From sequence record OL631483.1: a stretch of 64,000 nt of DNA. One strand, written 5' to 3'. Under the pieces are notes generated by a model. It searched no databases and had not been told where the DNA came from. It worked only from the letters and a program-made list of their open reading frames with translations. Positions 1-64,000 of this stretch are shown here, one piece after another (positions within the stretch are counted from its first letter, which is position 1; the number at the start of each line of letters is the position of its first letter). The DNA is from Escherichia phage ECML-363. The position numbers and the translations under genes were made by a program.

Positions 1-457
1 CGGCGAAGGTAACTTCATTATCGCTTCCCGTAACGTAGTTAACGTTCTGGCTTCAGTTGATACCGGCATTTCTTATGCTGCACAGGGTCTGGCTACTGGC
101 TTTAACACTGATACTACCAAGTCAGTATTTGCTGGTGTTCTGGGTGGTAAATACCGTGTATATATCGACCAGTATGCTAAACAGGATTATTTCACTGTAG
201 GTTATAAAGGTCCGAACGAAATGGATGCTGGTATTTACTACGCTCCATATGTAGCTCTGACTCCACTGCGTGGTTCTGATCCGAAGAACTTCCAACCAGT
301 AATGGGATTCAAAACTCGTTACGGTATCGGTATCAACCCATTTGCAGAATCCGCTGCTCAGGCTCCGGCTTCTCGCATCCAGAGCGGTATGCCTTCTATT
401 CTGAATAGCCTTGGTAAAAACGCTTACTTCCGCCGTGTATATGTTAAAGGTATCTAA
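1..457 (+). CDS. 23: Major capsid protein gp23, C-terminal fragment (gene continues upstream of window)
   Basis: Frame starting at nt 2 is open from window edge; translation ...GYKGPNEMDAGIYYAPYVALTPLRGSDPKNFQPVMGFKTRYGIGINPFAESAAQAPASRIQSGMPSILNSLGKNAYFRRVYVKGI matches the T4 gp23 C-terminus as I recall it. Confidence 0.95.
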   Translation, partial: GEGNFIIASRNVVNVLASVDTGISYAAQGLATGFNTDTTKSVFAGVLGGKYRVYIDQYAKQDYFTVGYKGPNEMDAGIYYAPYVALTPLRGSDPKNFQPVMGFKTRYGIGINPFAESAAQAPASRIQSGMPSILNSLGKNAYFRRVYVKGI

Positions 458-472
458 TCTTTGACGATTTAA

Positions 473-495
473 GGGACCTTCGGGTCCCTTTAGTT
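473..495 (+). terminator. Stem-loop terminator after gene 23 (GGGACC-TTCG-GGTCCC then T-run)
   Basis: Perfect 6-bp GC stem with UUCG tetraloop followed by TTTAGTTGTTTTT. Confidence 0.7.
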
Positions 496-505
496 GTTTT
501 TATGG

Positions 506-513
506 TATAAATA
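506..513 (+). promoter_or_regulatory. T4-type late promoter TATAAATA upstream of gene 24
   Basis: Exact TATAAATA 28 nt upstream of gene 24 ATG, followed by AAAGGAAA Shine-Dalgarno. Confidence 0.65.
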
Positions 514-540
514 AATCATATAAACCAAAAGGAAAGCGCA

Positions 541-1824
541 ATGGCTAAAATCAACGAACTTCTGCGCGAATCAACCACAACGAATAGCAACTCAATCGGT
601 CGCCCAAATCTCGTTGCTTTGACTCGCGCTACCACTAAATTAATATATTCTGACATTGTAGCAACGCAAAGAACTAATCAACCTGTTGCTGCTTTTTATG
701 GTATCAAATACCTTAACCCAGACAACGAATTTACATTTAAAACTGGTGCTACTTATGCTGGCGAAGCTGGATATGTAGACCGAGAACAAATCACAGAATT
801 AACAGAAGAGTCCAAATTAACTCTCAATAAAGGCGATTTATTCAAATATAATAACATCGTTTATAAAGTATTAGAAGATACACCATTTGCTGATATTGAA
901 GAAAGCGACTTAGAGTTAGCTCTTCAGATTGCAATCGTTCTTTTAAAGGTTCGTCTATTTTCTGATGCAGCATCAACAAGCAAATTTGAAAGCTCTGATA
1001 GCGAAATTGCAGATGCTAGATTCCAGATTAATAAATGGCAAACCGCCGTTAAATCTCGTAAACTTAAAACTGGTATCACAGTTGAATTAGCACAAGATTT
1101 AGAAGCAAATGGATTTGATGCTCCTAATTTCTTGGAAGATTTGCTTGCAACTGAAATGGCAGATGAAATCAATAAAGATATTCTGCAGTCTTTGATTACA
1201 GTATCAAAACGTTATAAAGTTACAGGAATTACTGATACTGGATTCATTGATTTGAGTTATGCATCTGCACCTGAAGCTGGTCGTTCATTATACCGAATGG
1301 TATGCGAAATGGTTTCGCATATCCAAAAAGAATCAACTTATACAGCAACGTTTTGTGTTGCTTCAGCTCGTGCCGCTGCGATTCTTGCTGCATCAGGTTG
1401 GTTAAAACATAAACCAGAAGATGATAAATATCTTTCACAAAATGCCTATGGGTTCTTAGCTAATGGTTTACCGCTTTATTGCGATACTAACAGCCCATTA
1501 GATTATGTAATCGTTGGCGTAGTAGAAAATATCGGTGAAAAAGAAATTGTTGGATCAATTTTCTATGCTCCGTATACAGAAGGTCTCGACTTAGATGACC
1601 CTGAACATGTAGGTGCATTTAAAGTTGTTGTTGATCCAGAAAGCTTGCAACCGTCTATCGGTTTATTAGTTAGATATGCTTTATCTGCAAATCCTTACAC
1701 CGTAGCAAAAGATGAAAAAGAAGCAAGAGTAATTGATGGTGGAGACATGGATAAAATGGCGGGTCGTTCAGATTTGTCTGTTTTATTAGGTGTTAAGCTA
1801 CCAAAAATTATCATTGATGAATAA
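541..1824 (+). CDS. 24: Head vertex protein gp24
   Basis: 427-aa ORF, MAKINELLRESTTTNSNSIGRPNLVALTRATTKLIYSDIVATQRTNQPVAAFYGIKY... recognisable as T4 gp24 (gp23 paralog); position directly after gene 23. Confidence 0.95.
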   Translation: MAKINELLRESTTTNSNSIGRPNLVALTRATTKLIYSDIVATQRTNQPVAAFYGIKYLNPDNEFTFKTGATYAGEAGYVDREQITELTEESKLTLNKGDLFKYNNIVYKVLEDTPFADIEESDLELALQIAIVLLKVRLFSDAASTSKFESSDSEIADARFQINKWQTAVKSRKLKTGITVELAQDLEANGFDAPNFLEDLLATEMADEINKDILQSLITVSKRYKVTGITDTGFIDLSYASAPEAGRSLYRMVCEMVSHIQKESTYTATFCVASARAAAILAASGWLKHKPEDDKYLSQNAYGFLANGLPLYCDTNSPLDYVIVGVVENIGEKEIVGSIFYAPYTEGLDLDDPEHVGAFKVVVDPESLQPSIGLLVRYALSANPYTVAKDEKEARVIDGGDMDKMAGRSDLSVLLGVKLPKIIIDE

Positions 1825-1827
1825 AAC

Positions 1828-1851
1828 AAAGGGACCTTTCGGTCCCTTTTT
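1828..1851. terminator. Bidirectional hairpin terminator between gene 24 (+) and rnlB (-)
   Basis: AAAGGGACC-TTTC-GGTCCCTTTTT, palindromic with flanking A-run and T-run. Confidence 0.7.
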
Positions 1852-1853
1852 AT

Positions 1854-2858
1854 TTAACTTACCAATTCAATCCAAGCCGGACGAAGTACATCTTGCACCA
1901 TTTTAACTAATTCCTTTTTAATCAAAGAAGGATTATCCGCTTGAGTTAGAGTAATACCTTCACGAGAAGTTTCTTCCAAAATATCTTGGACAGTTAGCCC
2001 CATCACCTTTCCAAAATCCTTTAGACCAATTTCGCCAATTTTAGAAATAACGTTATTTACTCGGTTCAGTGTAACGTAACAAGCTAAAATTCCCACCAAT
2101 TTGTTATCAGCTTCTGACAATTCAACTTTAGCTTTAATAGGCTTATCAGACTTTTTCTTTTCACTAAATTTAGAATTCTTGCATTTGATGGCTACACGAT
2201 TGCGATTAGGCAGCCAAGAAGGATAACAAGGTTTCAATACATATCCTTCAGCGGTAAATACTTCGCCTTTGGCTTCGACATTCCAAACGCATTTATTTGC
2301 ATCAACTAATCCAGCATGGTCTACTGTAAAATTATAATCTTGGACGACAGAATCTAAATCATTTGGCAATTTAATAAGCTCTTCAAATTTACCGCGACCT
2401 AAAAGTGGAGCCATTTTAAATTTAAATGTATTGCAGAATGATTCCATCATATAATCATCGACATAAGTCACGTCACCACTTTCTGTAGTGACAATAATGT
2501 CAAATACATAGAAATCTTTATCACCATAATCAACATTCTTCTGAATGCCAGGTCCAGCGAATTCGCCAAAAACTTGATAAGTCACAACAGCTGAAGTTTC
2601 CATAATATCTTGTACTGCTTTAATGGAATCAGCGTAATTCTTTAGAATAATTTCATACCCAAAGAAATCTTCAGCAGGAAGAATCGGTCCAGTACGTTTA
2701 GCGCAAGTTACTTTATCACGCTCAATAATCAATGAGAAATTTGTGCCGTGAATCTTTTCACGAGCTACCCATTCGCCGCCAGTCAATCCCAAGCTATAAA
2801 GTTTTTCAATAAATTTAGAGTTGTAATGATTTTCAAGACTGCTATACTTTTTAAACAT
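1854..2858 (-). CDS. rnlB: RNA ligase 2 (Rnl2)
   Basis: 334-aa [46 protein letters not shown]... with nucleotidyltransferase lysine motif KIHG; matches T4 Rnl2 as recalled. Confidence 0.95.
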
Positions 2859-2867
2859 AATTAATCC

Positions 2868-3146
2868 TCAAAATGTAATTTCTAACCAATCACCATCACG
2901 CTGATCACTATTGACTTTAAAATTAAATCCTTCTTTTCTCAGCCAATCACCAATTTCTTCAGTAATCAATTTATCACGAGCAGTACAATAATAACTAAAA
3001 TATGTTTTACCTTGTTCAGCTGCTTTATTAGCAAGTTCTGAAAAATCTTTAATAAAACACTCTAGTTTAAACTGTTTACTTTTTAATGCTTTTTCACGTA
3101 ATTGATTAGCAAAATATTCATTTTCATAAAGATCATACTGTTCCAT
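2868..3146 (-). CDS. Hypothetical protein (T4 24.2 position)
   Basis: 92-aa ORF tightly packed after rnlB, same strand. Confidence 0.6.
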   Translation of the reverse strand: MEQYDLYENEYFANQLREKALKSKQFKLECFIKDFSELANKAAEQGKTYFSYYCTARDKLITEEIGDWLRKEGFNFKVNSDQRDGDWLEITF

Positions 3147-3348
3147 TTTTCACCTTTTTATTAATGTGTCTTTTTCTATAGACAACTTTTTCTCGAGTCT
3201 CAAATTTATTCTTTGCAGTCATAGCTCGAGCCCATAATACAGCCACTTCTTTCGCCTGTAAGTTTAATTCACGAGCAATTTCAATGAATGACTTTCCAGA
3301 CTCATGAAGTGTAAACACCACAACTTCAGTTCTCATAATCAATCTCAT
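3133..3348 (-). CDS. Small putative helix-turn-helix protein (T4 24.3 position)
   Basis: 71-aa ORF; segment SGKSFIEIARELNLQAKEVAVLWARA resembles an HTH. Confidence 0.55.
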   Translation of the reverse strand: MRLIMRTEVVVFTLHESGKSFIEIARELNLQAKEVAVLWARAMTAKNKFETREKVVYRKRHINKKVKNGTV

Positions 3349-3413
3349 GTTATCGAGTTGGTGCCATTATATACATCATTTTCTGATTGTGTTTTGTGTG
3401 CTTTCAAAATGAA

Positions 3414-3434
3414 GAAAGGGGCCGAAGCCCCTTT
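3414..3434 (-). terminator. Hairpin terminator downstream of hoc
   Basis: GGGGC-CGAA-GCCCC stem-loop flanked by A/T runs just 3' of hoc stop. Confidence 0.6.
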
Positions 3435-3437
3435 CGA

Positions 3438-4856
3438 TTATGGATAAGTATAGATGATACCAGTTTCTAAAGCAGTTTTATGGATGATGTATCCATTACG
3501 TGATTCTTGAACATCAACTTCTGGATAATCTTTCATCATCTTCTGAAGCGTATAACGATGCAAGTAGTACTTACTATCTGGATCTTCAGTTTTCCAATCT
3601 TTACCTTCTTCAGTCATTTTTTGGATTTCATCCATAACCCACCAACCGCACCAGATATAAGCTGAAGTACGATGTGGAAGAGGATGAACATAAGGCAATT
3701 CACCTTCCGGTTCTGGAGCAACTTTATCAGTTACCTGAACTTGACCCGTCGTTTTAACTGTTTTGCTATCATAATCAGTAGCAGTAACAGTTGCCGTAAC
3801 TTCAATAGTTTGACTTCCAATAGATGAGGTATCAACGGTATATACATTAGTTGACCCTTCTACAGGAGAAGAATCTTTCTTCCATGAATAAGTAATTTGC
3901 GCTTCTTCTGGAGCATCAGTGACATTAGCAGTAAATGTAGCCGAAGCATCTTGCTGAACGTTAATAGAAGGAGGAGTCAATGTAACCTGTGGATTCATTG
4001 TCTTTTTATTAACAGTCAGTGATACTTCATTCGAAGTAACTTCCTTTTCATTGTAATTTTCTGCTGTTACTTGGGCTACGCATTTAATTCTTTTTACCCC
4101 ACTTGTAGTTGGAGTATAGCTAAATGTAGAGTTAGTTTCTCCACCAACTTGAGAATCATCTACATACCATTTATATGTAGCAGACGCTCCATCAGGTTGA
4201 GAAGCTAAGGTAGCAGTAAATTGAACTGGGGTTCCAATTACTCCTGCTGGAGGACTATTAGGAGTTACTGCCAATGTAGTTGTCTGTGTCTTTTTATTAA
4301 CAGTCAGTGATACTTCATTCGAAGTAACGGTTTTTTCATCATAATTTGTCGCGGTTACTTGAGCTACACACTTGATTTTTTTAACTCCGCTGGCGGCAGG
4401 AGTGTAATTAAATGTAGCAGAAGTCGCTTCGTCTACAGGAGAATCGTCAACGTACCATTGATACGTAGCAGATGCACCTGATGGCTGCGAAGCTAAGGCA
4501 GCAGTAAATTTAACAGCTGTTCCGATTACTCCAGCAGCGGGACTATTGGGAGTTACTGCCAATGTAGTTGTCTGAGTTTTGTTTTTGACTGTGATAGTTG
4601 TAGTAGCTTCTGCTGTTTCAGCTTCAGATTCTGGAACTGTATTTGTTGCAACAACTTTAATAGTCTTTTGACCAGCAGGACCTTTTAATACATAATCAAA
4701 AGTTGCTTCAGACCCATCTTGTGGAGCATTATCTACACTCCAAGCATAAGTAATAGTTCCACCTCCAGTTTCACCACTGGGTGCAGCAGTAAACTGCTTG
4801 GTTTCATCAATAACCCCTGTCGGTGTTTTAGGAGTTATATCAACTGTAAAAGCCAT
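3438..4856 (-). CDS. hoc: Highly immunogenic outer capsid protein Hoc (Ig-like domains)
   Basis: 472-aa ORF MAFTVDITPKTPTGVIDETKQFTAAPSGETGGGTITYAWSVDN... with three repeated Ig-like modules and conserved C-terminal capsid-binding region ...YVHPLPHRTSAYIWCGWWVMDEIQKMTEEGKDW. Confidence 0.95.
   Translation of the reverse strand: MAFTVDITPKTPTGVIDETKQFTAAPSGETGGGTITYAWSVDNAPQDGSEATFDYVLKGPAGQKTIKVVATNTVPESEAETAEATTTITVKNKTQTTTLAVTPNSPAAGVIGTAVKFTAALASQPSGASATYQWYVDDSPVDEATSATFNYTPAASGVKKIKCVAQVTATNYDEKTVTSNEVSLTVNKKTQTTTLAVTPNSPPAGVIGTPVQFTATLASQPDGASATYKWYVDDSQVGGETNSTFSYTPTTSGVKRIKCVAQVTAENYNEKEVTSNEVSLTVNKKTMNPQVTLTPPSINVQQDASATFTANVTDAPEEAQITYSWKKDSSPVEGSTNVYTVDTSSIGSQTIEVTATVTATDYDSKTVKTTGQVQVTDKVAPEPEGELPYVHPLPHRTSAYIWCGWWVMDEIQKMTEEGKDWKTEDPDSKYYLHRYTLQKMMKDYPEVDVQESRNGYIIHKTALETGIIYTYP
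4000..4590. repeat. Tandem ~290-bp intragenic DNA repeats encoding Hoc Ig-like domains
   Basis: Near-identical stretches, e.g. ctttttattaacagtcagtgatacttcattcgaagtaac at ~4010 and ~4295; protein repeats TTTLAVTPNSP(A/P)AGVIGT. Confidence 0.8.
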
Positions 4857-4865
4857 AAGTTATCC

Positions 4866-5546
4866 TTATTTTAATGTTACGAAAGAAGAATTGCGTGTTT
4901 CACGAATTAAAACTGATCCGTCGCGATTAATGTAATAAATTAAGCTAAACAAAGTTTGGTGTGCTGACGCGTGTTCAAAACTAGTTGGATGAGATTTCCA
5001 ATCAGGAGTTTCAGCGATCCATTGATAAATCCACCAAGGAACCGTACAGAATCCTGGATTTTTCCCCAATAATTGAAGATTCGGGCTAAAGTTTTCCGGA
5101 AGAGTAAATACAGACGGCTTTTCAGATTCAATAATCTCAGCTATAGCTTGTTCAAACTTTTCTTCAACAAAAGGAGTGTCTTCAATCAAAACATCAGTAT
5201 TTTCAGGAATTTTATCCGTTTCTACCACTTCAATTTTAATATCAGATTTAACTGGAGAATCAATCAGAAGTGCTGCTTCTGGATTAACTTCTTCATCGTC
5301 ATATTTTAATCCCTCTGCAGCATCAGCAGCATCAATTAAGTCTTTAATAGATAACCCATCAGTCTCTGGCATAGGTTCACTAGCGAGCTTCTGGAGGGCT
5401 TCTTCAATATCAGCAACGATATTATCAAAAGATTTATTCTTTTTGACCTTTATACCAAACTGTTCAGCATATTCAGCTAATTTAGCTTTAGCTTCTTTAT
5501 TATCATCAAGAGCCTTCAGCTCTGCAATATAATCTTTATCTATCAT
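4866..5546 (-). CDS. inh: Inhibitor of prohead protease (Inh)
   Basis: 226-aa acidic ORF MIDKDYIAELKALDDNKEAKAKLAEYAEQFGIKVKK..., position between hoc and uvsW as in T4. Confidence 0.9.
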   Translation of the reverse strand: MIDKDYIAELKALDDNKEAKAKLAEYAEQFGIKVKKNKSFDNIVADIEEALQKLASEPMPETDGLSIKDLIDAADAAEGLKYDDEEVNPEAALLIDSPVKSDIKIEVVETDKIPENTDVLIEDTPFVEEKFEQAIAEIIESEKPSVFTLPENFSPNLQLLGKNPGFCTVPWWIYQWIAETPDWKSHPTSFEHASAHQTLFSLIYYINRDGSVLIRETRNSSFVTLK

Positions 5547-5559
5547 AATATTTCCTCAG

Positions 5560-5567
5560 TATAAATA
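5560..5567 (+). promoter_or_regulatory. Late promoter TATAAATA upstream of uvsW
   Basis: Exact TATAAATA ~30 nt upstream of uvsW ATG in the inh/uvsW divergent intergenic region. Confidence 0.55.
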
Positions 5568-5596
5568 TAGATATATTTATTACATGGTATTTAGAC

Positions 5597-7108
5597 ATGA
5601 CTGACATTAAAGTACATTTTTATGATTTTAGTCACGTGAGAATTGATTGTGAAGAAAGTACATTTCATGAACTCCGTGATTTCTTTAGCTTTGAAGCTGA
5701 TGGGTATCGTTTTAATCCGAAATACAAATATGGCCACTGGGATGGACGAATCCGTCTTTTAGATTATAATCGTCTTCTTCCATTCGGCTTAGTCGGGCAA
5801 ATTAAAAAGTTCTGTGATAACTTTGGCTATAAAGCCTGGATTGACCCACAAATTAACGAAAAAGAAGAATTATCAAGAAAAGATTTTGATGAATGGCTTT
5901 CTAAATTAGAAATCTATTCAGGAAATAAAAGAATTGAACCACACTGGTATCAAAAAGATGCAGTGTTCGAAGGATTAGTTAATCGTCGTAGAATTCTTAA
6001 TCTTCCAACATCCGCAGGTAAATCTTTAATTCAAGCTTTGCTTGCACGTTATTATTTGGAAAATTATGAAGGTAAAATTCTTATCATTGTTCCAACAACT
6101 GCTCTAACAACTCAGATGGCTGATGACTTCGTTGACTATCGTTTATTCAGTCATGCAATGATAAAGAAAATTGGTGGCGGAGCATCAAAAGATGATAAAT
6201 ATAAAAATGATGCACCAGTCATTGTTGGTACATGGCAAACTGTAGTAAAACAGCCAAAAGAATGGTTCTCACAGTTTGGAATGATGATGAATGATGAATG
6301 CCATCTTGCTACAGGAAAAAGTATTTCATCTATCATATCAGGTTTAAATAACTGCATGTTCAAATTTGGTCTATCTGGTTCATTACGTGATGGCAAAGCC
6401 AATATCATGCAGTATGTTGGAATGTTTGGTGAAATATTTAAGCCAGTAACGACTTCTAAATTAATGGAAGATGGACAAGTAACTGAGCTAAAAATTAATA
6501 GTATTTTTCTTCGCTATCCCGATGAATTCACTACCAAATTAAAGGGAAAAACTTACCAAGAAGAAATAAAAATTATTACTGGGCTTAGTAAAAGAAATAA
6601 ATGGATCGCTAAATTAGCTATTAAGCTTGCGCAAAAAGATGAAAACGCTTTTGTCATGTTTAAACATGTATCACATGGTAAAGCTATTTTCGATTTAATT
6701 AAAAATGAATACGATAAAGTTTATTACGTATCAGGGGAAGTTGATACCGAAACCCGCAATATAATGAAAACCTTAGCTGAAAATGGTAAAGGAATAATTA
6801 TAGTAGCTAGTTATGGTGTATTTTCTACTGGTATTTCAGTTAAAAATCTGCACCACGTTGTTTTAGCGCACGGTGTTAAATCAAAAATCATTGTATTACA
6901 AACAATCGGTCGTGTATTACGTAAGCATGGTTCGAAGACAATAGCAACAGTCTGGGACCTCATAGATGATTGTGGTGTTAAGCCAAAATCTGCTAATACG
7001 AAAAAGAAATATGTTCATTTGAACTATCTTTTAAAACACGGCATTGATCGTATTCAGCGCTACGCAGATGAAAAATTTAATTACGTAATGAAAACAGTTA
7101 ATTTATAA
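5597..7108 (+). CDS. uvsW: UvsW DNA/RNA helicase (SF2)
   Basis: 503-aa ORF with Walker A LPTSAGKS, DECH box (MMMNDECHLATGK) and helicase C motifs. Confidence 0.95.
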   Translation: MTDIKVHFYDFSHVRIDCEESTFHELRDFFSFEADGYRFNPKYKYGHWDGRIRLLDYNRLLPFGLVGQIKKFCDNFGYKAWIDPQINEKEELSRKDFDEWLSKLEIYSGNKRIEPHWYQKDAVFEGLVNRRRILNLPTSAGKSLIQALLARYYLENYEGKILIIVPTTALTTQMADDFVDYRLFSHAMIKKIGGGASKDDKYKNDAPVIVGTWQTVVKQPKEWFSQFGMMMNDECHLATGKSISSIISGLNNCMFKFGLSGSLRDGKANIMQYVGMFGEIFKPVTTSKLMEDGQVTELKINSIFLRYPDEFTTKLKGKTYQEEIKIITGLSKRNKWIAKLAIKLAQKDENAFVMFKHVSHGKAIFDLIKNEYDKVYYVSGEVDTETRNIMKTLAENGKGIIIVASYGVFSTGISVKNLHHVVLAHGVKSKIIVLQTIGRVLRKHGSKTIATVWDLIDDCGVKPKSANTKKKYVHLNYLLKHGIDRIQRYADEKFNYVMKTVNL

Positions 7109-7133
7109 GGGCTTCGGCCCTTTGGAGAAAAAG

Positions 7134-7364
7134 ATGTTACTAGAATTTAAACAATTTCTTTATGAAGCTTCTATTGATGAATTTATGGGTAAAATTGCCT
7201 CTTGCCAAACGATAGAAGGTTTAGAAGAACTTGAAGCTTATTATAAGAAAAGAGTTAAAGAAACTGAATTAAAAGATACTGATGACATCTCTGTGAGAGA
7301 TGCTTTGGCAGGAAAAAGAGCTGAATTAGAAGATTCAGACGATGAAGTAGAAGAAAGCTTTTAA
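7134..7364 (+). CDS. uvsW.1: UvsW.1 small protein
   Basis: Track ORF begins at TTG (7122); first ATG with GGAG SD is at 7134 giving 76 aa MLLEFKQFLYEASIDEF... Confidence 0.8.
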   Translation: MLLEFKQFLYEASIDEFMGKIASCQTIEGLEELEAYYKKRVKETELKDTDDISVRDALAGKRAELEDSDDEVEESF

Positions 7365-7419
7365 ATTAAAAAAGGCCCAACCAAAAAGGAAGGGCCAAAA
7401 CTATAGACTAAAGGTCACA

Positions 7420-7587
7420 CTATAGCAAAAGTTGTGTTTCATTTAATTGTTCTTCCGAACTTTCTGAAACTGGTAGTTCTTTAATGTAATTATAGCAAGG
7501 CCCAGGATGTACAGGACCTTTGTCTGTTTCAACAACCAATGCAGAATCGATTGGAGTTTTACAGACAACACAAATCTTATCTGACAT
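7420..7587 (-). CDS. Small Cys-rich (zinc-ribbon-like) protein (T4 uvsY.-2 position)
   Basis: Start corrected to MSDKICVVCK... (AAAGGAGACAATC-ATG); CVVC...GPC spacing suggests a zinc ribbon. Confidence 0.6.
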   Translation of the reverse strand: MSDKICVVCKTPIDSALVVETDKGPVHPGPCYNYIKELPVSESSEEQLNETQLLL

Positions 7588-7710
7588 GATTGTCTCCTTT
7601 TGAATATAGTAATATTTATAAACCCATTTTAATCCGCATTTCTTGTACACGGATTAAGCAAGCTTCCATCTCTGCTAATAGTCGAAATACTTCTTTATAA
7701 TCTGTCATAT

Positions 7711-7938
7711 TTACCCCATATCTCTCATATGCATATCAATGCCCATATCTTTAGAATAAAAATATTCATCAAGATATCCGGCAAATTTTCCTTTAATATA
7801 AAGGACATCTTCACCACACGGGTGGTCGGCCAGGATACGAATATCCTGACGCTTAAGATTATGCTTTTTCATTAAGAATTGAATCTCAGTTTCAAATTCT
7901 TCTTCATAATTAAAAGCATCATCAATGTTATATCTCAT
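7711..7938 (-). CDS. Hypothetical protein (T4 uvsY.-1 position)
   Basis: 75-aa ORF, stop/start overlapped with uvsY. Confidence 0.6.
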   Translation of the reverse strand: MRYNIDDAFNYEEEFETEIQFLMKKHNLKRQDIRILADHPCGEDVLYIKGKFAGYLDEYFYSKDMGIDMHMRDMG

Positions 7939-8351
7939 TATTTTCCAGCCTCAAATGCCCGCATGTCTTGAATATGCTTAATAGCAAATCCTCGTGATTT
8001 GATAGCATCAAGAGCTCCGCTACAGAAATCCAATAAAATTCCCCAATATTGTAATGAAGTATCAACCTTTAAAACATCCTTATCAGCTGATAGAACTGTT
8101 TTCATTTCTGATTTCTCGTAACGATCCATACTAAATTCATCACCATCTCCTCGTCCCGAGTAGTAGTCTAATTTAGCTTTAAGAGCAACTTTTTTCTGTG
8201 CTTCAATTCTAAGCATTTCCTTTTTAATACTTGAATGCTTATTAAGCCATTTACTATATAACATCACATTATTAGCTGCTTCATACTGTAATTTAGTCGA
8301 ATCTATAAACACATCTTTCTTCAATTCTTCTTGAAGATCTTCTAATCTCAT
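7938..8351 (-). CDS. uvsY: Recombination mediator UvsY
   Basis: 137-aa ORF MRLEDLQEELKKDVFIDSTKLQYEAANNVMLYSKWLNKHSSIKKEMLRIEAQKK... recognised as T4 UvsY. Confidence 0.95.
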   Translation of the reverse strand: MRLEDLQEELKKDVFIDSTKLQYEAANNVMLYSKWLNKHSSIKKEMLRIEAQKKVALKAKLDYYSGRGDGDEFSMDRYEKSEMKTVLSADKDVLKVDTSLQYWGILLDFCSGALDAIKSRGFAIKHIQDMRAFEAGK

Positions 8352-8391
8352 ATTGTTCTCTATTCAATTGTTATTGGATGGGCTTAGATTC

Positions 8392-8419
8392 ATTATACCA
8401 CGTTTATACGTGAAGCATT
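8392..8419 (-). promoter_or_regulatory. Probable MotA-dependent middle promoter for uvsY
   Basis: Minus-sense AATGCTTCA (MotA-box-like) ~13 bp upstream of TATAAT, ~40 nt before uvsY ATG. Confidence 0.45.
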
Positions 8420-8816
8420 ATACTCTATTACTGGAAGCCAGTTGTAGTTTTATCTGCTCAATATCATCAGGGTTATCGATGACTGAAAAGCGTATTTCTA
8501 CTATCAAAGTATAATCATCATAAACCGGTATTACATTAACTGCTAATTTATCAATACGTGGCTCATAGTTTCTTACTGCGCTTTCGATATTACGCTCAAC
8601 CGTGTCAGCAGTAAGAGGAGTCATATTCTCAAAAAGTTGGTCAGATAAATCGCATCCAAATTCAGGGTCAAACGGTCTTGAACCTTTTCTTGTTGTAATA
8701 ATTCCTAAAAGACTATTTTTAATTGACCTTAATCCAAGTGATCTTGAAACGTCTTTGTTCCAATCCATTTTCATCTCTGGGTCAATATCAGAATAAAGCT
8801 TATTAATATTTGCCAT
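8418..8816 (-). CDS. 25: Baseplate wedge protein gp25
   Basis: 132-aa [66 protein letters not shown]... Confidence 0.95.
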   Translation of the reverse strand: MANINKLYSDIDPEMKMDWNKDVSRSLGLRSIKNSLLGIITTRKGSRPFDPEFGCDLSDQLFENMTPLTADTVERNIESAVRNYEPRIDKLAVNVIPVYDDYTLIVEIRFSVIDNPDDIEQIKLQLASSNRV

Positions 8817-9442
8817 TACAATAGCTCAAAGAATTCTTTGAGTCCTCTTATTACATGAGCGTGGGTTTTTCCACACTCTGGACATTTAATTGGAACAGCC
8901 AAATAAACAGTAGGCTTTAAAAGCATATCTTTTATAGCTACAATATCTGACTCTGTGATGATAGAATATAAATCTTCCAATTCTTTTTCATTTAAGTCTT
9001 CAACTGGAATGCTTTCACCGTTAGCATGAATCGTTTCTATACATGATACTATCATGTGGGCTATATTTTTATCATCAAAAATTTTAGGGTAATGGAATTT
9101 AATTTTAATGTCACCCAGTGTATACCAGAGGTCTTCTGGTGCATCTATTTGTGTATGTAATAGATTTATATGGGTTGGTATTTCAGTTCCACAGGTGCAC
9201 TTCCAGGAGTTTTCGTGATTAACTTCTCCAAGAGAATGCGCCCATAAATGAATCAGTAATAGTTCTGATTCTTGGCGGTTTAAATCTTTTGCATTTGTGC
9301 AGTCTTTGATTAGCTTTTTAACAATTACTTCTACGGAACCATTATTTTTGGCAGTAATAAGTTCTAGATATTCTTTAAGAGTAAATGCACGACAGTTGAT
9401 TATTTTAGAACCAACTCTCACGTCAAATTTGTATTCATACAT
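8816..9442 (-). CDS. 26: Baseplate hub protein gp26
   Basis: 208-aa ORF, position and length as T4 gp26; overlaps gene 25 start. Confidence 0.85.
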
Positions 9443-9463
9443 ATTTAGCTCCTTTATTTATCA

Positions 9464-9475
9464 TATTTATAAATA
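9464..9475. promoter_or_regulatory. Divergent overlapping late promoters for gene 26 (-) and gene 51 (+)
   Basis: TATTTATAAATA: TATAAATA on plus strand (9468-9475) and its reverse complement on minus (9464-9471). Confidence 0.6.
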
Positions 9476-9492
9476 GAATAAAAGGAGCATCT

Positions 9493-10242
9493 ATGGCAAA
9501 CATTATTCGTTGTAAATTACCTGATGGTGTTCATCGTTTTAAACCATTTACGGTAGAAGATTATCGAGATTTTTTGTTAGTTCGAAACGATATAGAACAT
9601 CGGTCATCACAAGAACAAAAAGAAGTAATTGCTGATTTAATTGCTGATTATTTTGGAGACTATCCAAAGACTTGGCAACCATTTATATTTTTGCAGGTAT
9701 TTGTAGGTTCAATAGGTAAAACTAAAGTACCAGTCACATTCATATGTCCAAAATGTAAAAAAGAAAAGACAGTTCCATTTGAAATATATCAAAAAGAATT
9801 AAAGGAACCTATTTTTGATGTAGCTAATGTTAAAATTAAATTAAATTTTCCTTCTGAGTTTTATGAAAATAAAGCAAAGATGATTACTGAAAATATTCAT
9901 TCTGTTCAAGTAGATGAAATGTGGTATGATTGGAAGGAAATTAGTGAATCAAGTCAAATAGAACTTGTTGACGCCATCGAGATAGAAACATTAGAAAAAA
10001 TTCTCGATGCAATGAATCCTATTAATTTAACATTGCACATGTCGTGTTGTGATAAGTACATTAAAAAATACACTGATATAGTAGATGTGTTTAAGCTATT
10101 AGTTAATCCAGATGAGATATTTACTTTTTATCAAATTAATCACACGCTTGTAAAAAGTAATTATAGCTTAAATTCAATAATGAAAATGATTCCTGCCGAG
10201 CGCGGATTCGTATTAAAACTGATTGAGAAGGATAAACAATAA
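9493..10242 (+). CDS. 51: Baseplate hub assembly protein gp51
   Basis: 249-aa ORF; length and position match T4 gene 51. Confidence 0.85.
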
Positions 10243-11414
10243 TGAGTATGTTGCAACGCCCCGGATATCCAAATCTCAGCGTTAAATTATTTGAGAGTTA
10301 TGACGCTTGGAGTAATAATAGATTTGTTGAATTAGCTGCTACTATTACCACATTAACTATGCGTGACTCTCTTTATGGTCGAAATGAAGGAATGCTACAA
10401 TTTTATGATTCTAAAAACATTCATACAAAAATGGATGGAAATGAAATAATTCAGATTTCTGTAGCTAATGCAAACGATATTAATAATGTTAAAACACGAA
10501 TTTATGGATGCAAGCATTTTTCCGTGTCAGTAGATTCAAAAGGCGATAACATCATTGCTATTGAATTGGGAACTATTCATTCTATAGAAAATCTTAAATT
10601 TGGTAGACCATTTTTCCCTGATGCCGGTGAATCTATAAAGGAAATGCTTGGCGTAATTTATCAAGATCGTACATTATTAACTCCAGCGATAAATGCTATT
10701 AATGCTTATGTTCCTGATATTCCATGGACTAGCACATTTGAAAACTATTTGTCATATGTAAGAGAAGTTGCTCTAGCGGTAGGAAGCGATAAGTTCGTAT
10801 TTGTATGGCAAGACATCATGGGAGTTAACATGATGGACTATGATATGATGATAAATCAAGAACCATATCCAATGATTGTAGGTGAGCCAACTTTAATAGG
10901 TCAATTCGTCCAAGAATTGAAATATCCATTAGCATATGATTTTGTTTGGTTGACTAAATCAAACCCGCATAAACGTGATCCAATGAAAAATGCTACTATC
11001 TATGCTCATTCATTTTTAGATTCTTCATTACCAATGATTACTACAGGAAAGGGTGAAAACTCTATTGTAGTGTCAAGGTCAGGTGCTTATTCTGAAATGA
11101 CTTATAGAAATGGATATGAAGAAGCTATTCGTCTTCAGACTATGGCGCAGTATGATGGTTACGCTAAATGTTCTACTGTCGGTAATTTTAACTTGACTCC
11201 TGGCGTTAAAATTATTTTTAATGATAGTAAAAACCAATTTAAAACAGAATTTTACGTTGATGAAGTTATTCACGAATTATCAAATAATAATTCCGTAACT
11301 CATCTTTATATGTTCACTAATGCAACGAAACTGGAAACAATTGACCCAGTTAAGGTTAAAAATGAATTTAAAACTGATACTACCACTGAAGAAAGTAGTT
11401 CTTCCGATAAGTAA
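10242..11414 (+). CDS. 27: Baseplate hub protein gp27
   Basis: 390-aa [53 protein letters not shown]... Confidence 0.95.
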
Positions 11415-11895
11415 TAAAGAAGTTTCTATTCCTAAGATGGGTCTTAAACATTATAACATTTTAAAAGATGTTAAAGGTCCTGATGAAAATTTAAAGCTTC
11501 TTATTGATTCTATTTGTCCAAATTTATCACCGGCAGAAGTTGATTTCGTTTCTATTCATTTGCTAGAATTTAATGGAAAGATTAAATCTCGTAAAGAAAT
11601 AGATGGTTATACTTATGATATTAATGACGTTTATGTATGTCAAAGATTGGAATTTCAATACCAAGGAAATACATTTTATTTTAGACCTCCTGGAAAATTT
11701 GAACAATTTTTAACTGTAAGCGATATGTTATCCAAATGCTTGCTTAAGGTCAATGATGAAGTTAAAGAAATTAATTTTCTTGAGATGCCAGCATTTGTTT
11801 TAAAATGGGCAAATGATATTTCTACAACTTTAGCAATTCCTGGCCCTAATGGTCCAATAACCGGAATTGGCAATATTATTGGATTATTTGAATGA
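11362..11895 (+). CDS. 28: Baseplate hub distal subunit gp28
   Basis: Track ORF over-extended; internal ATG at 11362 gives 177 aa ([11 protein letters not shown]...), overlapping end of gene 27 as in T4. Confidence 0.8.
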
Positions 11896-13664
11896 AAAAG
11901 CCACAAGAAATGCAAACGATGCGTAGAAAAGTTATTTCAGATAATAAACCAACACAGGACGCGGCTAAATCCGCTTCTAATACTTTATCTGGTCTTAATG
12001 ACATTTCTACAAAATTAGATGATGCTCAAGCTGCTTCTGAATTAATAGCTCAGACTGTTGAAGAAAAATCAAATGAAATAGTTGGAGCAATTGATAACGT
12101 TGAAAGCGCAGTAAGTGATACTACTGCCGGTTCTGAGTTAATTGCTGAAACTGTTGAAATTGGAAACAATATTAATAAAGAAATCGGTGAATCGCTCGGA
12201 AGCAAATTAGATAAATTAACAAGTTTACTGGAACAAAAAATTCAGACAGCTGGAATTCAGCAAACTGGAACGAGTTTAGCAGTAGTCGAAAATGCTATTC
12301 CTGTTAAAGTCGTCGAGGATGATACAGCTGAATCTGTGGGTCCTTTATTACCGGCTCCTGAAGCAGTTAATAATGATCCTGATGCTGATTTTTTCCCTAC
12401 TCCTCAGCCAATTGAACCAAAACAAGAGTCTCCAGAAGAGAAGCAAAAAAGAGACGCATTTAACTTAAAATTATCTCAAGCTTTAGATAAATTAACAAAG
12501 ACAGTTGATTTCGGATTTAAGAAATCTATTTCAATTACTGATAAAATATCTAGCATGCTATTTAAGTATACCGTCAGTGCTGCTATTGAAGCTGCAAAAA
12601 TGGTTGCATTGATAATGGCTGTTGTTATTGGAATAGACCTGCTGATGGTTCATTTTAAATACTGGTCAGATAAATTTTCAAAAGCCTGGGATTTATTTAG
12701 CACTGATTTTACTAAATTCTCTAGCGAAACCGGAACATGGGGTCCTTTATTACAGAGCATCTTTGATTCTATTGATAAAATTAAACAACTTTGGGAAGCT
12801 GGAGATTGGGGCGGATTGACAGTAGCTATTGTTGAAGGGCTTGGAAGTGTTCTTTATAATTTAGGAGAGCTTATTCAATTAGGTATGGCTAAATTATCTG
12901 CAGCAATTCTTCGAGTCATTCCTGGCATGAAGGATACTGCTGATGAAGTAGAAGGAAGAGCATTAGAAAATTTCCAAAATTCTACTGGAGCATCTCTTAA
13001 TAAAGAAGACCAAGAAAAAGTAGCAAATTATCAAGATAAACGAATGAATGATGATCTTGGCCCAATAGCAAAAGGATTAGACAAAATTGCGAACTGGAAA
13101 ACTCGTGCATCTAACTGGATTCGTGGTGTAGATAATAAAGAAGCATTGACTACTGACGAAGAACGTGCAGCAGAAGAAGAAAAATTAAAACAACTTTCAC
13201 CGGAAGAAAGAAAAAATGCTTTAATGAAAGCTAATGAAGCTCGTGCTGCGATGATTCGTTTTGAAAAATACGCTGATTCAGCTGATATGAGCAAAGACTC
13301 GACAGTTAAATCAATTGAAGCTGCTCATGAAGACCTTAAAAAACGAATGAATGATCCGGATTTAAATAATTCACCAGCAGTTAAAAAAGAACTTGCTTCT
13401 AGATTTGCTAAAATTGATGCCACTTATCAAGAGCTCAAGAAAAATCAACCTGAAGCAAAACCTGAAACTTCTGCTAAATCACCAGAAGCAAAACAGGTCC
13501 AGGTGATTGAAAAGAACAAAGCACAACAAGCTCCTGTTCAACAAGCATCTCCTTCAATCAATAATACTAATAATGTTATTAAGAAAAATACTGTCGTTCA
13601 TAATATGACACCTGTCACAAGCACAACTGCTCCTGGTGTATTTGGTGCGACGGGAGTTAATTAA
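11892..13664 (+). CDS. 29: Baseplate hub / tail length determinator gp29
   Basis: 590-aa ORF, extended helical-repeat rich protein; ATGA overlap with gene 28. Confidence 0.95.
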   Translation: MKKPQEMQTMRRKVISDNKPTQDAAKSASNTLSGLNDISTKLDDAQAASELIAQTVEEKSNEIVGAIDNVESAVSDTTAGSELIAETVEIGNNINKEIGESLGSKLDKLTSLLEQKIQTAGIQQTGTSLAVVENAIPVKVVEDDTAESVGPLLPAPEAVNNDPDADFFPTPQPIEPKQESPEEKQKRDAFNLKLSQALDKLTKTVDFGFKKSISITDKISSMLFKYTVSAAIEAAKMVALIMAVVIGIDLLMVHFKYWSDKFSKAWDLFSTDFTKFSSETGTWGPLLQSIFDSIDKIKQLWEAGDWGGLTVAIVEGLGSVLYNLGELIQLGMAKLSAAILRVIPGMKDTADEVEGRALENFQNSTGASLNKEDQEKVANYQDKRMNDDLGPIAKGLDKIANWKTRASNWIRGVDNKEALTTDEERAAEEEKLKQLSPEERKNALMKANEARAAMIRFEKYADSADMSKDSTVKSIEAAHEDLKKRMNDPDLNNSPAVKKELASRFAKIDATYQELKKNQPEAKPETSAKSPEAKQVQVIEKNKAQQAPVQQASPSINNTNNVIKKNTVVHNMTPVTSTTAPGVFGATGVN

Positions 13665-13672
13665 GGAATAAT

Positions 13673-14767
13673 ATGGCAATTGTTAAAGAAATAACTGCTG
13701 ATTTAATTAAAAAGTCCGGTGAAACAATTTCAGCCGGACAGAGTACTAAATCAGAAGTAGGAACTAAAACATACACAGCCCAGTTTCCAACTGGGCGTGC
13801 TAGTGGTAATGACACTACAGGGGACTTCCAGGTAACAGATCTATATAAGAATGGATTATTATTTACTGCATACAATATGTCATCTAGGGATTCTGGAAGT
13901 CTTAGAACGATGAGATCTAACTACTCTTCTTCATCTTCGAGTATTTTACGTACAGCCAGAAACACTATCAGTAATACAGTATCAAAACTATCAAATGGAC
14001 TAATATCAGATAATAATTCAGGAACAATAAGTAAAGTTCCTGTTGCAAATATTCTTTTACCTAGATCTAAATCTGACGTCGATACGTCATCACATAGATT
14101 TAATGATGTTCAAGATAGTCTTATTACAAAAGGCGGAGGTACTGCTACTGGTGTGCTAAGTAATATGGCTTCAACTGCAGTATTTGGTGCGCTTGAAAGT
14201 ATAACACAAGGAATAATGGCTGATAATAATGAACAGATCTATACAACAGCTAGAAGTATGTATGGCGGTGCTGAAAATAGAACAAAAGTGTTCACCTGGG
14301 ATTTGACTCCGCGCTCAACAGAAGATTTAATGGCTATTATTAATATCTATCAGTATTTTAACTATTTTTCTTACGGTGAAACTGGTAAATCTCAATATGC
14401 TGCTGAAATAAAAGGATATTTAGATGAGTGGTATCGTTCTACATTTATTGAACCATTAACGCCAGAAGACGCGATTAAAAACAAGACGTTATTTGAAAAA
14501 ATGACATCGAGTTTAACGAACGTTCTTGTAGTTTCAAACCCGACAATTTGGATGGTGAAAAACTTTGGTGCAACTTCTAAATTTGATGGAAAGACTGAAG
14601 TATTCGGTCCATGCCAAATACAGAGTATTAGATTTGATAAAACACCAAATGGTAACTTTAATGGATTAGCTATTGCTCCTAACCTTCCAAGTTCTTTTAC
14701 ACTCGAGATTACTATGAGAGAGATTATTACGTTAAACCGTGCTTCTTTATATACGGGGACTTTCTAA
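13673..14767 (+). CDS. 48: Baseplate tail-tube junction protein gp48
   Basis: 364-aa ORF; size and order (29-48-54) as T4. Confidence 0.95.
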   Translation: MAIVKEITADLIKKSGETISAGQSTKSEVGTKTYTAQFPTGRASGNDTTGDFQVTDLYKNGLLFTAYNMSSRDSGSLRTMRSNYSSSSSSILRTARNTISNTVSKLSNGLISDNNSGTISKVPVANILLPRSKSDVDTSSHRFNDVQDSLITKGGGTATGVLSNMASTAVFGALESITQGIMADNNEQIYTTARSMYGGAENRTKVFTWDLTPRSTEDLMAIINIYQYFNYFSYGETGKSQYAAEIKGYLDEWYRSTFIEPLTPEDAIKNKTLFEKMTSSLTNVLVVSNPTIWMVKNFGATSKFDGKTEVFGPCQIQSIRFDKTPNGNFNGLAIAPNLPSSFTLEITMREIITLNRASLYTGTF

Positions 14768-15732
14768 TGTATTCTTTAGAGGAATTTAATAATCAAGCAA
14801 TAAACGCAGACTTCCAACGTAATAATATGTTCAGCTGTGTTTTTGCTACAACTCCATCAACTAAAAGTTCATCGTTAATAAGCTCAATTAGTAACTTTGC
14901 TTATAATAACTTGGGTCTAAATTCAGATTGGTTGGGATTAACTCAAGGTGATATTAATCAGGGAATTACCACGCTAATTACCGCTGGCACACAAAAACTG
15001 ATAAGAAAATCAGGGGTTAGTAAATATCTTATTGGTGCCATGAGTCAACGTACAGTTCAAAGTTTATTAGGCTCATTTACAGTTGGTACATATTTAATTG
15101 ACTTCTTTAACATGGCATATAACTCATCTGGATTGATGATATATTCTGTAAAAATGCCAGAGAATAGATTATCCTATGAAACTGACTGGAACTATAATTC
15201 TCCTAATATTCGTATAACTGGAAGAGAATTAGACCCTTTGGTTATTTCATTTAGAATGGATTCAGAAGCTTGTAACTATCGTGCAATGCAAGACTGGGTT
15301 AACGCCGTTCAAGACCCAGTAACTGGATTGCGTGCTTTACCGCAAGATGTCGAGGCAGATATTCAGGTCAATCTTCATTCTCGCAATGGATTACCACATA
15401 CTGCGGTGATGTTCACTGGCTGTATTCCAATATCTGTGAGTGCTCCTGAGTTATCATATGATGGAGATAACCAAATAACTACATTTGATGTTACTTTCGC
15501 TTATAGAGTCATGCAGGCTGGAGCAGTTGATAGACAAGCTGCCCTTGAATGGCTTGAATCTGCTACTATAAATGGTATTCAAAGCGTTCTCGGAAATAGT
15601 GGAGGTGTTACTGGACTATCTAATTCGCTTTCACGACTTAGTAGATTAGGGGGAACTGCAGGAAGCATTTCAAATATTAATACTATGACAGGAATTGTCA
15701 ACTCGCAAAGTAAAATATTAGGAGCAATATAA
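14767..15732 (+). CDS. 54: Baseplate tail-tube initiator gp54
   Basis: 321-aa ORF; size and order as T4. Confidence 0.95.
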   Translation: MYSLEEFNNQAINADFQRNNMFSCVFATTPSTKSSSLISSISNFAYNNLGLNSDWLGLTQGDINQGITTLITAGTQKLIRKSGVSKYLIGAMSQRTVQSLLGSFTVGTYLIDFFNMAYNSSGLMIYSVKMPENRLSYETDWNYNSPNIRITGRELDPLVISFRMDSEACNYRAMQDWVNAVQDPVTGLRALPQDVEADIQVNLHSRNGLPHTAVMFTGCIPISVSAPELSYDGDNQITTFDVTFAYRVMQAGAVDRQAALEWLESATINGIQSVLGNSGGVTGLSNSLSRLSRLGGTAGSISNINTMTGIVNSQSKILGAI

Positions 15733-15734
15733 CA

Positions 15735-15762
15735 ATGGGGACCGAAAGGTCCCCATGTTTTT
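15735..15762. terminator. Bidirectional hairpin terminator between gene 54 (+) and alt.-3 (-)
   Basis: ATGGGGACC-GAAA-GGTCCCCAT followed by TTTTT. Confidence 0.7.
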
Positions 15763-16051
15763 ATTTACGGAATGAAATAAAAGCAGCAACTGAAGAAACA
15801 GAGGTTTCTTCAATATAAACCTCAATTTTTACCGGAGCTTCTGACTCAAATTTACCTGTTACTACACCCTGAAAAATACTTTCAGTCTGTTCTGGCTTTG
15901 AAAAATTTTCAGAAGGAAAAATTCCAAACTTTTTATCGGTTCCGAAAATTTTAATAAATTCATCGTAAACTGCTTCATTAAAAGCATTATCAGCAGGAAT
16001 AACGCCTTCAACTACAAGTTCTTGACCTAAAAAGCGCAAAGAAGATTTCAT
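15761..16051 (-). CDS. Hypothetical protein (T4 alt.-3 position)
   Basis: 96-aa ORF with GAGG SD, directly downstream of an early promoter module. Confidence 0.7.
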   Translation of the reverse strand: MKSSLRFLGQELVVEGVIPADNAFNEAVYDEFIKIFGTDKKFGIFPSENFSKPEQTESIFQGVVTGKFESEAPVKIEVYIEETSVSSVAAFISFRK

Positions 16052-16082
16052 TTTGTGTTCCTCATGTTATGTCAGTAAGACT

Positions 16083-16112
16083 ACTATAACACAACACGAG
16101 GGACTTGTAAAC
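16083..16112 (-). promoter_or_regulatory. T4-type early promoter (GTTTACA -17 bp- TATAGT)
   Basis: Minus-sense GTTTACAAGTCCCTCGTGTTGTGTTATAGT; ~50-bp module nearly identical to the one at 31858-31909. Confidence 0.6.
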
Positions 16113-18169
16113 TACATTTTGAACTTTTTAGACATTCCGTTAATGTTAACCAAAGAAGCTAAGATTTGAGAAACTTCGTTTTCCTCTTCTTTTGATTCTT
16201 CTACAAGGAATTGATTAAATCCAGCCATTGGACGAACTTCACCAGTTTCCATTAGATGGTCGCCATCATATACTGATTCTTCTAATTGTTCAGAAGGAGG
16301 AACGATTGTACCTTCGATTAGATACTTGTTATAAGCAGTTTCTTTCATAAAGTAAGTACTTACTTTATTAATCTTCAGTAAAATTCCACGTGGTAGAATA
16401 ACTTCAGCTTCTGATGGAAATCCTGATAAATGACCCGGAACGATAACTTTAACTCGTTCAGCTCCTTTAATTACCATACCCACGCTAGTTTCAGCATCTT
16501 CATTAGCATATGTAGAATGACTACCCATATGCATCAAATCTTCTGCATCAACGGAACCTTCTCCTTCACCAGAAAATACTGCTCCGGAATCATCTAAGGC
16601 CATATAATTTTTACCATACTCACCAAAGATATTTGGTTTAAGTGATGTCGATACGAAGTTCTTGAAATAGAACATTTTATTTTCAATGTTATGACGCAAA
16701 GTTTTAAAAGTAACTTCTTGTCCACGGTAAAGTGTAGTTCCTGGAGGAAGAACTGAACCTTTAACGAATGCAGAATCAAGCGTCTCAATATGTTTAATAG
16801 CTCGTTCCATATATTCTTCACGGGTAGAATCTGGTTTACCCAAAAGGAACGAGTTCATTTCAACATATGAATCTGCGCAATAATCTTCAATTACGTCAGA
16901 TTCAGCCTGAGTTAATCCTTTTGGAGTTACTTCGGTGCTTGCATATTCATACGCCTGAGCAGCGGATTCATCAATTAATTTATAAATGCCATTCATGACA
17001 AATTGAATAATAGCTGTCTTTTCATCTGGCGTAGCTTTAGAACCTTTAACTAAATCATTGACAATTTTCTTAATAACATCAAAGCTATTAGAAATATTAA
17101 TGTCAGCAAGATCGCTTAAAATTTTATCAGTTTTGTAATTAAAGAAGTCTTTATTCTTTAAATATTCCTGGGAACCTTGATATGATGTATCGCTCTGCAA
17201 CTTGATAGATGGATCGCGTAAACGTGCATGGGCTAATGCAATATGATTTCGGAAACTTTCTAGTTCATAATCGCTAGATTTAAAACGAGAAGCACTTCTC
17301 ATACCGCCGATAGCTCCTTTGCTAAAGTTTGAACCAATCTGAATAACGCCAGAGTTCATTGGTCCTTCTGCTTTATATACCGGAACTTTAGATTCAAACT
17401 CTTGATATTTCTTAGCAGCGAAGCTATCACCCTGAAGTGAAGCATCAACAGTAGAATATTGAGCTTGTGCTGCTAATCGACGACTAATTTTAGTTTTCTG
17501 AATAACAGCTTGATCCGTACGCTTATCATTTTCTAAAGCAATAGAAGCAGCAACTGCGACAGCTTTAGGAACAGCATTACCTGTTTTAACGTCTACATAA
17601 ACATCACCAACCTTTGATTCAACTTTTGTGAATAACTCAGTTGAAATAGGAGGTACACCTGGAATGTCTTCTAAATTGGCATTTTTACGGTAAACCATAA
17701 TATATGCATATTTCTTATCATAGTCCCAGATTTCCTTTAAAAGAACATATCGACCTGCTCCTTTAGTACGTACTAAACGGTCAGCAATAACTTGCATTTG
17801 ACGAGCAGCGCCATTTGTTTTACTTTTTAGTACGCGGAATAGGCATGCATCAATTTTATACTGTTTCATTGTTTGAAGAGCAGTATCAAAAACCGCATTA
17901 ATGACACCAATTGGATTTCCACCCAAGTTTTTAAGCTTGACTAATGATAATTTCTCGTTGACACCTATCATTACGATATGCATCATTTTGTCGCCTGGCT
18001 TAACGTTTTTATTCGTATCACCGCCAGAGGTGTATGTACAAAATCGAAATCCAGGAAGAACGCTTTCTTCACCGGCTTGAATAGCAAAAATTTGAGGTAT
18101 TTTATGCTTAGGATTTAAGTTAACAACCGGCGCCGAAGCGCCGTCAAATAATTCTGTAATAAGTTCCAT
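16112..18169 (-). CDS. Alt-like ADP-ribosyltransferase, second paralog
   Basis: 685-aa ORF; N-terminus MELITELFDGASAPVVNLNPKHKIPQIFAIQ... parallels Alt; R-S-E ART motifs present (TLYRGQ, FVSTSL, SEAEVILPRG). Confidence 0.85.
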   Translation of the reverse strand: MELITELFDGASAPVVNLNPKHKIPQIFAIQAGEESVLPGFRFCTYTSGGDTNKNVKPGDKMMHIVMIGVNEKLSLVKLKNLGGNPIGVINAVFDTALQTMKQYKIDACLFRVLKSKTNGAARQMQVIADRLVRTKGAGRYVLLKEIWDYDKKYAYIMVYRKNANLEDIPGVPPISTELFTKVESKVGDVYVDVKTGNAVPKAVAVAASIALENDKRTDQAVIQKTKISRRLAAQAQYSTVDASLQGDSFAAKKYQEFESKVPVYKAEGPMNSGVIQIGSNFSKGAIGGMRSASRFKSSDYELESFRNHIALAHARLRDPSIKLQSDTSYQGSQEYLKNKDFFNYKTDKILSDLADINISNSFDVIKKIVNDLVKGSKATPDEKTAIIQFVMNGIYKLIDESAAQAYEYASTEVTPKGLTQAESDVIEDYCADSYVEMNSFLLGKPDSTREEYMERAIKHIETLDSAFVKGSVLPPGTTLYRGQEVTFKTLRHNIENKMFYFKNFVSTSLKPNIFGEYGKNYMALDDSGAVFSGEGEGSVDAEDLMHMGSHSTYANEDAETSVGMVIKGAERVKVIVPGHLSGFPSEAEVILPRGILLKINKVSTYFMKETAYNKYLIEGTIVPPSEQLEESVYDGDHLMETGEVRPMAGFNQFLVEESKEEENEVSQILASLVNINGMSKKFKM

Positions 18170-18172
18170 GAT

Positions 18173-20266
18173 TTATCCTTGAACGAACTTGTAAGGCATG
18201 TTTGTAATATCTATGCAAGACGCAATAATTCCAAGAGATGATTCTACTTTCTGTTTAATATTTGATGAAACAAATGATGCAAAGTCAACTCTGTCTTCTA
18301 TTTCAATATCACCTGTCATTGCAACCAATTCACCAGTTTCCATTAAATGGTCTCCATCATAGATTACCGATTCGGTGAGCTCTTCCGTGGTCATAACTTC
18401 AGCTTGAATGAGTTTTGTATTATTAGATGTTGTTCCGTCATTATTAGAAGCATCAGTTATTTTATTAACCTTGACCATCAATCCGCGTGGTAGAATAACT
18501 TCAGCTTCTGTTGCTATTCCGAGACTTCCTGGATATACAACATTAACTTTATGAGCTCCATCAATTGCCCATCCTATTTGAACTTTAACATATTCAGGAT
18601 TTTCTTTATACGCTCTTATTTCGTTTGGATTAATAGTTATTCCTTCTTCATTTTTATCAACTGTTAATTCGTTACGAGCTTCTGGTTCTAAAAGACCAAT
18701 ACCAGCATGTGTGATTCCAAAACGTCCAAAAATGATAGGAGTTAAAGAAGTAGATACAAAATTTCTGAAGTAGAACACTTTATTTTTAACTAACGCTTCA
18801 TATATAGGAGCAGTCATACTTTGAGCACGATAAACTGTAATGCCTTCTGGTATACGGTCACCATTTTCAAAAGCTGAATCTAAGTTATTTATAGCAGATT
18901 CAATTTCTTTTTCACTCATTACATCATATCGTTCTGGATTGTAACGACCTAAAAGAAGATTATTGATGTCAGTATATCCTGAACCGCAATATTCTCTAAT
19001 GCCACGCTTTTGTGATGGAGTATATTTAGAACCATCGCGGGCAATAGTAATATCAATCATTGGACCAGCACCAATTCCAGAAAAACTGTAAATCATTCGT
19101 TTGAGGAATTTAGTTTTTGCTGCGTTCCAGGAATTTTTAGTTATTTCTTCCCAGACTTCATCTGGTTGTCCTTTACGATTTTTATTATGATTAGCAAGCC
19201 ATTTATCTTTATAATCTTCAAAGAATTGATTTACAGCTGCTGCGTATTTCTCTAAACATTTTATTGAAGTAGTTGGTTCATTTTTAATTGCATTAAAAAT
19301 TACTTCTTTAATTTTTTCTGAAACTTCACCGACTTGACTCATTGGAAAGAATTTATAATCATAGTGAAGTTCATCTGCCGTTCCTTCAGCAATAATTTTT
19401 GCTGCCTTTGTTTTAGAAGCTAATGAATTAATTCCAATTTTCATTTCTTCTGCTTCGGGAATTAAAGGTGCAGTAGCTGGTTTATTAAAATTAGCTGCTG
19501 TAGATTCATACTTCTGGAATAATTCACTTTCAAATCTAGAAGATTCCAATGACTGACTTTGTGCAATTGCTCTACGGGAAATTTTAACTTTAACGATTAC
19601 GGCTTGGTCAGAACGTTTATCATTTTCTTGTGCAATAGATGCAGCAATTGCCTCATTTTTGGTTACTTGAGCTCCAGTATCTTTATTGATATAAACATCA
19701 CCGACCTTCGATTCAACTTTAGTAAAAAGCTCGGTGCTAATTTCTGGAACTCCTGGAATGTCTTCTAGTGATACATTTTTACGATGTATAAGAATATATG
19801 CATACTTTTTATCGTAATCCCAGAGTTCCTTAAGAAGGACGTATCTGCCACCTGAACGACTGCGGATGAGTCTATCAGCAATAAGTTGAATTTGTCGAGC
19901 TTGACCGGCGGTTTTAGACTTAAGAATACGAAGCATGCAGGCATCAATTTTATATTGACGCATTGTTTGCATTGCAACAGTAAAAACTGAATTGATATAA
20001 TTAATCGGGCTTGGACCAAGACCTTTTAATTTAGCAATTGAACCTTTAGCAGTTAATGTAAAAGGAACAATGTGCATCATTTTATCGCCCATCTTTAAAT
20101 CACGATTAGTATCACCTCCAGATGTATAGGTACATAAACGAAAGCCTGGTTGTTCAATTGCATCATCAACATGAACTGAAAAAATTTGTGGTATTTTCTT
20201 CTTTGGATTTAAGTTTGTAATCGGAAGAGTAGTATCTTCGTCAAATAATTCTGTAATGAGTTCCAT
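18173..20266 (-). CDS. alt: Alt ADP-ribosyltransferase (head-packaged, modifies host RNA polymerase alpha)
   Basis: 697/698-aa ORF MELITELFDEDTTLPITNLNPKKKIPQIFSVHVDDAIEQPGFRLCTYTSGGDTNRDLKMGDKMMHIV...; ART motifs TVYRAQ, FVSTSL, TEAEVILPRG. Confidence 0.9.
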   Translation of the reverse strand: MELITELFDEDTTLPITNLNPKKKIPQIFSVHVDDAIEQPGFRLCTYTSGGDTNRDLKMGDKMMHIVPFTLTAKGSIAKLKGLGPSPINYINSVFTVAMQTMRQYKIDACMLRILKSKTAGQARQIQLIADRLIRSRSGGRYVLLKELWDYDKKYAYILIHRKNVSLEDIPGVPEISTELFTKVESKVGDVYINKDTGAQVTKNEAIAASIAQENDKRSDQAVIVKVKISRRAIAQSQSLESSRFESELFQKYESTAANFNKPATAPLIPEAEEMKIGINSLASKTKAAKIIAEGTADELHYDYKFFPMSQVGEVSEKIKEVIFNAIKNEPTTSIKCLEKYAAAVNQFFEDYKDKWLANHNKNRKGQPDEVWEEITKNSWNAAKTKFLKRMIYSFSGIGAGPMIDITIARDGSKYTPSQKRGIREYCGSGYTDINNLLLGRYNPERYDVMSEKEIESAINNLDSAFENGDRIPEGITVYRAQSMTAPIYEALVKNKVFYFRNFVSTSLTPIIFGRFGITHAGIGLLEPEARNELTVDKNEEGITINPNEIRAYKENPEYVKVQIGWAIDGAHKVNVVYPGSLGIATEAEVILPRGLMVKVNKITDASNNDGTTSNNTKLIQAEVMTTEELTESVIYDGDHLMETGELVAMTGDIEIEDRVDFASFVSSNIKQKVESSLGIIASCIDITNMPYKFVQG

Positions 20267-20289
20267 CATATCCTCTCTAGTGTTTATTC

Positions 20290-20297
20290 TATTTATA
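20290..20297 (-). promoter_or_regulatory. Late promoter TATAAATA (minus strand) upstream of alt
   Basis: Plus-strand TATTTATA = minus-sense TATAAATA ~25 nt upstream of alt ATG; adjacent GGCC-CGAA-GGCC hairpin at 20303-20318. Confidence 0.55.
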
Positions 20298-20318
20298 AAA
20301 TTAAAGGCCCGAAGGCCT

Positions 20319-20507
20319 TTAATAATCTATTGGTAATAGAGTACGATATATTTCAAACTTTGGACCTTTTTCATAAGCATCAAAAGTTTCTGTGAATTTA
20401 TTATAAGCATATGCATCTATAAATTCAATCATGATTTGCGATACAGAAGTAGAAACATCTCCACCTTCTTTTTGAGCCACGACAATTGTTTCTAAGTAAG
20501 CTTTCAT
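20319..20507 (-). CDS. Hypothetical small protein between DNA ligase and alt
   Basis: 62-aa ORF overlapping ligase stop by ATGA. Confidence 0.5.
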   Translation of the reverse strand: MKAYLETIVVAQKEGGDVSTSVSQIMIEFIDAYAYNKFTETFDAYEKGPKFEIYRTLLPIDY

Positions 20508-21967
20508 AAACCAGTTACCTCATGAAAATCGCCAAATACATCTTCGAACGTATTAGCTTTAGTTTTATCTTCACGTAAACGAATTGCAATTGGAAGAAAT
20601 AGCTTAACGTAATCAGTACGTCCATCTAATTTTACCCAGCCGTTGCATTCGCACTCTAGAATTTTTCCAATATAATAATTTTGGTTTTCCATAATGCGAG
20701 TACGATCAAGTTCATGCGATTTTATACCGGCTTTATCTTTTAAGCCTGAACCAGCATTTACTTTAATTTTTCCACACTCTGATTCAAGAATGAAACCACC
20801 TGCTTTAGTAGGGTCTTTACGGTGAGGATAAATTCCTACAATTTTTAAATCAACATCAATTACTTCTTTAAATTTATAAAGATTTTTTGAACGAGCATTT
20901 TCCCATAATCCATCGATATTTTTGAGAATAATACCTTCAAGACCTTGGTCAATATACTTTTTATAAATTACCTTAGCTTCATCTAGGTTATTTACTATCT
21001 GGTTTTCAATTAAAATTACTTTATCATAGCCTGATGTCATTTGTTCTAGTTTAGAAAAACGTACATCATATTTTAAACGAAATGCTGGAAGACCATATAT
21101 TTCTACTAATGGAACATAGTCCCAGACCTGAAACTTCATGCATTGTGCTTCTTTTTCAGAAATGGTTCCCTTTAAAGATTTATTAGCGATTCCATTAGAA
21201 GTAGTACGTGATTCAGCTACTTCGGCGAATTCTTTAGCTTTACTAATTTCAGGATAAGCATCAAAAAGAAAATCTAGGCCTTCTGGTTCCTTTTCAACTT
21301 GCTCATGGTATACCAATTCGCCATCAATTAACACACCTTCTGGATGAATCTGGCGAGCTTCTGCAGTCATTTTGATTAACTCTTCCTTGAGAAGATCTAA
21401 TCCTAGATATTCATTACCAGCTCGTGATAAAAGACGAACATCATCTAATTCATCACCTCTGACTTCAGCAAAGCACCGAGCTCCATCAGCTTTTAACTGG
21501 GCAAAAGCTGGAAATTTGATATTCTTATTAATGCCTTTTTCATCATAAGAACTTGCCAGCATTTGAGGTTGTTCAGGAATTAAACCTGGCCAAACTTTGT
21601 TTGCAATAGATACTGATGCACCACATTCAAGGTCTCGCATCATCACCCGACGCAAAACTTCAACATCATCTTTTTTACCGTCAGCAATATATCCAGTTAA
21701 TTCCTCAATTGCCGCATTTCCGGTCAATTTCCGAGTAGCTAACGTGAATTCAATGAAGTCAAGCATATCGGTAAGAGTCAACATTCCAAAACTCTGGGTA
21801 GTAATACCCGGTTTAGGCCATTTCTTGATATAATACTGTAACCCACGAGAATAAGTCAGACGATATACTCGTTTAAGCAATTCATTATCTTTATTCTTTT
21901 CAAGAATTGCTTGCTTCTGCTTAGTTGAACCAATAGATGCTATTTCGTTCAGAATTTTAAGAATCAT
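20504..21967 (-). CDS. 30: ATP-dependent DNA ligase gp30
   Basis: 487-aa ORF MILKILNEIASIGSTKQKQAILEKNKDNELLKRVYRLTYSRGLQYY...; adenylation motif AQLKADGARC (KxDG). Confidence 0.97.
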   Translation of the reverse strand: MILKILNEIASIGSTKQKQAILEKNKDNELLKRVYRLTYSRGLQYYIKKWPKPGITTQSFGMLTLTDMLDFIEFTLATRKLTGNAAIEELTGYIADGKKDDVEVLRRVMMRDLECGASVSIANKVWPGLIPEQPQMLASSYDEKGINKNIKFPAFAQLKADGARCFAEVRGDELDDVRLLSRAGNEYLGLDLLKEELIKMTAEARQIHPEGVLIDGELVYHEQVEKEPEGLDFLFDAYPEISKAKEFAEVAESRTTSNGIANKSLKGTISEKEAQCMKFQVWDYVPLVEIYGLPAFRLKYDVRFSKLEQMTSGYDKVILIENQIVNNLDEAKVIYKKYIDQGLEGIILKNIDGLWENARSKNLYKFKEVIDVDLKIVGIYPHRKDPTKAGGFILESECGKIKVNAGSGLKDKAGIKSHELDRTRIMENQNYYIGKILECECNGWVKLDGRTDYVKLFLPIAIRLREDKTKANTFEDVFGDFHEVTGL

Positions 21968-22233
21968 TGTTCATCCTTTAGAGTTTGGTTTACAGCTCTA
22001 TTATAAATCAATTCATCATTAAGCTCAGTCAAAGACCTGTGGTACGTGGTTCTAACTTTATTTCCTTGCATCCAGTGCTTGACGTAAATGAAACCTTGCT
22101 CTACACATTTTTTAAAAATTCGTTCGTCTTTTTGAGCTCGGAATTCTGGATTGCATCTAAAAAATTGATTTACGTGACCGTAATCACGTGTAGTATTACC
22201 TTCATTTTCATAAATAGTGTGAACAACAAACAT
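21964..22233 (-). CDS. Hypothetical protein (T4 30.1 position)
   Basis: 89-aa ORF, ATGA-coupled to neighbours. Confidence 0.6.
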   Translation of the reverse strand: MFVVHTIYENEGNTTRDYGHVNQFFRCNPEFRAQKDERIFKKCVEQGFIYVKHWMQGNKVRTTYHRSLTELNDELIYNRAVNQTLKDEQ

Positions 22234-23069
22234 TAGAATGCTCCTTGGAAAATATTATCACCGCTAGTAGGTCTATTATACAAATACTCTATGCCACCAG
22301 GTTTAATATAGTTCCATGTCTGAAACGGATGCGTCTGATATGGATGATATAGATTATAAGGATTAAATCCAGGAGTTCTCCAGGTAGTGTTCCAAGGAAA
22401 AGAATCGTTTTTAATCATCTTTTCAATTACATCTTTTACAGCTTTTTCACTATCAAAACTTTCTTTATTTTCCTTCGATGGAAAAAGCTTATTCTCTACA
22501 TCATTCCATGTATAAACTCGCTGTGCAGTTTTTGGAATACTGTCACGCTCCCCTCGAGCCATCCAATAAACAGGAACATTTAATATTTCACTTGCATGAT
22601 CGCAGTGGTGAGCGAGATCGTCAATATAACAAATTACGTTATATTTCTCTTTTGCCTTTTTGAACAACTCTTCTTTTGAAGAATCATGACCACACATCAA
22701 TACTTCTGAGAAGGCACCAGGAAAAAGAGCATTCAAATTAAATTGACGATTCAGCAGAGCGTCAATAGAATCACCCAATGCTGTAACAGCTACAAAATTA
22801 TAATCTTCTTTTAATTTGTTAATTACACATAGGGCATCTTTATATGGAGACAAATAGCGAATAAAATCTGAACGATTATACTTTTCGATTAATTTAACAC
22901 CAAGTTCTTCATCGCAATTAAAGAGCTTACCAGGAGAAATAAATTTTTCGTCCTGAATCATTTTTAAAATATGTTCCAACGGAAGATTATATTTTTGGGC
23001 AAAATAAGGAAGGCCCGATTGCCAGCTTAAACACACCCCGTCAATATCAGTCAAAATAGTAGGCTTCAT
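22233..23069 (-). CDS. HAD-superfamily phosphatase-like protein (T4 30.2 position)
   Basis: 278-aa ORF; N-terminal ILTDIDGV (HAD motif I DxDG) and later CYIDDLAHH (DD motif IV). Confidence 0.7.
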   Translation of the reverse strand: MKPTILTDIDGVCLSWQSGLPYFAQKYNLPLEHILKMIQDEKFISPGKLFNCDEELGVKLIEKYNRSDFIRYLSPYKDALCVINKLKEDYNFVAVTALGDSIDALLNRQFNLNALFPGAFSEVLMCGHDSSKEELFKKAKEKYNVICYIDDLAHHCDHASEILNVPVYWMARGERDSIPKTAQRVYTWNDVENKLFPSKENKESFDSEKAVKDVIEKMIKNDSFPWNTTWRTPGFNPYNLYHPYQTHPFQTWNYIKPGGIEYLYNRPTSGDNIFQGAF

Positions 23070-23530
23070 AGAGAGTCTCTTAATAGGTTTAACACATCAA
23101 TAAATTCAGCTTCGGTTAGTATTGTATCATCTTTTGTTAGACTACTAGCCATGCTGTGCTTCAAAACTTTTCCTTTCGAGGCTAGTAATGCATCACGAAA
23201 GCCCTTGTTTTGAATCGCTGCCTCAAAATACGCATTTGTGTATAATTCTTTCCACGCTGGAGAGTATCTTGAAAACGGAACTCCGAGCCAGAAGAGGGTC
23301 CCACGGTCCTGAGCTCTAGCATAAGACCTTCCAGCTTGTTGGGCGGCAAGCCCGGATAACCCAAATACACGACGTTGCTGTTCAACATTTTTCACCTTAC
23401 ATCCTTGGAGAAATCCTTCAAGACCTCCAAATTGGATACCATTCATAACAAAAGGCCATTGGGCGAAATTACTTAATGCACACGATGGCCATCTAAAATT
23501 GCTTCTAATCTCTAACTCAGGCATTTTCAA
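23066..23530 (-). CDS. NADAR-domain-like protein (T4 30.3 position)
   Basis: 154-aa ORF; ALSNFAQWPFVMNGIQFGGLEGFLQGCK parallels the YbiA/NADAR FSNF...WP...E.yFQ..K signature (by eye, no HMM run). Confidence 0.55.
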   Translation of the reverse strand: MKMPELEIRSNFRWPSCALSNFAQWPFVMNGIQFGGLEGFLQGCKVKNVEQQRRVFGLSGLAAQQAGRSYARAQDRGTLFWLGVPFSRYSPAWKELYTNAYFEAAIQNKGFRDALLASKGKVLKHSMASSLTKDDTILTEAEFIDVLNLLRDSL

Positions 23531-23723
23531 TACTTATAATTTCAACATCAGCCCAATGACCATAGCAAGGAAGACGAAATTCAACTGGCCAGTTAGGGTC
23601 CTTTTCTAATATAATAGACTTAACTTGTGGTTCTTCATGTTCATCAGTATATGGATTTTTATCTGTTACTTTATATGTGACCTTAATGTACTGAATTCCA
23701 AAAATCTTATTAATTATATTCAT
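23517..23723 (-). CDS. Hypothetical protein (30.3-prime position)
   Basis: 68-aa ORF in tightly coupled minus-strand operon. Confidence 0.5.
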   Translation of the reverse strand: MNIINKIFGIQYIKVTYKVTDKNPYTDEHEEPQVKSIILEKDPNWPVEFRLPCYGHWADVEIISIENA

Positions 23724-23917
23724 ACTAATTCCTTTAATCCGTAAATAGGAGATAATTCATCACCCATACGAAGGTCTTCATTTCCATCTACCCAGGAAAC
23801 AATATAAGCCTCTTTTATTTGAACACCACTCCATTTAAATGGAGGTAGAACCTTAGAAATTAATCCAGGTATACCAACTCCCTTTAATTCAACAGTTTGA
23901 CCTAAAAAGAATTTCAT
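23720..23917 (-). CDS. Hypothetical protein (30.4 position)
   Basis: 65-aa ORF, ATGA overlaps. Confidence 0.5.
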   Translation of the reverse strand: MKFFLGQTVELKGVGIPGLISKVLPPFKWSGVQIKEAYIVSWVDGNEDLRMGDELSPIYGLKELV

Positions 23918-24204
23918 CAGAACCTCATCTGAAAGCCGTGTGATTTAACATTACCGCCGCCAATATCAGAAATATTAATTTCACGCGCAATTGAAGGGTC
24001 AATGTCAATTTCACGATTAAGTTTAGCGATAGCTAAAGTATCACGCCCATTTACTGTACGGAATTCTAAAGGACAAACCACATCAACATAATTTTTAATT
24101 GATTCACTGGTAGGTTGCAAATGAGCAGGAAGGTCTTTAGGCGCCTTAGAGAAAACCACTTCACAGAAATTTTTGCGGGTGTCAAAATAAGTAGTCATAA
24201 ACAT
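23917..24204 (-). CDS. Hypothetical protein (30.5 position)
   Basis: 95-aa ORF. Confidence 0.5.
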   Translation of the reverse strand: MFMTTYFDTRKNFCEVVFSKAPKDLPAHLQPTSESIKNYVDVVCPLEFRTVNGRDTLAIAKLNREIDIDPSIAREINISDIGGGNVKSHGFQMRF

Positions 24205-24219
24205 AGTATTTTCCTTAGT

Positions 24220-24237
24220 AAGGGGCCGAAGCCCCTC
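24220..24237 (-). terminator. Hairpin (GAGGGGC-TTCG-GCCCCTT) between 30.6 and 30.5
   Basis: GC stem with UUCG loop in minus sense. Confidence 0.5.
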
Positions 24238-24245
24238 ATTTTATT

Positions 24246-24611
24246 TTAAATATCAAATTCGTTAAGAACTACATCAAAGATTGCTTCAAGATGCTCAGGT
24301 TTAGCTCTGTTACTCAGAATATGACGAATCCAAGTTTTAACCAGAAGCTTGCGATTAGCGCCATTCCAGCAAGGATGGGTCCCTAAATCGCGTTGACGAA
24401 AATCATCATCCAGAGCGATTTTGAAGTTTGAACCTTCCATTGTGATTGAAACCGTGATGCCATTTTCAAATCGCATATAAACGTAGTTAGGAGTCATATA
24501 CTGTTCAATTTCGCATACTGATCCATTTTGATGTTTCCAAAGGCAAATAGTATCAATAGAACCTGCAATACCATTAGAAACATATTTACGTTCAAAGTTG
24601 ATGTAGTTCAT
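24246..24611 (-). CDS. Hypothetical protein (30.6 position)
   Basis: 121-aa ORF. Confidence 0.55.
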   Translation of the reverse strand: MNYINFERKYVSNGIAGSIDTICLWKHQNGSVCEIEQYMTPNYVYMRFENGITVSITMEGSNFKIALDDDFRQRDLGTHPCWNGANRKLLVKTWIRHILSNRAKPEHLEAIFDVVLNEFDI

Positions 24612-24679
24612 TTTTATTCTCCGAGATGTTTAATTGCGGTACAGGTATATAATATCATATCCTGTACCAAAGTAAACAA

Positions 24680-25012
24680 TTATTTTACTACTTTCCAGTG
24701 CTTCATGTCAAGTTTACCAACTTTTTTCATCTTCTCAATCAAACGTTCGGCACGTTGGCGAGCTGTAACATAATACCATTCGCCTAATTCATTTTGTTCA
24801 ATTTTTCCAACGATTACTGTATTCAATTCATAAATCCAACCAGTAAAGAAATTATGAACTTGAATTGTAAAGGTGAAATCTGTTCCCATACCTTCTGTTG
24901 TTTCTACTTCAATAATATCACCTTCAATTGCCATTAAGAACCACATAGTTTCATCATATTTACCATTGAAGCATTTAGTCTTAACTGCAGCGTTCAGATT
25001 AATCGTTTTCAT
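24680..25012 (-). CDS. Hypothetical protein (30.7 position)
   Basis: 110-aa ORF. Confidence 0.55.
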   Translation of the reverse strand: MKTINLNAAVKTKCFNGKYDETMWFLMAIEGDIIEVETTEGMGTDFTFTIQVHNFFTGWIYELNTVIVGKIEQNELGEWYYVTARQRAERLIEKMKKVGKLDMKHWKVVK

Positions 25013-25098
25013 TTTATTCTCCTTTGTTTGTGTAAGATAATACTATCACAAAGGAACCATACTGTAAACAACTTTATGCAATCTTTGGAAAATAAAAA

Positions 25099-25120
25099 AG
25101 GACTCCCGAAGGAGTCCTTA
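25099..25120 (-). terminator. Hairpin AAGGACTCC-CGAA-GGAGTCCTT
   Basis: 9-bp stem, GNRA-like loop, flanked by A-run. Confidence 0.55.
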
Positions 25121-25122
25121 AC

Positions 25123-25299
25123 TTATGCTTTCTGCTTACCAAAACGAGAAGCATCATCTCGAAGAACCGCACGTGCTCGGCGCATGATCTTCTCAACAGT
25201 TTGATTGATACGAGAGTTCGACCCACGCTTGTAGCCAGCGCGTTTAGAATCACCAACTTTCTTTTCAACTGCTTTCTTTGCTTTAGCTTGTTTTGCCAT
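25123..25299 (-). CDS. Small basic protein (30.8/30.9 position)
   Basis: Start corrected to MAKQAKAKKAVEKK... (58 aa) with AAAGAGAA SD; Lys/Arg rich. Confidence 0.5.
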   Translation of the reverse strand: MAKQAKAKKAVEKKVGDSKRAGYKRGSNSRINQTVEKIMRRARAVLRDDASRFGKQKA

Positions 25300-25542
25300 T
25301 ATAAATTCTCTTTTAAATGAAAATGCAGGACTTATTGGCATTGCCTGCGCAAGCCCTCAAGGGGAACATAGGTTTTGGATATTTAACGACAGGATAACCA
25401 TAAACCCGTCATCATTCACATTCAAGAGGTACACCATAAAACTGCCGGGGTCTTAAAACTATAATGATTCGCAAATCATTAATCAGACAGTTCGATGGCT
25501 CCTCGATTTTAGCTCACACTAAGGCAGTGAATCTCCAATAAA

Positions 25543-25791
25543 TTACTTCAATGTTACCACAAAGTGACGAACTGCTTTTCGCGCAGCAGAAGCCAGAGGC
25601 TTAGCATACTTAAGTTCATCTTTTTCCTGAAGCTCAGCAGCTAATGCAGTTTGAGCAGGATTTAGATGTTTGAAATAACGCAGGATTTCAAGAGCTTCGG
25701 CTTCAACATCAATAGATGCGCCATAGTTTTCGTGACCATTATTCCATGCGTTTCGTTGCAGTTCAAGAGCGTGTTGTAATTGTTTAATCAT
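25543..25791 (-). CDS. rIII: rIII lysis-inhibition accessory protein
   Basis: 82-aa ORF MIKQLQHALELQRNAWNNGHENYGASIDVEAEALEILRYFKHLNPAQTALAAELQEKDELKYAK... Confidence 0.9.
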   Translation of the reverse strand: MIKQLQHALELQRNAWNNGHENYGASIDVEAEALEILRYFKHLNPAQTALAAELQEKDELKYAKPLASAARKAVRHFVVTLK

Positions 25792-25938
25792 TTAAAAATT
25801 CTCGTTAGAGATTAAAACTCGGTAGTCACGTTCTTCTGAATTTCATCTTCTTTCGACAGATCTCTCAGTTGTAGACTACCACATAGAATTGTTCGGTTAA
25901 CTTATTATTCCGACACCCAATTCATATTATTATTTATA

Positions 25939-26274
25939 TCACTTATAAAGACACGGAATAGCTTTATAGTGACAAGTAACGAATTTTTGTTTAATTTCTT
26001 TTGGCTGCTTAAGACCCAGAGCTACAAAAGGATGCGGAACATTTCGAATTTGACCAACTGGAAGAGAAGTCAAATCACCAACTTCGCAGAAACCTTCAGG
26101 AACATCAGGACCAACAGAGTGAACTACACACAGTTCAGGAACTTCACCTTGAACACGTTTACCGATAATAAGTCCTGATTCTGTAACTTCTTCATCACCG
26201 GCTTGTGCAGGTTCAGAAACTAAAATAACATATTCACCGACAGCACGAATTGGTAGCTGTTGTACTTCAGACAT
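25939..26274 (-). CDS. 31: Co-chaperonin gp31 (GroES analogue for capsid folding)
   Basis: 111-aa [64 protein letters not shown]... Confidence 0.95.
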
Positions 26275-26330
26275 CGTTTTTCCTTTTTGTTAACAGATGA
26301 ATTAATAATAACAAATAATTCTTAAAGCAT

Positions 26331-26639
26331 TTATTTACCAATAAATTGAAGCAAATGCTCAACTTTCATACCATTAACAGAAATCAATTTGTCAATAGAA
26401 AAACCTCGCCACTCGCCAAGCTCAACATCAAATACTGGAATCATATCAGTAGATTCTTTCCGAGCAGATTCAGTCAATTTACCAGTTTGCATGGTTGGCA
26501 TAAAGTCAGCATCACGAGTACCTTTCATAGTACGAATAGTACCATCAGACTTTTCAAAAACTACGTTTGAAACACCCATGGACAATTTAGTTTTCAAAAT
26601 TTCACGAATTGCTACTTTCTGTTCAGTTGTCAGTTTCAT
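26331..26639 (-). CDS. Hypothetical protein (31.1 position)
   Basis: 102-aa ORF. Confidence 0.6.
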   Translation of the reverse strand: MKLTTEQKVAIREILKTKLSMGVSNVVFEKSDGTIRTMKGTRDADFMPTMQTGKLTESARKESTDMIPVFDVELGEWRGFSIDKLISVNGMKVEHLLQFIGK

Positions 26640-26876
26640 TTATTTACCTATTACAGTTTTAATATGAGTTGTTCCACGTTCTTTAAGGGTGGAAAGTAAT
26701 TTTTGGCATTTTTCTAAATCAGATTTCCAACTATATGGTCTATCAATACTAGTCCAATCAGTTTTATAATACTGTTTCCATTTAGAGAAAAAATATTTCT
26801 TATACTCTACAGCAAACGAGATGTTCTCATTAGAATAAGAACTAATTGCTGTGAGCTGTACCAAACGAAATTTCAT
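26640..26876 (-). CDS. Hypothetical protein (31.2 position)
   Basis: 78-aa ORF. Confidence 0.55.
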   Translation of the reverse strand: MKFRLVQLTAISSYSNENISFAVEYKKYFFSKWKQYYKTDWTSIDRPYSWKSDLEKCQKLLSTLKERGTTHIKTVIGK

Positions 26877-27457
26877 TATTCACCACAGAATTCGTTGATA
26901 TTTTCCCAGTTTAACTTATTCAAGTTTTTCTTAGGAACATTAAACACTTCAATACCTGCATTTCGCAGAATATCATCCCAGCCAGGTTTATTTTTATCGT
27001 ATGTTTCACAATAAACCAGTTTTTTAATACCAGATTGAGCTATCGCTTTTGCACAATCTGGACAAGGAGAAAGTGTTACATACATAGTAGCACCTTCAAT
27101 AGAAGAACCATTTCGTGCAGCAAACAAAATTGCATTTAGTTCAGCATGAATTTCATTTTTAGACGACCATTCAGAGTGAGCGCTCCGGTGTTCTTTTGCC
27201 AAGACAAAACGATCAGTTGAACCAAATGATACGCATTCAGGCTTATGGCCTTGAATGATAGTATGTTTAGGCTTATTCAGCAACCAACCTTGCTCAGCAG
27301 CATAATCACAACAGTTCACACCCCCTGCGGGTGAACCATTATACCCAGTAGAAATAATACGTCCATTCTTTTCAATTACTGCTCCTACCTTCCAGGAGCA
27401 ACATTTTGATTCCTGCGATACTAAATATGCAATTTGAAGTACTGTACTCGCTTTCAT
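26876..27457 (-). CDS. cd: dCMP deaminase
   Basis: 193-aa ORF with zinc-binding deaminase motifs HAELNAI and SPCPDCA. Confidence 0.95.
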   Translation of the reverse strand: MKASTVLQIAYLVSQESKCCSWKVGAVIEKNGRIISTGYNGSPAGGVNCCDYAAEQGWLLNKPKHTIIQGHKPECVSFGSTDRFVLAKEHRSAHSEWSSKNEIHAELNAILFAARNGSSIEGATMYVTLSPCPDCAKAIAQSGIKKLVYCETYDKNKPGWDDILRNAGIEVFNVPKKNLNKLNWENINEFCGE

Positions 27458-27792
27458 TTCATAATCACCAGATAAGCAGATTTAGCAGTTTCAACACGAT
27501 AAATTTCGTGACGAAGTTTAGTTATACTTTTAATAACAGAACTAATTATATTCTGCCCATCTTTAAAGCGGTTTTTCTTATCAATAAAAACTGCGCCAGT
27601 CATCTTTTTGTGAAGCTCAACTGGATACTTCGTCACAATAATAGCATCATACACAGAAGGATGAATACTATTCACCAGAGTATCATTCATTAAAGTTATT
27701 CTAATGAACTGTGCTGTTTCAGAATCAAGCGCTCTATGATCGCCAGTATCATTTTCAAGACAATTATCAATTATATCAGTTAAATTCATCAT
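27454..27792 (-). CDS. Hypothetical protein (cd.1 position)
   Basis: 112-aa ORF. Confidence 0.55.
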   Translation of the reverse strand: MMNLTDIIDNCLENDTGDHRALDSETAQFIRITLMNDTLVNSIHPSVYDAIIVTKYPVELHKKMTGAVFIDKKNRFKDGQNIISSVIKSITKLRHEIYRVETAKSAYLVIMK

Positions 27793-28025
27793 AGTACGCC
27801 ATACACCCTTTGTGCTTCAACTAATCCATCAAAATCTAATTTAAGATGCGATATTTGATCGCCATCACCTGGATTCACAATTACTAATACTGAACGAGGA
27901 GTTTCGGTAATAACACGAACCGATGTTTCAGGAAATCGTTCAGAAATCCTATTTACTAATTCCTGCGCAAATAGTTTAACTTTTTCTTGGAATTCTTTAA
28001 CAGTAATTGGTTTTTCACTTAGCAT
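27789..28025 (-). CDS. Hypothetical protein (cd.2 position)
   Basis: 78-aa ORF. Confidence 0.55.
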   Translation of the reverse strand: MLSEKPITVKEFQEKVKLFAQELVNRISERFPETSVRVITETPRSVLVIVNPGDGDQISHLKLDFDGLVEAQRVYGVL

Positions 28026-28546
28026 GTTGATCCCAGCTCCTTACTTTCAACGTTTTTAACTAATTTGACAGAAACTAATTCAGCATCTTGAGTAATCATT
28101 ACCGGACCTTCTTCATACTCTTCAAGATATTCTAGAGCTTTCTTTTTAGCTTCTTCCTTCGTATCAGTTTGAGCATAGATATAGAACATACAACCAGTAA
28201 TACCTACTACTTTCCACTTAATTTCTTTATCAGTTTTAATTTCAAATTTACTTACAGAATCATCTTTTTGAACTTCTTCGAAAAAAGAATATTCTAACAT
28301 ATAAGCAATTGAAAATAACGGGCTAACTTTATAGGATTCACCCATTACATCAACAGCTTTATACCAGCAGTCATCAATTTCGCGTTTAATGCTAATAACA
28401 TTTTTCGCAGGGTCAATTTTTACTTTAAATGAATTTTCCCCAATAAACTGGGCAATTCGTTTATTAGCCCCGCAAGTTTCATTAAAAATATCTTTATATC
28501 CAGCTTTAAAGCGATAAACCTTATCTTCTTCAAACCATTCGCTCAT
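28019..28546 (-). CDS. Hypothetical protein (cd.3 position)
   Basis: 175-aa ORF. Confidence 0.6.
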   Translation of the reverse strand: MSEWFEEDKVYRFKAGYKDIFNETCGANKRIAQFIGENSFKVKIDPAKNVISIKREIDDCWYKAVDVMGESYKVSPLFSIAYMLEYSFFEEVQKDDSVSKFEIKTDKEIKWKVVGITGCMFYIYAQTDTKEEAKKKALEYLEEYEEGPVMITQDAELVSVKLVKNVESKELGSTC

Positions 28547-28608
28547 TTCAATTTCCTCATTTGTTTTGGTAGAGCTATAATATCACAACTCTACCGTAAA
28601 GTAAACTA

Positions 28609-28884
28609 TTAAATTGCTTTGAATTCTGATGTCTGTGATTCAAAGCGAATGTCGCCTTTGATAACTAGCTCAGCATCAAGACCGAATACGACAATGATAT
28701 GCGCTGAACCTGGATACAACGTGATGGCAACAGAATCCACCTGGTCTGGAAGCAAAGTATTCAATACATGAGTCACTTGAGCATGGATTCGAAGCTCAGC
28801 TGCATTATCAAGTTTTTCAAACATATTATTAGCGATAATTTGGCTAAACACTACTTCTACGATTTTAGAGTAAGTCGGAAACAT
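28609..28884 (-). CDS. Hypothetical protein (cd.4 position)
   Basis: 91-aa ORF. Confidence 0.55.
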   Translation of the reverse strand: MFPTYSKIVEVVFSQIIANNMFEKLDNAAELRIHAQVTHVLNTLLPDQVDSVAITLYPGSAHIIVVFGLDAELVIKGDIRFESQTSEFKAI

Positions 28885-28886
28885 AT

Positions 28887-29087
28887 TTACCTCACATAAT
28901 TTTCTTCAAGCCAATCAATAACATCCAAAGCGTTATCAAAAGTTGAACCATCTACTCTGTCTTCTGTTTCATAATCAAGAACATCTAAGCCTACTCTTCC
29001 ATCAACAATAGGCCATAAACAAAATAGATATTTCTTTTCTTTTTCAATTTTATCACAAAGATGATAAATCTTTTCTAGGTTATTCAT
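28887..29087 (-). CDS. Hypothetical protein (cd.5 position)
   Basis: 66-aa ORF. Confidence 0.55.
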   Translation of the reverse strand: MNNLEKIYHLCDKIEKEKKYLFCLWPIVDGRVGLDVLDYETEDRVDGSTFDNALDVIDWLEENYVR

Positions 29088-29276
29088 AAGTTTTCCATGG
29101 TAAAGGCAGTTTAGTTTTCTTTACTACTAGTTCAACATCAGGATTCTTTTCTCTTAATTTAAGACATTCCTCCCATGCTCTATTTTCACTAGTAAATACA
29201 CAAAATTGCCCATTACTAGTACCAACTAAACCGCTATTTACAATAACAATAGCCCAAGTTTCATGGTGCAAAGCCA

Positions 29277-29277
<1 letters not shown>
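29080..29277 (-). CDS. Hypothetical small protein downstream of pseT
   Basis: Start corrected to MALHHETW... (TAATG overlap with pseT stop), 65 aa. Confidence 0.45.
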
Positions 29278-30477
<1,200 letters not shown>

Positions 30478-30481
<4 letters not shown>

Positions 30482-30708
30482 TTATTTTTCTCAACCAATG
30501 ATTGAATATAATCATGCAGGTCTTTAGATGCTTTACCCCACTTATTTTGATATTCATTTTTGAGATTAGCGCGTGATTGAGCTAATAAAACATCATTAGT
30601 TGGAGGTAAAGATTCTAATCGTTGAATCTGTCGTCCATAAATCATTGCAGCCATCTCGGATTCATAAATTAATCCTTTTAGATGTTCAAATTGATACCAT
30701 GAAATCAT
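30478..30708 (-). CDS. Hypothetical protein (pseT.1 region)
   Basis: 76-aa ORF. Confidence 0.5.
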
Positions 30709-31004
30709 TTACATTTATCCTCTTTTAGCTCTTGACGATAATAACATATCATAGTTTTCTGGTCATGTACATATCGTTTTACATCATTAAGCCAAATACG
30801 AAATTCCTGAGAATCTTCAAATGGCATACCTACCCAAGCTTTACCATCAATAACTTTAACTTGCCAAGATAGTTTAGCTTCGTCATATGACTTTATTTGC
30901 ACAGGCCAATTAGGATGAACTGTTTCTTTCTTTACTTCTAGAGGCTTTGTCGAACAACCAACTAGAAGACCAATAGATAATATTACTGCAGATAATTTAA
31001 TCAT
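30705..31004 (-). CDS. pseT.2: Outer-membrane spanin (lipoprotein), Rz1 equivalent
   Basis: 99-aa ORF MIKLSAVILSIGLLVGCSTKP...: signal peptide plus lipobox LVGC; adjacent to the i-spanin. Confidence 0.7.
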   Translation of the reverse strand: MIKLSAVILSIGLLVGCSTKPLEVKKETVHPNWPVQIKSYDEAKLSWQVKVIDGKAWVGMPFEDSQEFRIWLNDVKRYVHDQKTMICYYRQELKEDKCK

Positions 31005-31354
31005 TTAGAAAGGTCCTGGATGTCTTCTGCGAACTTGTTGAAGGAGTTGTTGATTTGTTTTTCAACCAATCCTGGCTTACGAGCCACCACATCCGCCTTC
31101 TTTGCATCTTTGCGCAGTTTTTCATTTTCACGCTCAATAGCAGCAATCGCCTCACGATTTTTATTATTCATCGCATCAATATAATTATACTGAATTCGCA
31201 AATTATTTAATGCTAAGGCGTTTTCATTGGCCGTTTTTGTAATTTCTACAACAGACGTTTCTAATCTTTCTACCTTATTTTTTAAAATAATAGATGTTCC
31301 GCCAAATGCTATTACAAGTAATAGCAATCCAGCTGTAAAATTACTTACATGCAT
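31001..31354 (-). CDS. pseT.3: Inner-membrane spanin, Rz equivalent
   Basis: 117-aa ORF with N-terminal TM helix (FTAGLLLLVIAFGGTSIIL) followed by predicted coiled-coil region. Confidence 0.7.
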   Translation of the reverse strand: MHVSNFTAGLLLLVIAFGGTSIILKNKVERLETSVVEITKTANENALALNNLRIQYNYIDAMNNKNREAIAAIERENEKLRKDAKKADVVARKPGLVEKQINNSFNKFAEDIQDLSK

Positions 31355-31851
31355 AAAGTTTTAATAACCTCTATAATATCGTCTTGAGAAAGACCGTTAA
31401 TTAAAATATGATGTTCAGCCGGAGATTTAGAAATTTTAAAGCACGCCGCAACATCTTCTGCCATATCCGATGCGCTACGATTTGGATTACTAATTCCAAG
31501 ACGATGCTTTCCTGTCAAAGGATTAACGATGATATAGCATTTGCAGCTATTGATATGAACATTAGGTTGAGTCTGATTAATAAACACTTCACAATCATAC
31601 TTAGCGAGTTGATTTTCTAAAAAGACTTTCATCTCCTCAACCGCATCAGGAAGCATATCACGGGCTTGCTCAAGACGACGATTTCGATATTCTTTAATGG
31701 TCGTTTTCCGCTTGACTTGCTTAGCTAAATCTTTCTTAAGATCGGTGATATATCCAACTCGACGATTTCCTTTGAATACAGAAATCCCATCTGTAGTATC
31801 ACCGTATGCTTCAACGACCATTTCAGTAGTAATAAGCTGCAAATCCATCAT
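31345..31851 (-). CDS. alc: Alc, inhibitor of transcription on cytosine-containing DNA
   Basis: 167/168-aa ORF MDLQLITTEMVVEAYGDTTDGISVFKGNRRVGYITDLKKDLAKQVKRK...; double ATG start. Confidence 0.9.
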   Translation of the reverse strand: MMDLQLITTEMVVEAYGDTTDGISVFKGNRRVGYITDLKKDLAKQVKRKTTIKEYRNRRLEQARDMLPDAVEEMKVFLENQLAKYDCEVFINQTQPNVHINSCKCYIIVNPLTGKHRLGISNPNRSASDMAEDVAACFKISKSPAEHHILINGLSQDDIIEVIKTLCM

Positions 31852-31879
31852 AAAGTCCTCATGTTATGTCAGTAAGACT

Positions 31880-31909
31880 ACTATAACACAACATGAGGGA
31901 CTTGTAAAC
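31880..31909 (-). promoter_or_regulatory. T4-type early promoter (GTTTACA -17 bp- TATAGT) upstream of alc
   Basis: Minus-sense GTTTACAAGTCCCTCATGTTGTGTTATAGT; near-identical copy of the module at 16061-16112. Confidence 0.6.
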
Positions 31910-31912
31910 AGC

Positions 31913-33500
<1,588 letters not shown>

Positions 33501-33507
33501 AATAAAA

Positions 33508-33521
33508 TGGGCCTTGCGGCC
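33508..33521 (-). terminator. Hairpin GGGCC-TTGC-GGCCC between nrdB and denA
   Basis: 5-bp GC stem. Confidence 0.4.
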
Positions 33522-33527
33522 CACTCC

Positions 33528-34706
33528 TTAAAAGTATTTTTTAAAACTCATCATAACTTTATCATCAACATCATTATCAATCTGTGCAACAAGATAAGAT
33601 GACAGTTCTACTTCTTGTGGCGCGGATTGAACATTATCAGAATTAAGGTATTCACGAATCCAAGGATATGGATGTTTAACCGGAGCATCGGTAATTGGGC
33701 ATGGAAGACCACACTGTTTCATACGAGATACAGTTAAGTAATCAATAAAGCTCCACATGCTATTTGTATTTAATCCAGGAACATCGCCATCTTTAAATAA
33801 ATGAACTGCCCAATCTTTTTCTTGGCGGTTAACTTCCATGAAAATATCAACTGCTTCTTGTTCACACTCTTGAGCAATTTTAACCCATTCATCACCATCA
33901 GTGCCAAGTTGGAGCTGACGAATAATATACTGGGTGCCTTTAAGGTGGAGTTGTTCGTCTCGAGCAATGAATTTCATAATCTTCGCATTACCTTCCATGA
34001 TTTCCATATTTTTATGGAAGTTGAAAGTACATGCAAAGGATACATAAAAACGAATAGCTTCCAGGGCATTGATAACATGAAGGCAGAGATAAAGCGACTT
34101 CATCAATGCATATTTACATTCTTCCACATGCATAAGACTATTTGAATATGCATCTAAATCATATTCATTTTCGGAAAAACATTTAAAAATTTCTTTTGCA
34201 TTTTCCCATTCGCGCGTCTTAACCAGAACATCATCATAATAACGACCAATAGATTCAGCACGTTTCATGATAGCTTTATCTAATACAATCTCATCAAATA
34301 CCTTTGACGGATCAGTATAAAGATTTCGCATAATATGAGTGTATGAACGACTGTGAATAGTTTCACTAAAAGTCCATGTAGCAACCCATGTATCAAGACT
34401 TGGGTCTGAAATTAACGACATAAGTACAGCAGACGGTGCACGACCCTGAATGCTATCTAGAAGTGATTGATACTTCAGGTTATTAGTAAAAATATCTTGC
34501 TGATATTGAGGAAGCTTGTTAAATTGCGCAGCATCCATCATTAAGTTTACTTCTTCAGGACGCCAGAAAAATGATAATTGCTTTTCGGTTAAATCTTCAA
34601 AAACTTTATGGCGTTGAATATCATAACGCGCAATACCAAGACCTGAACCAAAAAACATAGGTTCTTTTAAAACATCAACTGGATTTGTATTAAAAACTGT
34701 GCTCAT
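33528..34706 (-). CDS. nrdB: Ribonucleotide reductase small subunit, uninterrupted
   Basis: 392-aa continuous ORF with diiron ligand motifs (EAIRFYVSF, ARDEQLHLKG); no intron-sized insertion. Confidence 0.95.
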   Translation of the reverse strand: MSTVFNTNPVDVLKEPMFFGSGLGIARYDIQRHKVFEDLTEKQLSFFWRPEEVNLMMDAAQFNKLPQYQQDIFTNNLKYQSLLDSIQGRAPSAVLMSLISDPSLDTWVATWTFSETIHSRSYTHIMRNLYTDPSKVFDEIVLDKAIMKRAESIGRYYDDVLVKTREWENAKEIFKCFSENEYDLDAYSNSLMHVEECKYALMKSLYLCLHVINALEAIRFYVSFACTFNFHKNMEIMEGNAKIMKFIARDEQLHLKGTQYIIRQLQLGTDGDEWVKIAQECEQEAVDIFMEVNRQEKDWAVHLFKDGDVPGLNTNSMWSFIDYLTVSRMKQCGLPCPITDAPVKHPYPWIREYLNSDNVQSAPQEVELSSYLVAQIDNDVDDKVMMSFKKYF

Positions 34707-34757
34707 AAATTTTCCACTTAGTTAATAGACAGTGACTCGTCCATGAGTCAAATTATA

Positions 34758-37022
34758 TCATAATTTACAGGATGAACAATCTTCAGCTTTTGGAGTTTCT
34801 ATTTCATAATCATCAGTACCAGAACCATCACGGGTATTATGATAATAGAAATTTTTTCCGCCAAAATACCAAAAATACAAAAGGTCATCAATCATTATTG
34901 ACATTGGAACCTTTCCTTTTGGAAAAATCTGTGGGTCATAGTATGTATTCGCCGAAGCTGATTGACAAACCCATTTCAGCATAATAGCTACCTGCGTGAG
35001 ATAAGGTTTATTACCTTTCTTAGCTAATTTCCATGTATAATCATAGAGGTCTATGTTATGCTCAATATTGGGCACGACTTGATTAAAGGAGCCCTCTTTT
35101 GATTCTTTAACAGAGACTGGTCCACGTGGAGGCTCGATACCGTTTGTACTGTTAGAAACTTGGGAAGATGACTCACATGGCATAAGTGCTGATAATGTGC
35201 TATTACGGATGCCAAAGAGCTTAAGGTCTTCCCGCAGCGACGACCAGTCACAAACGTATTTTGGAGCTGCGATTTGGTCAATCTTTTTATTGTACCAGTC
35301 GATAGGTAATTCGCCTCGAGACCAACGAGTGTCTGAATAATATTCGCAAGGTCCTTTTTCTTTGGCGAGCTTAATGGATGCTTTAATGAGTCCATACTGT
35401 AATCTCTCAAATAGTTCATGTGTTAAATCGTTAGCATCTTCATAAGAAGCAAAGTTACTTGCCAGCCAAGCTGCATAGTTGGTAACACCTACACCGAGGT
35501 TACGACGCTTTTTAGCTTTTTCTGCTTCAGGAACTGGATATCCTTGGTAATCCAAAAGATTATCAAGAGCACGAACTTGGACTTCTGCCAATTCATTAAT
35601 TTTATCTTGGTCTTGCCAGTCAAAATTATCCAGTACGAATGCAGAGAGAGTACACAATCCAATTTCAGCATCGGGGCTATTCACATCATTTGTTGGAATA
35701 GCAATTTCACAGCACAAGTTACTCTGACGAATAGGTGCTTTTTCACGAATAAACGGAGTATAGTTATTCGTATTATCAATGAACTGTACATAAATCCTTG
35801 CTGTTCCTGAACGTTCAGTCATGAGCAATTCAAATAGTTCACGGGCTTTAATACGTTTTTTACGAATATTAGGGTCTTTTTCTGCTGCTTCGTATAATTC
35901 ACGGAAACGGTCTTGGTCTTTAAAATAAGAATAATAAAGCTCGCCACCCATTTCATGCGGACTGAACAAAGTAATGTAATCGTTCTTTCCGAATCGTTCC
36001 ATCATCAAATCATTCAGCTGAACACCATAATCCATATGACGAATACGGTTTTCTTCAACACCTTTGTTATTTTTTAGAACGAGAAGATTTTCAACTTCCA
36101 AATGCCAAATAGGATAATAAGCAGTAGCAGCGCCGCCACGAATTCCACCCTGTGAGCATGATTTAACAGCAGTCTGAAAATGTTTCCAAAAAGGAATAAC
36201 ACCAGTATGGCGGACTTCACCCATGCCAATCTTAGAACCTTCGGCACGAATCATACCAACGTTAATACCAATTCCAGCGCGTTTAGAGATATATTCAACA
36301 ATTGAAGCTGAAGCCTTATTAATAGACTTCAGCGAATCACCTGCCTCAATAACAACACATGAACTAAACTGTCGAGTCGGAGTACGACAACCAGCCATAA
36401 TAGGAGTTGGTAATGAAATCTGTCGAGTAGATACTGCTTCATAAAAACGAATAACATGTTTTAATCTATCAACAGGTTCATCTTGATGCAGTGCCATTCC
36501 AATAGTCATAAATGCAAACTGCGGAGTTTCATAAATTTGACCAGTGGTTTTATCTTTAACTAGATATTTTTCTTTTAATTGCATCGCACCGGAATAAGTA
36601 AATTCCATATCCCGCTCGTGCTTAATTTTTGATTCTAAAAATGTAATTTCTTCTGCTGAATATTTTGACAGCAGTTCAGGGTCATATTTACCTTCATTTA
36701 CACAGTAAGAAATATGGTCAATAAATGAACGTGGTTCATATTGTCCGTAAACATGCTTACGAAGAGCAAACATTAAACAGCGAGCGGCTACGTATTGATA
36801 ATCAGGCTCTTCAACTGAAATAGAATTCGCAGCAGCCTTAATTACAATGGTTTGAATGTCATCAGTGGTCATTCCATCACGGAGATATGATTTAATATTT
36901 TCATATAATTCATAAGGATCTACAGATGTTCCTTCGGCTGCCCAAGATAAAACTTTAATAATTTTTTGCGGGTCAAAGCTCTGAGAAACACCACTACTTT
37001 TGATAACATTAATTAATTGCAT
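34758..37022 (-). CDS. nrdA: Ribonucleotide reductase large subunit
   Basis: 754-aa ORF; ATP-cone N-terminus, catalytic NLCCEI motif, C-terminal CSSCKL tail. Confidence 0.97.
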   Translation of the reverse strand: MQLINVIKSSGVSQSFDPQKIIKVLSWAAEGTSVDPYELYENIKSYLRDGMTTDDIQTIVIKAAANSISVEEPDYQYVAARCLMFALRKHVYGQYEPRSFIDHISYCVNEGKYDPELLSKYSAEEITFLESKIKHERDMEFTYSGAMQLKEKYLVKDKTTGQIYETPQFAFMTIGMALHQDEPVDRLKHVIRFYEAVSTRQISLPTPIMAGCRTPTRQFSSCVVIEAGDSLKSINKASASIVEYISKRAGIGINVGMIRAEGSKIGMGEVRHTGVIPFWKHFQTAVKSCSQGGIRGGAATAYYPIWHLEVENLLVLKNNKGVEENRIRHMDYGVQLNDLMMERFGKNDYITLFSPHEMGGELYYSYFKDQDRFRELYEAAEKDPNIRKKRIKARELFELLMTERSGTARIYVQFIDNTNNYTPFIREKAPIRQSNLCCEIAIPTNDVNSPDAEIGLCTLSAFVLDNFDWQDQDKINELAEVQVRALDNLLDYQGYPVPEAEKAKKRRNLGVGVTNYAAWLASNFASYEDANDLTHELFERLQYGLIKASIKLAKEKGPCEYYSDTRWSRGELPIDWYNKKIDQIAAPKYVCDWSSLREDLKLFGIRNSTLSALMPCESSSQVSNSTNGIEPPRGPVSVKESKEGSFNQVVPNIEHNIDLYDYTWKLAKKGNKPYLTQVAIMLKWVCQSASANTYYDPQIFPKGKVPMSIMIDDLLYFWYFGGKNFYYHNTRDGSGTDDYEIETPKAEDCSSCKL

Positions 37023-37339
37023 AAGTCCTCAACTTGAAAATCGTCTTTAAACAATCGGTTAACTATATGAGCTATTATATCACCATGACACGGCTTTGGT
37101 TTACATGTGCATCCTAGCCTCATTCCACGTAAAGGCTCTAAATGTGCTTTAGTTATTTCTCCGGATTTAATTCGACGTATAAAATCTTTTTTGAATAATT
37201 CAATGGCAGCCTCCCGGCTGCCAGCATCTTTACCGACGTAATTTCCCCAAAATGTACCACGGTGAATATTAACATCAAAGTCGGATTTATATTTATTCAC
37301 TACCTGGCATAGACGGCCCGCGCGGCGATAATTCGTCAT
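37013..37339 (-). CDS. Hypothetical protein (nrdA.1 position)
   Basis: 108-aa ORF. Confidence 0.6.
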
Positions 37340-37556
37340 ATTGTTTTTCCGTTAATACAGTAATATCATAGTAACAATCGGAAGAAGTTTTAACTGTGGA
37401 AATTTTATTATCAAAATACTCACGAGTCATTTTATGAGTATAGTATTTTTTACCATAAATGGTAATAGGCTGTTCTGGTCCTGGAACTTCTAACTCGCTT
37501 GGGTTAGGAAGTGTAAAAAGAACGGCACCAGAAGTATCTTTAAATCGTAAAATCAT
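37293..37556 (-). CDS. Hypothetical protein (nrdA.2 position)
   Basis: 87-aa ORF. Confidence 0.55.
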
Positions 37557-38413
37557 ATTGCCATTTTCCCTTTAATTGCTGGATGCGATTCATAATTTTC
37601 AAGGATAAAATCTTTCGGTTTCATGTATTCAGTTAACCAGTAAAGCTGTGTTTCGGTGTCACAATTTTCAAACTCTATAGGCCAATCAATTTTAAGTTCG
37701 CACAGTTCTTTAGGCTCACGGCGTAAAATTTCTTTACATTGTTCTACGTGATTCATATAGATATGAGTATTACCACCAGAAAATATCAAATCTCCTGGGA
37801 TAAGATTACACATCTTAGCCATAATATGCGTCAAGGCAGCGTACGAGGCAATGTTGAATGGCAAGCCCAAGAAAACATCTACACTTCTTTGGTACCATTG
37901 TAAATCAAGATAACCATTACGCACATTAAACTGATAGAACATATGACAGGGCGGTAATGCCATTTGATTGATTTCAGCTGGATTCCATGCTGAAACGATT
38001 TGACGTCGATCAGTTGGTAATTTTTTAATACGATCAATAGTTTCAACTAATTGATCCACACCACCGAAATCACGCCATTGTTTACCGTATATAGGACCAA
38101 GTTCACCACTATGATATCCTAGGTCTTTAGCTTGGTTTTCATAATTGTCATCCCAGATAGTTTTACCTTGAATAAGACTACCATGAGTAAGAAGACGTAA
38201 ATCATTAACATTGGTAGAACCAGAAATAAACCATAAAAGCTCAGCAATGCATGCATTCCAGGCGAGCTTTTTAGTTGTTACTGCAGGAAAGCCTTTAGTT
38301 AAATCCCAGCGTAATTTAGTACCGAACAAAGCAATTGTTCCTGTGCCTGTTCGGTCATCAGTTTCATAGCCATTTTCAAAAATGTCTTTAATTAAATCTT
38401 GGTATTGTTTCAT
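37553..38413 (-). CDS. td: Thymidylate synthase, uninterrupted
   Basis: 286-aa continuous ORF with TS active-site region ([33 protein letters not shown]). Confidence 0.97.
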
Positions 38414-38458
38414 TTAGTACCTTATATAAATTATAATACATTTTATGAAGCTAAATAA

Positions 38459-38806
38459 TCAATACGGTTTAGCATCAAATTTTCTCTCAATTTCAGGCGT
38501 GAAATATAATTCTTTACCGCGTTTGGAAAAGCGACCAATAATATGATAATTATTCTCATCAGACGTGATATTACCAATATCCATAGCTTTCAACCAAATA
38601 TCGATATTTCTATCCAACTTTATGTCAAAATTCCAATATGGAGAACTATTACCGAAAATACTGCAAGCGGATTCAGTAAAACAACTGCTATAAATCTTGT
38701 CTTTAGGAACTACTAATTGATAGACGCCTTTAATAAACTGAGGACCCTGCCATTTAGGTTGTTTCTCATCTTTTTCTAATAGAATAGGGTAATAATTAAA
38801 ATTCAT
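38459..38806 (-). CDS. Hypothetical protein between frd and td
   Basis: 115-aa ORF MNFNYYPILLEKDEKQPKWQGPQFIKGVYQ...; no motif recognised. Confidence 0.55.
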   Translation of the reverse strand: MNFNYYPILLEKDEKQPKWQGPQFIKGVYQLVVPKDKIYSSCFTESACSIFGNSSPYWNFDIKLDRNIDIWLKAMDIGNITSDENNYHIIGRFSKRGKELYFTPEIERKFDAKPY

Positions 38807-38825
38807 ATTTCCGCCACGCGTTATT

Positions 38826-39651
<826 letters not shown>

Positions 39652-39667
<16 letters not shown>

Positions 39668-40011
39668 TGAAAGGGGCCATAAGCAAATCCGCTATCTTTA
39701 ATCATTTTAATTAACGTTAACATTCCTTTGTTAACTGCTCGTGAGATTTCATCAAAAACTTCATCACTATCACCATAAAGATCGCTAAAAAGTTCTAACA
39801 CGTTCTTCTGAACTTTTAATTTACAACCAACAAATTCGCCTACAGTAAATTCGTTTCCGCCAACTCCAGCGTAAAACGTAATTACACCAGTTAATGGTCT
39901 TTCACTAGAACATAGGTCGTGTGATAAATTAATATAAGCCGTCCCGGGCGCAGTTTTAAGTTGGCAACGAATACTTACTCGAGAAATTCCAGCTACACGA
40001 ATGTCAGACAT
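39652..40011 (-). CDS. Hypothetical protein (frd.2 position)
   Basis: 119-aa ORF. Confidence 0.55.
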
Positions 40012-40021
40012 ATTATTTTCC

Positions 40022-40264
40022 TCAAACAGACTTTTTCACAATTTTCCAATCAGCTTTAAACTGATCAACATCAGAATGATAAATCCAAAATCCTGCGCTT
40101 TCACCATCTTCATAAAGCGGACATCCATCGCATTCATCTTCCCATCCCATATCACGTAAAAGATGTTCAGCTTTTTCAACAAGTTCAGAATCTTTACCGA
40201 TGATATTAAAATACCATTTACCTCTAACTTCCGAATCTTTGATGCTCTGACGTTGTAATCTCAT
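40022..40264 (-). CDS. Hypothetical protein (frd.3 position)
   Basis: 80-aa ORF. Confidence 0.55.
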   Translation of the reverse strand: MRLQRQSIKDSEVRGKWYFNIIGKDSELVEKAEHLLRDMGWEDECDGCPLYEDGESAGFWIYHSDVDQFKADWKIVKKSV

Positions 40265-40322
40265 TTTATTCTCCTCAAGTTGATAAGGCTATAGTATCAT
40301 TACCATAGCCTGTTGTAAACAT

Positions 40323-40583
40323 TTATTTTTGAATTTTATCGAGCCACTTACCAAGCTTAATCATTTCTTTAGTAGCCTTTTCCATACTTCTGAACTTAAC
40401 CAATAGAGGATAGGTATCGACACCCATAACTAAATTGGTTGCAAGACTGTGTTCACCCACAAGCCATAACGAATACGTTTGAATATCGAGTCCGTAATTT
40501 CTGTCTTTATGGACCCGTACACCCATCACTTCAAATTTCTCACTAGCTTTTTCTACCGCATCCAGGAAATCATCTTTAGTCAT
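40323..40583 (-). CDS. Hypothetical protein
   Basis: Probable start at MTKDDFLDAVEK... (~86 aa), just after stop of upstream ORF. Confidence 0.45.
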   Translation of the reverse strand: MTKDDFLDAVEKASEKFEVMGVRVHKDRNYGLDIQTYSLWLVGEHSLATNLVMGVDTYPLLVKFRSMEKATKEMIKLGKWLDKIQK

Positions 40584-40584
40584 A

Positions 40585-40971
40585 TTAGGCCTTAAAAGTT
40601 TTTCGCAAAAGTTCAATGATTTCATCTACATTGTTTTCGTCAACAATACAGTGAATTTTTGTTACGCCAGAAACTATACCTTCATTAGCGGATTGAGGCT
40701 TTTCTAAAGTTACCTCAGTAAAGTATTTGAATTCTTCAGAGTAAATCTCAAAATACGTCTCAAGTGGGCCACCAGCCATGTATTCAGTGCCATCTTCCAT
40801 AGTTACACGTACCACACAGTCACCAGCACAATCATCACTTTCCATTTCATCTACAACAAAACTAGGTCCGTGCTTCTCTATTAAATTTAGCATCATTACA
40901 TTGCAACGGCACTCGTTAGCAAAGTCATTTTTAAATAAAGGGTTAATGATATAAGTTTTTCCAACTTCCAT
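40585..40971 (-). CDS. Hypothetical protein
   Basis: 128-aa ORF MEVGKTYIINPLFKNDFANECRCNVMMLNLIEKHG... Confidence 0.55.
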   Translation of the reverse strand: MEVGKTYIINPLFKNDFANECRCNVMMLNLIEKHGPSFVVDEMESDDCAGDCVVRVTMEDGTEYMAGGPLETYFEIYSEEFKYFTEVTLEKPQSANEGIVSGVTKIHCIVDENNVDEIIELLRKTFKA

Positions 40972-41014
40972 TTTGATTTCCTCATTTTAATAGGGCTTGA
41001 TAGCCCCTTGATAA

Positions 41015-41245
41015 TTATTGTTCAATCAGTCCCATGTAAAATTCTGCGTCTTCAGAATCCATGCCATCACAATATTCATTAGCCATAAAGCGGGTAAGGT
41101 CTTCAAGAGGACCTTCAATGACAATAGAAAAATTGCAATAATTGGGATCATCATGAATACTTGTGATACTAAGTTCAGGATAACGATTACGAATAATCTC
41201 TTCAATATATTCAAAATCAACGATGTCAATATCAACTTTAGCCAT
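41015..41245 (-). CDS. Hypothetical acidic small protein
   Basis: Track ORF reads through promoter and terminator; true start [13 protein letters not shown]... (76 aa) with AAAGAGGAAAATAAT SD. Confidence 0.5.
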
Positions 41246-41288
41246 ATTATTTTCCTCTTTAATCATCAGCAGTATTGCCGATAGTTGT

Positions 41289-41318
41289 ATAGTACCATGG
41301 AAGGACAAGGATGTAAAC
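41289..41318 (-). promoter_or_regulatory. T4-type early promoter (GTTTACA -17 bp- TACTAT)
   Basis: Minus-sense A/T-rich upstream element, then GTTTACATCCTTGTCCTTCCATGGTACTAT. Confidence 0.5.
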
Positions 41319-41350
41319 AGTTTTGTGAAAAAATTTTTGAAATAAAAAAA

Positions 41351-41369
41351 GGGGACCTCTAGGGTCCCC
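41351..41369 (-). terminator. Hairpin terminator after gene 32 (GGGGACC-TCTA-GGGTCCCC)
   Basis: 7-bp GC stem followed (minus sense) by T-run. Confidence 0.65.
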
Positions 41370-41391
41370 AATTAATTAGTAATATAATCTA

Positions 41392-42300
41392 TTAAAGGTC
41401 ATTCAAAAGGTCATCCAGGTCCGTGTCATCAGCACTAGATGAACTGCCAGAGCTTGAGCTCATAAAATCATCTTCAGTTTTTGTTTTGAAGTCATCAACA
41501 TTGAATGCATCCAAATCATCAGCAACTTTATCAGCTTTCTTAGCAGCAGTTGCAGCGGCACCGCCCATCACAGCAGTTCCCATAACTTGACCGAATTTAG
41601 TATTCAGTTCTTCAAACGATTTGAATTTATCTTTAGAAGTCATTTCAGAAAGGTCAACCATTTGTTCGAACAGTTCTTTCTGGAAAGATTCATCATCAAT
41701 GTTTGGAATCGCAGATTGATTCAGGAATTTAGATTCGTCGTAGTTACTAAAACCAGAAACTTGTTTAACTTTCAGTACAAAGTTAGCACCTTCCCACGGA
41801 CAAGTTACATCAACCGGAGTTTCACCCATTTCAACATCAACTGCAATCATTGCGTTGATTTTATCCCAGATTTTCTTACCGAAACGGTATTTAAATACTT
41901 TACCTTCATTTTCTGGAGCAGCCGGGTCTTTTACTACAAGAATGTTAGCCCAGTAAGAAGTTTTACGTTTAACAAGACCGTATTCTTTATTGTCAGTGTT
42001 GTACAAATCATTTTTACTGATGTACTGACATACTGGACAAGAATCGTAATCACCGTGAGTAGATGAACAGTTTTCAATATACCATTTACCATTTTTCTTG
42101 AAACCGTGATTTACAAGAATTGCGAATGGTGCTTGTTCATCATTTTTAGACGGAAGAAAACGAATTACTGCTTGACCGTTACCCGCATTATCGAGTTTCA
42201 GTTTCCACTCGCCTTTATCTTCAGAAGAAAAACCACCTTTATTTCCAGCCAGTTTAGCCATTTGTGCAGCGAGTTCAGCAGTAGATTTACGTTTAAACAT
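41392..42300 (-). CDS. 32: Single-stranded DNA-binding protein gp32
   Basis: 302-aa [55 protein letters not shown]... with acidic Ser/Asp C-terminal tail. Confidence 0.97.
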
Positions 42301-42391
42301 TTTTATTTCCTTTTTAATTTAATTAACAGTTGGTGCTATGACGATGTATGACCTCATAGCTGGTCAGTGAGATAATTATAATCTATTTATA
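42301..42391 (-). promoter_or_regulatory. Gene 32 leader: A/U-rich translational operator region plus upstream late promoter (TATAAATA at 42384-42391)
   Basis: Minus-sense ...TATAAATAG...GACCAGCTATGAGGTCATACATCGTCATAGCACCAACTGTTAATTAAATTAAAAAGGAAATAAAA-ATG. Confidence 0.55.
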
Positions 42392-42399
42392 ATAAGCAA

Positions 42400-43053
42400 T
42401 TAATACTTGCAAGATTTCACAGTTTCAATGAAAACACTTTTAGCTTTCTGTGAATCAATATTTAAAATTTTTCTATAAGCCTTTAACTTTATAGAATAAT
42501 TATTCCAGACTAAATTATCAGTCTGTTCATCATGTTTATCGATTATATTTAAAAACGAATCAAGCAAGATAAACGTCTCAAACGAAATTATATTCGATTG
42601 AAGTAGTTTAAAAATATAACTTGATTGAACTTTTGGATTATACTCAAAGATTTCTTTAAAAGCAGAAACTTCAACTTTTTTACTAAAATAATAGATATTC
42701 CTAATATCTTCTTCAAACTTAAATTTAATTTGCTTTAAGCGTCCGATATATTCACGATAAAACACAAGTGCATCAGCGTCAGAGATGTCACCAATCCAAG
42801 CATCCTGGTTAGCAACCAAATTACTTATAAAGATTAAAGCAAGTTCCTTTAATTTATATTTTTCTGATAACTTCTGGAAAAAATACTTATCCCTTCGCTT
42901 TTGATAAGCGGCATCAGACACCCGCATGCACCAATTATACTTAATAACATCATACTTTCCATTCATATGTTGTTTTATCATTAAGTATAATTTATAAACT
43001 GATTTACCATCAATATATCTTTCACCTCCAGCAGGCATGCGGAGTTTAATCAT
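42400..43053 (-). CDS. 59: Helicase loader gp59
   Basis: 217-aa ORF MIKLRMPAGGERYIDGKSVYKLYLMIKQHMNGKYDVIKYNWCMRVSD... Confidence 0.95.
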   Translation of the reverse strand: MIKLRMPAGGERYIDGKSVYKLYLMIKQHMNGKYDVIKYNWCMRVSDAAYQKRRDKYFFQKLSEKYKLKELALIFISNLVANQDAWIGDISDADALVFYREYIGRLKQIKFKFEEDIRNIYYFSKKVEVSAFKEIFEYNPKVQSSYIFKLLQSNIISFETFILLDSFLNIIDKHDEQTDNLVWNNYSIKLKAYRKILNIDSQKAKSVFIETVKSCKY

Positions 43054-43388
43054 AGCAGAAAATCTAATGTATTAGTTTTTTCACAACGAACAACAGAAGG
43101 ACGTAAAAGATTTTCGTCAATGGCTTCTGACTGAATTTTTTCAATTATACCTGAAGGAATAAATTTAGCAAATTGAGTTTCAGGAATAGAATTTTCTTCC
43201 AAGAATGCTGTTGTAGCTTCAAGATAACTCATTCCAAACTCTTCTACCATTTTTTCAATAATAAATCCATTTTCTTGACGATCAAGAAGCTTTGCTATTT
43301 CATCCTTTTCTTTCTTAATTGAAAGTTCTTTTTCTGAAAGACCGGTCTCATCGACCGGACGAATATCATTTAGAGAAAACTGTGTCAT
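43050..43388 (-). CDS. 33: Late transcription co-activator gp33
   Basis: Start corrected to MTQFSLNDIRPVDETGLSEKE... (112 aa). Confidence 0.9.
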   Translation of the reverse strand: MTQFSLNDIRPVDETGLSEKELSIKKEKDEIAKLLDRQENGFIIEKMVEEFGMSYLEATTAFLEENSIPETQFAKFIPSGIIEKIQSEAIDENLLRPSVVRCEKTNTLDFLL

Positions 43389-43635
43389 AAAGTTCAACTA
43401 CCTCTTCAGTTTCAGCTTCAAACACATCACGGTTATCTTTATGATACAAAGCTAATAGACGATTAAACATCTTACCATCAACGCCAAGTTCATCTTTGGC
43501 ACGAATTCGAATATCTTTAATCAGTTCATTATAACCGGAAATTTTCAGTTTATGATCAGATGCTTCTTTAATAAATTTAGCCAAGTCTTCGCCATGGATA
43601 GCTTCATCAAATTCAACCATTTCTTTTTTAGCCAT
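43366..43635 (-). CDS. dsbA: dsDNA-binding protein DsbA
   Basis: 89-aa ORF MAKKEMVEFDEAIHGEDLAKFIKEASDHKLKISGYNELIKDIRIRAKDELG... Confidence 0.9.
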   Translation of the reverse strand: MAKKEMVEFDEAIHGEDLAKFIKEASDHKLKISGYNELIKDIRIRAKDELGVDGKMFNRLLALYHKDNRDVFEAETEEVVELYDTVFSK

Positions 43636-43643
43636 TATTCACC

Positions 43644-44561
43644 TCAAAATTCATTAATGCTGTTAGTTAATTTAGAAAGACCAGATTTTACAAAATAAGA
43701 ATAAATTTTGCCACGCGGTGGTAATTTATATGAATTATAGTAATTCACAATGTTTGAAGCAATATTATCAGGAATATAATCAAAATCAATTAGAACTAAA
43801 TTTTCTTTATAACGATTATATTCAGATTCTGTGAGAAGCACCTTAGCTTGTTCACGGTCATTAGCAATAGCTTCAACGATTGAAGTTTTCATTGAAGGAG
43901 TTCGTTCACCTTCAACTTTGGTAAACCAAAAGTCAGATCGTACTTTAACTGAAGCAACGTTATCCTTTTTGTCACCTTTAAGGATTTTAGTCATACAGTC
44001 AATTTCAGCAGAACCGCTTTTAATTTTAACCCATTTCTTATGCATCGGTGACCATTGCTTAACATTTGGATATTTGTGAAGCTGCGTAAAGTCACCATCC
44101 GATGAAATGATTAAAATCTTGTGTCCTTCTAAAGAGAACTTTTTAACAAGTACTGCAATGTGGTCATCTGCTTCATACTTATCAATATCCATAACAATGT
44201 ATGGCATATAAGCTTTCAATTCATCTATAACTTTATGGCTGGATTCAAAATAACCTTCCCAGTCCCAAGTCGATTCTTCTCGTGCTTTTCCACGGTTTTT
44301 CTTATAATAATACGCGAAATCACGACGCCAGTATCCAGATTTCGCATTATCAATACACAGTACAATTTTAGTGTATCCAAGAGTTTTTGCTTTTTTGACA
44401 TTAAACTTAATTGAGTTCAATATCAAATGACGAACCATTGATAAATTAATTTTTTCTTTATCTGGAAAGTTTACTAAAGCAGTTGAAAGCGCAATTTGAC
44501 TAAAGTCAATAAAGCAAATTCCTTCTTTGTAATCTTCATCCAGCATCATTTCTAAATCCAT
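43644..44561 (-). CDS. rnh: RNase H (5'-3' exonuclease, FEN family)
   Basis: Start corrected to MDLEMMLDEDYKEGICFIDFSQIAL... (305 aa). Confidence 0.95.
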   Translation of the reverse strand: MDLEMMLDEDYKEGICFIDFSQIALSTALVNFPDKEKINLSMVRHLILNSIKFNVKKAKTLGYTKIVLCIDNAKSGYWRRDFAYYYKKNRGKAREESTWDWEGYFESSHKVIDELKAYMPYIVMDIDKYEADDHIAVLVKKFSLEGHKILIISSDGDFTQLHKYPNVKQWSPMHKKWVKIKSGSAEIDCMTKILKGDKKDNVASVKVRSDFWFTKVEGERTPSMKTSIVEAIANDREQAKVLLTESEYNRYKENLVLIDFDYIPDNIASNIVNYYNSYKLPPRGKIYSYFVKSGLSKLTNSINEF

Positions 44562-44623
44562 ATGAACCTCGTTCAATTAGTGAGATTTCTATTATATACC
44601 ATCCAAATCTTAAAGTAAACAAG

Positions 44624-44631
44624 TATAAATA
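44624..44631 (+). promoter_or_regulatory. Late promoter TATAAATA upstream of gene 34
   Basis: Exact TATAAATA ~35 nt upstream of gene 34 ATG. Confidence 0.65.
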
Positions 44632-44665
44632 CTTATTATTGAAAACACAATAGGAGCCCGGGAGA

Positions 44666-47600
44666 ATGGCCGAGATTAAAAGAAAGTTCAGAGCAGAAGA
44701 CGGTCTGGACGCAGGTGGCGATAAAATAATCAACGTAGCTTTAGCTGATCGTACCGTAGGAACTGACGGTGTTAACGTTGATTACTTAATTCAAGAAAAC
44801 ACAGTTCAACAATATGATCCAACTCGTGGATATTTAAAAGATTTTGTAATCATTTATGATAACCGTTTTTGGGCTGCTATAAATGATATTCCAAAACCAG
44901 CAGGAGCTTTTAATAGCGTACGATGGAGAGCGTTACGTACTGATGCAAACTGGACAACTGTTTCGTCAGGACCTTATCAATTAAAATCAGGCGAATCGAT
45001 TTCAGTTAACACTGCAGCGGGTAATGACATTACATTTACTTTGCCATCTTCTCCAATTGATGGTGATACTATCGTTCTCCAAGATATTGGAGGAAAACCT
45101 GGAGTTAACCAGGTTTTAATTACAGCTCCGGTACAAAGCATTGTAAACTTTAGAGGTCAACAAGTACGCTCAGTACTAATGACTCATCCAAAATCACAGA
45201 TAGTTTTAATTTTTAGTAATCGTCTGTGGCAAATGTATGTTGCTGATTATAGCAGAGAAGCGGCAGTTGTAACGCCAGCGAGTCTTTATCAAGCGCAATC
45301 AAACGATTTTATCGTGCGTAGATTTACTTCTGCTTCAGCAATTAATATTAAACTTCCTAGATTTGCTAATCATGGGGATATTATTAATTTTGTTGATTTA
45401 GATAAATTAAATCCGTTATATCATACTATCGTTACTACATACGATGAAACGACTTCAGTACAAGAAGTTGGAACTCATTCTATTGAAGGCCGTACATCTA
45501 TTGATGGTTTCTTAATGTTTGATGATAATGAGAAATTGTGGAGATTGTTTGACGGGGATAGTAAAGCACGTTTACGCATTATAACGACTAATTCTAATAT
45601 TCGTCCAAATGAAGAAGTCATGGTATTTGGCGCGAATAATGGAACAACCCAAACAATTGAACTTCAGCTTCCAACTGATATTTCTATCGGTGATACTGTT
45701 AAGATTTCCATGAATTATATGAGAAAAGGACAAACAGTTAAAATCAAAGCTGCCGGTGAAGATAAAATTGCTTCTTCAGTTCAATTGCTGCAATTTCCAA
45801 AACGTTCAGAATACCCACCTGAAACTAAATGGGTGACTGTTCAAGAATTAGTTTTTAATGGCGAAACCAATTATGTTCCAGTTTTACAGCTTGCTTATAT
45901 TGAAGATTCCGATGGAAAATATTGGGTTGTACAGCAAAACGTTCCAACTGTAGAAAGAGTAGACTCTTTAAATAATTCTACTAGAGCAAGATTAGGCGTA
46001 ATTGCTTTAGCTACACAGGCTCAAGCTAATGCTGATCTAGAAAATTCTCCACAAAAAGAACTGGCAATTACTCCAGAAACGCTAGCTAATCGTACTGCTA
46101 CAGAAACTCGTAGAGGTATTGCAAGAATAGCAACAACTGCGCAAGTAAACCAGGATACCACATTCTCTTTTGCAGATGACCTTATCATCACTCCTAAAAA
46201 GTTGAATGAAAGAACTGCTACAGAAACTCGCAGAGGTGTCGCAGAAATTGCTACGCAACAGGAAACTAATACAGGTACTGATGATACTACAATCATTACT
46301 CCTAAAAAGCTTCAAGCTCGCCAAGGTTCTGAATCATTATCTGGTATTGTAACTTTTGTATCTACTGCAGGTGCTACTCCGGCTTCTAGCCGTGAATTAA
46401 ATGGTACGAATGTTTATAATAAAAACACTAATAACTTAGTTGTTTCACCTAAAGCCTTGGATCAGTATAAAGCTACTCCAACACAGCAAGGTGCGGTAAT
46501 TTTAGCAGTTGAAAGTGAAGTAATTGCTGGACAAAGTCAAGAAGGATGGGCAAATGCGGTTGTAACGCCAGAAACGTTACATAAAAAGACATCAACTGAT
46601 GGAAGAATTGGTTTAATTGAAATTGCTACTCAAAGTGAAGTTAATACAGGAACTGATTATACTCGTGCAGTCACTCCTAAAACTTTAAATGACCGTAGAG
46701 CAACTGAAAGTTTAAGTGGTATAGCTGAAATTGCTACACAAGTTGAATTCGACGCAGGCGTCGACGATACTCGTATCTCTACACCATTAAAAATTAAAAC
46801 TAGATTTAATAGTACTGATCGTACTTCTGTTGTTGCTCTATCTGGATTAGTTGAATCAGGAACTCTCTGGGACCATTATACCCTTAATATTCTTGAAGCA
46901 AATGAGACACAACGTGGTACACTTCGTGTGGCTACACAAGTTGAAGCTGCTGCTGGAAAATTAGATAATGTTTTAATAACTCCTAAAAAGCTTTTAGGTA
47001 CTAAATCTACCGAATCACAAGAAGGTGTTATTAAAGTTGCAACTCAGTCTGAAACTGTGGCTGGAACGTCAGCGAACACTGCTGTATCTCCAAAAAATTT
47101 AAAATGGATTGTACAGAGTGAACCTACCTGGGCAGCTACTACTGCGATAAGAGGTTTTGTTAAAACTTCATCTGGTTCAATTACATTTGTCGGTAATGAT
47201 ACAGTCGGTTCTACCCAAGATTTAGAACTGTATGAGAAAAATAGCTATGCAGTATCACCATACGAATTAAACCGTGTATTAGCAAATTATTTGCCATTAA
47301 AAGCAAAAGCTGCAGATAGTAATTTATTGGATGGTCTAGATTCATCTCAGTTCATTCGTAGGGACATTGCGCAGACGGTTAATGGTTCACTAACCTTAAC
47401 CCAACAAACGAATCTGAGTGCCCCTCTTGTATCATCTAGTACTGCTACGTTTGGTGGTTCAGTTACAGCAAATAGTGTACTAACGATTTCTAATACTGGA
47501 ACAGCAACTCGATTGATTTTTGAGAAAGGACCTCAAACTGGAACAAACCCAGCCCAAACGATGACTGTTAGAGTGTGGGGAAATCAATTTAGTGGGGAAT

Positions 47601-48535
47601 TAGATACAACACGTTCTACCGTATTTGAAGTTAGTGATGAAACATCTAGTCATTTTTATTCTCAGCGCAATAAAGCTGGAAATATAACATTTAATATCAA
47701 CGGTACAGTAACACCGATAAATGTTAATGCTTCAGGAACATTGAATGCAAATGGCGCAGCAACATTTGGTAATTCAGTCACTGCAACTGGTGAAATTATT
47801 TCTCGAAGCGCAAATGCTTTCCGTGCTATTAACGGAAATTATGGTTTCATTATTCGCAACGATGGATCAGTAACGAATTTTATGCTTACTGCATCGGGTG
47901 ATCAGACTGGTGGATTCAATGGATTACGCCCATTAGCTATTAATAATGCATCTGGTCAAGTAACGATTGGTGAAAGCTTAATCATCGCCAAAGGTGCTAC
48001 TATAAATTCTGGTGGTTTAACTGTTAACTCGAGAATTCGTTCTCAAGGTACTAAAACATCTGACTTATATACACGCGCGCCAACATCTGATACTGTAGGA
48101 TTCTGGTCAATTGATATTAACGATTCAGCTACTTATAACCAGTTCCCAGGTTATTTTAAAATGGTTGAAAAAACTAATGAAGTGACTGGTCTTCCATATT
48201 TAGAACGTGGCGAAGAAGTTAAATCTCCTGGTACACTGACTCAGTTTGGTAACACACTTGATTCGCTTTATCAAGATTGGATTACTTATCCAACGACGCC
48301 AGAAGCGCGTACCACTCGCTGGACACGTACATGGCAGAAAACCAAAAATTCTTGGTCAAGTTTTGTTCAGGTATTTGATGGAGGTAACCCTCCTCAACCG
48401 TCTGATATCGGTGCTTTACCATCTGATAATGCTACAATGGGTAATCTTACTATTCGTGATTTCTTACGAATTGGTAATGTTCGCATTATTCCTGACCCAG
48501 TGAATAAAACTGTTAAATTTGAATGGGTTGAATAA
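44666..48535 (+). CDS. 34: Long tail fibre proximal subunit gp34
   Basis: 1289-aa ORF MAEIKRKFRAEDGLDAGGDKIINVALADRTVGTDGVNVDYLIQENTVQQYDP...; internal repeated ...TETRRGIA(R/E)IAT... motifs. Confidence 0.97.
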   Translation: MAEIKRKFRAEDGLDAGGDKIINVALADRTVGTDGVNVDYLIQENTVQQYDPTRGYLKDFVIIYDNRFWAAINDIPKPAGAFNSVRWRALRTDANWTTVSSGPYQLKSGESISVNTAAGNDITFTLPSSPIDGDTIVLQDIGGKPGVNQVLITAPVQSIVNFRGQQVRSVLMTHPKSQIVLIFSNRLWQMYVADYSREAAVVTPASLYQAQSNDFIVRRFTSASAINIKLPRFANHGDIINFVDLDKLNPLYHTIVTTYDETTSVQEVGTHSIEGRTSIDGFLMFDDNEKLWRLFDGDSKARLRIITTNSNIRPNEEVMVFGANNGTTQTIELQLPTDISIGDTVKISMNYMRKGQTVKIKAAGEDKIASSVQLLQFPKRSEYPPETKWVTVQELVFNGETNYVPVLQLAYIEDSDGKYWVVQQNVPTVERVDSLNNSTRARLGVIALATQAQANADLENSPQKELAITPETLANRTATETRRGIARIATTAQVNQDTTFSFADDLIITPKKLNERTATETRRGVAEIATQQETNTGTDDTTIITPKKLQARQGSESLSGIVTFVSTAGATPASSRELNGTNVYNKNTNNLVVSPKALDQYKATPTQQGAVILAVESEVIAGQSQEGWANAVVTPETLHKKTSTDGRIGLIEIATQSEVNTGTDYTRAVTPKTLNDRRATESLSGIAEIATQVEFDAGVDDTRISTPLKIKTRFNSTDRTSVVALSGLVESGTLWDHYTLNILEANETQRGTLRVATQVEAAAGKLDNVLITPKKLLGTKSTESQEGVIKVATQSETVAGTSANTAVSPKNLKWIVQSEPTWAATTAIRGFVKTSSGSITFVGNDTVGSTQDLELYEKNSYAVSPYELNRVLANYLPLKAKAADSNLLDGLDSSQFIRRDIAQTVNGSLTLTQQTNLSAPLVSSSTATFGGSVTANSVLTISNTGTATRLIFEKGPQTGTNPAQTMTVRVWGNQFSGELDTTRSTVFEVSDETSSHFYSQRNKAGNITFNINGTVTPINVNASGTLNANGAATFGNSVTATGEIISRSANAFRAINGNYGFIIRNDGSVTNFMLTASGDQTGGFNGLRPLAINNASGQVTIGESLIIAKGATINSGGLTVNSRIRSQGTKTSDLYTRAPTSDTVGFWSIDINDSATYNQFPGYFKMVEKTNEVTGLPYLERGEEVKSPGTLTQFGNTLDSLYQDWITYPTTPEARTTRWTRTWQKTKNSWSSFVQVFDGGNPPQPSDIGALPSDNATMGNLTIRDFLRIGNVRIIPDPVNKTVKFEWVE
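46060..47090 (+). repeat. Reiterated coding repeats within gene 34
   Basis: At least eight copies of a ~30-40-aa unit (ITPE/KKL..RTATETRRGIAEIATQ...) visible in translation. Confidence 0.7.
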
Positions 48536-48543
48536 GAGGTATT

Positions 48544-49659
48544 ATGGAAAAATTTATGGCAGAGTTTGGACAAGGATATGTCCAAACGCCATTTTTATCG
48601 GAAAGCAATTCAGTAAGATATAAAATAAGTATAGCGGGTTCTTGCCCGCTTTCTACCGCAGGACCATACGTTAAATTTCAGGATAATCCTGTAGGAAGTC
48701 AAACATTTAGTGCAGGTCTTCATTTAAGAGTTTTTGACCCTTCCACGGGAGCATTGGTTGATAGTAAGTCATATGTTTTTTCGACTTCAAATGATACTAC
48801 ATCAGCTGCTTTTGTTAGTTTCATGAATTCTTTTTCAAGCAATAGACTTGTTGCCATATTAACTAGCGGAAAGGTTAATTTTCCTCCTGAAGTAGTATCT
48901 TGGTTAAGAACGGCAGGAACATCTGCTTTTCCATCTGATTCTTTATTGTCAAGATTTGATGTATCATATGCTGCCTTTTACACTTCTTCTAAAAGAGCTA
49001 TCGCACTAGAGCATGTTAAACTGAGTAACAGAAAAAGCACAGATGACTATCAAACTATATTAGATGTAGTATTTGACAGTTTAGAAGATGTTGGAGCGAC
49101 AGGATTTCCTAAAAGAACATATGAAAGCGTTGAGCAATTTATGTCAGCTGTTGGTGGAACTAATAACGAAATTGCACGTCTACCTACAGCATCTGCAATA
49201 AGTAAACTTTCTGACTATAATTTAATTCCTGGAGATGTTCTTTATCTTAAAGCACAACTATATGCTGATGCTGATTTACTTGCTCTTGGAACTACAAATA
49301 TATCTATCCGTTTTTATAATGCATCAAATGGATATATTTCCTCGACACAAGCTGAGTTTACCGGACAAGCTGGGTCTTGGGAATTAAAAGAAGATTATGT
49401 AGTTGTTCCTGAAAATGCAGTAGGATTTACGATATACGCACAGAGAACTGCACAAGCGGGTCAAGGCGGTATGAGAAATTTAAGCTTTTCTGAAGTGTCA
49501 AGAAATGGCGGCATTTCAAAACCTGCTGAGTTTGGCGTCAATGGTATTCGAGTTAATTATATCTGCGAATCTGCTTCACCTCCAGATATAATGGTACTTC
49601 CTACGCAAGCATCGTCTAAAACTGGTAAAGTGTTTGGGCAAGAATTTAGAGAAGTTTAA
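48544..49659 (+). CDS. 35: Long tail fibre hinge connector gp35
   Basis: 371-aa ORF MEKFMAEFGQGYVQTPFLSESNSVRYKISIAGSCPLSTAGPYVKF... Confidence 0.95.
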   Translation: MEKFMAEFGQGYVQTPFLSESNSVRYKISIAGSCPLSTAGPYVKFQDNPVGSQTFSAGLHLRVFDPSTGALVDSKSYVFSTSNDTTSAAFVSFMNSFSSNRLVAILTSGKVNFPPEVVSWLRTAGTSAFPSDSLLSRFDVSYAAFYTSSKRAIALEHVKLSNRKSTDDYQTILDVVFDSLEDVGATGFPKRTYESVEQFMSAVGGTNNEIARLPTASAISKLSDYNLIPGDVLYLKAQLYADADLLALGTTNISIRFYNASNGYISSTQAEFTGQAGSWELKEDYVVVPENAVGFTIYAQRTAQAGQGGMRNLSFSEVSRNGGISKPAEFGVNGIRVNYICESASPPDIMVLPTQASSKTGKVFGQEFREV

Positions 49660-49662
49660 ATT

Positions 49663-49688
49663 GAGGGAGCCTTCGGGCTCCCTTTTTC
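49663..49688 (+). terminator. Hairpin terminator after gene 35 (GGGAGCC-TTCG-GGCTCCC plus T-run)
   Basis: 7-bp GC stem, UUCG loop, TTTTTCTTT. Confidence 0.7.
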
Positions 49689-49690
49689 TT

Positions 49691-49698
49691 TATAAATA
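49691..49698 (+). promoter_or_regulatory. Late promoter TATAAATA upstream of gene 36
   Basis: Exact TATAAATA ~24 nt upstream of gene 36 ATG. Confidence 0.65.
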
Positions 49699-49721
49699 CT
49701 ATTAAAATAAAGGGGCATACA

Positions 49722-50378
49722 ATGGCTGATTTAAAAGTAGGTTCAACAACTGGAGGCTCTGTCATTTGGCATCAAGGAAATTTTCCATTGAATCCAGCCG
49801 GTGACGATGTACTCTATAAATCATTTAAAATATATTCAGAATATAATAAACCACAAGCTGCTGATAACGATTTCGTTTCTAAAGCTAATGGTGGTACATA
49901 TTTAAATAAAGTAATTTTTAATAAAGGAATGACTGTTCCTGGTGCTGGGTCAGGTGACAACGGTATTTTTGCCGGTCCTGGTGATAATGCCACATATGAT
50001 ACTACAAATATGGATATTGTTTCATGGTATGGTATCGGCTTTAAATCATCACAAGGGGCAGCAGGTAGAACTGTAGTAATTAACACACGAAACGGAGATA
50101 TTAGCTCAAAGGGTGTAATTGAAGCATCACAAATACGCGCAACTTCGTTATCACCAGTAAATAATTATGACCTTACGAGAAAAGATTATGTTGATGGAGC
50201 AATAAATATTGTTACAACAAATGTAAACTCTAGAGTATTACGCTCTGGAGACACTATGACAGGAAATTTAACTGCGCCAAACCTTTTTTCACAGAATCCT
50301 GCATCTCAACCCTCGCATGTTCCGCGATTTGACCAAATCGTAATTAAGGATTCTGTTCAAGATTTCGGCTATTATTAA
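49722..50378 (+). CDS. 36: Long tail fibre distal connector gp36
   Basis: 218-aa ORF MADLKVGSTTGGSVIWHQGNFPLNPAGDDVLYKSFKIYSEYNKPQAADNDFVSK... Confidence 0.9.
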   Translation: MADLKVGSTTGGSVIWHQGNFPLNPAGDDVLYKSFKIYSEYNKPQAADNDFVSKANGGTYLNKVIFNKGMTVPGAGSGDNGIFAGPGDNATYDTTNMDIVSWYGIGFKSSQGAAGRTVVINTRNGDISSKGVIEASQIRATSLSPVNNYDLTRKDYVDGAINIVTTNVNSRVLRSGDTMTGNLTAPNLFSQNPASQPSHVPRFDQIVIKDSVQDFGYY

Positions 50379-50386
50379 GAGGACTT

Positions 50387-53300
50387 ATGGCTACTTTAAA
50401 ACAAATACAATTTAAAAGAAGCAAAACGGCAGGTCAACGTCCAGCTGCTTCAGTATTAGCCGAAGGTGAATTGGCTATAAACTTAAAAGACCGTGTACTT
50501 TTTACTAAAGATGACCAGGGAAATATTATTGATTTAGGTTTTGCTAAAGGCGGTAGTATTGACGGGAATGTTATTCATAAAGGCAATTATAACCAAACTG
50601 GCGATTATACTTTAAACGGTACATTCACCCAGACTGGTAATTTTAATTTAACCGGTATTGCTCGAGTAACTCGTGATATTATTGCTGCTGGGCAGATTAT
50701 GACTGAAGGCGGAGAACTTATTACAAAAAGTTCAGGAACGGCACACGTTCGTTTTCATGATTCCGCCGACCGTGAACGCGGTATTATTTTTTCTCCTGCT
50801 AATGACGGTTTAACTACACAAGTAATTAACATCAGAGTTCAAGATTACAAAGCCGGTTCAGAAAGCACTTTCGCTTTTAATGGAAATGGTTTGTTTTCTT
50901 CACCAGAAGTTTTTGGGTGGAAATCTGTATCAACTCCGGTAATTTATACCAATAAAGTTATCACCAATAAAAAAGTTAAAGATGATTATGACATCTATTC
51001 GATGGCAGACAATGTTCCATTGTCTGAAAGCACTACTGCTATTAATCATCTTCGTGTTATGCGTAATGCAGTTGGTTCTGGTATTTTCCATGAAGTTAAA
51101 GATAATGATGGAATAACATGGTATAGTGGAGATGGATTAGACGCTTATCTTTGGTCATTTACTTGGAGCGGCGGAATTAAATCAAGTCACTCAATTTCCA
51201 TCGGTTTAACACCCGGACCTAAGGATTACTCAATATTAGGACCGTCTAGTATCGCTTTAGGAGATAATGATACTGGATTTAAATGGCATCAAGACGGATA
51301 TTATTTCAGTGTTAACAATGGCACAAAAACGTTTTTATTTAGTCCAAGCGAAACAACTAGCCTAAGAAAATTTATAGCTGGATATTCTACTAACGGAACC
51401 GATTTAACTACTCCTCCAACTGAAAATTATGCTCTTGCTACTGTAGTGACATACCATGATAATAACGCGTTTGGGGATGGTCAGACTCTTTTAGGATATT
51501 ATCAAGGCGGTAACTATCATCATTATTTCCGCGGCAAGGGCACTACAAACATTAATACTCATGGCGGTTTGTTAGTTACTCCAGGCAATATTGACGTTAT
51601 TGGTGGTTCTGTTAATATCGATGGTAGAAATAATAATTCAACTTTAATGTTTAAAGGCTATACCATGGGTCAAAGCTCCGTTGATAACATGTATATAGCT
51701 GTTTGGGGAAATACTTTTACTAATCCAAGTGAAGGCACCCGTAAAAATGTCATGGAAATTTCTGATGATATTGGATGGATGCATTATATTCAACGTAATA
51801 AAGATAATACGGTTGAAGCCGTGTTAAATGGTCAACAAACAATTAATGAAAATATTATTGCGAAAAAGGATATTTGGGTTGACCGAGCAGTTCATACCAT
51901 TGGCGAAATCACTACAAATGCTGTTAATGGTCTTCGTATTTGGAACAATGATTACGGAGTTATTTTTAGACGCTCAGAAGAAAGTCTTCATATTATTCCT
52001 ACAGCATTTGGCGAAGGAGAAACCGGTGATATTGGGCCTTTACGTCCTCTCAGCGTAGCTTTAAATTCCGGTAAAGTTACTATTCCAGATTTACAGTCAA
52101 GTTATAATACGTTCGCTGCAAATGGTTATATTAAATTTGCTGGTCATGGGGCTGGTGCCGGTGGTTATGATATTCAGTATTCACAAGCTGCTCCTATTTT
52201 CCAAGAAATCGATGATGCTGCTGTAAGCAAATATTATCCTATTGTTAAACAGAAGTTTTTAAACGGTAAAGCCGTTTGGTCTTTAGGTACTGAAATTAAT
52301 TCTGGTACATTTGTTTTACATCATTTGAAAGAAGATGGTTCACAAGGCCATACATCAAGATTTAATGCTGATGGTACAGTTAATTTCCCCGATAACGTTC
52401 AAGTTGGCGGCGGTGAAGCTACTATTGCTCGTAATGGTAATATTTTCTCAGATATTTGGAAATCGTTTACTTCTGCGGGAGAAACCACAAATATTCGCGA
52501 TGCAATAGCTACTCGTGTTTCTAAAGAAGGCGACACGATGACTGGTAAATTGACTTTATCGGCAGGCAATGATGCTCTCATTTTAACTGCGGGCGAAGGT
52601 GCTTCATCACATATCCGTAGTGATGTAGGTGGTACAGGTAACTGGTATATAGGCAAAGGCGGCGGCGACAATGGTCTAGGTTTTTATAGTTACATTACAC
52701 AAGGCGGTGTATACATAACAAATAACGGCGAAATATCGCTTTCTCCTCAAGGTCAAGGAACATTTAATTTTAATAGAGATCGCCTTCATATAAACGGTAC
52801 ACAATGGGTTGCGCACCAAGCTGGTGATTGGAGAAACCAATGGCGACAAGAAGCGCCAATATTTGTAGATTTTGGCAATGTCGGTAATGATAGTTATTAC
52901 CCGATTATCAAAGGAAAATCTGGTATTACTAATGAAGGATACATATCGGGTGTTGATTTTGGTATGCGACGCACTACTAACCAATGGGCTCAGGCTATTA
53001 TCCGTGTTGGTAACCAGGAAAATGGTTCTGACCCACAAGCTATCTATGAATTTCACCACAATGGAGTTCTGTATGCTCCTAATATGGTTCAAGCTGGAGC
53101 AAGATTATCAGCTGGCGGTGGTGACCCTGTATGGACCGGCCCGTGTCTTGTTATTGGTGATAATGATACTGGATTAGTTCATGGTGGTGACGGCCGAATC
53201 AATATGGTTGCAAATGGAGCGCATATTGCTTCGTGGTCTTCATCTTATCATTCTCATCCTGGCCTTTGGGATTCAAATGGAGCTTTTTGGACAGAAGTTG

Positions 53301-53716
53301 GCAAAGCAATTATTTCTCACGGCCATCTTGTCCAGGCGAATGACAGTTATTCCACATATGTCCGCGATGTTTATGTCCGTTCTGATATTCGTGTTAAAAA
53401 AGACCTTGTTAAATTTGAAAATGCTTCACAAACACTTTCAAAAATTAACGGTTACACTTATATGCAGAAGCGAGGCCTAGATGAAGAAGGCAATCAGAAA
53501 TGGGAACCTAACGCCGGTTTGATAGCTCAAGAAGTTCAAGCTATTTTGCCTGAATTAGTTGAAGGTGACCCTGATGGCGAAGCTTTACTTCGTTTGAACT
53601 ATAACGGTGTAATTGGTTTAAATACAGCTGCAATCAATGAGCATACTGCAGAAATTGCGGAACTTAAATCAGAAATTGAAGAACTTAAAGCATTAGTTAA
53701 ATCATTGTTAAAATAA
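50387..53716 (+). CDS. 37: Long tail fibre distal subunit gp37 with C-terminal intramolecular-chaperone-like domain
   Basis: 1109-aa [59 protein letters not shown]...; C-terminal coiled-coil tail. Confidence 0.95.
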
Positions 53717-53721
53717 TAAGA

Positions 53722-53735
53722 GGGGCTTCGGCCCC
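53722..53735 (+). terminator. Hairpin GGGGC-TTCG-GCCCC between genes 37 and 38
   Basis: 5-bp GC stem, UUCG loop; weak T-run. Confidence 0.45.
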
Positions 53736-53747
53736 TTGGAGGTTTAT

Positions 53748-54833
<1,086 letters not shown>

Positions 54834-54865
54834 TTTTTGAATAAATATCCTTAAAAGGAGGGTCT

Positions 54866-55522
54866 ATGGCAGCACCTAGAATATCATTTTCGCCCTCTGA
54901 TATTCTATTTGGTGTTCTAGATCGCTTGTTCAAAGATAACGCTACCGGGAAAGTTCTTGCTTCCCGGGTAGCTGTCGTAGTTCTTTTGTTTATGATGGCG
55001 ATTGTTTGGTATAGGGGAGATAGTTTCTTTGAGTACTATAAGCAATCAAAGTATGAAACATACAGTGAAATTATTGAAAAGGAAAGAAATGCACGCTTTG
55101 AATCTGTCGCCCTGGAACAACTCCAGATAGTTCACATATCATCTGAGGCAGACTTTAGTGCGGTGTATTCTTTCCGCCCTAAAAACTTAAACTATTTTGT
55201 CGATATTATAGCATATGAAGGAAAATTACCTTCAACAATAAGTGAAAAATCACTTGGAGGATATCCTGTTGATAAAACTATGGATGAATATGCAGTTCAT
55301 TTAAATGGACGTCATTATTATTCCAACTCAAAATTTGCTTTTTTACCAACTAAAAAGCCTACTCCCGAAATAAACTACATGTACAGTTGTCCATATTTTA
55401 ATTTGGATAATATCTATGCTGGAACGATAACCATGTACTGGTATAGAAATGATCATATAAGTAATGACCGCCTTGAATCAATATGCGCCCAGGCGGCCAG
55501 AATATTAGGAAGGGCTAAATAA
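54866..55522 (+). CDS. t: Holin T
   Basis: 218-aa ORF with single N-proximal TM (VAVVVLLFMMAIVWY) and large C-terminal domain. Confidence 0.95.
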   Translation: MAAPRISFSPSDILFGVLDRLFKDNATGKVLASRVAVVVLLFMMAIVWYRGDSFFEYYKQSKYETYSEIIEKERNARFESVALEQLQIVHISSEADFSAVYSFRPKNLNYFVDIIAYEGKLPSTISEKSLGGYPVDKTMDEYAVHLNGRHYYSNSKFAFLPTKKPTPEINYMYSCPYFNLDNIYAGTITMYWYRNDHISNDRLESICAQAARILGRAK

Positions 55523-55795
55523 TTATTTGTTCGTATACATCTCTAGATATCGATATACACCCTCAAAACCCTCGTTGAATTCGTCGATGAGGGTTTTCTT
55601 ATCTTCTTGAGTTAATTCAGAAACAATTTTACGGAATGAATTCTGATTTAATTTTCTACCTTCATGTGTTACTCCAATCTCATTCAGAAATGCAATAAAA
55701 TTAGCACGATTTTCAACAATATCTTCTCTGGAAAATTTAATCAAAATAGACGCAACAGTAATAATTTCACGAACTGTATCAATATTTTTATTCAT
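55523..55795 (-). CDS. asiA: Anti-sigma-70 factor AsiA
   Basis: 90-aa ORF MNKNIDTVREIITVASILIKFSREDIVENRANFIAFLNEIGVTHEGRKLNQNSFRKIVSEL... Confidence 0.95.
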   Translation of the reverse strand: MNKNIDTVREIITVASILIKFSREDIVENRANFIAFLNEIGVTHEGRKLNQNSFRKIVSELTQEDKKTLIDEFNEGFEGVYRYLEMYTNK

Positions 55796-55807
55796 TAACT
55801 ATACCAC

Positions 55808-55960
55808 TCAATTAGTTGACTTTGTTATAATATCATCAGACGCTTGATTTGTAAACTGGTCTGTGTTATTTTCTTCAAAAATTTTTTCTACGAATTCCTT
55901 GAACGACTTACGTTCCTGAGCTACATTATGCTCGATTACTTTTTCAAGATTATGACTCAT
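55808..55960 (-). CDS. Small acidic ORF (51 aa) between arn and asiA
   Basis: Manual translation MSHNLEKVIEHNVAQERKSFKEFVEKIFEENNTDQFTNQASDDIITKSTN; ATGA-coupled to arn stop; below track size cut-off. Confidence 0.4.
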   Translation of the reverse strand: MSHNLEKVIEHNVAQERKSFKEFVEKIFEENNTDQFTNQASDDIITKSTN

Positions 55961-56235
55961 TCGAAATAATCTTCAATTTCATAATCATGGACGTAAATCA
56001 TTATAGTTTTTAATACATCATCAATACTTTTTCCTGGTGCTGGAATTACGTAGAAATATCCTGCTTTTGAAAGGTCTTTATAAGTTCCAATCAAGAAATC
56101 ATTATTCTCGAGATGTAATTCTTCAACTAATTCATTAACAATTGAGTGGTATAAATTTGGTAGAAACTTATATAGCTTTTCTAGAATATCAATTTTGATT
56201 GTGTATTGAACCACAGACTGAGAATCAATAATCAT
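55957..56235 (-). CDS. arn: Anti-restriction nuclease Arn (McrBC inhibitor) candidate
   Basis: 92-aa acidic ORF; position next to asiA and length match T4 arn; sequence not independently recognised. Confidence 0.7.
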   Translation of the reverse strand: MIIDSQSVVQYTIKIDILEKLYKFLPNLYHSIVNELVEELHLENNDFLIGTYKDLSKAGYFYVIPAPGKSIDDVLKTIMIYVHDYEIEDYFE

Positions 56236-56318
56236 AGACCTTCCCCTTATGTTTCTGTTTGCGATTAGATTCTTTAAACGCTTTCTTCTTATCCTTATGA
56301 ACAGAAGCTTTATTAAAA

Positions 56319-56537
56319 TTATGTTTTGCGACTAAATTGTTCATAATGCTGAATTACCTCTCTTAAACATTTGCATGTGAATGAGAACTTTTTAGCTACA
56401 CCACACTCAAATATATGTTCTCTTAAATCACGTGTATCAGTATATCCCATCTCAACAATAAAATGCCTTATTAGATTTTTATCTTTATCATTGAGAGAAT
56501 TAAAATAATCAGATTTTGAATTAATTTCCCTGGCCAA
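56319..56537 (-). CDS. Hypothetical protein (arn.1 region)
   Basis: 72-aa ORF. Confidence 0.5.
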   Translation of the reverse strand: MAREINSKSDYFNSLNDKDKNLIRHFIVEMGYTDTRDLREHIFECGVAKKFSFTCKCLREVIQHYEQFSRKT

Positions 56538-56817
56538 ATTGAATCACCTTCAGTTGACGTTTTAATTCTTTTATCATTTCTTCGTTCATCGCAATATAAA
56601 GATCGCGTAAAGCAGGTTTTAGCATTCCATTTACCGGAGAACTAAATGGGCATACATAATCTTTTCCTACAAGCTTTTTGGTAAATTCCATATCACAAAA
56701 TTTAAATGCCGGCTCATTCGCATAAATTCCCCAATTAGTTGACATCATTTTATTGGCATATTCCAGTGCCTGAATTTGATTCATAATTCCATCAATTTGA
56801 AACTTTTTAATATTCAT
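56521..56817 (-). CDS. Hypothetical protein (arn.2 region)
   Basis: 98-aa ORF. Confidence 0.5.
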   Translation of the reverse strand: MNIKKFQIDGIMNQIQALEYANKMMSTNWGIYANEPAFKFCDMEFTKKLVGKDYVCPFSSPVNGMLKPALRDLYIAMNEEMIKELKRQLKVIQFGQGN

Positions 56818-57278
56818 TAGTAAAGGTCCTCAGAGTAAAGTTCTTTTTCACTACCACCACGTTCAATACGTACTTGTCCAGCGTAAGTTGCAATAATCAT
56901 TGCTTCTTCACGTGTCCAATAATTACTGTATTGGTCAATAAACCCTTGGTCATCATCACAAACTTGTTGAGTAACTAATTGAGGTTTAACTACATCTAAA
57001 ACTTCTGCCATATCTTTAGAATAATGACGAGCACCTGGAATAACGAGAGTTCGTCCATCTTTTAATTTAAAACGGTTGGCTGCGCAGACAATTCGTCGTT
57101 GATACTTTTGGTTTTCATCCCAATACGCAGTCTGCCAACATATTTCAGGAACTTCATCTAAAACATTTTGTTCTGTATATTCACCGCCGTAAGAAGCTAA
57201 TTTAGCAGCCAGACTTTCCGGAGTCTCACGTAACAAAGCTTTATCTAACAGAGCTAAACGTTCTTTAAAAGTTTTCAT
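56817..57278 (-). CDS. Hypothetical protein (arn.3 region)
   Basis: 153-aa ORF. Confidence 0.55.
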
Positions 57279-57604
57279 TTAAACCATCCTTTAATACGTT
57301 GCCACAAAGTTTTCTGTTGAGCTTTGTTAACACCAATTGAGCGAATAACCGGTTGAGATTCCTGGAATTCTTTATAATCAGCAAGATAAATTTCGTAAGC
57401 TGCATCTGTAAAGGAACTTATCGCTGCCATAAAATTATTGCGAATACCTACTGGAGCATCTTTACTTTCACGAATAATCATGTATTTACCAGTCTTAATC
57501 TTTACGATAGTTCCAAGATAAGCTCCATGATACCAGATGTCCCAACCCTCTTGAGTAGGTTCTGCACAACGACGAAGTTCATTGACAATTTCTAACTTGT
57601 TCAT
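57275..57604 (-). CDS. Hypothetical protein (arn.4 region)
   Basis: 109-aa ORF. Confidence 0.5.
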
Positions 57605-57614
57605 TATTTATTCC

Positions 57615-58250
57615 TCACAGTTCAGATGCTACAGTGATTACTGCTTCAATGTTTTCTGCCGAACGTTTAATGTCAAGATACACATTACCGTTTTTAGCGA
57701 TTTTACAAGACATTCCGATATCGGTAAATTTCTGAATATGATGTTCCATCATTTTGTATCCAAAAATTCGCATGTTTCCATTATTGTTAATTTCAAAATT
57801 GCGAATTCCGTGAGTGCGTTTTTCTAAAATAGCAAGATAGTTACTGCGGTAAGTTTCAACCTTTTTAAGAACAAATCCATTTTCATCTAAAAGTTTTAAC
57901 ATGAGGTCTTTATCTTCTTCCATATCAGAAGTAATCTCACGAGCTTTACGAGTAGCACGTTTTTTCAGAAGTTCTGGAGCATTTTCCTGCGCATATAAAG
58001 TTGCTGCATTTGAAATAATATCTTGCGCTTCGCCTGTAATGATTAATCCATCACCTGATTTCTCTACCAGGCCTTTTTTAATTAATACCCCAATATTACT
58101 ATTAACTACTGCGTTACCTAAATCTGGATGCACCTCACGAACTTCTGCAGCTGTAATGAAATCTTTCTTAGCAATAGTAATTAAAATCGCAGCAGTTTTT
58201 TCATTCAGAACATCGTTAGAAGCTTTGATGATGTAAGTTACTTTAGACAT
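57615..58250 (-). CDS. motA: Middle-transcription activator MotA
   Basis: 211-aa ORF MSKVTYIIKASNDVLNEKTAAILITIAKKDFITAAEVREVHPDLGNAVVNSNIGVLIKKGL... Confidence 0.95.
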   Translation of the reverse strand: MSKVTYIIKASNDVLNEKTAAILITIAKKDFITAAEVREVHPDLGNAVVNSNIGVLIKKGLVEKSGDGLIITGEAQDIISNAATLYAQENAPELLKKRATRKAREITSDMEEDKDLMLKLLDENGFVLKKVETYRSNYLAILEKRTHGIRNFEINNNGNMRIFGYKMMEHHIQKFTDIGMSCKIAKNGNVYLDIKRSAENIEAVITVASEL

Positions 58251-58291
58251 TTTCTAATCTCCGTAATTCTGTATCAGTAGTTGATAATTAT

Positions 58292-58321
58292 ATAGTACCA
58301 CAGTATGCTTTGGTTGTAAAC
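58292..58321 (-). promoter_or_regulatory. T4-type early promoter upstream of motA
   Basis: Minus-sense GGTTTACAACCAAAGCATACTGTGGTACTAT preceded by A/T-rich element. Confidence 0.55.
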
Positions 58322-58351
58322 CGTTTTGTGAAAAAAATTTTAAAATAAAAA

Positions 58352-58371
58352 GGGAGAGCCGAGGCTCTCCC
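58352..58371 (-). terminator. Hairpin GGGAGAGCC-(TCGG)-CTCTCCC
   Basis: 8-bp stem followed in minus sense by T-run. Confidence 0.6.
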
Positions 58372-58377
58372 TAAAAA

Positions 58378-58527
58378 TTACTGCATGACTGTGATAACTG
58401 TCATGATAACACGTTGAATTCCGAACGCAAGAAGACCTCCTGCTACGGCTGGAACAACACCTAAACCCGCCAGTAAAATGCTACCGGATACTAATGCAGC
58501 GCTTGTAATACCTATGAATGGACTCAT
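58378..58527 (-). CDS. Small hydrophobic protein (49 aa) between gene 52 and motA
   Basis: Manual translation MSPFIGITSAALVSGSILLAGLGVVPAVAGGLLAFGIQRVIMTVITVMQ; ATGA-coupled to gene 52 stop. Confidence 0.4.
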   Translation of the reverse strand: MSPFIGITSAALVSGSILLAGLGVVPAVAGGLLAFGIQRVIMTVITVMQ

Positions 58528-59852
58528 TTGATTTCCTCTAAATCTTTGGTGTATTCTGTAACTACATCAGTAGTTTTCCAATATTCGTTTTCTTCTTTTT
58601 TAGCTTTAGCTTCTTCAGCAAGTTTCTTTGCTTCATCAGAAGTCATATGAAAAATATTCATTCCAACCAGTTTATCAACATAAGAAGAATACATATCAAT
58701 TTTAGAAAGTTCTTCGGTCAGTTCTTTGCGAGTTTTACCTTGCACAACAATTTCACCTGAAATTACTTTCTTAATGAAATGTGCCTTGGCAAAGGCTAAA
58801 CGAAAAGCTGACTCAGTTTCTTTGATTTTGTTATCAATTCGTTTTTGGACATAAGTTTTACGAACTTCAACAAAGTCTTTAATTAAATCAACTACGTTAT
58901 CGTAAACTTGTAGTTTTCCTTTCTCATTAATAACCGTAATATTCTGAGAACGACGCTCAATCAACCCGAAGTCTTTCATAATTTTTGCATGGCGTTCTTC
59001 TTCGTTATCGCTCAAAGAATATTCTTTACGGAATTTAACTTTGAATCCAAAACCATGCTCACCACAAGCATCATCCCATGTAATGAAGCCTTTATCTTCA
59101 AGTGGGTCTAAGATTTTACTCACATAAGTTTCACGATCATACTTATACGGAATCTCAGTGATATGCATTTGAGTTCGTGAAGTAAACTTATATGTTCCAC
59201 GAATTTCATATTGGCCATCAATCTCAACGACTTCACCACGAAATTCTGGGAATTCTACCTTCGGTTTAGTTACTTTCTTTCCTTGAAGAGCTTGTAATAC
59301 AGCTTTCTTAACAGAAGAAACACTATGAGGAAGAATGTAAGTTGCATAACCAGTTGCAATACCGGAAACACCATTAAGAAGAACAGTAGGAATAATAGGC
59401 AAATAGAAAGCAGGCGGAATGTGTTCTTTATCTTGATGTACCGGAGCATATTCAGTATCTTTATATACGTTATAGAAATTTTTACTTACACGAGCAAAAA
59501 TATAACGACTTGCTGCTGCTTTTTGGACGGTACGAGAACCAAAGTTTCCTTGACCATCTAACAGAGGAAAATTATTATTCCAAGTGTTAGCCATCAAAGC
59601 ACCTGCGTCTTGCGCAGAGTTTTCACCATGATGATATCCAAGGTCCGCTACACCACCTGCAATAGAAGCGAGTTTGTGAAACTTATCTTTATTTCCTCGT
59701 GCCAAATCAAGAGCTCGAGCAATAACAAATCGTTGAACTGGCTTAAATCCGTCAATCATATTTGGAATGGCACGATTTTCAACCGTGTACATAGCATAAG
59801 CCAATGCTTCATTATCAATGATACTTTTTAAATCGCGATTATTCAGTTGCAT
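58524..59852 (-). CDS. 52: DNA topoisomerase II medium subunit gp52
   Basis: 442-aa ORF MQLNNRDLKSIIDNEALAYAMYTVENRAIPNMIDGFKPVQRFVIARAL... (GyrA/ParC-like cleavage core). Confidence 0.97.
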   Translation of the reverse strand: MQLNNRDLKSIIDNEALAYAMYTVENRAIPNMIDGFKPVQRFVIARALDLARGNKDKFHKLASIAGGVADLGYHHGENSAQDAGALMANTWNNNFPLLDGQGNFGSRTVQKAAASRYIFARVSKNFYNVYKDTEYAPVHQDKEHIPPAFYLPIIPTVLLNGVSGIATGYATYILPHSVSSVKKAVLQALQGKKVTKPKVEFPEFRGEVVEIDGQYEIRGTYKFTSRTQMHITEIPYKYDRETYVSKILDPLEDKGFITWDDACGEHGFGFKVKFRKEYSLSDNEEERHAKIMKDFGLIERRSQNITVINEKGKLQVYDNVVDLIKDFVEVRKTYVQKRIDNKIKETESAFRLAFAKAHFIKKVISGEIVVQGKTRKELTEELSKIDMYSSYVDKLVGMNIFHMTSDEAKKLAEEAKAKKEENEYWKTTDVVTEYTKDLEEIK

Positions 59853-59856
59853 AAAT

Positions 59857-60003
59857 TTACCATACTAGTGAATGTAGTGCCATAATAACATCAGAAATGA
59901 AAAGCACGACTTGAATTAATCCGAACATTACTCCATAATATAGTGCTACTAATAAAGTAGCAAGGGCTAATGAATAGCCCAAGATTTTCTTAATCATTTT
60001 CAT
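59857..60003 (-). CDS. Small hydrophobic protein (48 aa)
   Basis: Manual translation MKMIKKILGYSLALATLLVALYYGVMFGLIQVVLFISDVIMALHSLVW. Confidence 0.4.
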   Translation of the reverse strand: MKMIKKILGYSLALATLLVALYYGVMFGLIQVVLFISDVIMALHSLVW

Positions 60004-60142
60004 TTAATAGCCAAAACAATGATAAAATTGCTAATACGCCTTGAGCTGTTGCTTGTAAAAATACTGAAGTTTCTCCAGTTATTACTGTTCCGGCGAATAA
60101 AAAGGACCAGCAGAAAAAGGCTATACCATAAACAAATTTCAT
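59990..60142 (-). CDS. Small membrane protein (50 aa), possible ac
   Basis: Manual translation MKFVYGIAFFCWSFLFAGTVITGETSVFLQATAQGVLAILSLFWLLNEND; position between stp and 52 fits T4 ac. Confidence 0.4.
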   Translation of the reverse strand: MKFVYGIAFFCWSFLFAGTVITGETSVFLQATAQGVLAILSLFWLLNEND

Positions 60143-60149
60143 ATTTTCC

Positions 60150-60230
60150 TCACTGGCGTCCGAAGACGCCTTTAGTTTTAAAATTATTACGATAGAACTG
60201 CATCACATGTTCGTTATGGAAATTACTCAT
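60150..60230 (-). CDS. stp: Stp peptide (trigger of host PrrC anticodon nuclease)
   Basis: Manual translation [26 protein letters not shown] (26 aa) matches T4 Stp as recalled; TAATG overlap with ndd stop. Confidence 0.85.
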
Positions 60231-60688
60231 TAATATGCCTGCAAAACGAATTTAAAGTTATCAGCCAACATACGGTTCATTTCTTCAAGTGTTTGATACT
60301 CAGAATGATGATTACGAGTAAACGCTAAAGCTAACTGTCCTTTTCCAAATCCCGTCGTCAGAGGTTTCATCTTAGAAGCAGGCAGATAAAACACTGTGTA
60401 TGGAACATTGTTATTTGCAATAGTACGTGCAAGCTGAGACCGACGTTGACGAATATGACTTAGAACTGCACTGAATCCTTGCTTAGAACGCTGATTACCT
60501 ACATAAAATCGTGCTGACACACATGGATTACTAAATGGACGACCATCTAATTTACTTACTAAAAAGTAAAATCCAGGTTTAGATAAAATATCTTTATGCG
60601 GAGTTCCCAAAAACCACTCACCACCCTTGATTGTACCAATAACAGTAGCACCTGCATCATTCAGATCAGTAACAGTCATATATTTCAT
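60230..60688 (-). CDS. ndd: Nucleoid disruption protein Ndd
   Basis: Start corrected to [49 protein letters not shown]... (~151 aa). Confidence 0.9.
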
Positions 60689-60746
60689 ATTAATTTCCTC
60701 TAAATTATTTTCTACTCCAAGGCCGCATGAATACGCGGCCATTAAA

Positions 60747-60962
60747 TTAATCGTCGCAGTCGACGCTCAATTCCCAAAACTCTTCTACGGTATAAGTTTC
60801 AGTATCATTTTCAATACAGAAACGTTCATTACTATTGTTTGCTAAAGTAGCGTTAACTGTCATTTTTTCGCTAGTGCTCTTAAGAGGTGAAATACGAATT
60901 AACTGATCGCCGTTATCTAAACAAAAAATTTCACCAACTTTTACATCTTTAAAGATTTTCAT
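60747..60962 (-). CDS. Hypothetical protein (ndd.1 region)
   Basis: 71-aa ORF. Confidence 0.5.
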
Positions 60963-60970
60963 AATTCACC

Positions 60971-61078
60971 TCAAGGAGTATAAAATCCAAATGCAGTTGT
61001 TGACCATCCCATCCAATATGGAAAATTTGCACCAATGTAAAACATAAGAATATAAAACCAACCGCTCAACAAATTCAT
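60971..61078 (-). CDS. Tiny hydrophobic ORF (35 aa)
   Basis: Manual translation MNLLSGWFYILMFYIGANFPYWMGWSTTAFGFYTP; ATGA-coupled to upstream ORF. Confidence 0.3.
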   Translation of the reverse strand: MNLLSGWFYILMFYIGANFPYWMGWSTTAFGFYTP

Positions 61079-61275
61079 CATTTTACACCATTCCAAATTG
61101 TTTCAACTACGGATTTTAAACCATTTTGATGAATATCCATTCCGACTACTGCCATCAAATAGATTCCAACTACAACTGAACCTAAGGCGAAAATCAGCAT
61201 AAAAATGAATAAAGCCGGAAAAATATTATCGAAAAACCATTCAATAAATGTAAAAGCACCGCGTTTACGCTTCAT
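61078..61275 (-). CDS. Small membrane protein
   Basis: Probable start MKRKRGAFTFIEWFFDNIFPALFIFMLIFALGSVVVGIYLM... (65 aa) with GAGGAAAAT SD. Confidence 0.45.
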   Translation of the reverse strand: MKRKRGAFTFIEWFFDNIFPALFIFMLIFALGSVVVGIYLMAVVGMDIHQNGLKSVVETIWNGVK

Positions 61276-61282
61276 ATTTTCC

Positions 61283-61396
61283 TCACATAAATCCAAAATA
61301 AGCGTTTAACATATCAATCATTAAAACGATTGGGAATATACTCAAAACTATTAGTATTATAACTACATTCCATATAGCTTTAACAATCTTTTTCAT
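61283..61396 (-). CDS. Small membrane protein (37 aa)
   Basis: Track ORF reads through promoter; true start MKKIVKAIWNVVIILIVLSIFPIVLMIDMLNAYFGFM with GGAGGAACAGAAA SD. Confidence 0.4.
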   Translation of the reverse strand: MKKIVKAIWNVVIILIVLSIFPIVLMIDMLNAYFGFM

Positions 61397-61424
61397 TTTC
61401 TGTTCCTCCGTAGTTGATAGGGTA

Positions 61425-61454
61425 ATAATACCACAGAGGAGCAGTCTTGTAAAC
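61425..61454 (-). promoter_or_regulatory. T4-type early promoter (GTTTACA -17 bp- TATTAT)
   Basis: Minus-sense GTTTACAAGACTGCTCCTCTGTGGTATTAT. Confidence 0.5.
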
Positions 61455-61638
61455 AACTTTTTAAAAATATTCGTAATAAATGTGAATACCAATCACCACT
61501 GCTGAAACTTGTGCAACCCACCACGCGCAAGCAATAAGTACAGAATTCATAATTTTCATAATAACCTCATTACAAAAGTAAATGTTAAACAAATTACTGG
61601 AATACTAATTAACCAAACAAAACACCACCATAATGAAC

Positions 61639-61902
61639 TCATAGTTCAATCTCAGCGATTTTCATTTCATTACTATTAATAGCCGCTTTAAGACTATCTG
61701 AAAGAATTACATTCCAGTGGTCATTCATATGACCATTAACTAAGCGTGTAATTTCTTCGGGAGTTGAAAAATAAGGCGTATCAGACTCCCAATGCGATAA
61801 TCCTAAGCGAGTATAAATCATACCTTCATCATCGCTAGAATATTCAACTGACACAAACTCATCAGTTATTTTATGTTTAGCGTAATAAAATTTAAATTTC
61901 AT
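61639..61902 (-). CDS. Hypothetical protein (ndd.x region)
   Basis: Track ORF reads through promoter; true start MKFKFYYAKHKITDEFVSVEYSSDDEG... (87 aa) with GGAGGAGCGGAAA SD. Confidence 0.5.
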   Translation of the reverse strand: MKFKFYYAKHKITDEFVSVEYSSDDEGMIYTRLGLSHWESDTPYFSTPEEITRLVNGHMNDHWNVILSDSLKAAINSNEMKIAEIEL

Positions 61903-61930
61903 TTTCCGCTCCTCCGTAGTTGATAGTTGT

Positions 61931-61960
61931 ATATTACCACGGTCCTTGTGGTATGTAAAC
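61931..61960 (-). promoter_or_regulatory. T4-type early promoter (GTTTACA -17 bp- TAATAT)
   Basis: Minus-sense GGTTTACATACCACAAGGACCGTGGTAATAT with upstream A/T-rich element. Confidence 0.5.
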
Positions 61961-61976
61961 CGTTTTGTGAAAATTT

Positions 61977-62534
61977 TTAAATGGAAAGATACCATCCGTT
62001 GTAGTTGCTTTTTCTTACAACCTTACGAAGGTCTTCTCTGTCACCGATGAACTTCGGAGTGTACTGGATGACACCTGGATGAATTTCTTTAGTGTTGAAT
62101 ATAATTATACAGTCAGCGACTTGATGATTTAGAATGGGCCCTAGATTTATTCCAGAACCATATGGATACTCTCCGCTGCATCCCGTTGTTACCGAAATCC
62201 AACGCGAGTCAGTTTGATGTGTCTTAACTTCTACACGAAGCCCGCAGTATCTTGGATGCGCCAATACATCCCATGCGTATGTATACGGGTCATTAACGTC
62301 CTCTTGGCCTTTGTTAACATACCCGCTTAGCCAATCTGCTACAAAAAACTCTGCGTACACCGCGATACGGCATCTTTCGATAACTTCTGCTTTATCCTGG
62401 TTCGGGTTTTGTTTTAAAGAGTATCTTGCTGTATCAGCAATTTTGACCTTCATTTCACTAGTCAAATCACTGTTCGATAGGGTAAATGTCGGAATCTGAA
62501 ATAGTCTCTGTAAACCCGGATTCGTTTTCTGCAT
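61977..62534 (-). CDS. denB: Endonuclease IV (dC-specific ssDNA endonuclease)
   Basis: 185-aa ORF; position next to rIIB and length as T4 denB; start codon choice uncertain. Confidence 0.8.
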   Translation of the reverse strand: MQKTNPGLQRLFQIPTFTLSNSDLTSEMKVKIADTARYSLKQNPNQDKAEVIERCRIAVYAEFFVADWLSGYVNKGQEDVNDPYTYAWDVLAHPRYCGLRVEVKTHQTDSRWISVTTGCSGEYPYGSGINLGPILNHQVADCIIIFNTKEIHPGVIQYTPKFIGDREDLRKVVRKSNYNGWYLSI

Positions 62535-62796
62535 TTAGACTTTCCTTTTTACCGCTGAGATAAGCGTTATATACTTTAAGAGTGCCGTAATAAATTCGGT
62601 CATTTTCATCTAAAGACTCACGGTCAAGTTCATCGAGTTCCTTTTTATCCATGACTATAACATCATTGCAATAAAGAAACCCAAGTTTTTTGTGTCCAAA
62701 CTCAAATTTATTACAGTACACAATATTAGCGTGATGATTACCATGTAGAGAAATTTCTTTTATGTCGGAATCACCGATATTCATACAATAAATCAT
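62467..62796 (-). CDS. Hypothetical protein (denB.1 region)
   Basis: 109-aa ORF; 3' end overlaps annotated denB start by ~68 nt in another frame. Confidence 0.45.
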   Translation of the reverse strand: MIYCMNIGDSDIKEISLHGNHHANIVYCNKFEFGHKKLGFLYCNDVIVMDKKELDELDRESLDENDRIYYGTLKVYNAYLSGKKESLNAENESGFTETISDSDIYPIEQ

Positions 62797-62814
62797 AATT
62801 CACCTTAAAACAAA

Positions 62815-62830
62815 AGGGCCGAAGCCCTTA
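62815..62830 (-). terminator. Hairpin AAGGGC-CGAA-GCCCTT
   Basis: Module gggccgaagcccttatttaaattgt also present at 63049-63073. Confidence 0.5.
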
Positions 62831-63022
62831 TTTAAATTGTGCAATTCTTTTCTCTAGACACTCAGCATAAGATTTCATTGAGATGAACTGTGAAAGCAGC
62901 AGTTCTTGCTCAACTGCACTAACCGTTAGAAACTTTGCGCTTTCTAAAAATTTGCTCAGTGCATTAATTTTGAGCATTAATTGATCGTATTCTTCTTTTA
63001 CTCGTGCTTGATAACCTAACAT
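62828..63022 (-). CDS. Hypothetical protein
   Basis: 64-aa ORF between two copies of the hairpin module. Confidence 0.5.
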   Translation of the reverse strand: MLGYQARVKEEYDQLMLKINALSKFLESAKFLTVSAVEQELLLSQFISMKSYAECLEKRIAQFK

Positions 63023-63046
63023 AATTTTCCTTAGTTAAGGGCCGAA

Positions 63047-63062
63047 GCCCTTATTTAAATTG
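63047..63062 (-). terminator. Hairpin AAGGGC-CGAA-GCCCTT overlapping rIIB stop
   Basis: Second copy of repeated hairpin module. Confidence 0.5.
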
Positions 63063-63989
63063 TTCAGTAACGTCTTCAATTACTTCGTATTGGCAGGTAC
63101 GCATTTTAGCGTCGTTGTAATCAATCGGAATTGATACTACATCACGAGGATGAACTTTAACTTTTACAACTCGGCTGGTTGAACCACCGAAGTGACGAAT
63201 ATAAGATTTAGAACACACATGCAGACCACGAGAACAAGTTTGTGTATCATCGTCATTTACACGAGTACGTGGCATTTTAACTACTTTACCAGGACTGTTA
63301 TCAAAGGTATTTGAGTGACAGTCAAAGTAATTGCTACGAACTACTTTCCAAGCATAGAAGTAACCATCTTCTGTAATTTCAATATCGTTTGCTACCAAGA
63401 AATCAAAAAGTCGAGATACCGCTTTCTGGCTTGGGTTTTCCAGCAGATTTTCCAAGAACGGAAAATAAAATTCAAAGTTTTCGCCTTTTTCCATCGAATC
63501 AAGAATACGATCAACCAAACCAGACCGCAATTCAATATTTTGATAGAATAAGCTTCCACCTTCAATTCGAACATCGCCGGAAATATATTTTTCAACAGCG
63601 CGACGAACATTAATTTTTTGTGCCGCTTCTTCCAGCTTATCCGCTACAAGCAGATTGAGAATTTCCTGGAAGTTTGAATGAGTATTAGGTGTTGCATTAT
63701 AAGTTACACCATCGACAGTAATCGAAATGAATTTTTTAGATGCATTCCAAATAATGTCAGATTTAGTAACTGGAGCAATAACTGCATCGCTATTAACTTT
63801 AACTGTAATATCACCGCTAATAGTAACTTTAGAGCGTTTAGCTTCTTCAGCATTTTTCAAAACACGACGGATTGTATCAACCGATACACCTTGCCAATCA
63901 GCCAATTCCTGCTGAGTATAATTACCGCTTGAATACAGTTTAACAATTTCAGCTTGTTCGTTTTTGGTCAGGCATTTAATATTGTACAT
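63051..63989 (-). CDS. rIIB: rIIB (membrane-associated protein; Rex exclusion target)
   Basis: 312-aa ORF MYNIKCLTKNEQAEIVKLYSSGNYTQQELADWQGVSVDTIRRVLKNAEEAKRSKVTISGD... Confidence 0.95.
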   Translation of the reverse strand: MYNIKCLTKNEQAEIVKLYSSGNYTQQELADWQGVSVDTIRRVLKNAEEAKRSKVTISGDITVKVNSDAVIAPVTKSDIIWNASKKFISITVDGVTYNATPNTHSNFQEILNLLVADKLEEAAQKINVRRAVEKYISGDVRIEGGSLFYQNIELRSGLVDRILDSMEKGENFEFYFPFLENLLENPSQKAVSRLFDFLVANDIEITEDGYFYAWKVVRSNYFDCHSNTFDNSPGKVVKMPRTRVNDDDTQTCSRGLHVCSKSYIRHFGGSTSRVVKVKVHPRDVVSIPIDYNDAKMRTCQYEVIEDVTEQFK

Positions 63990-64000
63990 AATTTTCCTTA

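Follow-up and report, generated by a model that had tools for sequence, protein, structure and literature searches.

T4 Alt (NP_049811, 682 aa) is a head-packaged NAD+:arginine mono-ADP-ribosyltransferase. In the DNA analyzed here, a 64,000-nucleotide stretch of Escherichia phage ECML-363 (record OL631483.1; hereafter the window), two Alt-like genes follow one another, which raises the question of whether this phage delivers two such enzymes to its host and, if so, whether they act on the same proteins.

Two intact alt genes in tandem

The pair is located between alt.1/gene 30 and alt.-3/gene 54, and the window comes from a Tequatrovirus of the RB51 / RB68 / T2 / T6 type. ORF calls place the two genes as follows:

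16112-18169, minus strand: downstream alt paralog, 685 aa
18173-20266, minus strand: upstream alt gene, 697 aa, with its stop codon at 18173-18175

Read from its first ATG, the upstream ORF spans 18173-20269 (minus strand) and encodes 698 aa; the second ATG (20266) gives 697 aa, yields the MELITE N-terminus and is the annotated start in RB51, T2 and T6. Both proteins match the Pfam family PF03496 (ADPrib_exo_Tox) above its gathering cutoff of 23.4, the upstream copy with 129.9 bits (9.6e-38, aa 378-627) and the downstream copy with 70.5 bits (1.5e-19, aa 416-620), and both match PHROG 802 end to end (852 and 907 bits). The Pfam family PF26846 (Tevenvirinae_ADPRT) is recorded for homologs at 88-98% identity, through which the window proteins are assigned to it. 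Aligned over their full length by BLASTP, the two proteins are 42% identical (E 7e-165), far beyond chance. ORFs, BLASTP and Pfam agree with the preliminary description, which had placed two intact tandem Alt-type genes here, and confirm that the two adjacent minus-strand ORFs are full-length Alt-type ADP-ribosyltransferase (ART) paralogs, both intact. A tblastn search found no further Alt-like sequence in the window.

ModA/ModB-type ARTs are about 200 aa long, expressed early, non-packaged and devoid of the Alt N-terminal domain (PMC2988021 and established knowledge). Such an identity was ruled out for the window proteins given their length of 685-697 aa, the presence of the Alt N-terminal domain and the late promoter ahead of them.

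The second copy in T4 and its relatives

The gene pair is already known. It is annotated in databases, where both genes are named as Alt-like ARTs (the RefSeq name of the second is "Alt-like RNA polymerase ADP-ribosyltransferase"), and Alt duplications were remarked upon in 2006 (PMC1524935). The downstream copy is the same gene as RB51 YP_002854151, T2 YP_010073850, T6 AXN58232 and RB14 alt.-2; in RB51, T2 and T6 it encodes 685 aa at the same position, with 95-99% DNA identity to the gene of the window and no substantive difference. An intact second gene is found in 401 GenBank phage records, T2, T6 and RB51 among them, and the pair is also kept in a diverged lineage (L006), while the T4-type deletion is found in 91 records (T4 and 90 others). 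The idea that this phage had specially retained a second enzyme was thus not upheld: in Tequatrovirus the pair is what most members have and, since most T4 relatives carry it, the exceptional phage is T4, whose second copy is broken.

At this locus T4 has only the fragments alt.-1 (61 aa) and alt.-2 (67 aa), as had been noted beforehand and as our comparison with the T4 record bore out; they belong to PHROGs 23015 and 15247. T4 Alt.-1 (NP_049810) corresponds to aa 1-56 of the downstream copy (95% identity) and T4 Alt.-2 (NP_049809) to aa 62-116 (98% identity). The T4 sequence shows a frameshift, with one A lost from an A5 run (1 bp), and a deletion of 1,699 bp between 9-bp direct repeats CTAAAAAGT, which removes the central and catalytic parts. 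In the window, the repeats are found at:

17822-17830, minus strand: first CTAAAAAGT copy, left endpoint of the 1,699-bp T4 deletion
16123-16131, minus strand: second CTAAAAAGT copy, right endpoint of the T4 deletion

The downstream gene is the intact form of T4 alt.-1 plus alt.-2. In the T4 record, these ORFs are put down to a duplication limited to the first part of alt; they are instead remnants. Similarly, the T6 record (AXN58232) notes an 'apparent insertion in alt.-2', whereas we read T4 as deleted: because the junction is flanked by repeats, T4 carries a deletion and T6 no insertion. T4 lost its second enzyme via the frameshift and a microhomology-mediated 1.7-kb deletion. Since T4 does well without it, the second gene is dispensable at least in laboratory hosts.

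Conserved ends around a divergent payload

Each protein consists of four parts, namely a conserved N-terminal domain of about 240 aa (Tevenvirinae_ADPRT) that opens with a 6-residue propeptide, a highly divergent helical center, a C3/VIP2-type arginine-specific (ExE) mono-ADP-ribosyltransferase domain, and a conserved acidic C-terminal propeptide. The corresponding features are:

19553-20266, minus strand: upstream N-terminal domain (aa 1-238, PF26846 via homologs), including the ITE-6 propeptide site
18287-19547, minus strand: upstream variable cassette (gene nt ~720-1980, from sliding DNA identity)
18176-18370, minus strand: upstream predicted acidic C-terminal propeptide (aa 633-697, after the LTE-632 motif)
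17456-18169, minus strand: downstream N-terminal domain (aa 1-238), with the ITE-6 site
16925-17455, minus strand: downstream central region (aa 239-415), all-helical, 17% identical to the upstream copy
16277-16924, minus strand: downstream ART catalytic domain (aa 416-631), ending at the LEE-631 cleavage motif
16115-16276, minus strand: downstream predicted acidic C-terminal propeptide (aa 632-685)

Between the two copies, identity is 67.5% in the N-terminal domain (aa 1-238), 17% in the center (aa 239-415), 36.5% in the catalytic domain (aa 416-631) and 44% in the C-terminal tail. The central regions are therefore as strongly diverged as had been proposed; the N-terminal regions are well conserved, but calling them near-identical overstated a 67.5% identity. 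A similar pattern emerges against T4. By position, the upstream copy is the ortholog of T4 alt, and its protein shows 70.6% identity to T4 Alt. The match is nearly complete over aa 1-240 (about 99%) and high at the C-terminus (about 90%), whereas the middle has 14-32% protein and 33-83% DNA identity. The borders of this middle are sharp, the DNA on either side being 95-100% identical to T4 alt, and the central-plus-catalytic cassette of the upstream copy has been replaced relative to T4 Alt.

Beyond the known gene pair, our analysis adds this gene design, in which a strongly divergent central-plus-catalytic "payload" is set between conserved ends, the N-terminal domain and the C-terminal propeptide. 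Natural single-gene chimeras join an upstream-type N-terminus to a downstream-type payload, and in these the chimeric gene is the sole alt gene at the locus.

The R / STS / ExE signature that had been described for both copies was recovered in each, as LYRGQ-480 / FVSTSL-505 / EAEVILPRG-587 downstream and VYRAQ-478 / FVSTSL-503 / EAEVILPRG-587 upstream. The downstream catalytic residues are R482, S507-T-S509 and E587-x-E589; R482, S507, S509, E587 and E589 are invariant among 22 diverse homologs. In solved C3-like and iota-like toxins, the R and ExE elements have their aligned counterparts in the catalytic R and Q/ExE, which in C3-like toxins and BECa belong to YRG and Q/EYE-L/V motifs; STS fell outside the aligned stretches. 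An AF2 model of the downstream copy (pLDDT 76) is all-helical in aa 239-415 and sets the catalytic residues on strands 480-487, 506-509 and 589-592. A model of the N-terminal domain of this copy has pLDDT 84 and pTM 0.82. Foldseek searches of the PDB with the AF2 model returned Vis, C3bot, Certhrax, VIP2, CDTa and iota Ia at probability 1.0, with TM scores (target) of 0.55-0.72 for single-domain toxins. The C3 / VIP2 / iota / CDTa / Vis toxins (PF03496) have the catalytic fold and motifs in common with the window proteins, but are secreted or act with a binary partner, are only 16-20% identical in sequence, and have neither the Tevenvirinae N-terminal domain nor gp21 propeptides. Against Pfam, the downstream ART domain is weaker than the upstream one (70 vs 130 bits), which counts against the explanation that we favor below.

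Purifying selection is strong on both genes (dN/dS about 0.05): in comparisons of the window, RB51, T2 and T6, the downstream gene gives values of 0.04-0.05 and the upstream gene 0.05-0.08, with no sub-region above 0.12. That the downstream ORF encodes a paralog in decay or without catalytic activity, for instance a structural or decoy protein, and is heading to the T4 state, we consider very improbable: loss of the gene in T4 and 90 other records and the lower Pfam score of this copy would fit, but the 685-aa frame is intact in the window, RB51, T2 and T6 at a dN/dS of about 0.05, all catalytic residues are invariant and 401 records hold an intact gene. Redundancy, with shared targets such as RNA polymerase alpha Arg265 and a duplication that only raises enzyme dose, is also improbable, if less so. 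The two copies do share an ExE motif of the arginine type, their FVSTSL and EAEVILPRG strings are identical, and T4 manages with one copy; yet they are only 17% identical in the center and 36.5% in the ART domain despite strong purifying selection within each type, and gene conversion would be expected to homogenize dose duplicates. Divergence together with purifying selection on each type fits two maintained, distinct specificities better than a dose duplicate. We favor, as the probable explanation, an ancient tandem alt duplication whose copies would both be functional, co-expressed, packaged and likely directed at different targets.

Predicted late transcription and delivery

The elements that frame the two genes are:

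20303-20320, minus strand: GC-rich hairpin aaaggcc-ttcg-ggccttt, overlapping the alt.1 stop codon and followed by a T-rich run (read directly)
20290-20297, minus strand: T4-type late promoter TATAAATA of the alt operon, 23 nt upstream of the ATG
18886-18893, minus strand: second TATAAATA, within the upstream ORF at codons A-I-N-N; the downstream ATG lies 717 nt further on
18170-18180, minus strand: gene junction, with Shine-Dalgarno-like AAGGA (18176-18180), stop TAA (18173-18175), a 3-nt spacer and ATG (18167-18169)
16083-16111, minus strand: early-type sigma-70 promoter GTTTAC-17-TATAGT with TG, directly past the downstream stop codon
15761-16051, minus strand: alt.-3 (DUF5498, 96 aa), last gene of the late read-through unit
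15735-15756, both strands: bidirectional intrinsic terminator between alt.-3 and gene 54 (terminator scan)

The late promoter is identical in position and sequence in RB51, T2, T6 and T4. Only 3 nt separate the genes (TAA-atc-ATG), and scans found no promoter-like or terminator-like element between them, so that the single late promoter and the short gap fit the co-transcription suggested earlier. The accompanying claim that the downstream copy lacks a promoter of its own holds for the adjoining DNA, but has to be qualified by the internal TATAAATA, which may act as a late promoter within the ORF or may have arisen by chance (12 occurrences in the window, 9.4 expected). It is also present in RB51, T2 and T6 and absent from T4 alt. 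The downstream copy is thus dependent on read-through or possibly on this internal element. Both genes would be transcribed late from TATAAATA upstream of the first gene, on a message running alt / alt-paralog / alt.-3 and presumably ending at the terminator past alt.-3, which is the first minus-strand terminator past the late promoter. The promoter past the downstream stop codon provides separate early expression for alt.-3. The hairpin ahead of the operon, not flagged by the consensus terminator scan, is a likely terminator, which would shield the alt operon from early transcription entering from upstream.

T4 Alt is cleaved at ITE-6 and LTE-619 to 68.2 kDa (PMC5694885), a mature mass that our computation reproduced. 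T4 Alt and the window copies have in common the locus, the late promoter, the four-part architecture, the R-STS-ExE signature, and gp21 sites at ITE-6 and at a C-terminal LxE. At the motif level, both copies have ITE-6, and the C-terminal motif reads LTE-632 in the upstream copy and LEE-631 in the downstream one; among the 22 diverse homologs, E6 and E631 do not vary. By homology with T4 Alt, both proteins would enter the prohead core, be trimmed by the prohead protease gp21 at ITE-6 and LxE-631/632 to mature enzymes of about 69-70 kDa, and be injected with the DNA. In the searchable literature, no virion proteomics or biochemistry was found for the second paralog.

It is unlikely, though less so than redundancy, that the second copy is a functional ART that acts in the cytoplasm late in infection or is packaged only as a minor fraction. 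Packaging has been demonstrated only for T4 Alt, the downstream gene has no adjoining promoter of its own and its putative C-terminal cleavage motif is LEE, not LTE. However, the N-terminal domain and both cleavage motifs are conserved and invariant across the family, late co-transcription with alt coincides with the timing of head assembly, and the chimeras set the downstream-type payload on an upstream-type N-terminus as the sole alt gene at the locus, which suggests that this payload is delivered in the same way.

Two head-packaged ARTs with different targets, as first proposed, are thus plausible in the light of the conserved gp21 motifs and the divergent payload. The two enzymes would most likely ADP-ribosylate different sets of host proteins, because identity is low in the central (17%) and catalytic (36.5%) parts. 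The sets could still overlap substantially, as T4 Alt is promiscuous in its targets (PMC2988021). ADP-ribosylation of RNA polymerase alpha at Arg265 is known only for T4 Alt (PMC2988021). The central region, which presumably guides target choice, is not conserved with T4 Alt in either window copy (14-32% identity upstream, 5-17% downstream), and ART domain identity to T4 Alt is about 66% upstream and about 36% downstream. Because of these differences, the documented targets of T4 Alt are not simply transferable to either protein.

[quoted passage not shown] They are small and non-enzymatic with a 10-residue CTS, whereas in Alt the conserved domain is 240 aa long and each end bears a propeptide. 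More tentatively, and as a possibility that we hold to be less than probable, the alt locus of T-even phages may be a plug-in delivery system, in which a head-targeting, conserved N-terminal domain and the C-terminal propeptide carry interchangeable central-plus-ART payloads that are swapped by recombination, the second of which modifies distinct host proteins on injection. If so, the second payload, present in T2 and T6 and deleted in T4, would hit host proteins immediately, possibly defense or stress-response factors, and would help to account for the ways in which T-even phages are known to differ in host range and in their sensitivity to defense systems.

Two tandem alt genes and their active sites

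The 4.9 kb around the pair match PYps32T (a Yersinia phage), RB68, RB51 and RB14 at 98.3-98.8% DNA identity, and the gene order of the locus (29-48-54 / alt.-3 / two large ORFs / alt.1 / 30 / 30.1...) is the same as in T4; the window is a segment of a T-even phage genome. Two full-length Alt-type genes in tandem had been proposed here, and both the ORFs and a whole-length alignment of the two proteins (42% identity, E 7e-165) agree with this proposal:

18173-20266, minus strand: upstream alt, 697 aa, counted from the start codon used in the RB51, T2 and T6 annotations
16112-18169, minus strand: downstream alt paralog, 685 aa

An in-frame ATG one codon 5' of the annotated upstream start gives 698 aa in a mechanical ORF listing. 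Neither a third Alt-like gene nor ModA/ModB was found in the window. The adjacent alt.1 (20319-20507, minus strand) matches Pfam PF24647 'Phage_blade' (7.5e-29).

Identity between the upstream and downstream proteins, by region
Residues 1-238, N-terminal region: 67.5%
Residues 239-415, central region: 17%
Residues 416-631, catalytic region: 36.5%
Residues 632-685, C-terminal tail: 44%

The N-termini, which the preliminary description called near-identical, are conserved but not to that degree (67.5% over residues 1-238); the rest of that description is correct, including strongly diverged central regions, at 17% identity.

Scores against Pfam PF03496 (ADPrib_exo_Tox) lie far over threshold for the two proteins, and each aligns end to end with PHROG 802 'Alt-like RNA polymerase ADP-ribosyltransferase'. 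Close homologs have precomputed matches to the N-terminal family PF26846 (Tevenvirinae_ADPRT), and no NCBIfam model matches either protein. The R / STS / ExE signature claimed for both copies was located at LYRGQ-480 / FVSTSL-505 / EAEVILPRG-587 in the downstream protein and at VYRAQ-478 / FVSTSL-503 / EAEVILPRG-587 in the upstream one, and R482, S507, S509, E587 and E589 are invariant in an alignment of 22 diverse family members. When a profile of this alignment was compared with solved C3-like and BECa toxins, the Arg fell on their catalytic YRG and the ExE on their Q/EYE-L/V. The 685-aa protein was modelled with AlphaFold2 (pLDDT 76); the catalytic residues lie on strands 480-487, 506-509 and 589-592, and a Foldseek search with the model gave Vis, C3bot, Certhrax, VIP2, CDTa and iota Ia at probability 1.0. 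The preliminary description would have been refuted by catalytic residues out of place in the second paralog, and this was not seen. Sequence searches for a solved Alt structure found none: the single-sequence search returned only a marginal CdtA match and the profile search reached toxin ART (ADP-ribosyltransferase) domains only. At the level of residues, both proteins appear to be Alt-type ADP-ribosyltransferases with an intact active site. ExE instead of QxE in the ARTT motif of the R-S-E-type ART clade denotes arginine specificity.

The second gene in T4 and its relatives

By position, the upstream gene is the ortholog of T4 alt, with only 70.6% overall identity. The preliminary description had T4 carrying mere fragments of the second gene, and this holds: T4 Alt.-1 corresponds to residues 1-56 of the downstream protein (95% identity) and Alt.-2 to residues 62-116 (98%), and the downstream gene is their unbroken counterpart. 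DNA alignment shows one A missing in T4 from an A5 run (near 18006-18010 in the window), and this 1-bp loss shifts the frame, so that alt.-1 stops and alt.-2 restarts. The same alignment shows a 1,699-bp deletion in T4 with endpoints exactly at the two copies of a 9-bp direct repeat, CTAAAAAGT, which map to the window as follows:

17822-17830 and 16123-16131, minus strand: CTAAAAAGT copies, endpoints of the T4 deletion

Together, the frameshift and the repeat-bounded deletion show the T4 state to be a microhomology-flanked deletion of a full-length gene. They contradict the note in the T4 record, which has just the first part of alt duplicated, and the deletion likewise contradicts the 'insertion in alt.-2' noted in the T6 record.

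The part of the downstream gene absent from T4 was found in 401 phage records at coverage of at least 80% (T2, T6, RB10, RB27, AR1 and PP01 among them), with 93.6-98.8% identity among the matches listed; T2 and T6 each have the 697 + 685 aa tandem. The contiguous T4-type deletion junction occurs in 91 records, many of which are re-sequencings of T4. In a large protein collection clustered at 90% identity, the downstream type has 772 members and the upstream type 641. The tandem pair is therefore the norm and majority genotype in the genus, and T4 is the exception. Accordingly, the second enzyme is intact as first described, but it is not special to the present phage. RefSeq names both genes 'Alt-like RNA polymerase ADP-ribosyltransferase', and alt.-1/alt.-2 and full-length alt duplications were listed for T4-like phages by Nolan et al. 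2006 (PMC1524935); the pair is already annotated in hundreds of genomes and is no new sequence discovery. A more diverged T4-like contig (L006:2242-6423) carries a tandem pair of 697 + 694 aa, whose second member shares 75% identity with the window downstream copy (N-domain 93%, central 59%, ART 74%). It follows that the alt duplication is old and has been kept across lineages.

Both reading frames are kept at identical lengths in all four genomes compared (window, RB51, T2 and T6). Among them the downstream gene has a Nei-Gojobori dN/dS of 0.04-0.05 and the upstream gene one of 0.05-0.08; dS reaches 0.21, and dN/dS is at most 0.12 in every sub-region, the central one included. The intact frames and low dN/dS exclude a decaying pseudogene.

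Cassette replacement and chimeric genes

Compared with T4 alt at the DNA level, the upstream gene is 95-100% identical over nt 1-720, 33-83% over nt about 720-1980 and 96-100% from nt 1981 to the end. The borders are sharp, and a cassette has been replaced between them:

18287-19547, minus strand: replaced cassette of ~1.26 kb (central region and ART domain), delimited by DNA identity to T4 alt

Given this bounded replacement, the window upstream 'Alt' is not equivalent to T4 Alt, whose central region is in neither window enzyme.

Recombinants between the two types were found as well. Four proteins from public assemblies (P0003, P0004, P0005 and P0007) combine a downstream-type payload (94-98% identity) with an upstream-type N-terminus that extends to a single crossover at about residue 53, 108, 190 or 222. 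Chimeric genes of this kind lie on three compared contigs:

L007:4001-6061, L008:4001-6055 and L005:5001-7061: upstream-type N-terminus with downstream-type payload

L007 and L008 have no alt gene other than the chimera between alt.1 and alt.-3. This is the product expected of unequal crossing-over in the conserved N-terminal domain, a route by which the tandem pair appears to have been reduced to one gene. An assembly artefact, in which the two copies were collapsed in silico, could produce a similar structure; it is unlikely, since the longest exact word common to the two window copies is 25 nt and, of the two contigs with a sole chimeric gene (110 kb and 65 kb), the 110-kb one is a metagenome contig assembled at k=99. 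What is conserved in the protein is what must deal with the phage's own head assembly; what varies is directed at the host. T-even internal proteins have been described as following this logic too (PMC3012670).

Relatives of the N-terminal domain were searched with a model of residues 1-240 (m31e95eb44408, window 17450-18169). Against viral models, Foldseek returned Alt homologs and weaker matches (probability 1.0 at a low TM of about 0.5) to large, uncharacterised proteins from Ackermannviridae-like, Vibrio and jumbo phages; zeta-toxin, deaminase or ParB/Srx domains are annotated on some of them. On these modelled folds, the Alt N-terminus may be a delivery module common to other payloads. 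An exhaustive HMMER search with the domain gave just 73 representative clusters, nearly all ART-bearing; P0182 (1142 aa), P0183, P0180 and P0187 are sequence-level relatives without a Pfam ART domain.

Transcription, predicted head processing and implications

The signals around the pair are:

20290-20297, minus strand: T4-type late promoter octamer TATAAATA, 5' of upstream alt
18886-18893, minus strand: internal TATAAATA, inside the upstream ORF, 717 nt before the downstream ATG
16083-16111, minus strand: early-type promoter of alt.-3 (GTTTAC-17-TATAGT), directly after the downstream stop
15761-16051, minus strand: alt.-3 (DUF5498)

The late promoter assigned to the upstream copy in the preliminary description is present, in the order GC-rich hairpin (overlapping the alt.1 stop codon), octamer, GAGAGGA Shine-Dalgarno and ATG, a layout identical in RB51, T2, T6 and T4. 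Three nt separate the upstream stop from the downstream ATG, AAGGA lies 6 nt 5' of that ATG, and the first minus-strand terminator downstream of the late promoter is at 15735-15756, past alt.-3. A separate promoter for the second gene was considered and rejected: sigma-70-like matches number 22 against 19.3 expected, a chance level, no MotA-box middle-promoter pattern was found upstream of the gene, and the internal octamer, which is kept in RB51, T2 and T6 and absent from T4 alt, is statistically unremarkable (12 in the window vs 9.4 expected) and may represent either a chance match or an internal late promoter. The downstream copy had indeed been described as lacking a promoter of its own, and the most economical reading would be that the late promoter drives both genes on one transcript. 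In T4, mutants with a C-terminally extended Alt.-3 escape the CmdTAC defence system (PMC11618068); near its C-terminus, Alt.-3 reads EETSVSS in the window and EDSLVAS in T4.

T4 Alt is a prohead-core protein of ~40 copies per head, cut by the prohead protease gp21 at ITE-6 and LTE-619 to a mature 68.2 kDa (PMC5694885, PMC9026906), a mass that we reproduced from the T4 sequence. Both window proteins keep the MELITE N-terminus. The C-terminal site is kept in the upstream copy (EELTE|SVIYDGDH) and reads SEQLEE|SVYDGDH in the downstream copy, a variant that L-x-E still covers; throughout the family, E6 and E631 do not vary. Trimming at these sites is predicted to give mature forms of 70.1 and 69.1 kDa and to free an acidic C-terminal propeptide from each. 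These motifs are consistent with packaging of the second enzyme, short of proof; a literature search on its function or virion presence found nothing relevant. In our best reading, which we consider reasonably probable, the two genes would be co-transcribed and their products processed by gp21 and injected as arginine ADP-ribosyltransferases with different target spectra.

The pair itself is confirmed, and so is its interpretation at the gene level. To our knowledge, what is understood of injected phage ADP-ribosyltransferases comes almost wholly from T4, which belongs to the minority without the second enzyme, having lost it. Two different ARTs are probably injected by most T4 relatives, including T2, T6 and many Tequatrovirus isolates for therapy or biocontrol. 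The injection and targets of the second enzyme are a worthwhile experimental question for which existing tools suffice. If the reading is true, the T4 Alt target list would miss the effects that these phages have on their host within the first seconds after infection. T4 Alt biology does not represent that of T2, T6 and most isolates from the field.

What the first reader, a model, noticed from the sequence alone, without database searches (positions are those of the whole stretch)
22233..23530. HAD-phosphatase-like and NADAR-like genes co-transcribed downstream of DNA ligase
ORF 22233-23069 has a clear HAD motif I (ILTDIDGV) and a DD motif IV, consistent with a nucleotide phosphatase. ORF 23066-23530 carries LSNFAQWPF...GGLEGFLQGCK, which resembles the NADAR (YbiA-like) fold. 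NADAR enzymes have been linked to hydrolysis of ADP-ribose adducts, including reversal of DarT-type guanine ADP-ribosylation of DNA. Located next to ligase and the ADP-ribosyltransferases, this could be a candidate ADP-ribose removal or anti-DarTG function. The NADAR call is by eye only and is tentative.
Basis: inference. Interest (0 to 1): 0.65.

Follow-up and report, generated by a model that had tools for sequence, protein, structure and literature searches.

The report
T4 genes adfN and 30.2

Summary
The window is a T4-like Tequatrovirus. The two ORFs are orthologues of T4 genes 30.3 (96% identical) and 30.2 (97%).

**30.3 (adfN):** a gp30.3-type NADAR.
- It hits Pfam PF08010 at E=1e-69.
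- The catalytic residues E36, K43 and H123 and the C-terminal helix are intact.
- Published work shows that T4 AdfN removes ADP-ribose from guanine in DNA. It is necessary and sufficient against DarTG1.

**30.2:** a HAD-fold phosphatase.
- All four catalytic motifs are conserved across the family.
- It has a C1 cap and is closest to the NT5C 5'(3')-deoxyribonucleotidases.
- It carries a disordered C-terminal tail.
- Its substrate is unknown.
- T4 transposon sequencing shows it is dispensable and not needed against DarTG1, so it is not AdfN's partner.
- Its constant neighbour across T4-like phages is DNA ligase, not the NADAR.

**Corrections to the finding:**
- The real adfN start is the ATG at 23524, not 23530.
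- Both genes lie upstream of ligase in the direction of transcription, not downstream.

The parts
23066..23524 (-). adfN (T4 gene 30.3): 152-aa gp30.3-type NADAR, a DNA ADP-ribosylglycohydrolase. Catalytic E36 (23417-23419), K43 (23396-23398), H123 (23156-23158). C-terminal helix 138-151.
22485..23069 (-). Gene 30.2, residues 1-195: C1-capped HAD-superfamily phosphatase core, NT5C-like. Motif I D8/D10, motif II T96, motif III K132, motif IV D150/D151. Invariant W16.
22233..22484 (-). Gene 30.2, residues 196-278 plus the stop codon: disordered, aromatic/Pro/Asn-rich C-terminal tail. It is variable or absent in homologues. It contains the island G-I-E-Y-L-Y (I260-Y264 = 22278-22292).
   Evidence: pLDDT below 50 except for helix 207-220 and a bump at 261-265. 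Tail variation across homologues.
23066..23069 (-). ATGA overlap: the adfN stop codon and the 30.2 start codon share these bases (translational coupling).
   Evidence: Sequence read directly.
23517..23723 (-). Gene 30.4 (68 aa, unknown function), directly upstream of adfN. Its stop overlaps the adfN ATG (ATGCCTGA).
   Evidence: PHROG 2042. Always directly upstream of T4-type AdfN, in 27 of 27 such loci. Second and only other DarTG1-conditional hit in the T4 TnSeq.
21964..22233 (-). Gene 30.1 (DUF3045), between 30.2 and the ligase gene. It overlaps both neighbours.
   Evidence: Pfam PF11243, E=2.9e-64. Sequence.
20504..21967 (-). Gene 30, ATP-dependent DNA ligase. It is the conserved downstream neighbour of 30.2. 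Its gp45-clamp-binding loop motif L231-D-F-L-F235 lies at 21263-21277.
   Evidence: Pfam PF01068. Ligase lies directly downstream of 30.2 in 72 of 78 loci. Motif. Clamp binding from PMC6212786.

Best explanation
The region holds two neighbouring, tightly packed genes of a T4-like phage. They are transcribed on the minus strand in the order 30.4 > 30.3 > 30.2 > 30.1 > 30 (DNA ligase).

Gene 30.3 is adfN. It encodes a small NADAR-fold glycohydrolase that cuts the bond between ADP-ribose and the guanine bases the host toxin DarT1 modifies in phage DNA. This restores replicable DNA and neutralises the DarTG1 toxin-antitoxin defence. It acts as an orphan antitoxin. The mechanism is shown for the 96%-identical T4 protein and inferred here from intact catalytic residues and an intact C-terminal helix.

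Gene 30.2 encodes an independent enzyme:
- It is a Mg-dependent HAD-superfamily phosphomonoesterase with a helical C1 cap.
- It belongs to the clade of 5'(3')-deoxyribonucleotidases (NT5C).
- It most likely dephosphorylates a nucleotide-like small molecule.
- It carries a disordered C-terminal tail of unknown role.

Fold and active-site motifs of gp30.2 are shown here. Substrate and physiological role are inferred or unknown. The adjacency of the two genes in T4-type phages is synteny, not a functional module.
For: Identity of the region:
- The DNA is 98-99% identical to RB51, RB14 and ESh28.
- The gene order is the same as in T4.

AdfN:
- PF08010 at 232.7 bits.
- The family profile hits YbiA at E=0.003.
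- Model pLDDT is 94.7.
- E36 and H123 are invariant and K43 nearly so.
- The protein is full length, unlike the inactive RB69 allele.

Published evidence on AdfN:
- Deleting adfN sensitises T4 and T2 to DarTG1. Ectopic expression rescues RB69. E36A and K43A impair the protein. The purified protein removes ADP-ribose from DNA (PMC11825919).
- It is active on G-ADPr DNA and not on T-ADPr DNA (PMC11125620).
- T4 TnSeq under DarTG1 gives 30.3 a log2FC of -7.25, q=0.

gp30.2:
- The best-fitting solved structures by target-normalised TM-score (TMt) and rmsd are deoxyribonucleotidases: 3bwv TMt 0.70, 4yih 0.67.
- D8, D10, G11, W16 and K132 are invariant. T96, D150 and D151 are nearly invariant in 37 homologues.
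- hhalign of the family against distant relatives gives probability 100%, E=7e-53.
- 28 of those 65 relatives hit Pfam NT5C, and their profile hits 3bwv at E=1.6e-6.
- Some GenBank records already call it 'putative phosphatase' or "5' nucleotidase".

Independence of the two genes:
- 30.2 has log2FC -0.12 (p=0.61) under DarTG1. It is non-essential, with 72 of 72 TA sites hit.
- The NADAR lies within 4 kb of 30.2 in only 38 of 78 loci, whereas ligase follows 30.2 in 72 of 78.
- In at least 9 T4-like genomes the NADAR sits 50 kb or more away from 30.2.
Against: - No activity was measured for the proteins of this particular phage.
- The window's gp30.2 itself gets no Pfam or NCBIfam HAD or NT5C hit, so the NT5C assignment is transitive.
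- No phenotype is known for 30.2 in LB, M9 or DarTG1 (the one further comparison read, sheet Data S3, condition not identified, log2FC 0.34, was also not significant), so 'nucleotidase' is an untested substrate guess.
- AdfN-T4 does not detoxify DarT1 in uninfected cells and needs an unidentified T-even factor. Its in vivo mechanism is therefore not fully understood.
Confidence: 0.87

Rival explanations
1. 30.2 and 30.3 form a two-enzyme ADP-ribose module. The NADAR releases ADP-ribose and the HAD phosphatase processes the product, or it is the T-even factor that potentiates AdfN.
For: - The genes share an ATGA start/stop overlap.
- NADAR-HAD-ligase order recurs in some distant T4-like phages, for example L049-L052 and L093.
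- Both genes are near-universal in Straboviridae, with 1439 and 1510 records.
- AdfN-T4 is known to need an unidentified T-even factor.
Against: - In the T4 TnSeq under DarTG1, 30.2 is unaffected (71 TA sites, log2FC -0.12, q=1). Only 30.3 and 30.4 are significant genome-wide.
- Only 21 of 80 gp30.3-type NADAR loci have a 30.2-like gene within 6 kb.
- In many T4-like genomes the two genes are about 55-60 kb apart.
Confidence: 0.04
2. gp30.2 is a replication-fork or DNA-end enzyme that works with its neighbour DNA ligase. One example would be a 3'-phosphatase that heals nicks. It would be tethered to the gp45 sliding clamp by the I-E-Y-L-Y motif in its tail.
For: - Ligase directly follows 30.2 in 72 of 78 loci across very divergent T4-like phages.
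- The tail motif GGIEYLY is a position-by-position conservative match to the clamp-binding motif LDFLF. That motif occurs in gp43, gp55 and the ligase loop (PMC6212786).
- The pattern [LIVM][DE][FY]L[FY] occurs only 3 times in all ORFs of 60 aa or more in the window. One is the proven ligase motif and one is gp30.2.
- The motif lies in a disordered tail with a local pLDDT bump.
- There is a weak PHROG hit to polynucleotide kinase/phosphatase.
Against: - The C1 cap and the NT5C likeness point to a small-molecule substrate.
- About 43% of homologues have no tail.
- RB69 and some 94%-identical relatives lack IEYLY.
- The conserved island is GIEYLxxQPT. It does not co-vary with the ligase loop motif of the same phage.
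- The gene is dispensable.
- The pattern was chosen after seeing the motif.
Confidence: 0.08
3. AdfN's main role is to reverse or buffer ADP-ribosylation by the phage's own Alt/Mod transferases, or to degrade small ADP-ribose signalling molecules. Countering DarT1 would not be its main role.
For: - The gene lies near two alt paralogues.
- Iyer et al. 2022 predicted that phage NADARs prefer soluble ADP-ribose derivatives (PMC9503650).
Against: - Direct genetics and biochemistry show activity on guanine-ADP-ribosylated DNA and DarTG1-specific conditional essentiality.
- adfN is non-essential without DarTG1.
- In many T4-like genomes the NADAR is not near alt.
Confidence: 0.04

Closest known systems
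T4 AdfN (gp30.3), anti-DarT factor NADAR (Johannesman et al. 2025, PMC11825919; Cihlova et al. 2024, PMC11125620)
   Same: - 96% identical over all 152 residues.
- Same catalytic residues E36, K43 and H123.
- Same C-terminal helix.
- Same flanking genes 30.4 and 30.2.
   Different: Six substitutions, none at known catalytic positions. Nothing else differs. This is the same gene in a sister phage.
DarG1 NADAR antitoxin of DarTG1 (Geobacter lovleyi, PDB 8bat)
   Different: - No adjacent darT gene.
- No N-terminal extension (152 aa against 219).
- His instead of Asp in the last strand.
- It does not work as an antitoxin in uninfected cells.
E. coli YbiA (PDB 2b3w) and Phytophthora NADAR (PDB 8bau)
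   Different: The YbiA family has Glu in the last strand, whereas the gp30.3 family has His123. Sequence identity is about 18%.
NT5C-family 5'(3')-deoxyribonucleotidases (human/mouse cdN and mdN; S. epidermidis 3bwv; Pfam PF06941)
   Same: - HAD core plus a small helical C1 cap.
- Motif I D-x-D-G-V followed by an aromatic residue and S-G-L (gp30.2 DIDGVCLSWQSGL against cdN NMDGVLADFESGL).
- Best structural fit among solved HADs.
   Different: - Identity is 17-20%.
- The window protein does not reach the Pfam NT5C threshold.
- It has an extra 83-residue disordered tail.
- Its substrate is unknown.
T4 gp45-clamp-binding proteins with the LDFLF motif (gp43, gp55, gp33, DNA ligase; PMC6212786)
   Same: gp30.2 has I-E-Y-L-Y in a disordered segment, preceded by P-G-G. 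The ligase has P-E-G-LDFLF.
   Different: The motif is not identical and is not conserved in orthologues. Binding is untested.

Membership tests
gp30.3-type NADAR (AdfN; Pfam PF08010) | Sequence match to the family model above the curated cut-off | tested here: met
   232.7 bits against a cut-off of 36, E=1.4e-69.
gp30.3-type NADAR (AdfN; Pfam PF08010) | NADAR alpha+beta fold | tested here: met
gp30.3-type NADAR (AdfN; Pfam PF08010) | Catalytic Glu36 and Lys43, plus His in the last strand (this subfamily's replacement for Glu/Asp) | tested here: met
   E36 and H123 are invariant and K43 is at least 90% conserved in 37 homologues. All three are present in the window. Their roles are defined in PMC11825919 and PMC11125620.
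gp30.3-type NADAR (AdfN; Pfam PF08010) | Intact C-terminal helix, lost in the DarTG1-sensitive RB69 allele | tested here: met
   Full length at 152 aa, with helix 138-151 in the model. The RB69 allele stops at residue 137.
gp30.3-type NADAR (AdfN; Pfam PF08010) | Removal of ADP-ribose from guanine in DNA, and protection from DarTG1 | not testable with these tools
   Shown for the 96%-identical T4 protein.
DarTG1 toxin-antitoxin system (DarG1 antitoxin) | NADAR gene paired with an adjacent darT1 toxin gene | tested here: not met
   The neighbours are 30.4 (no Pfam hit) and the HAD gene 30.2. The gene is therefore an orphan antitoxin-like gene.
HAD superfamily | Rossmannoid HAD core fold | tested here: met
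HAD superfamily | Catalytic motifs I (DxDx[TV]), II (S/T), III (K) and IV (DD) | tested here: met
   D8-I-D10-G-V12, T96, K132 and D150-D151 are invariant or at least 90% conserved. The second Asp marks a phosphatase rather than a dehalogenase (established knowledge of HAD enzymes).
HAD superfamily | Match to a curated HAD sequence model | tested here: not met
   The window protein has no Pfam or NCBIfam HAD hit at E<=1. Only 9 of 37 homologues give weak PF00702 hits.
NT5C 5'(3')-deoxyribonucleotidase family (PF06941) | Match to PF06941 above the cut-off | tested here: inconclusive
   The window protein gives no hit. The link is transitive:
- the family profile aligns with distant relatives at hhalign probability 100%;
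- 28 of those 65 relatives hit NT5C, best 40.2 bits against a cut-off of 24.8;
- their profile hits 3bwv at E=1.6e-6.
NT5C 5'(3')-deoxyribonucleotidase family (PF06941) | Small helical C1 cap between motifs I and II, with an aromatic residue eight positions after the nucleophile | tested here: met
   Helices 16-86 lie between motifs I and II. Invariant W16 aligns with the Phe of cdN. The base-stacking role of that Phe is recalled from the mdN/cdN literature and was not tested here.
NT5C 5'(3')-deoxyribonucleotidase family (PF06941) | dNMP/NMP phosphatase activity | not testable with these tools
   No biochemical data on gp30.2 were found in the library.
T4 gp45 sliding-clamp binders (LDFLF motif) | LDFLF-type motif in a flexible segment, conserved among orthologues | tested here: inconclusive
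   IEYLY is present at residues 260-264 in a disordered tail. It is absent in RB69 and in L004/L005, and it does not co-vary with the ligase motif.

The most novel reading that the evidence does not exclude

Evidence that leaves this open:
- The stop codon of gene 30.4 overlaps the adfN start codon.
- gp30.4 is found only with T4/Mosig-type AdfN and always directly upstream of it (27 of 27 such loci).
- It is the only other gene that becomes conditionally important in the published T4 TnSeq under DarTG1 (log2FC -1.79, q=0.014).
- Insertions in 30.1 and 30.2, just upstream of the essential ligase gene in the same operon, are fully tolerated. This argues against strong polarity there.

A polar effect on adfN remains the simpler reading.
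Probability: 0.2. Interest if true: 0.5.

Novelty: already known. Interest (0 to 1): 0.18.

Why it matters
It matters little as a discovery. adfN is a characterised counter-defence gene of the best-studied phage, and some GenBank records already annotate 30.2 as a phosphatase or 5'-nucleotidase.

The check is still useful in three ways:
- It shows that a reader working from raw sequence alone can recover a real anti-defence enzyme.
- It predicts that this phage is resistant to DarTG1, unlike RB69.
- It separates the characterised gene from its uncharacterised neighbour.

gp30.2 is a near-universal, catalytically intact but dispensable HAD phosphatase of T4-like phages. Its substrate and role remain open.

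Tried and rejected
**Single-sequence searches.** Searching either protein against the PDB gave nothing significant. Family profiles and predicted structures were needed.

**gp30.2 as the AdfN partner.** I considered gp30.2 as the missing AdfN potentiator and rejected it on the published T4 TnSeq data and on the lack of conserved adjacency.

**Clamp-binding motif in the tail.** I followed the tail motif IEYLY as a possible gp45 clamp-binding motif.
- The resemblance to LDFLF is real.
- The motif is missing in RB69 and in close relatives, and it does not co-vary with the ligase loop motif.
- It is kept only as a low-probability rival.

**Fusion proteins.** Fusion proteins in the wider family (P0258, P0317, P0210, P0248) gave no informative Pfam domains.

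**Cluster names.** Cluster look-ups of distant relatives returned no names.

**Promoter scan.** The sigma-70 scan found no more sites than shuffled sequence would give (43 against 42 expected), so no promoter claims are made.

**Literature.** Searches for gp30.2 biochemistry found nothing.

**Library.** The afdb50 fold library was unavailable.
Full report
**What the window is**

The 1.9 kb around the finding is 98-99% identical to Tequatrovirus genomes such as ESh28, RB51 and RB14, and 689 phage records match it. Gene order on the minus strand is the same as in T4:
- two alt-like ADP-ribosyltransferase genes;
- alt.1;
- gene 30 (DNA ligase, 20504-21967);
- 30.1 (21964-22233);
- 30.2 (22233-23069);
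- 30.3 (23066-23524);
- 30.4 (23517-23723), then 30.5 through 30.9, rIII, 31 and cd.

The two ORFs of the finding are therefore T4 genes 30.2 and 30.3. Their products are 97% and 96% identical to the T4 proteins.

**Observation check**

- In gp30.2, ILTDIDGV is at residues 5-12 and DD at 150-151.
- In gp30.3, LSNFAQWPF and GGLEGFLQGCK are present.

Two details need correction.
- The listed ORF 23066-23530 begins at a TTG. T4's annotation (459 nt) and the published residue numbering (E36, K43) fit the ATG at 23524, giving 152 aa.
- The genes are on the minus strand, so they lie upstream of ligase in the direction of transcription, not downstream.

Co-transcription is plausible.
- Successive genes overlap: ATGCCTGA for 30.4/30.3, ATGA for 30.3/30.2, TAATG for 30.2/30.1 and ATGA for 30.1/30.
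- No late (TATAAATA) or MotA-type promoter motif lies inside the cluster.
- No minus-strand terminator-like hairpin lies between about 24200 and 20300.
- The sigma-70 scan was no richer than shuffled sequence, so I make no promoter claims.

**Gene 30.3 is adfN, a NADAR**

Sequence and structure agree.
- The protein hits Pfam PF08010 (Phage_30_3) at E=1.4e-69.
- A profile of 37 homologues hits E. coli YbiA at E=0.003 across the SNFA motif.
- The AlphaFold model is confident (pLDDT 94.7).
- E36 and H123 are invariant and K43 nearly so.

The literature settles the function.
- Johannesman et al. (Nat Commun 2025, PMC11825919) renamed 30.3 adfN.
  - Deleting it makes T4 and T2 sensitive to DarTG1.
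  - Expressing it rescues RB69.
  - E36A and K43A weaken it.
  - The purified protein removes ADP-ribose from DarT1-modified DNA.
  - It does not counter DarTG2.
- Cihlova et al. (PMC11125620) independently showed in vitro activity of the phage gp30.3 NADAR on guanine-ADP-ribosylated DNA and not on thymidine-ADP-ribosylated DNA. They describe His in the last strand as the hallmark of the gp30.3 subfamily.
- A T4 transposon-sequencing preprint (doi 10.1101/2025.11.20.689424) found 30.3 non-essential on K-12. Insertions were lost under DarTG1, with log2FC -7.25 and q=0.

RB69 is sensitive because its allele is truncated at residue 137. The window's allele is full length and keeps the C-terminal helix. 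I therefore predict that this phage resists DarTG1.

**Gene 30.2 is a HAD phosphatase of the NT5C-like clade**

Direct sequence searches fail.
- There is no Pfam or NCBIfam HAD hit.
- The only PDB hit is at E=1, to a deoxyribonucleotidase.

The evidence for the fold and family is as follows.
- The family's first 100 homologues are all from T4-like phages.
- It conserves every HAD motif. D8, D10, G11 and K132 are invariant. T96, D150 and D151 are at least 90% conserved.
- The model is confident over residues 1-195.
- In Foldseek the best fits by target-normalised TM-score (TMt) and rmsd are deoxyribonucleotidases: 3bwv 0.70, 4yih 0.67 and 2i7d 0.65, at 4.5-5.3 Å. Dehalogenases score about 0.5 at 7-9 Å.
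- An exhaustive profile search found 1494 cluster representatives.
- A set of 65 distant ones aligns to the gp30.2 family with hhalign probability 100%.
- 28 of those 65 hit Pfam NT5C.
- Their profile hits the full length of 3bwv at E=1.6e-6.
- The local signature DIDGVCLSWQSGL parallels cdN's NMDGVLADFESGL.

So gp30.2 is very likely an active Mg-dependent phosphomonoesterase with a small C1 cap. By family it is a nucleotide monophosphatase, but no substrate is known. Some GenBank records already call it 'putative phosphatase', "5' nucleotidase" or 'HAD-like hydrolase'.

**Are the two genes a module?**

No.
- Across 78 IMG/VR loci found with the gp30.2 profile, ligase follows 30.2 in 72. A NADAR lies within 4 kb in only 38.
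- Of the 80 best gp30.3-type NADAR loci, only 21 have a 30.2-like gene within 6 kb.
- In at least nine T4-like genomes the two genes are 50 kb or more apart.
- At genome level both are near-universal in Straboviridae (1439 and 1510 records with matching genus counts). Co-occurrence therefore says nothing.
- In the T4 TnSeq, 30.2 is non-essential (72 of 72 TA sites hit) and unaffected by DarTG1 (log2FC -0.12, p=0.61) or by minimal medium (log2FC -0.10).
- Only two genes are significant under DarTG1 genome-wide, 30.3 and 30.4.

**The tail of gp30.2**

Residues 196-278 are disordered and variable. About 43% of homologues lack a tail.

The T4-type tail contains GGIEYLY. This resembles the gp45 clamp-binding motif LDFLF of gp43, gp55 and the ligase loop (PMC6212786). 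The pattern [LIVM][DE][FY]L[FY] occurs only three times in the window's ORFs, including the proven ligase motif and gp30.2.

Several points count against it.
- RB69 and some 94%-identical relatives lack the motif.
- The conserved island in other genera is GIEYLxxQPT.
- It does not track the ligase motif of the same phage.

I keep clamp tethering as a low-probability rival.

**Verdict**

The finding is already known. The remaining open points are the substrate and role of gp30.2, and the identity of the T-even factor AdfN needs. For the second, the published TnSeq and the strict adjacency point to gp30.4 rather than gp30.2 as a candidate, with polarity as the simpler alternative.

Noticed in passing
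window 23517-23723 (minus), gene 30.4: This 68-aa ORF of unknown function overlaps the adfN start by 8 nt.
- In the published T4 TnSeq under DarTG1 it is the only significant gene besides adfN (log2FC -1.79, q=0.014; 2 significant genes in all).
- Homologues occur only with T4/Mosig-type AdfN and always directly upstream of it (27 of 27 loci; none in 91 other NADAR loci).
- It could be the unidentified factor AdfN needs, or the hit could be a polar effect.
   Followed up: partly
window 22278-22292 (gp30.2 residues 260-264) and 21263-21277 (ligase residues 231-235): The disordered tail of gp30.2 carries I-E-Y-L-Y, preceded by P-G-G. This is a conservative copy of the gp45 clamp-binding motif L-D-F-L-F, which the neighbouring ligase carries in its flexible loop (P-E-G-LDFLF). 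The motif is not conserved in RB69 or in some close relatives.
   Followed up: partly
window 16112-18169 and 18173-20269 (minus): There are two full-length Alt-like ADP-ribosyltransferase genes in tandem, 685 and 698 aa. They are 42% identical and both hit Pfam ADPrib_exo_Tox. T4 itself has one alt gene plus the remnants alt.-1 and alt.-2 of the second copy.
   Followed up: partly
window 24221-24236 and 25098-25119 (minus-strand RNA): Two G+C-rich hairpins have UUCG tetraloops in the mRNA sense.
- GGGGC-UUCG-GCCCC lies in the 30.7/30.6 intercistronic gap, just before the 30.6 ribosome-binding site.
- AAGGACUCC-UUCG-GGAGUCCUU, followed by a U run, lies upstream of the 30.8 gene and looks like a terminator.
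   Followed up: no
window 23182-23388 (minus), inside adfN in another frame: This is the counterpart of T4's annotated overlapping ORF 30.3'. It is 68 aa here, 75 aa in T4 and 34 aa in RB69, and it is absent from divergent NADAR genes. The variable length argues against a conserved protein.
   Followed up: partly
loci L095 and L114 (IMG/VR contigs): In these non-T4-type contigs a gp30.3-type NADAR gene sits directly next to an ATP-dependent ligase-like gene, without the 30.2-type HAD between them. In L114 a distant HAD lies on the other side. NADAR-ligase proximity therefore recurs outside the T4-like gene order.
   Followed up: no

Follow-up and report, generated by a model that had tools for sequence, protein, structure and literature searches.

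A PHROG 1928 gene between the dihydrofolate reductase and thymidylate synthase genes of T4-like phages, and the probably derived empty junction of T4

Introduction

The seg, mob and hef genes of T-even phages are small genes that are present or absent between conserved neighbours in close relatives. In T4 itself (NC_000866), the dihydrofolate reductase gene frd lies at 145109-145690 and the thymidylate synthase gene td ends at 145112, giving a 4-nt ATGA overlap with no ORF between them, and the T4 td gene is interrupted by the intron that encodes I-TevI. Modular insertions and deletions in T4-type genomes have also been attributed to short repeated regulatory cassettes termed PeSLs (PMC2839356, PMC4122927).

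This study concerns the frd-td junction in a 64,000-nucleotide stretch of Escherichia phage ECML-363 (OL631483.1), referred to as the window, where a small ORF separates the two genes. The ORF, here called ORF A, has already been deposited as a hypothetical protein from hundreds of T4-like genomes, and a PHROG exists for it; literature searches by gene name, accession, and PHROG identifier found no paper on it. New here are the description of a three-gene array at this junction (A-B-C), the putatively derived state of the junction in T4, a confident model of an OB-like fold, and several corrections of annotation.

Results

The frd-td junction in the window

The gap between frd and td is 412 bp (38414-38825) and contains a single ORF of 115 aa. 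The three genes are as follows.

38826-39410, minus strand: frd, dihydrofolate reductase (Pfam DHFR_1, E 1.5e-18), flanking ORF A upstream
38459-38806, minus strand: ORF A, 115 aa, ATG start, beginning MNFNYYPILLEKDEKQPKW, a member of PHROG 1928
37553-38413, minus strand: td, thymidylate synthase, 286 aa, intronless (Pfam Thymidylat_synt, E 2e-96, full length), flanking ORF A downstream

The first of these genes is annotated as frd in near-identical phages. A preliminary description of this locus, made from the sequence alone, had stated that frd and td overlap by ATGA in T4 and reported an extra 115-aa ORF with its own spacers in a gap of about 410 bp. The overlap is as stated in NC_000866, with nothing between the genes; the ORF in the window does have its own spacers, 19 nt from the frd stop and 45 nt to the td start; and the same ORF is absent from the T4 reference at this position. 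Open frames of at least 115 codons arose in 8 of 5000 shuffles of the 412-bp gap, so a chance origin of the frame is unlikely.

Other parts of the operon also vary. Between frd.1 and frd, the window has an 81-aa ORF (39410-39655, minus strand; phrog_3183), which is found in T2 and not in T4, and a 119-aa DUF7247 protein (39652-40011, minus strand), which is not in T4 but precedes frd in contigs L015 and L016 as well; together these ORFs form a further polymorphic stretch of the frd/td operon. Protein identity between DHFR of the window and that of T4 (L001 9110-9691) is only 86%, while the flanking DNA is ~95% identical, and frd appears to be unusually polymorphic within Tequatrovirus. The td gene is intronless in the window; in T4, Lutter, and fHoEco02 it contains the group I intron that has I-TevI.

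The features of the junction outside the coding regions are as follows.

38807-38825, minus strand: frd-ORF A spacer, 19 nt, with a weak Shine-Dalgarno-like stretch (GGCGGA) read from the sequence
38821-38829, minus strand: mini-frame ATGAAATAA (Met-Lys-stop), overlapping the frd stop and resembling the td start ATGAAACAA
38824-38832, minus strand: first copy of the direct repeat TAAATGAAA, spanning the last codon of frd, its stop, and 2 nt
38408-38416, minus strand: second copy of TAAATGAAA, spanning the td start codon region
38414-38458, minus strand: ORF A-td spacer, 45 nt, containing the AAGG Shine-Dalgarno of td as well as a promoter-like element
38446-38455 (TTTAGCTTCA) followed by 38430-38435 (TATAAT), minus strand: the promoter-like element in the ORF A-td spacer, a MotA-box-like sequence and a candidate -10 box

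The frd-ORF A spacer starts with AAATAA, which extends the ATGA of the frd stop into the mini-frame; the latter looks like a relic or duplicated copy of the td start. In the other spacer, TTTAGCTTCA resembles the MotA box of T4 middle promoters with a single mismatch; TATAAT or TAATTT follows at suitable spacing, and the AAGG of the ribosome-binding site comes after that. The Lutter record has a promoter annotated in the same spacer. In a generic promoter scan of the region, sites did not exceed the shuffled expectation, including a sigma-70-like match at 38462..38433, and a terminator scan found none between frd, ORF A, and td. The Rfam search gave no family match, only one sub-threshold Drosophila lncRNA model that is attributable to chance, and the spacer RNA fold is unremarkable (z = -1.9).

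Relatives of ORF A and the A-B-C array

ORF A matches phrog_1928, a family listed with unknown function, with an E value of 3.1e-35 (residues 4-111 against positions 2-125 of the 126-position profile). Members of PHROG 1928 are ~95-130 aa long and were found here only in T4-like phages (Straboviridae and Marfavirus); they include gp155 and gp154 of Salmonella phage S16, CIP9_061 and CIP9_060, JD18_224, and hypothetical proteins of several hundred tequatroviruses. Searched exhaustively with an HMM, a set of 1.8 billion representative proteins yielded only ~21 clusters, all of them stand-alone proteins of 95-116 aa. Two long hits, P0021 and P0024, were considered as domain fusions and rejected as false positives, being repetitive eukaryotic or reverse-transcriptase sequences.

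The position of the family is constant. Homologs with 27-45% identity to ORF A directly follow DHFR and precede TS in every locus examined (12 other loci), including those of Jiaodavirus JD18, Gelderlandvirus S16, Kanagawavirus CIP9, and Marfavirus VAC36 as well as seven metagenomic T4-like contigs or further phage genomes. The start of the homolog overlaps the frd stop in JD18, S16, CIP9, L009, L012, L015, and VAC36. No further member of the family was detected among all ORFs of the window by HMM search and hhalign, or in the 136-147 kb region of T4 by HMM search.

Many of the diverged loci have a second gene, B, of 113-130 aa, which hhalign identifies as a paralog of A (probability 98.9%, E 3e-17) and which belongs to the same PHROG. 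A search with a combined A and B profile returned only hypothetical proteins, none with a Pfam domain. The metagenomic T4-like contig L008 has three tandem PHROG 1928 copies (148, 106, and 95 aa) between DHFR and TS at 2245-3288. A third gene, C, of 68-69 aa (phrog_9550), lies directly before td in CIP9, VAC36 (L018 1953-2159), and contig L015, so that the order in several lineages is frd-A-B-C-td. Gene C was considered as a truncated form of ORF A and rejected, its sequence being unrelated.

Gene C also occurs apart from A and B. In some tequatroviruses a 206-bp insert at the frd-td junction is gene C, encoding 68 aa with 81% identity to the copy in L015; in fHoEco02 (L013 719-925) it has an ATGA overlap with frd and a TAATG overlap with td. 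Dhakavirus JS98 (EF469154; L019 1201-1404) has gene C without annotation. Homologs with 43% identity are found in Phapecoctavirus phages, from which it follows that gene C moves between phage families. Some records label gene C a flagellar biosynthesis protein, and this label looks spurious.

Junction alleles in Tequatrovirus and the direction of change

The ORF A protein of the window has 100% identity with the ECML-363 database entry WCD43917.1, a hypothetical protein. A megablast search with the junction found 354 phage records having the full frd-ORF A-td arrangement at >90% nucleotide identity, and tblastn found the protein in 584 phage records: 362 with >90% identity, from Escherichia, Shigella, Yersinia, and Citrobacter tequatroviruses, and 222 with <60% identity, mainly from Klebsiella, Enterobacter, Kosakonia, Salmonella, Serratia, and Erwinia phages. 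Within Tequatrovirus, identity of ORF A is 95-99%. To count alleles, the T4 junction was used as the query and 60 evenly spaced hit records were taken, 56 of which cover the whole junction. A 416-bp insert corresponding to ORF A was present in 38 of these (~68%), the 206-bp insert corresponding to gene C in 12 (~21%), and the empty T4-type junction in six (~11%).

The preliminary description regarded ORF A as a lineage-specific insertion, and this is not supported: ORF A is the majority state among the closest relatives of T4 (the 362 records with >90% identity and ~68% of sampled junctions), and at least four other genera, along with the seven contigs or genomes noted above, have diverged homologs in the same place between frd and td. 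ORF A is absent from T4 and from the Mosigvirus RB69, where the empty junction is identical to that of T4 over 20 nt. In T2 (NC_054931; L014 ~1640-1990) ORF A is intact, and the 413-bp gap between frd and td is unannotated in RefSeq.

Since ORF A is in the majority among close relatives and homologs have the same position in other genera, the empty junction of T4 is most simply a loss. Differential deletion is the simplest account of the genus as a whole, because A and C are complementary remnants of one array found at the same junction in one genus. An ancestral frd-A-B-C-td array would thus have been reduced in tequatroviruses to A only, as in the window and T2, to C only, or to nothing, as in T4. 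The end-points of deletion may lie in the repeated stop/start junction TAAATGAAA. The two 9-bp copies of this repeat match at 11/12 positions when extended and are 416 bp apart, just the length of the insert by comparison with T4; deletion between them regenerates the T4 and RB69 junction TATAAATGAAACAATACC exactly. The ATGA overlap of T4 is most likely the fully deleted, derived state, a polarity that we infer.

The reverse direction, in which a cassette from an L015-like T4-like phage was recently inserted horizontally into an ancestrally empty ATGA junction, appears unlikely, although several observations are in its favour. T4 and RB69 share one and the same empty junction, the repeat bounding the insert looks like a duplicated target, and ATGAAATAA after frd in the A allele resembles a duplicated td start. 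In addition, A is 62% identical to A of L015 where frd is only 47% identical, while the corresponding values for CIP9 are 43% for A and 44% for frd. These observations leave re-insertion, or exchange through recombination, some probability. However, A and C, which belong to the same ancestral array, are both found at this exact junction in different tequatroviruses and in the order expected from A-B-C in CIP9, VAC36, and L015; for neighbours in the array to have been inserted independently, twice, at a single site is less parsimonious than differential deletion, and Dhakavirus JS98 carries C as well.

Selection and conserved residues

ORF A is under strong purifying selection. Comparison with two tequatrovirus copies gave 9 synonymous and 1 nonsynonymous change in one case and 12 and 1 in the other (dN/dS ~0.02), comparison with copies of 62-65% identity gave dN/dS ~0.1, and the overall range is 0.016-0.10. 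The homologs and the low dN/dS mark ORF A as a real gene that is apparently translated. That it is an untranslated chance frame is barely credible: the missing annotation in the T2 RefSeq record and the weak Shine-Dalgarno would fit such a frame, but they are set against the dN/dS of 0.02, conservation of the protein down to 27% identity with shared motifs, a confident AlphaFold2 model, and the rarity of frames of this length among the shuffles.

In 35 A and B sequences, W19, G27, G91, K95, and G97 are invariant and Q16, Y29, R92, F93, and F102 are nearly so. The motifs shared by A and B are KQxKW, HG(I/V)Y, GN, and IGRFxKxG....F; conservation extends to no acidic, His, or Cys residue. The family is mildly basic, with a median pI of 8.6. 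Codon 82 of ORF A (38561-38563) encodes Ser, a residue common to SfPhi01 and ECML-363, at a position with F, Y, V, or L in 31 of 35 family members; Ser82 may weaken the protein in the ECML-363/SfPhi01 sub-lineage.

Four BASEL records (MZ501046, MZ501050, MZ501089, and MZ501065) label ORF A a putative homing endonuclease. A free-standing enzyme of this type would account for presence or absence between two conserved genes, like that of seg and mob genes, and for proximity to td, which is the host of I-TevI in other phages. It is nevertheless very improbable here. Neither ORF A nor 24 family members have a GIY-YIG, HNH, LAGLIDADG, or other nuclease match in Pfam; the conserved residues are Q, W, G, G, K, and G, and His, Asp, Glu, and Cys are not among them; no nuclease is among the matches of the fold search; the gene keeps one position across genera and is not sporadically placed; and ORF A combines freely with or without the td intron. 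Mutual exclusion of ORF A and the td intron with I-TevI was considered and rejected: both are present in Lutter, only A in T2 and the window, and only the intron in T4, while fHoEco02 combines the intron with C. Given these combinations, presence of the intron is independent of the allele at the junction.

Predicted structure

The preliminary description could assign no domain to ORF A, and scans of A, B, and C with Pfam, NCBIfam, and PADLOC likewise gave no match. Searches of PDB sequences, whether by ORF A alone or by a profile, gave chance matches only (interferon receptor, dynein, and TagH). With a 24-sequence alignment, AlphaFold2 modelled ORF A with a pLDDT of 89.9 and a pTM of 0.82; with an alignment of only four sequences, the pLDDT was 56. 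The model has strands at 6-12, 27-34, and 62-64, a helix at 68-76, and strands at 80-82, 86-96, and 99-104. The high-confidence prediction for ORF A is a compact beta-barrel whose only helix lies between strands 3 and 4, in the OB-like order b1-b2-b3-helix-b4-b5. A structural search of the PDB with this model gave no significant match; OB-like hetero-oligomer subunits (RPA14/32 and Stn1-Ten1) rank highest among the weak matches.

Discussion

The reading preferred here, to which we give a probability of roughly 55%, is that ORF A is a genuine protein-coding gene of PHROG 1928, that the T4 junction is derived, and that the product is an OB-like, non-enzymatic, dispensable binding module of the pre-replicative period. 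The non-enzymatic part of this reading follows from the conserved residues, which form no nuclease or other catalytic signature. The product would be a binding module for single-stranded nucleic acid or a protein partner, and may pair with itself or with paralog B in the manner of small OB subunits. It would be expressed before replication on the transcripts of frd and td; pre-replicative expression together with these genes is suggested by strand, position, and the overlapping stops in other genera. Because T4 and RB69 do without ORF A, as do phages with C only, it is probably dispensable under laboratory conditions. The analysis demonstrates the gene, its family, its synteny, and the selection on it; the binding function, its partner, and its timing are points that we infer.

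The preliminary description also mentioned a small accessory or anti-defence gene. Such a product, a small early protein neutralising a host or immune factor and kept where the relevant hosts are met, is a possibility of some weight even if the odds are against it. Within a single genus the place between frd and td has three states (A, C, or empty), in agreement with the term accessory; PHROG 1928 occurs as one to three tandem paralogs; the small protein bears no enzymatic signature, and T4 and RB69 dispense with it; and C is also present in the unrelated Phapecoctavirus phages, so cassettes at this site do move. On the other hand, the position is strictly conserved across genera, selection is purifying (dN/dS 0.02-0.1) and not diversifying, PADLOC (which has defence-side models), Pfam, and NCBIfam gave no match, and variation takes the form of presence or absence, without rapid sequence turnover in Tequatrovirus.

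The constant position between frd and td could instead indicate that ORF A serves the thymidylate cycle or a dNTP-synthesising complex as an adaptor or accessory subunit, binding DHFR, TS, or their mRNA, with the fixed position and the stop/start overlaps securing stoichiometric co-expression. ORF A is between these genes in every genome examined, its start overlaps the frd stop in the seven loci listed above, and OB-like hetero-oligomer subunits head the weak structural matches. The order of replication and nucleotide-metabolism genes is, however, generally conserved in T4-like phages, and synteny alone is no functional link; T4, RB69, and phages with C only run the same pathway without ORF A; and ORF A of the window, with spacers on both sides, is not translationally coupled. 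An adaptor is accordingly rather doubtful, more so than the host-directed accessory, and an unspecified binding role takes what remains beyond these two.

A more specific proposal, which is speculative, is that PHROG 1928 is an unrecognised phage-specific OB-like fold and that A, or pairs of A and B, form a module physically tied to the DHFR-TS step. If so, the module could be an adaptor tethering thymidylate synthesis to ssDNA or the replisome, or a decoy or inhibitor acting against host machinery by which phage nucleotide metabolism is sensed or attacked, and repeated loss, as in T4 and RB69, would reflect host-dependent need.

Apart from function, the comparison corrects a bias that comes from using T4 as the reference: the ATGA overlap of frd and td is a minority state, present in about one in ten close relatives, and is probably derived. 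Annotation of the locus also needs attention, since A is missing in the T2 RefSeq record and mislabelled in the BASEL records, and C is missing in JS98 and called a flagellar biosynthesis protein elsewhere. PHROG 1928 is a compact, confidently modelled, and uncharacterised family with natural knock-outs in T4 and RB69 and a natural carrier in T2, so that its function is testable by simple genetics.

Comparison with known systems

ORF A resembles the seg, mob, and hef genes in being a small gene present or absent between conserved neighbours in close relatives, but it differs from them in having no nuclease motif or fold, an orthologous position across genera, and a low dN/dS. The PeSL-associated insertions and deletions described in PMC2839356 and PMC4122927 are similar to the variation between frd and td in that whole small genes are cleanly gained or lost between conserved neighbours, apparently via recombination of short repeats. 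They differ in the repeat itself: between frd and td it consists of the 9-bp stop/start junction TAAATGAAA, or of ATGA overlaps in the case of the C allele, and not of a promoter-stem-loop cassette. For the fold, the closest candidates are the RPA14/RPA32 core, Stn1-Ten1, RMI1-RMI2, bacterial SSB, S1, and HIN domains, the likeness being weak and that of a predicted model. Tequatrovirus lacks paralog B; in length class, motifs, and position between frd and td, members of the family are the same as ORF A.

Follow-up and report, generated by a model that had tools for sequence, protein, structure and literature searches.

A dense set of tiny hydrophobic ORFs surrounds gene 52 and fills the space between ndd and denB in Escherichia phage ECML-363 (OL631483.1), which raises the question of whether they are genes and, if so, what their products do in the infected cell. 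The stretch of 64,000 nucleotides analyzed here (the window) is a Tequatrovirus sequence with 98% identity to phages Sf23 and Ec_O157kw. Around gene 52 and in the ndd-denB gap, we found eight tiny hydrophobic ORFs of 28 to 65 aa on the minus strand, interspersed with three that encode small soluble products (stp, 26 aa; ndd.1, 71 aa; and an 87-aa ORF) (Table 1). All the ORFs listed in an earlier note on this DNA exist on this strand and are mostly hydrophobic, with two adjustments: the ORF placed at 60971-61078 is real but its longest frame reaches 61081, the second ATG at 61078 having been taken as the start, and the real tiny ORFs placed in 61493-61638 are ndd.5 (61461-61559) and ndd.6 (61556-61642).

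Table 1. Coordinates of the small genes, context genes and transcription signals (numbered along the window)
Feature	Position	Strand	Remarks
Early promoter for motA	58278..58321	-	Pattern search, promoter scan, repeat family
Intrinsic terminator	58351..58372	-	9-bp stem then T-run; closes the ndd-to-motA.1 transcription unit
motA.1, 49-aa glycine-rich hydrophobic peptide	58378..58527	-	ATGA-coupled to gene 52
Gene 52, topoisomerase II medium subunit (context gene)	58524..59852	-	100% identity to T4
52.1, membrane peptide (Pfam DUF7396)	59857..60003	-	Longest ORF 48 aa
ac, 50-aa membrane peptide	59990..60142	-	Divergent allele class
stp, 26-aa soluble peptide	60150..60230	-	TAATG-coupled to ndd
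ndd, nucleoid disruption protein (context gene)	60230..60688	-	99% identity to T4
GC-rich hairpin, 6 nt past the ndd.1 stop	60721..60740	-	-19.2 kcal/mol, z = -2.8
ndd.1, 71-aa soluble acidic protein	60747..60962	-	T4 ortholog
ndd.2, 36 aa	60971..61081	-	Joined to the 65-aa ORF by ATGA
65-aa membrane protein (Pfam DUF7248)	61078..61275	-	Equals T4 ndd.3 + ndd.2a
ndd.4, 37 aa	61283..61396	-	N-terminal KK..K, 21-residue hydrophobic core
Second T4-type early promoter, before ndd.4	61411..61454	-	Pattern search, promoter scan, repeat family
ndd.5, 32-aa hydrophobic peptide	61461..61559	-	ATGA-coupled to ndd.6; GAGG ribosome-binding site
ndd.6, 28-aa hydrophobic peptide	61556..61642	-	ATGA-coupled to the 87-aa ORF
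87-aa soluble ORF	61639..61902	-	phrog_2390; equals PST ORF268, Sf23 gp116
T4-type early promoter before the 87-aa ORF	61917..61960	-	Pattern search, promoter scan, repeat family D1

The cluster is the Tequatrovirus version of a known T4 early accessory region, running from gene 52/motA.1 to denB. Order and strand are those of T4 (motA, motA.1, 52, 52.1, ac, stp, ndd, ndd.1, ndd.2, ndd.2a/3, ndd.4, ndd.5, ndd.6, denB; reference annotation NC_000866, T4p263-T4p275), as are the overlaps and promoters, and synteny and identity hold against T4 and 18 relatives. Every small ORF except the 87-aa one has a named T4 counterpart, with product identities of 92 to 100% (Ac, at 40%, is the sole exception), and all of those scanned belong to a PHROG family (stp was left out of the scan). 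The region differs from that of T4 in the extra 87-aa ORF between denB and ndd.6, in a single 65-aa ORF in place of ndd.3 and ndd.2a, and in ndd.4, annotated as 42 aa in T4, whereas the start common to Tequatrovirus relatives gives 37 aa. We rejected a reading of these ORFs as overlooked genes, since apart from the 87-aa ORF they are named T4 genes, with PHROG families, two Pfam DUFs and an accession (PF26886) on record for motA.1 homologs. The cluster is already catalogued and roles are described for ac and stp only, so that most of its products are uncharacterized, as had been claimed, but not these two.

The ORFs are tightly packed, and the translational coupling proposed earlier was found at the junctions listed: ATGA overlaps join orf87/ndd.6, ndd.6/ndd.5, ndd.3-2a/ndd.2 and gene 52/motA.1, and the ndd/stp junction is TAATG. 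In addition, 52.1 overlaps the end of ac by 8 to 14 nt. The early promoters that had been proposed upstream of several ORFs also hold up, with four matches in the window to the pattern GTTTAC-N17-TAnnnT...TCAACTA against zero expected; T4 transcriptomics assigns the mRNAs of the cluster genes to the early class (PMC9697503 Table S2). Three of the pattern copies, inside or flanking the region, form repeat family D1 (three copies of roughly 61 nt), and the one before the 87-aa ORF reads GTTTAC-N17-TAATAT, followed by a TCAACTA leader and a GGAGG ribosome-binding site. The hairpin behind ndd.1 has no T-run 3' of its stem, and the terminator scan made no call there.

Promoter-early stem-loop (PeSL) cassettes occur in T4-like phages (PMC2839356, PMC4122927). 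The terminator hairpin and the TTTACW-N17-TAYWAT promoter at 58372-58278 form such a cassette, repeated promoter cassettes flank ORFs that vary among relatives, and the locus is that of PMC4122927 Fig. 6A, where the 87-aa ORF (with no match among T4 proteins) is described as a PeSL-mediated exchange. However, the scan detected no terminator-like stem-loop upstream of the promoters at 61960 and 61454, which correspond to the promoter half only.

Are these ORFs real? They could be chance open frames in AT-rich DNA, in a region that would in fact serve as promoter, leader or regulatory RNA sequence: hydrophobic ORFs arise readily in such DNA, and a 59-aa hydrophobic ORF in an alternative frame of gene 52 is intact in 15 of 15 relatives. 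The tiling of the region argues otherwise, as ATG-initiated ORFs on the gene strand fill 85% of the ndd.1-denB gap, a coverage reached by none of 1,000 shuffled sequences (31 ± 15%), while on the opposite strand they cover 10%. About 15 genomes share the starts and stops of the small ORFs, and relatives also preserve their ribosome-binding sites and overlapping stops. Substitutions pile up at third codon positions, and pN/pS is 0.03 to 0.32 in nine of the ten scorable small genes with T4 names (for ac, from two comparable sequences only), the exception being ndd.4, compared with 0.56 to 1.25 in alternative-frame and antisense control ORFs. Amino acid conservation spans genera despite saturated synonymous sites, and no Rfam family matched, which speaks against a regulatory RNA. 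The absence of all the hydrophobic peptides and Stp from the published T4 proteome obtained by mass spectrometry, in which Ndd.1 is seen early, could favor chance frames, as could the lack of a fitness effect upon knockdown. However, most of the hydrophobic peptides have 0 to 3 tryptic sites (the 65-aa protein has six), which makes detection by this method difficult anyway; a literature search retrieved no ribosome-profiling study of T4. We consider chance frames extremely improbable and, judging from the sequence, the small ORFs to be real, conserved genes under purifying selection.

The 65-aa ORF matches PF23906 with an E value of 1.1e-19 (70.5 bits against a curated cutoff of 27) and phrog_2401 over its full length, with a pN/pS of 0.124. 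At least 80% of it is aligned in 497 of the 500 phage records with a match. In the T4 reference, a 1-nt deletion after codon 2 splits this single gene, and T4 ndd.3 and ndd.2a are its two fragments. Phage SV76 carries a nonsense mutation and a disrupted ac; with the T4 frameshift, these natural or laboratory knockouts indicate that selection on the small genes can be relaxed.

Of the hydrophobic ORFs, motA.1, 52.1 and the 65-aa ORF each occur in 494 to 910 phage genomes. The motA.1 product is identical to that of T4 (phrog_3487 at 2.2e-31; pN/pS 0.208) and has matches in 494 phage records, of which 466 show at least 95% identity. Present in 910 phage records, 52.1 matches PF24129 (E value of 3.5e-23, 81.9 bits; curated cutoff 27) and retains 92%, 89% and 65% identity in three other genera, with a cross-genus dN/dS of about 0.09. 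Its conserved start is the second ATG (59997), which gives 46 aa and is common to 17 of the 18 matching relatives; the upstream ATG is otherwise present only in Sf23. The ndd.2 product (97% identity to T4; phrog_4135; pN/pS 0.118) has no charged residues and is 33% aromatic. Ndd.5 (94% identity; phrog_5011 at 1e-25; pN/pS 0.107) and Ndd.6 (100%; phrog_8851 at 1.6e-17; pN/pS 0.125) are close to their T4 counterparts as well, the latter with homologs of 43 to 54% identity in Dhaka-, Mosig- and Gaprivervirus and a weak constraint between genera (0.36 to 0.67 in the cross-genus dN/dS analysis). Ndd.4 (92%; phrog_3098) has homologs in IME08, VR20 and CC31 with a dN/dS of at most 0.19 across genera; its within-genus pN/pS of 0.84 comes from only 7 variable sites.

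All eight have GRAVY values of 0.6 to 1.8 and an uncharged stretch of 21 to 38 residues; in the 65-aa protein, a hydrophobic stretch of 30 residues lies between KRKR at the N terminus and a polar tail at the C terminus. The single-pass topology suggested previously fits the size of these eight, as would a hairpin, but not the three soluble products (Stp, Ndd.1 and the 87-aa protein), which share the operons of the membrane set without belonging to it.

Small early membrane proteins of T4 have a precedent in Imm and Sp, which exclude superinfecting phages, and the earlier note had linked the peptides to such factors. Like Imm and Sp, the peptides are early, small and predicted to be located in the envelope, and one or more of them could block DNA entry of a secondary phage. 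However, imm and sp lie at other loci of the genome and explain T4 exclusion genetically, and searches with PHROG, Pfam and PADLOC revealed no homology to exclusion proteins. The PHROG matches are the peptides' own families, which have no assigned function or bear only a location label, with weak secondary matches to other families of unknown function only, and none is shared with an annotated exclusion protein. No exclusion phenotype is known to map to the cluster. [quoted passage not shown] The proposed link finds no backing here, and we consider exclusion quite unlikely.

The same mutant bears on lipid metabolism. T4 sa-delta-9 reaches 50% of the wild-type yield, but phospholipid synthesis is no longer stimulated (PMC6071114), and several of the products removed with 52.1, ac, stp, ndd, ndd.1-ndd.6 and denB are membrane peptides, which could act on inner-membrane enzymes of lipid synthesis or transport and so cause the T4-induced phosphatidylglycerol stimulation. 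However, this stimulation is reportedly also absent from mutants in which only dCTPase, endonuclease IV (denB) and Alc are missing (PMC6071114), which points to denB or alc instead of the peptides and makes a role in lipid stimulation unlikely. In a CRISPRi-ART screen (PMC11879866 supplement), gene 52 was scored "Fit" and all the small genes of the cluster "Not Fit". Given this knockdown and the sa-delta-9 deletion, the small genes are dispensable in laboratory hosts.

The two genes with described roles are neighbors. Stp shares 25 of 26 residues with T4 Stp (96%), directly follows ndd, and has a pN/pS of 0.034; T4 Stp is annotated as an activator of the host PrrC. Acridine sensitivity of infected cells is due to T4 Ac (bioRxiv 10.1101/2025.06.30.662393; PMC13250531), and a block of AcrAB-TolC efflux by Ac has been proposed in a preprint, with the acriflavine phenotype recorded for ac alleles of the T4/T2 type only (bioRxiv 10.1101/2025.06.30.662393). 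The ac gene found here, preceded by a strong ribosome-binding site (GAGGAAAAT), shares position between stp and 52.1, size, PHROG (phrog_2501 at 8.7e-23) and conserved core (C11 W12 ... VF.Q...QG, with 11 residues invariant across allele classes) with T4 ac (T2 "pr"). Its product has only 40 to 45% identity to T4 Ac and is nearer to the Mosigvirus form (52 to 60%, against 40% for T4 Ac). The divergence is limited to the ORF, between conserved flanks, and by this pattern ac is a cassette-like divergent allele. In phage Shfl2, an extra small hydrophobic ORF is found at this locus.

The peptides might also inhibit, or be sensed by, membrane-associated defense systems of the host or its prophages. 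The swap of a 40%-identical ac allele between identical flanks, the exchange of whole ORFs at the locus and the additional Shfl2 ORF would fit such a conflict, as would dispensability in laboratory strains and the neighbor-gene parallels of stp with EcoprrI/PrrC, in the same operon, and of rIIA/rIIB with Rex. However, the peptides other than Ac show strong conservation rather than diversification, and PADLOC gave only a weak, probably chance, match of Ndd.4 to KwaA (E value of 0.0086). We know of no experimental link, and regard a defense conflict as rather unlikely.

The proposal that we prefer concerns the host membrane. AcrZ is a small bacterial inner-membrane regulator that binds AcrB. The phage peptides, of 30 to 65 residues with a single hydrophobic helix, resemble it, and the target proposed for Ac, AcrAB-TolC, is the complex bound by AcrZ; they differ in being phage-encoded, AcrZ being bacterial, and a phmmer comparison of Ac, MotA.1 and the 65-aa protein with PDB sequences, AcrZ included, gave nothing below E = 0.3. 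Two early promoters of the sigma-70 type, near 61960 and 61454, precede the block orf87-ndd.6-ndd.5 / ndd.4-(ndd.3+2a)-ndd.2-ndd.1 / ndd-stp-ac-52.1-52-motA.1, and the terminator at 58372-58351 ends it. Translation of each small ORF presumably starts at a ribosome-binding site of its own or depends on coupling to the preceding ORF. Eight alpha-helical products (MotA.1, 52.1, Ac, Ndd.2, the 65-aa Ndd.3/2a protein, Ndd.4, Ndd.5 and Ndd.6) are predicted to insert into the host inner membrane, and the N-terminal positive charges of Ndd.4, Ndd.5, 52.1 and the 65-aa protein suggest an N-in orientation. With Ac as the model case and by analogy with small bacterial membrane proteins, each peptide may bind and modulate a host inner-membrane protein or complex, a step that we put forward tentatively, as a possibility short of an even chance.

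The initial observation of a dense set of small hydrophobic ORFs is confirmed, and its interpretation is partly supported. As a whole, a catalogued T4 early cluster of real genes, whose membrane peptides would modulate host proteins, is the best explanation of the locus, and one that we hold with moderate confidence. The peptide set is probably important only for certain hosts or under certain conditions.

The segment at 56500-64000 has matches in 929 phage records, headed by Tequatrovirus genomes, with Ec_O157kw (98.2%) and Shigella phage Sf23 (97.9%) closest over the full 7.5 kb, and all of its genes lie on the minus strand. Against the annotations of T4 and Sf23, their order is arn.2-4, motA, motA.1, 52, 52.1, ac, stp, ndd, ndd.1, ndd.2, ndd.2a/ndd.3, ndd.4, ndd.5, ndd.6, an ORF without a T4 counterpart (orf87), denB, a second ORF without a T4 counterpart, denB.1 and rIIB. 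The earlier note had described a dense set of tiny hydrophobic ORFs around gene 52 and between ndd and denB. All the ORFs that it listed were found, but its interpretation stands only in part. T4 names, PHROG and Pfam families and published data already exist for this cluster, and the set is therefore a re-description of a known, annotated T4 cluster and not a new one. The nine small T4-named genes scanned (all except stp) and orf87 match PHROG families with E values of 1e-17 to 1e-46, the families being labeled as of unknown function or by location only. In Pfam, the 65-aa ORF is DUF7248 and 52.1 is DUF7396, and PF26886 is assigned to motA.1 homologs.

Small ORFs, promoters, and hairpins in and near the segment, with pN/pS within Tequatrovirus (ndd and ndd.1 are comparison genes)
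Feature	Coordinates	Strand	Length or description	pN/pS
promoter pattern, fourth copy	55813-55856
Arn.4-type ORF	57275-57604	minus	109 aa
promoter	58278-58321	minus	before motA
hairpin	58372-58351	minus	9 bp, with T-run, after motA.1
motA.1	58378-58527	minus	49 aa	0.208
52.1	59857-60003	minus	longest ORF 48 aa; 46 aa from conserved start 59997	0.32
ac	59990-60142	minus	50 aa
stp	60150-60230	minus	26 aa	0.034
ndd				0.088
hairpin	60721-60740	minus	GC-rich, 8 bp, no T-run; 6 nt past ndd.1 stop, 32 nt ahead of ndd start
ndd.1	60747-60962	minus	71 aa	0.098
ndd.2	60971-61081	minus	36 aa	0.118
ndd.3 + ndd.2a	61078-61275	minus	65 aa	0.124
ndd.4	61283-61396	minus	37 aa
promoter	61411-61454	minus	before ndd.4
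ndd.5	61461-61559	minus	32 aa	0.107
ndd.6	61556-61642	minus	28 aa	0.125
orf87	61639-61902	minus	87 aa, no T4 counterpart
promoter	61917-61960	minus	before orf87
ORF between denB and denB.1	62467-62796	minus	109 aa, absent from T4

Since AT-rich DNA readily yields hydrophobic ORFs (the ORF listing has several inside known genes of the window as well), coding potential was tested in three ways. When tiling by ATG-initiated ORFs of at least 25 aa was compared with dinucleotide shuffles (n = 1000), ORFs covered 85% of the gene strand in the ndd.1-denB gap versus 31 +/- 15% in the shuffles (0 of 1000 as high) and 10% of the opposite strand, and 76% of the gene 52-ndd gap versus 20% (11 of 1000). 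An IMG/VR scan with Ndd had provided only five loci, and relatives were hence drawn from GenBank phage records; across about 15 Tequatrovirus genomes and four other genera (loci L001-L019), every ORF keeps its start codon, ribosome-binding site, length and stop with few exceptions. In one of these loci (L003, IMG/VR UViG 2974742932), a single nucleotide inserted close to the ndd.6 terminus abolishes the stop, so that an 83-aa ORF runs across ndd.5; this is either natural variation or a misassembly. The pN/pS values point to purifying selection, overlapping alternative-frame and antisense control ORFs in the same DNA giving 0.56-1.25. The within-genus value of ndd.4 (0.84) comes from 7 variable sites and is uninformative; its homologs in Dhakavirus, Gaprivervirus and Karamvirus give a cross-genus dN/dS of at most 0.19, and 52.1 one of ~0.09. 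Conservation is broad: 494 phage records have motA.1 (at least 95% identical in 466), 500 have the 65-aa ORF (at least 80% of its length matched in 497) and 910 have 52.1, Klebsiella and Kosakonia T4-like phages among them. The small ORFs are genuine protein-coding genes, and chance ORFs in AT-rich DNA were rejected as an explanation on the shuffle and pN/pS results.

Alignment of the start region of the 65-aa gene from T4, the window, RB68 and SV76 revealed a 1-nt deletion just past the start codon in the T4 reference (the gene spans 5933-6129 of the T4 locus, L001), which reads ATGAA-CGTAAACGC where the other three read ATGAAGCGTAAACGC or ATGAAGAGTAAACGC. Of 16 related loci with a match, 14 have the frame undisrupted at full length (65 aa, or 68 aa in VR20), as does one record labeled as a mutant T4 clone; SV76, of the T2 type, carries a GGA-to-TGA stop at codon 45. 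The T4 "ndd.3" (26 aa, a PHROG singleton) corresponds to the frameshifted N terminus of this gene and "ndd.2a" (40 aa) to the rest of it, the C-terminal part, with an internal ATG as start. As judged from the alignment, ndd.3 and ndd.2a of T4 are two pieces of one gene, and because the reference annotation splits a conserved 65-aa gene, T4-based screens target a broken one.

By hydropathy, eight peptides are hydrophobic (MotA.1, 52.1, Ac, Ndd.2, the 65-aa Ndd.3/2a protein, Ndd.4, Ndd.5 and Ndd.6), with GRAVY values of 0.62-1.77 and uncharged stretches of 21-38 residues, and the products of stp, ndd.1 and orf87 are soluble. We infer that the eight are alpha-helical inner-membrane proteins, and the positive N termini of Ndd.4 (KK..K), Ndd.5, 52.1 (KK) and the 65-aa protein (KRKR) suggest an N-in orientation for these four. 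Ndd.6 has its sole charge at the C terminus, Ndd.2 has no charged residues and is one-third aromatic, and MotA.1, glycine-rich with a central proline, may form a hairpin. The public labels "outer membrane" and "periplasmic" are not credible for uncharged hydrophobic peptides of 28-49 residues. Public records also contain wrong, automatically propagated names, such as "naphthalene 1,2-dioxygenase" for ndd.4 and ndd.2, "flagellar motor protein MotA" and "transcriptional regulator" for motA.1 and "outer membrane protein" for ndd.5 and ndd.6 (examples are at 4990-5103, 2307-2456 and 3323-3433 of the compared loci L002, L008 and L009, respectively, and in many motA.1 records). Shigella phage Shfl2 has an extra 57-aa hydrophobic ORF between ndd and stp (L014, 4152-4325), and this locus seems to be a collecting site for small membrane-protein genes.

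The translational coupling and early promoters claimed earlier were both borne out. ATGA overlaps occur at orf87/ndd.6, ndd.6/ndd.5, 65-aa ORF/ndd.2 and gene 52/motA.1, a TAATG overlap occurs at ndd/stp, and ac and 52.1 also overlap; uncoupled ORFs have strong ribosome-binding sites, namely GGAGGA (ndd.4 and orf87), GAGGAAAAT (ac and the 65-aa ORF) and AGAGGAAAT (motA.1). Three promoter-like sites of the region, which form one repeat family of three members of ~61 nt, yielded the pattern GTTTAC, 15-19 nt, TAnnnT, then TCAACTA, with four occurrences across the 64-kb window and none in any of 100 shuffles. The pattern is circular for its three source sites, the independent evidence being the fourth copy, the absence from shuffles and agreement with the promoter consensus published for PST/T4 promoter-early stem-loop (PeSL) cassettes, TTTACW-N17-TAYWAT (PMC4122927). 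Exchange of ORFs at precisely this locus, T4 ndd.4/.5 versus PST ORF268/269, has been published as PeSL-mediated shuffling (PMC4122927 Fig. 6A). The hairpin between ndd.1 and ndd (-19.2 kcal/mol over a 72-nt folded stretch, z = -2.8) may serve in RNA processing or stability and not as a terminator. A search of the entire window against Rfam gave no match.

In time-resolved omics of T4, motA.1, 52.1, ac, stp, ndd.2, ndd.2a, ndd.3, ndd.4, ndd.5 and ndd.6 have early transcripts with no protein detected, and the Ndd and Ndd.1 proteins are detected early (PMC9697503 Table S2). Since most of the hydrophobic peptides contain few lysine or arginine residues (0-3, with six in the 65-aa protein), their proteomic absence is expected and says little; small membrane proteins are systematically missed by proteomics. 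A literature search found no ribosome profiling study of T4. In CRISPRi-ART, knock-down of motA.1, 52.1, ac, stp, ndd, ndd.1-6 and denB is scored "Not Fit" and that of gene 52 "Fit" (PMC11879866 supplement); the main texts of HIDEN-SEQ and CRISPRi-ART do not mention these genes. The small genes of the cluster are dispensable in laboratory hosts. The T4 deletion sa-delta-9, which lacks 52.1, ac, stp, ndd, ndd.1-6 and denB, gives a yield ~50% of that of the wild type and abolishes the stimulation of phospholipid synthesis after infection (PMC6071114). A rival explanation of the peptides is control of lipid synthesis; stimulation of phosphatidylglycerol is lost too in a mutant without dCTPase, endonuclease IV and Alc (review, PMC6071114).

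Ac is the sole membrane peptide of the set with a phenotype. T4 that has lost ac is resistant to acriflavine, and expression of ac sensitizes E. coli. A preprint proposes that Ac blocks AcrAB-TolC and assigns the gene to one of three clusters in T4 that are predicted to encode membrane proteins (bioRxiv 10.1101/2025.06.30.662393; also PMC13250531). The Ac of the window is 40-45% identical to T4-type Ac and 52-60% identical to the Mosigvirus form, and the divergence is bounded by the ac ATG and the 52.1 start, with nearly identical flanking DNA. On these comparisons, ac of the window is a cassette-like divergent allele, and a rare one (at least 99% identity in 11 records); in SV76 the gene is disrupted. 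The allele classes share 11 invariant residues (M1, C11, W12, T19, V27, F28, Q30, Q34, G35, A38 and L40). Searches based on T4 DNA in studies of Ac miss this second allele class, which would help in finding out which residues are important.

Among the neighbors, orf87 (phrog_2390) is absent from T4 and lies directly downstream of an early promoter, with alleles of just 52-55% identity in the other Tequatroviruses slur03, e11/2 and NIC06P2. A homolog search found just six close proteins, only one of five AlphaFold models was confident (pLDDT of 75 versus ~42) and no Foldseek match in the PDB had an E value under 0.2; neither structure prediction nor fold search yielded a usable lead. The ORF between denB and denB.1 shares 68 nt with the start of the long (185-aa) denB frame, and Sf23 and slur03 are annotated with a shorter denB (158 aa) starting beyond it; the denB start in the window phage is therefore uncertain. 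The Arn.4-type ORF adjoining motA is not hydrophobic and is 79% identical to Mosigvirus Arn.4 (T4 arn.4 is annotated at just 68 aa). By size and position it is probably a homolog of Emp (AV110 Gp94), a growth-inhibitory peptide for which a 2026 report describes inhibition of MreBCD-dependent cell-wall synthesis (bioRxiv 10.64898/2026.09.14.751387). Mosigvirus Emp was also considered as one of the small hydrophobic ORFs and rejected, as it corresponds to Arn.4, beside motA.

A PDB sequence search with Ac, MotA.1, the 65-aa protein and orf87 returned zero relatives, and a wide homolog search with MotA.1 returned T4-like proteins only (82-100% identity), with no clue from outside. Superinfection exclusion, which the earlier note had raised, is one rival role for the peptides, and defense or counter-defense is another; the sole result of PADLOC was a weak match of Ndd.4 to KwaA (E = 0.0086), judged a chance likeness between hydrophobic sequences. 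By analogy, with Ac and efflux as the model, we tentatively favor a mechanism in which each of these small peptides would modulate a host complex of the inner membrane and bring a benefit that shows only in particular hosts or conditions. A more speculative and rather unlikely extension is that the eight form a battery of "micro-regulators," each with a separate target in the host inner membrane (efflux pumps, lipid synthesis, transporters or membrane-bound defense), that the swap of ac for a 40%-identical allele would be the trace of an arms race against a host target that varies and that one member, not denB, would cause the phospholipid phenotype of sa-delta-9. Re-identifying a long-annotated T4 cluster adds little in itself; its genes are kept across hundreds of T-even genomes and are expressed within minutes of infection.
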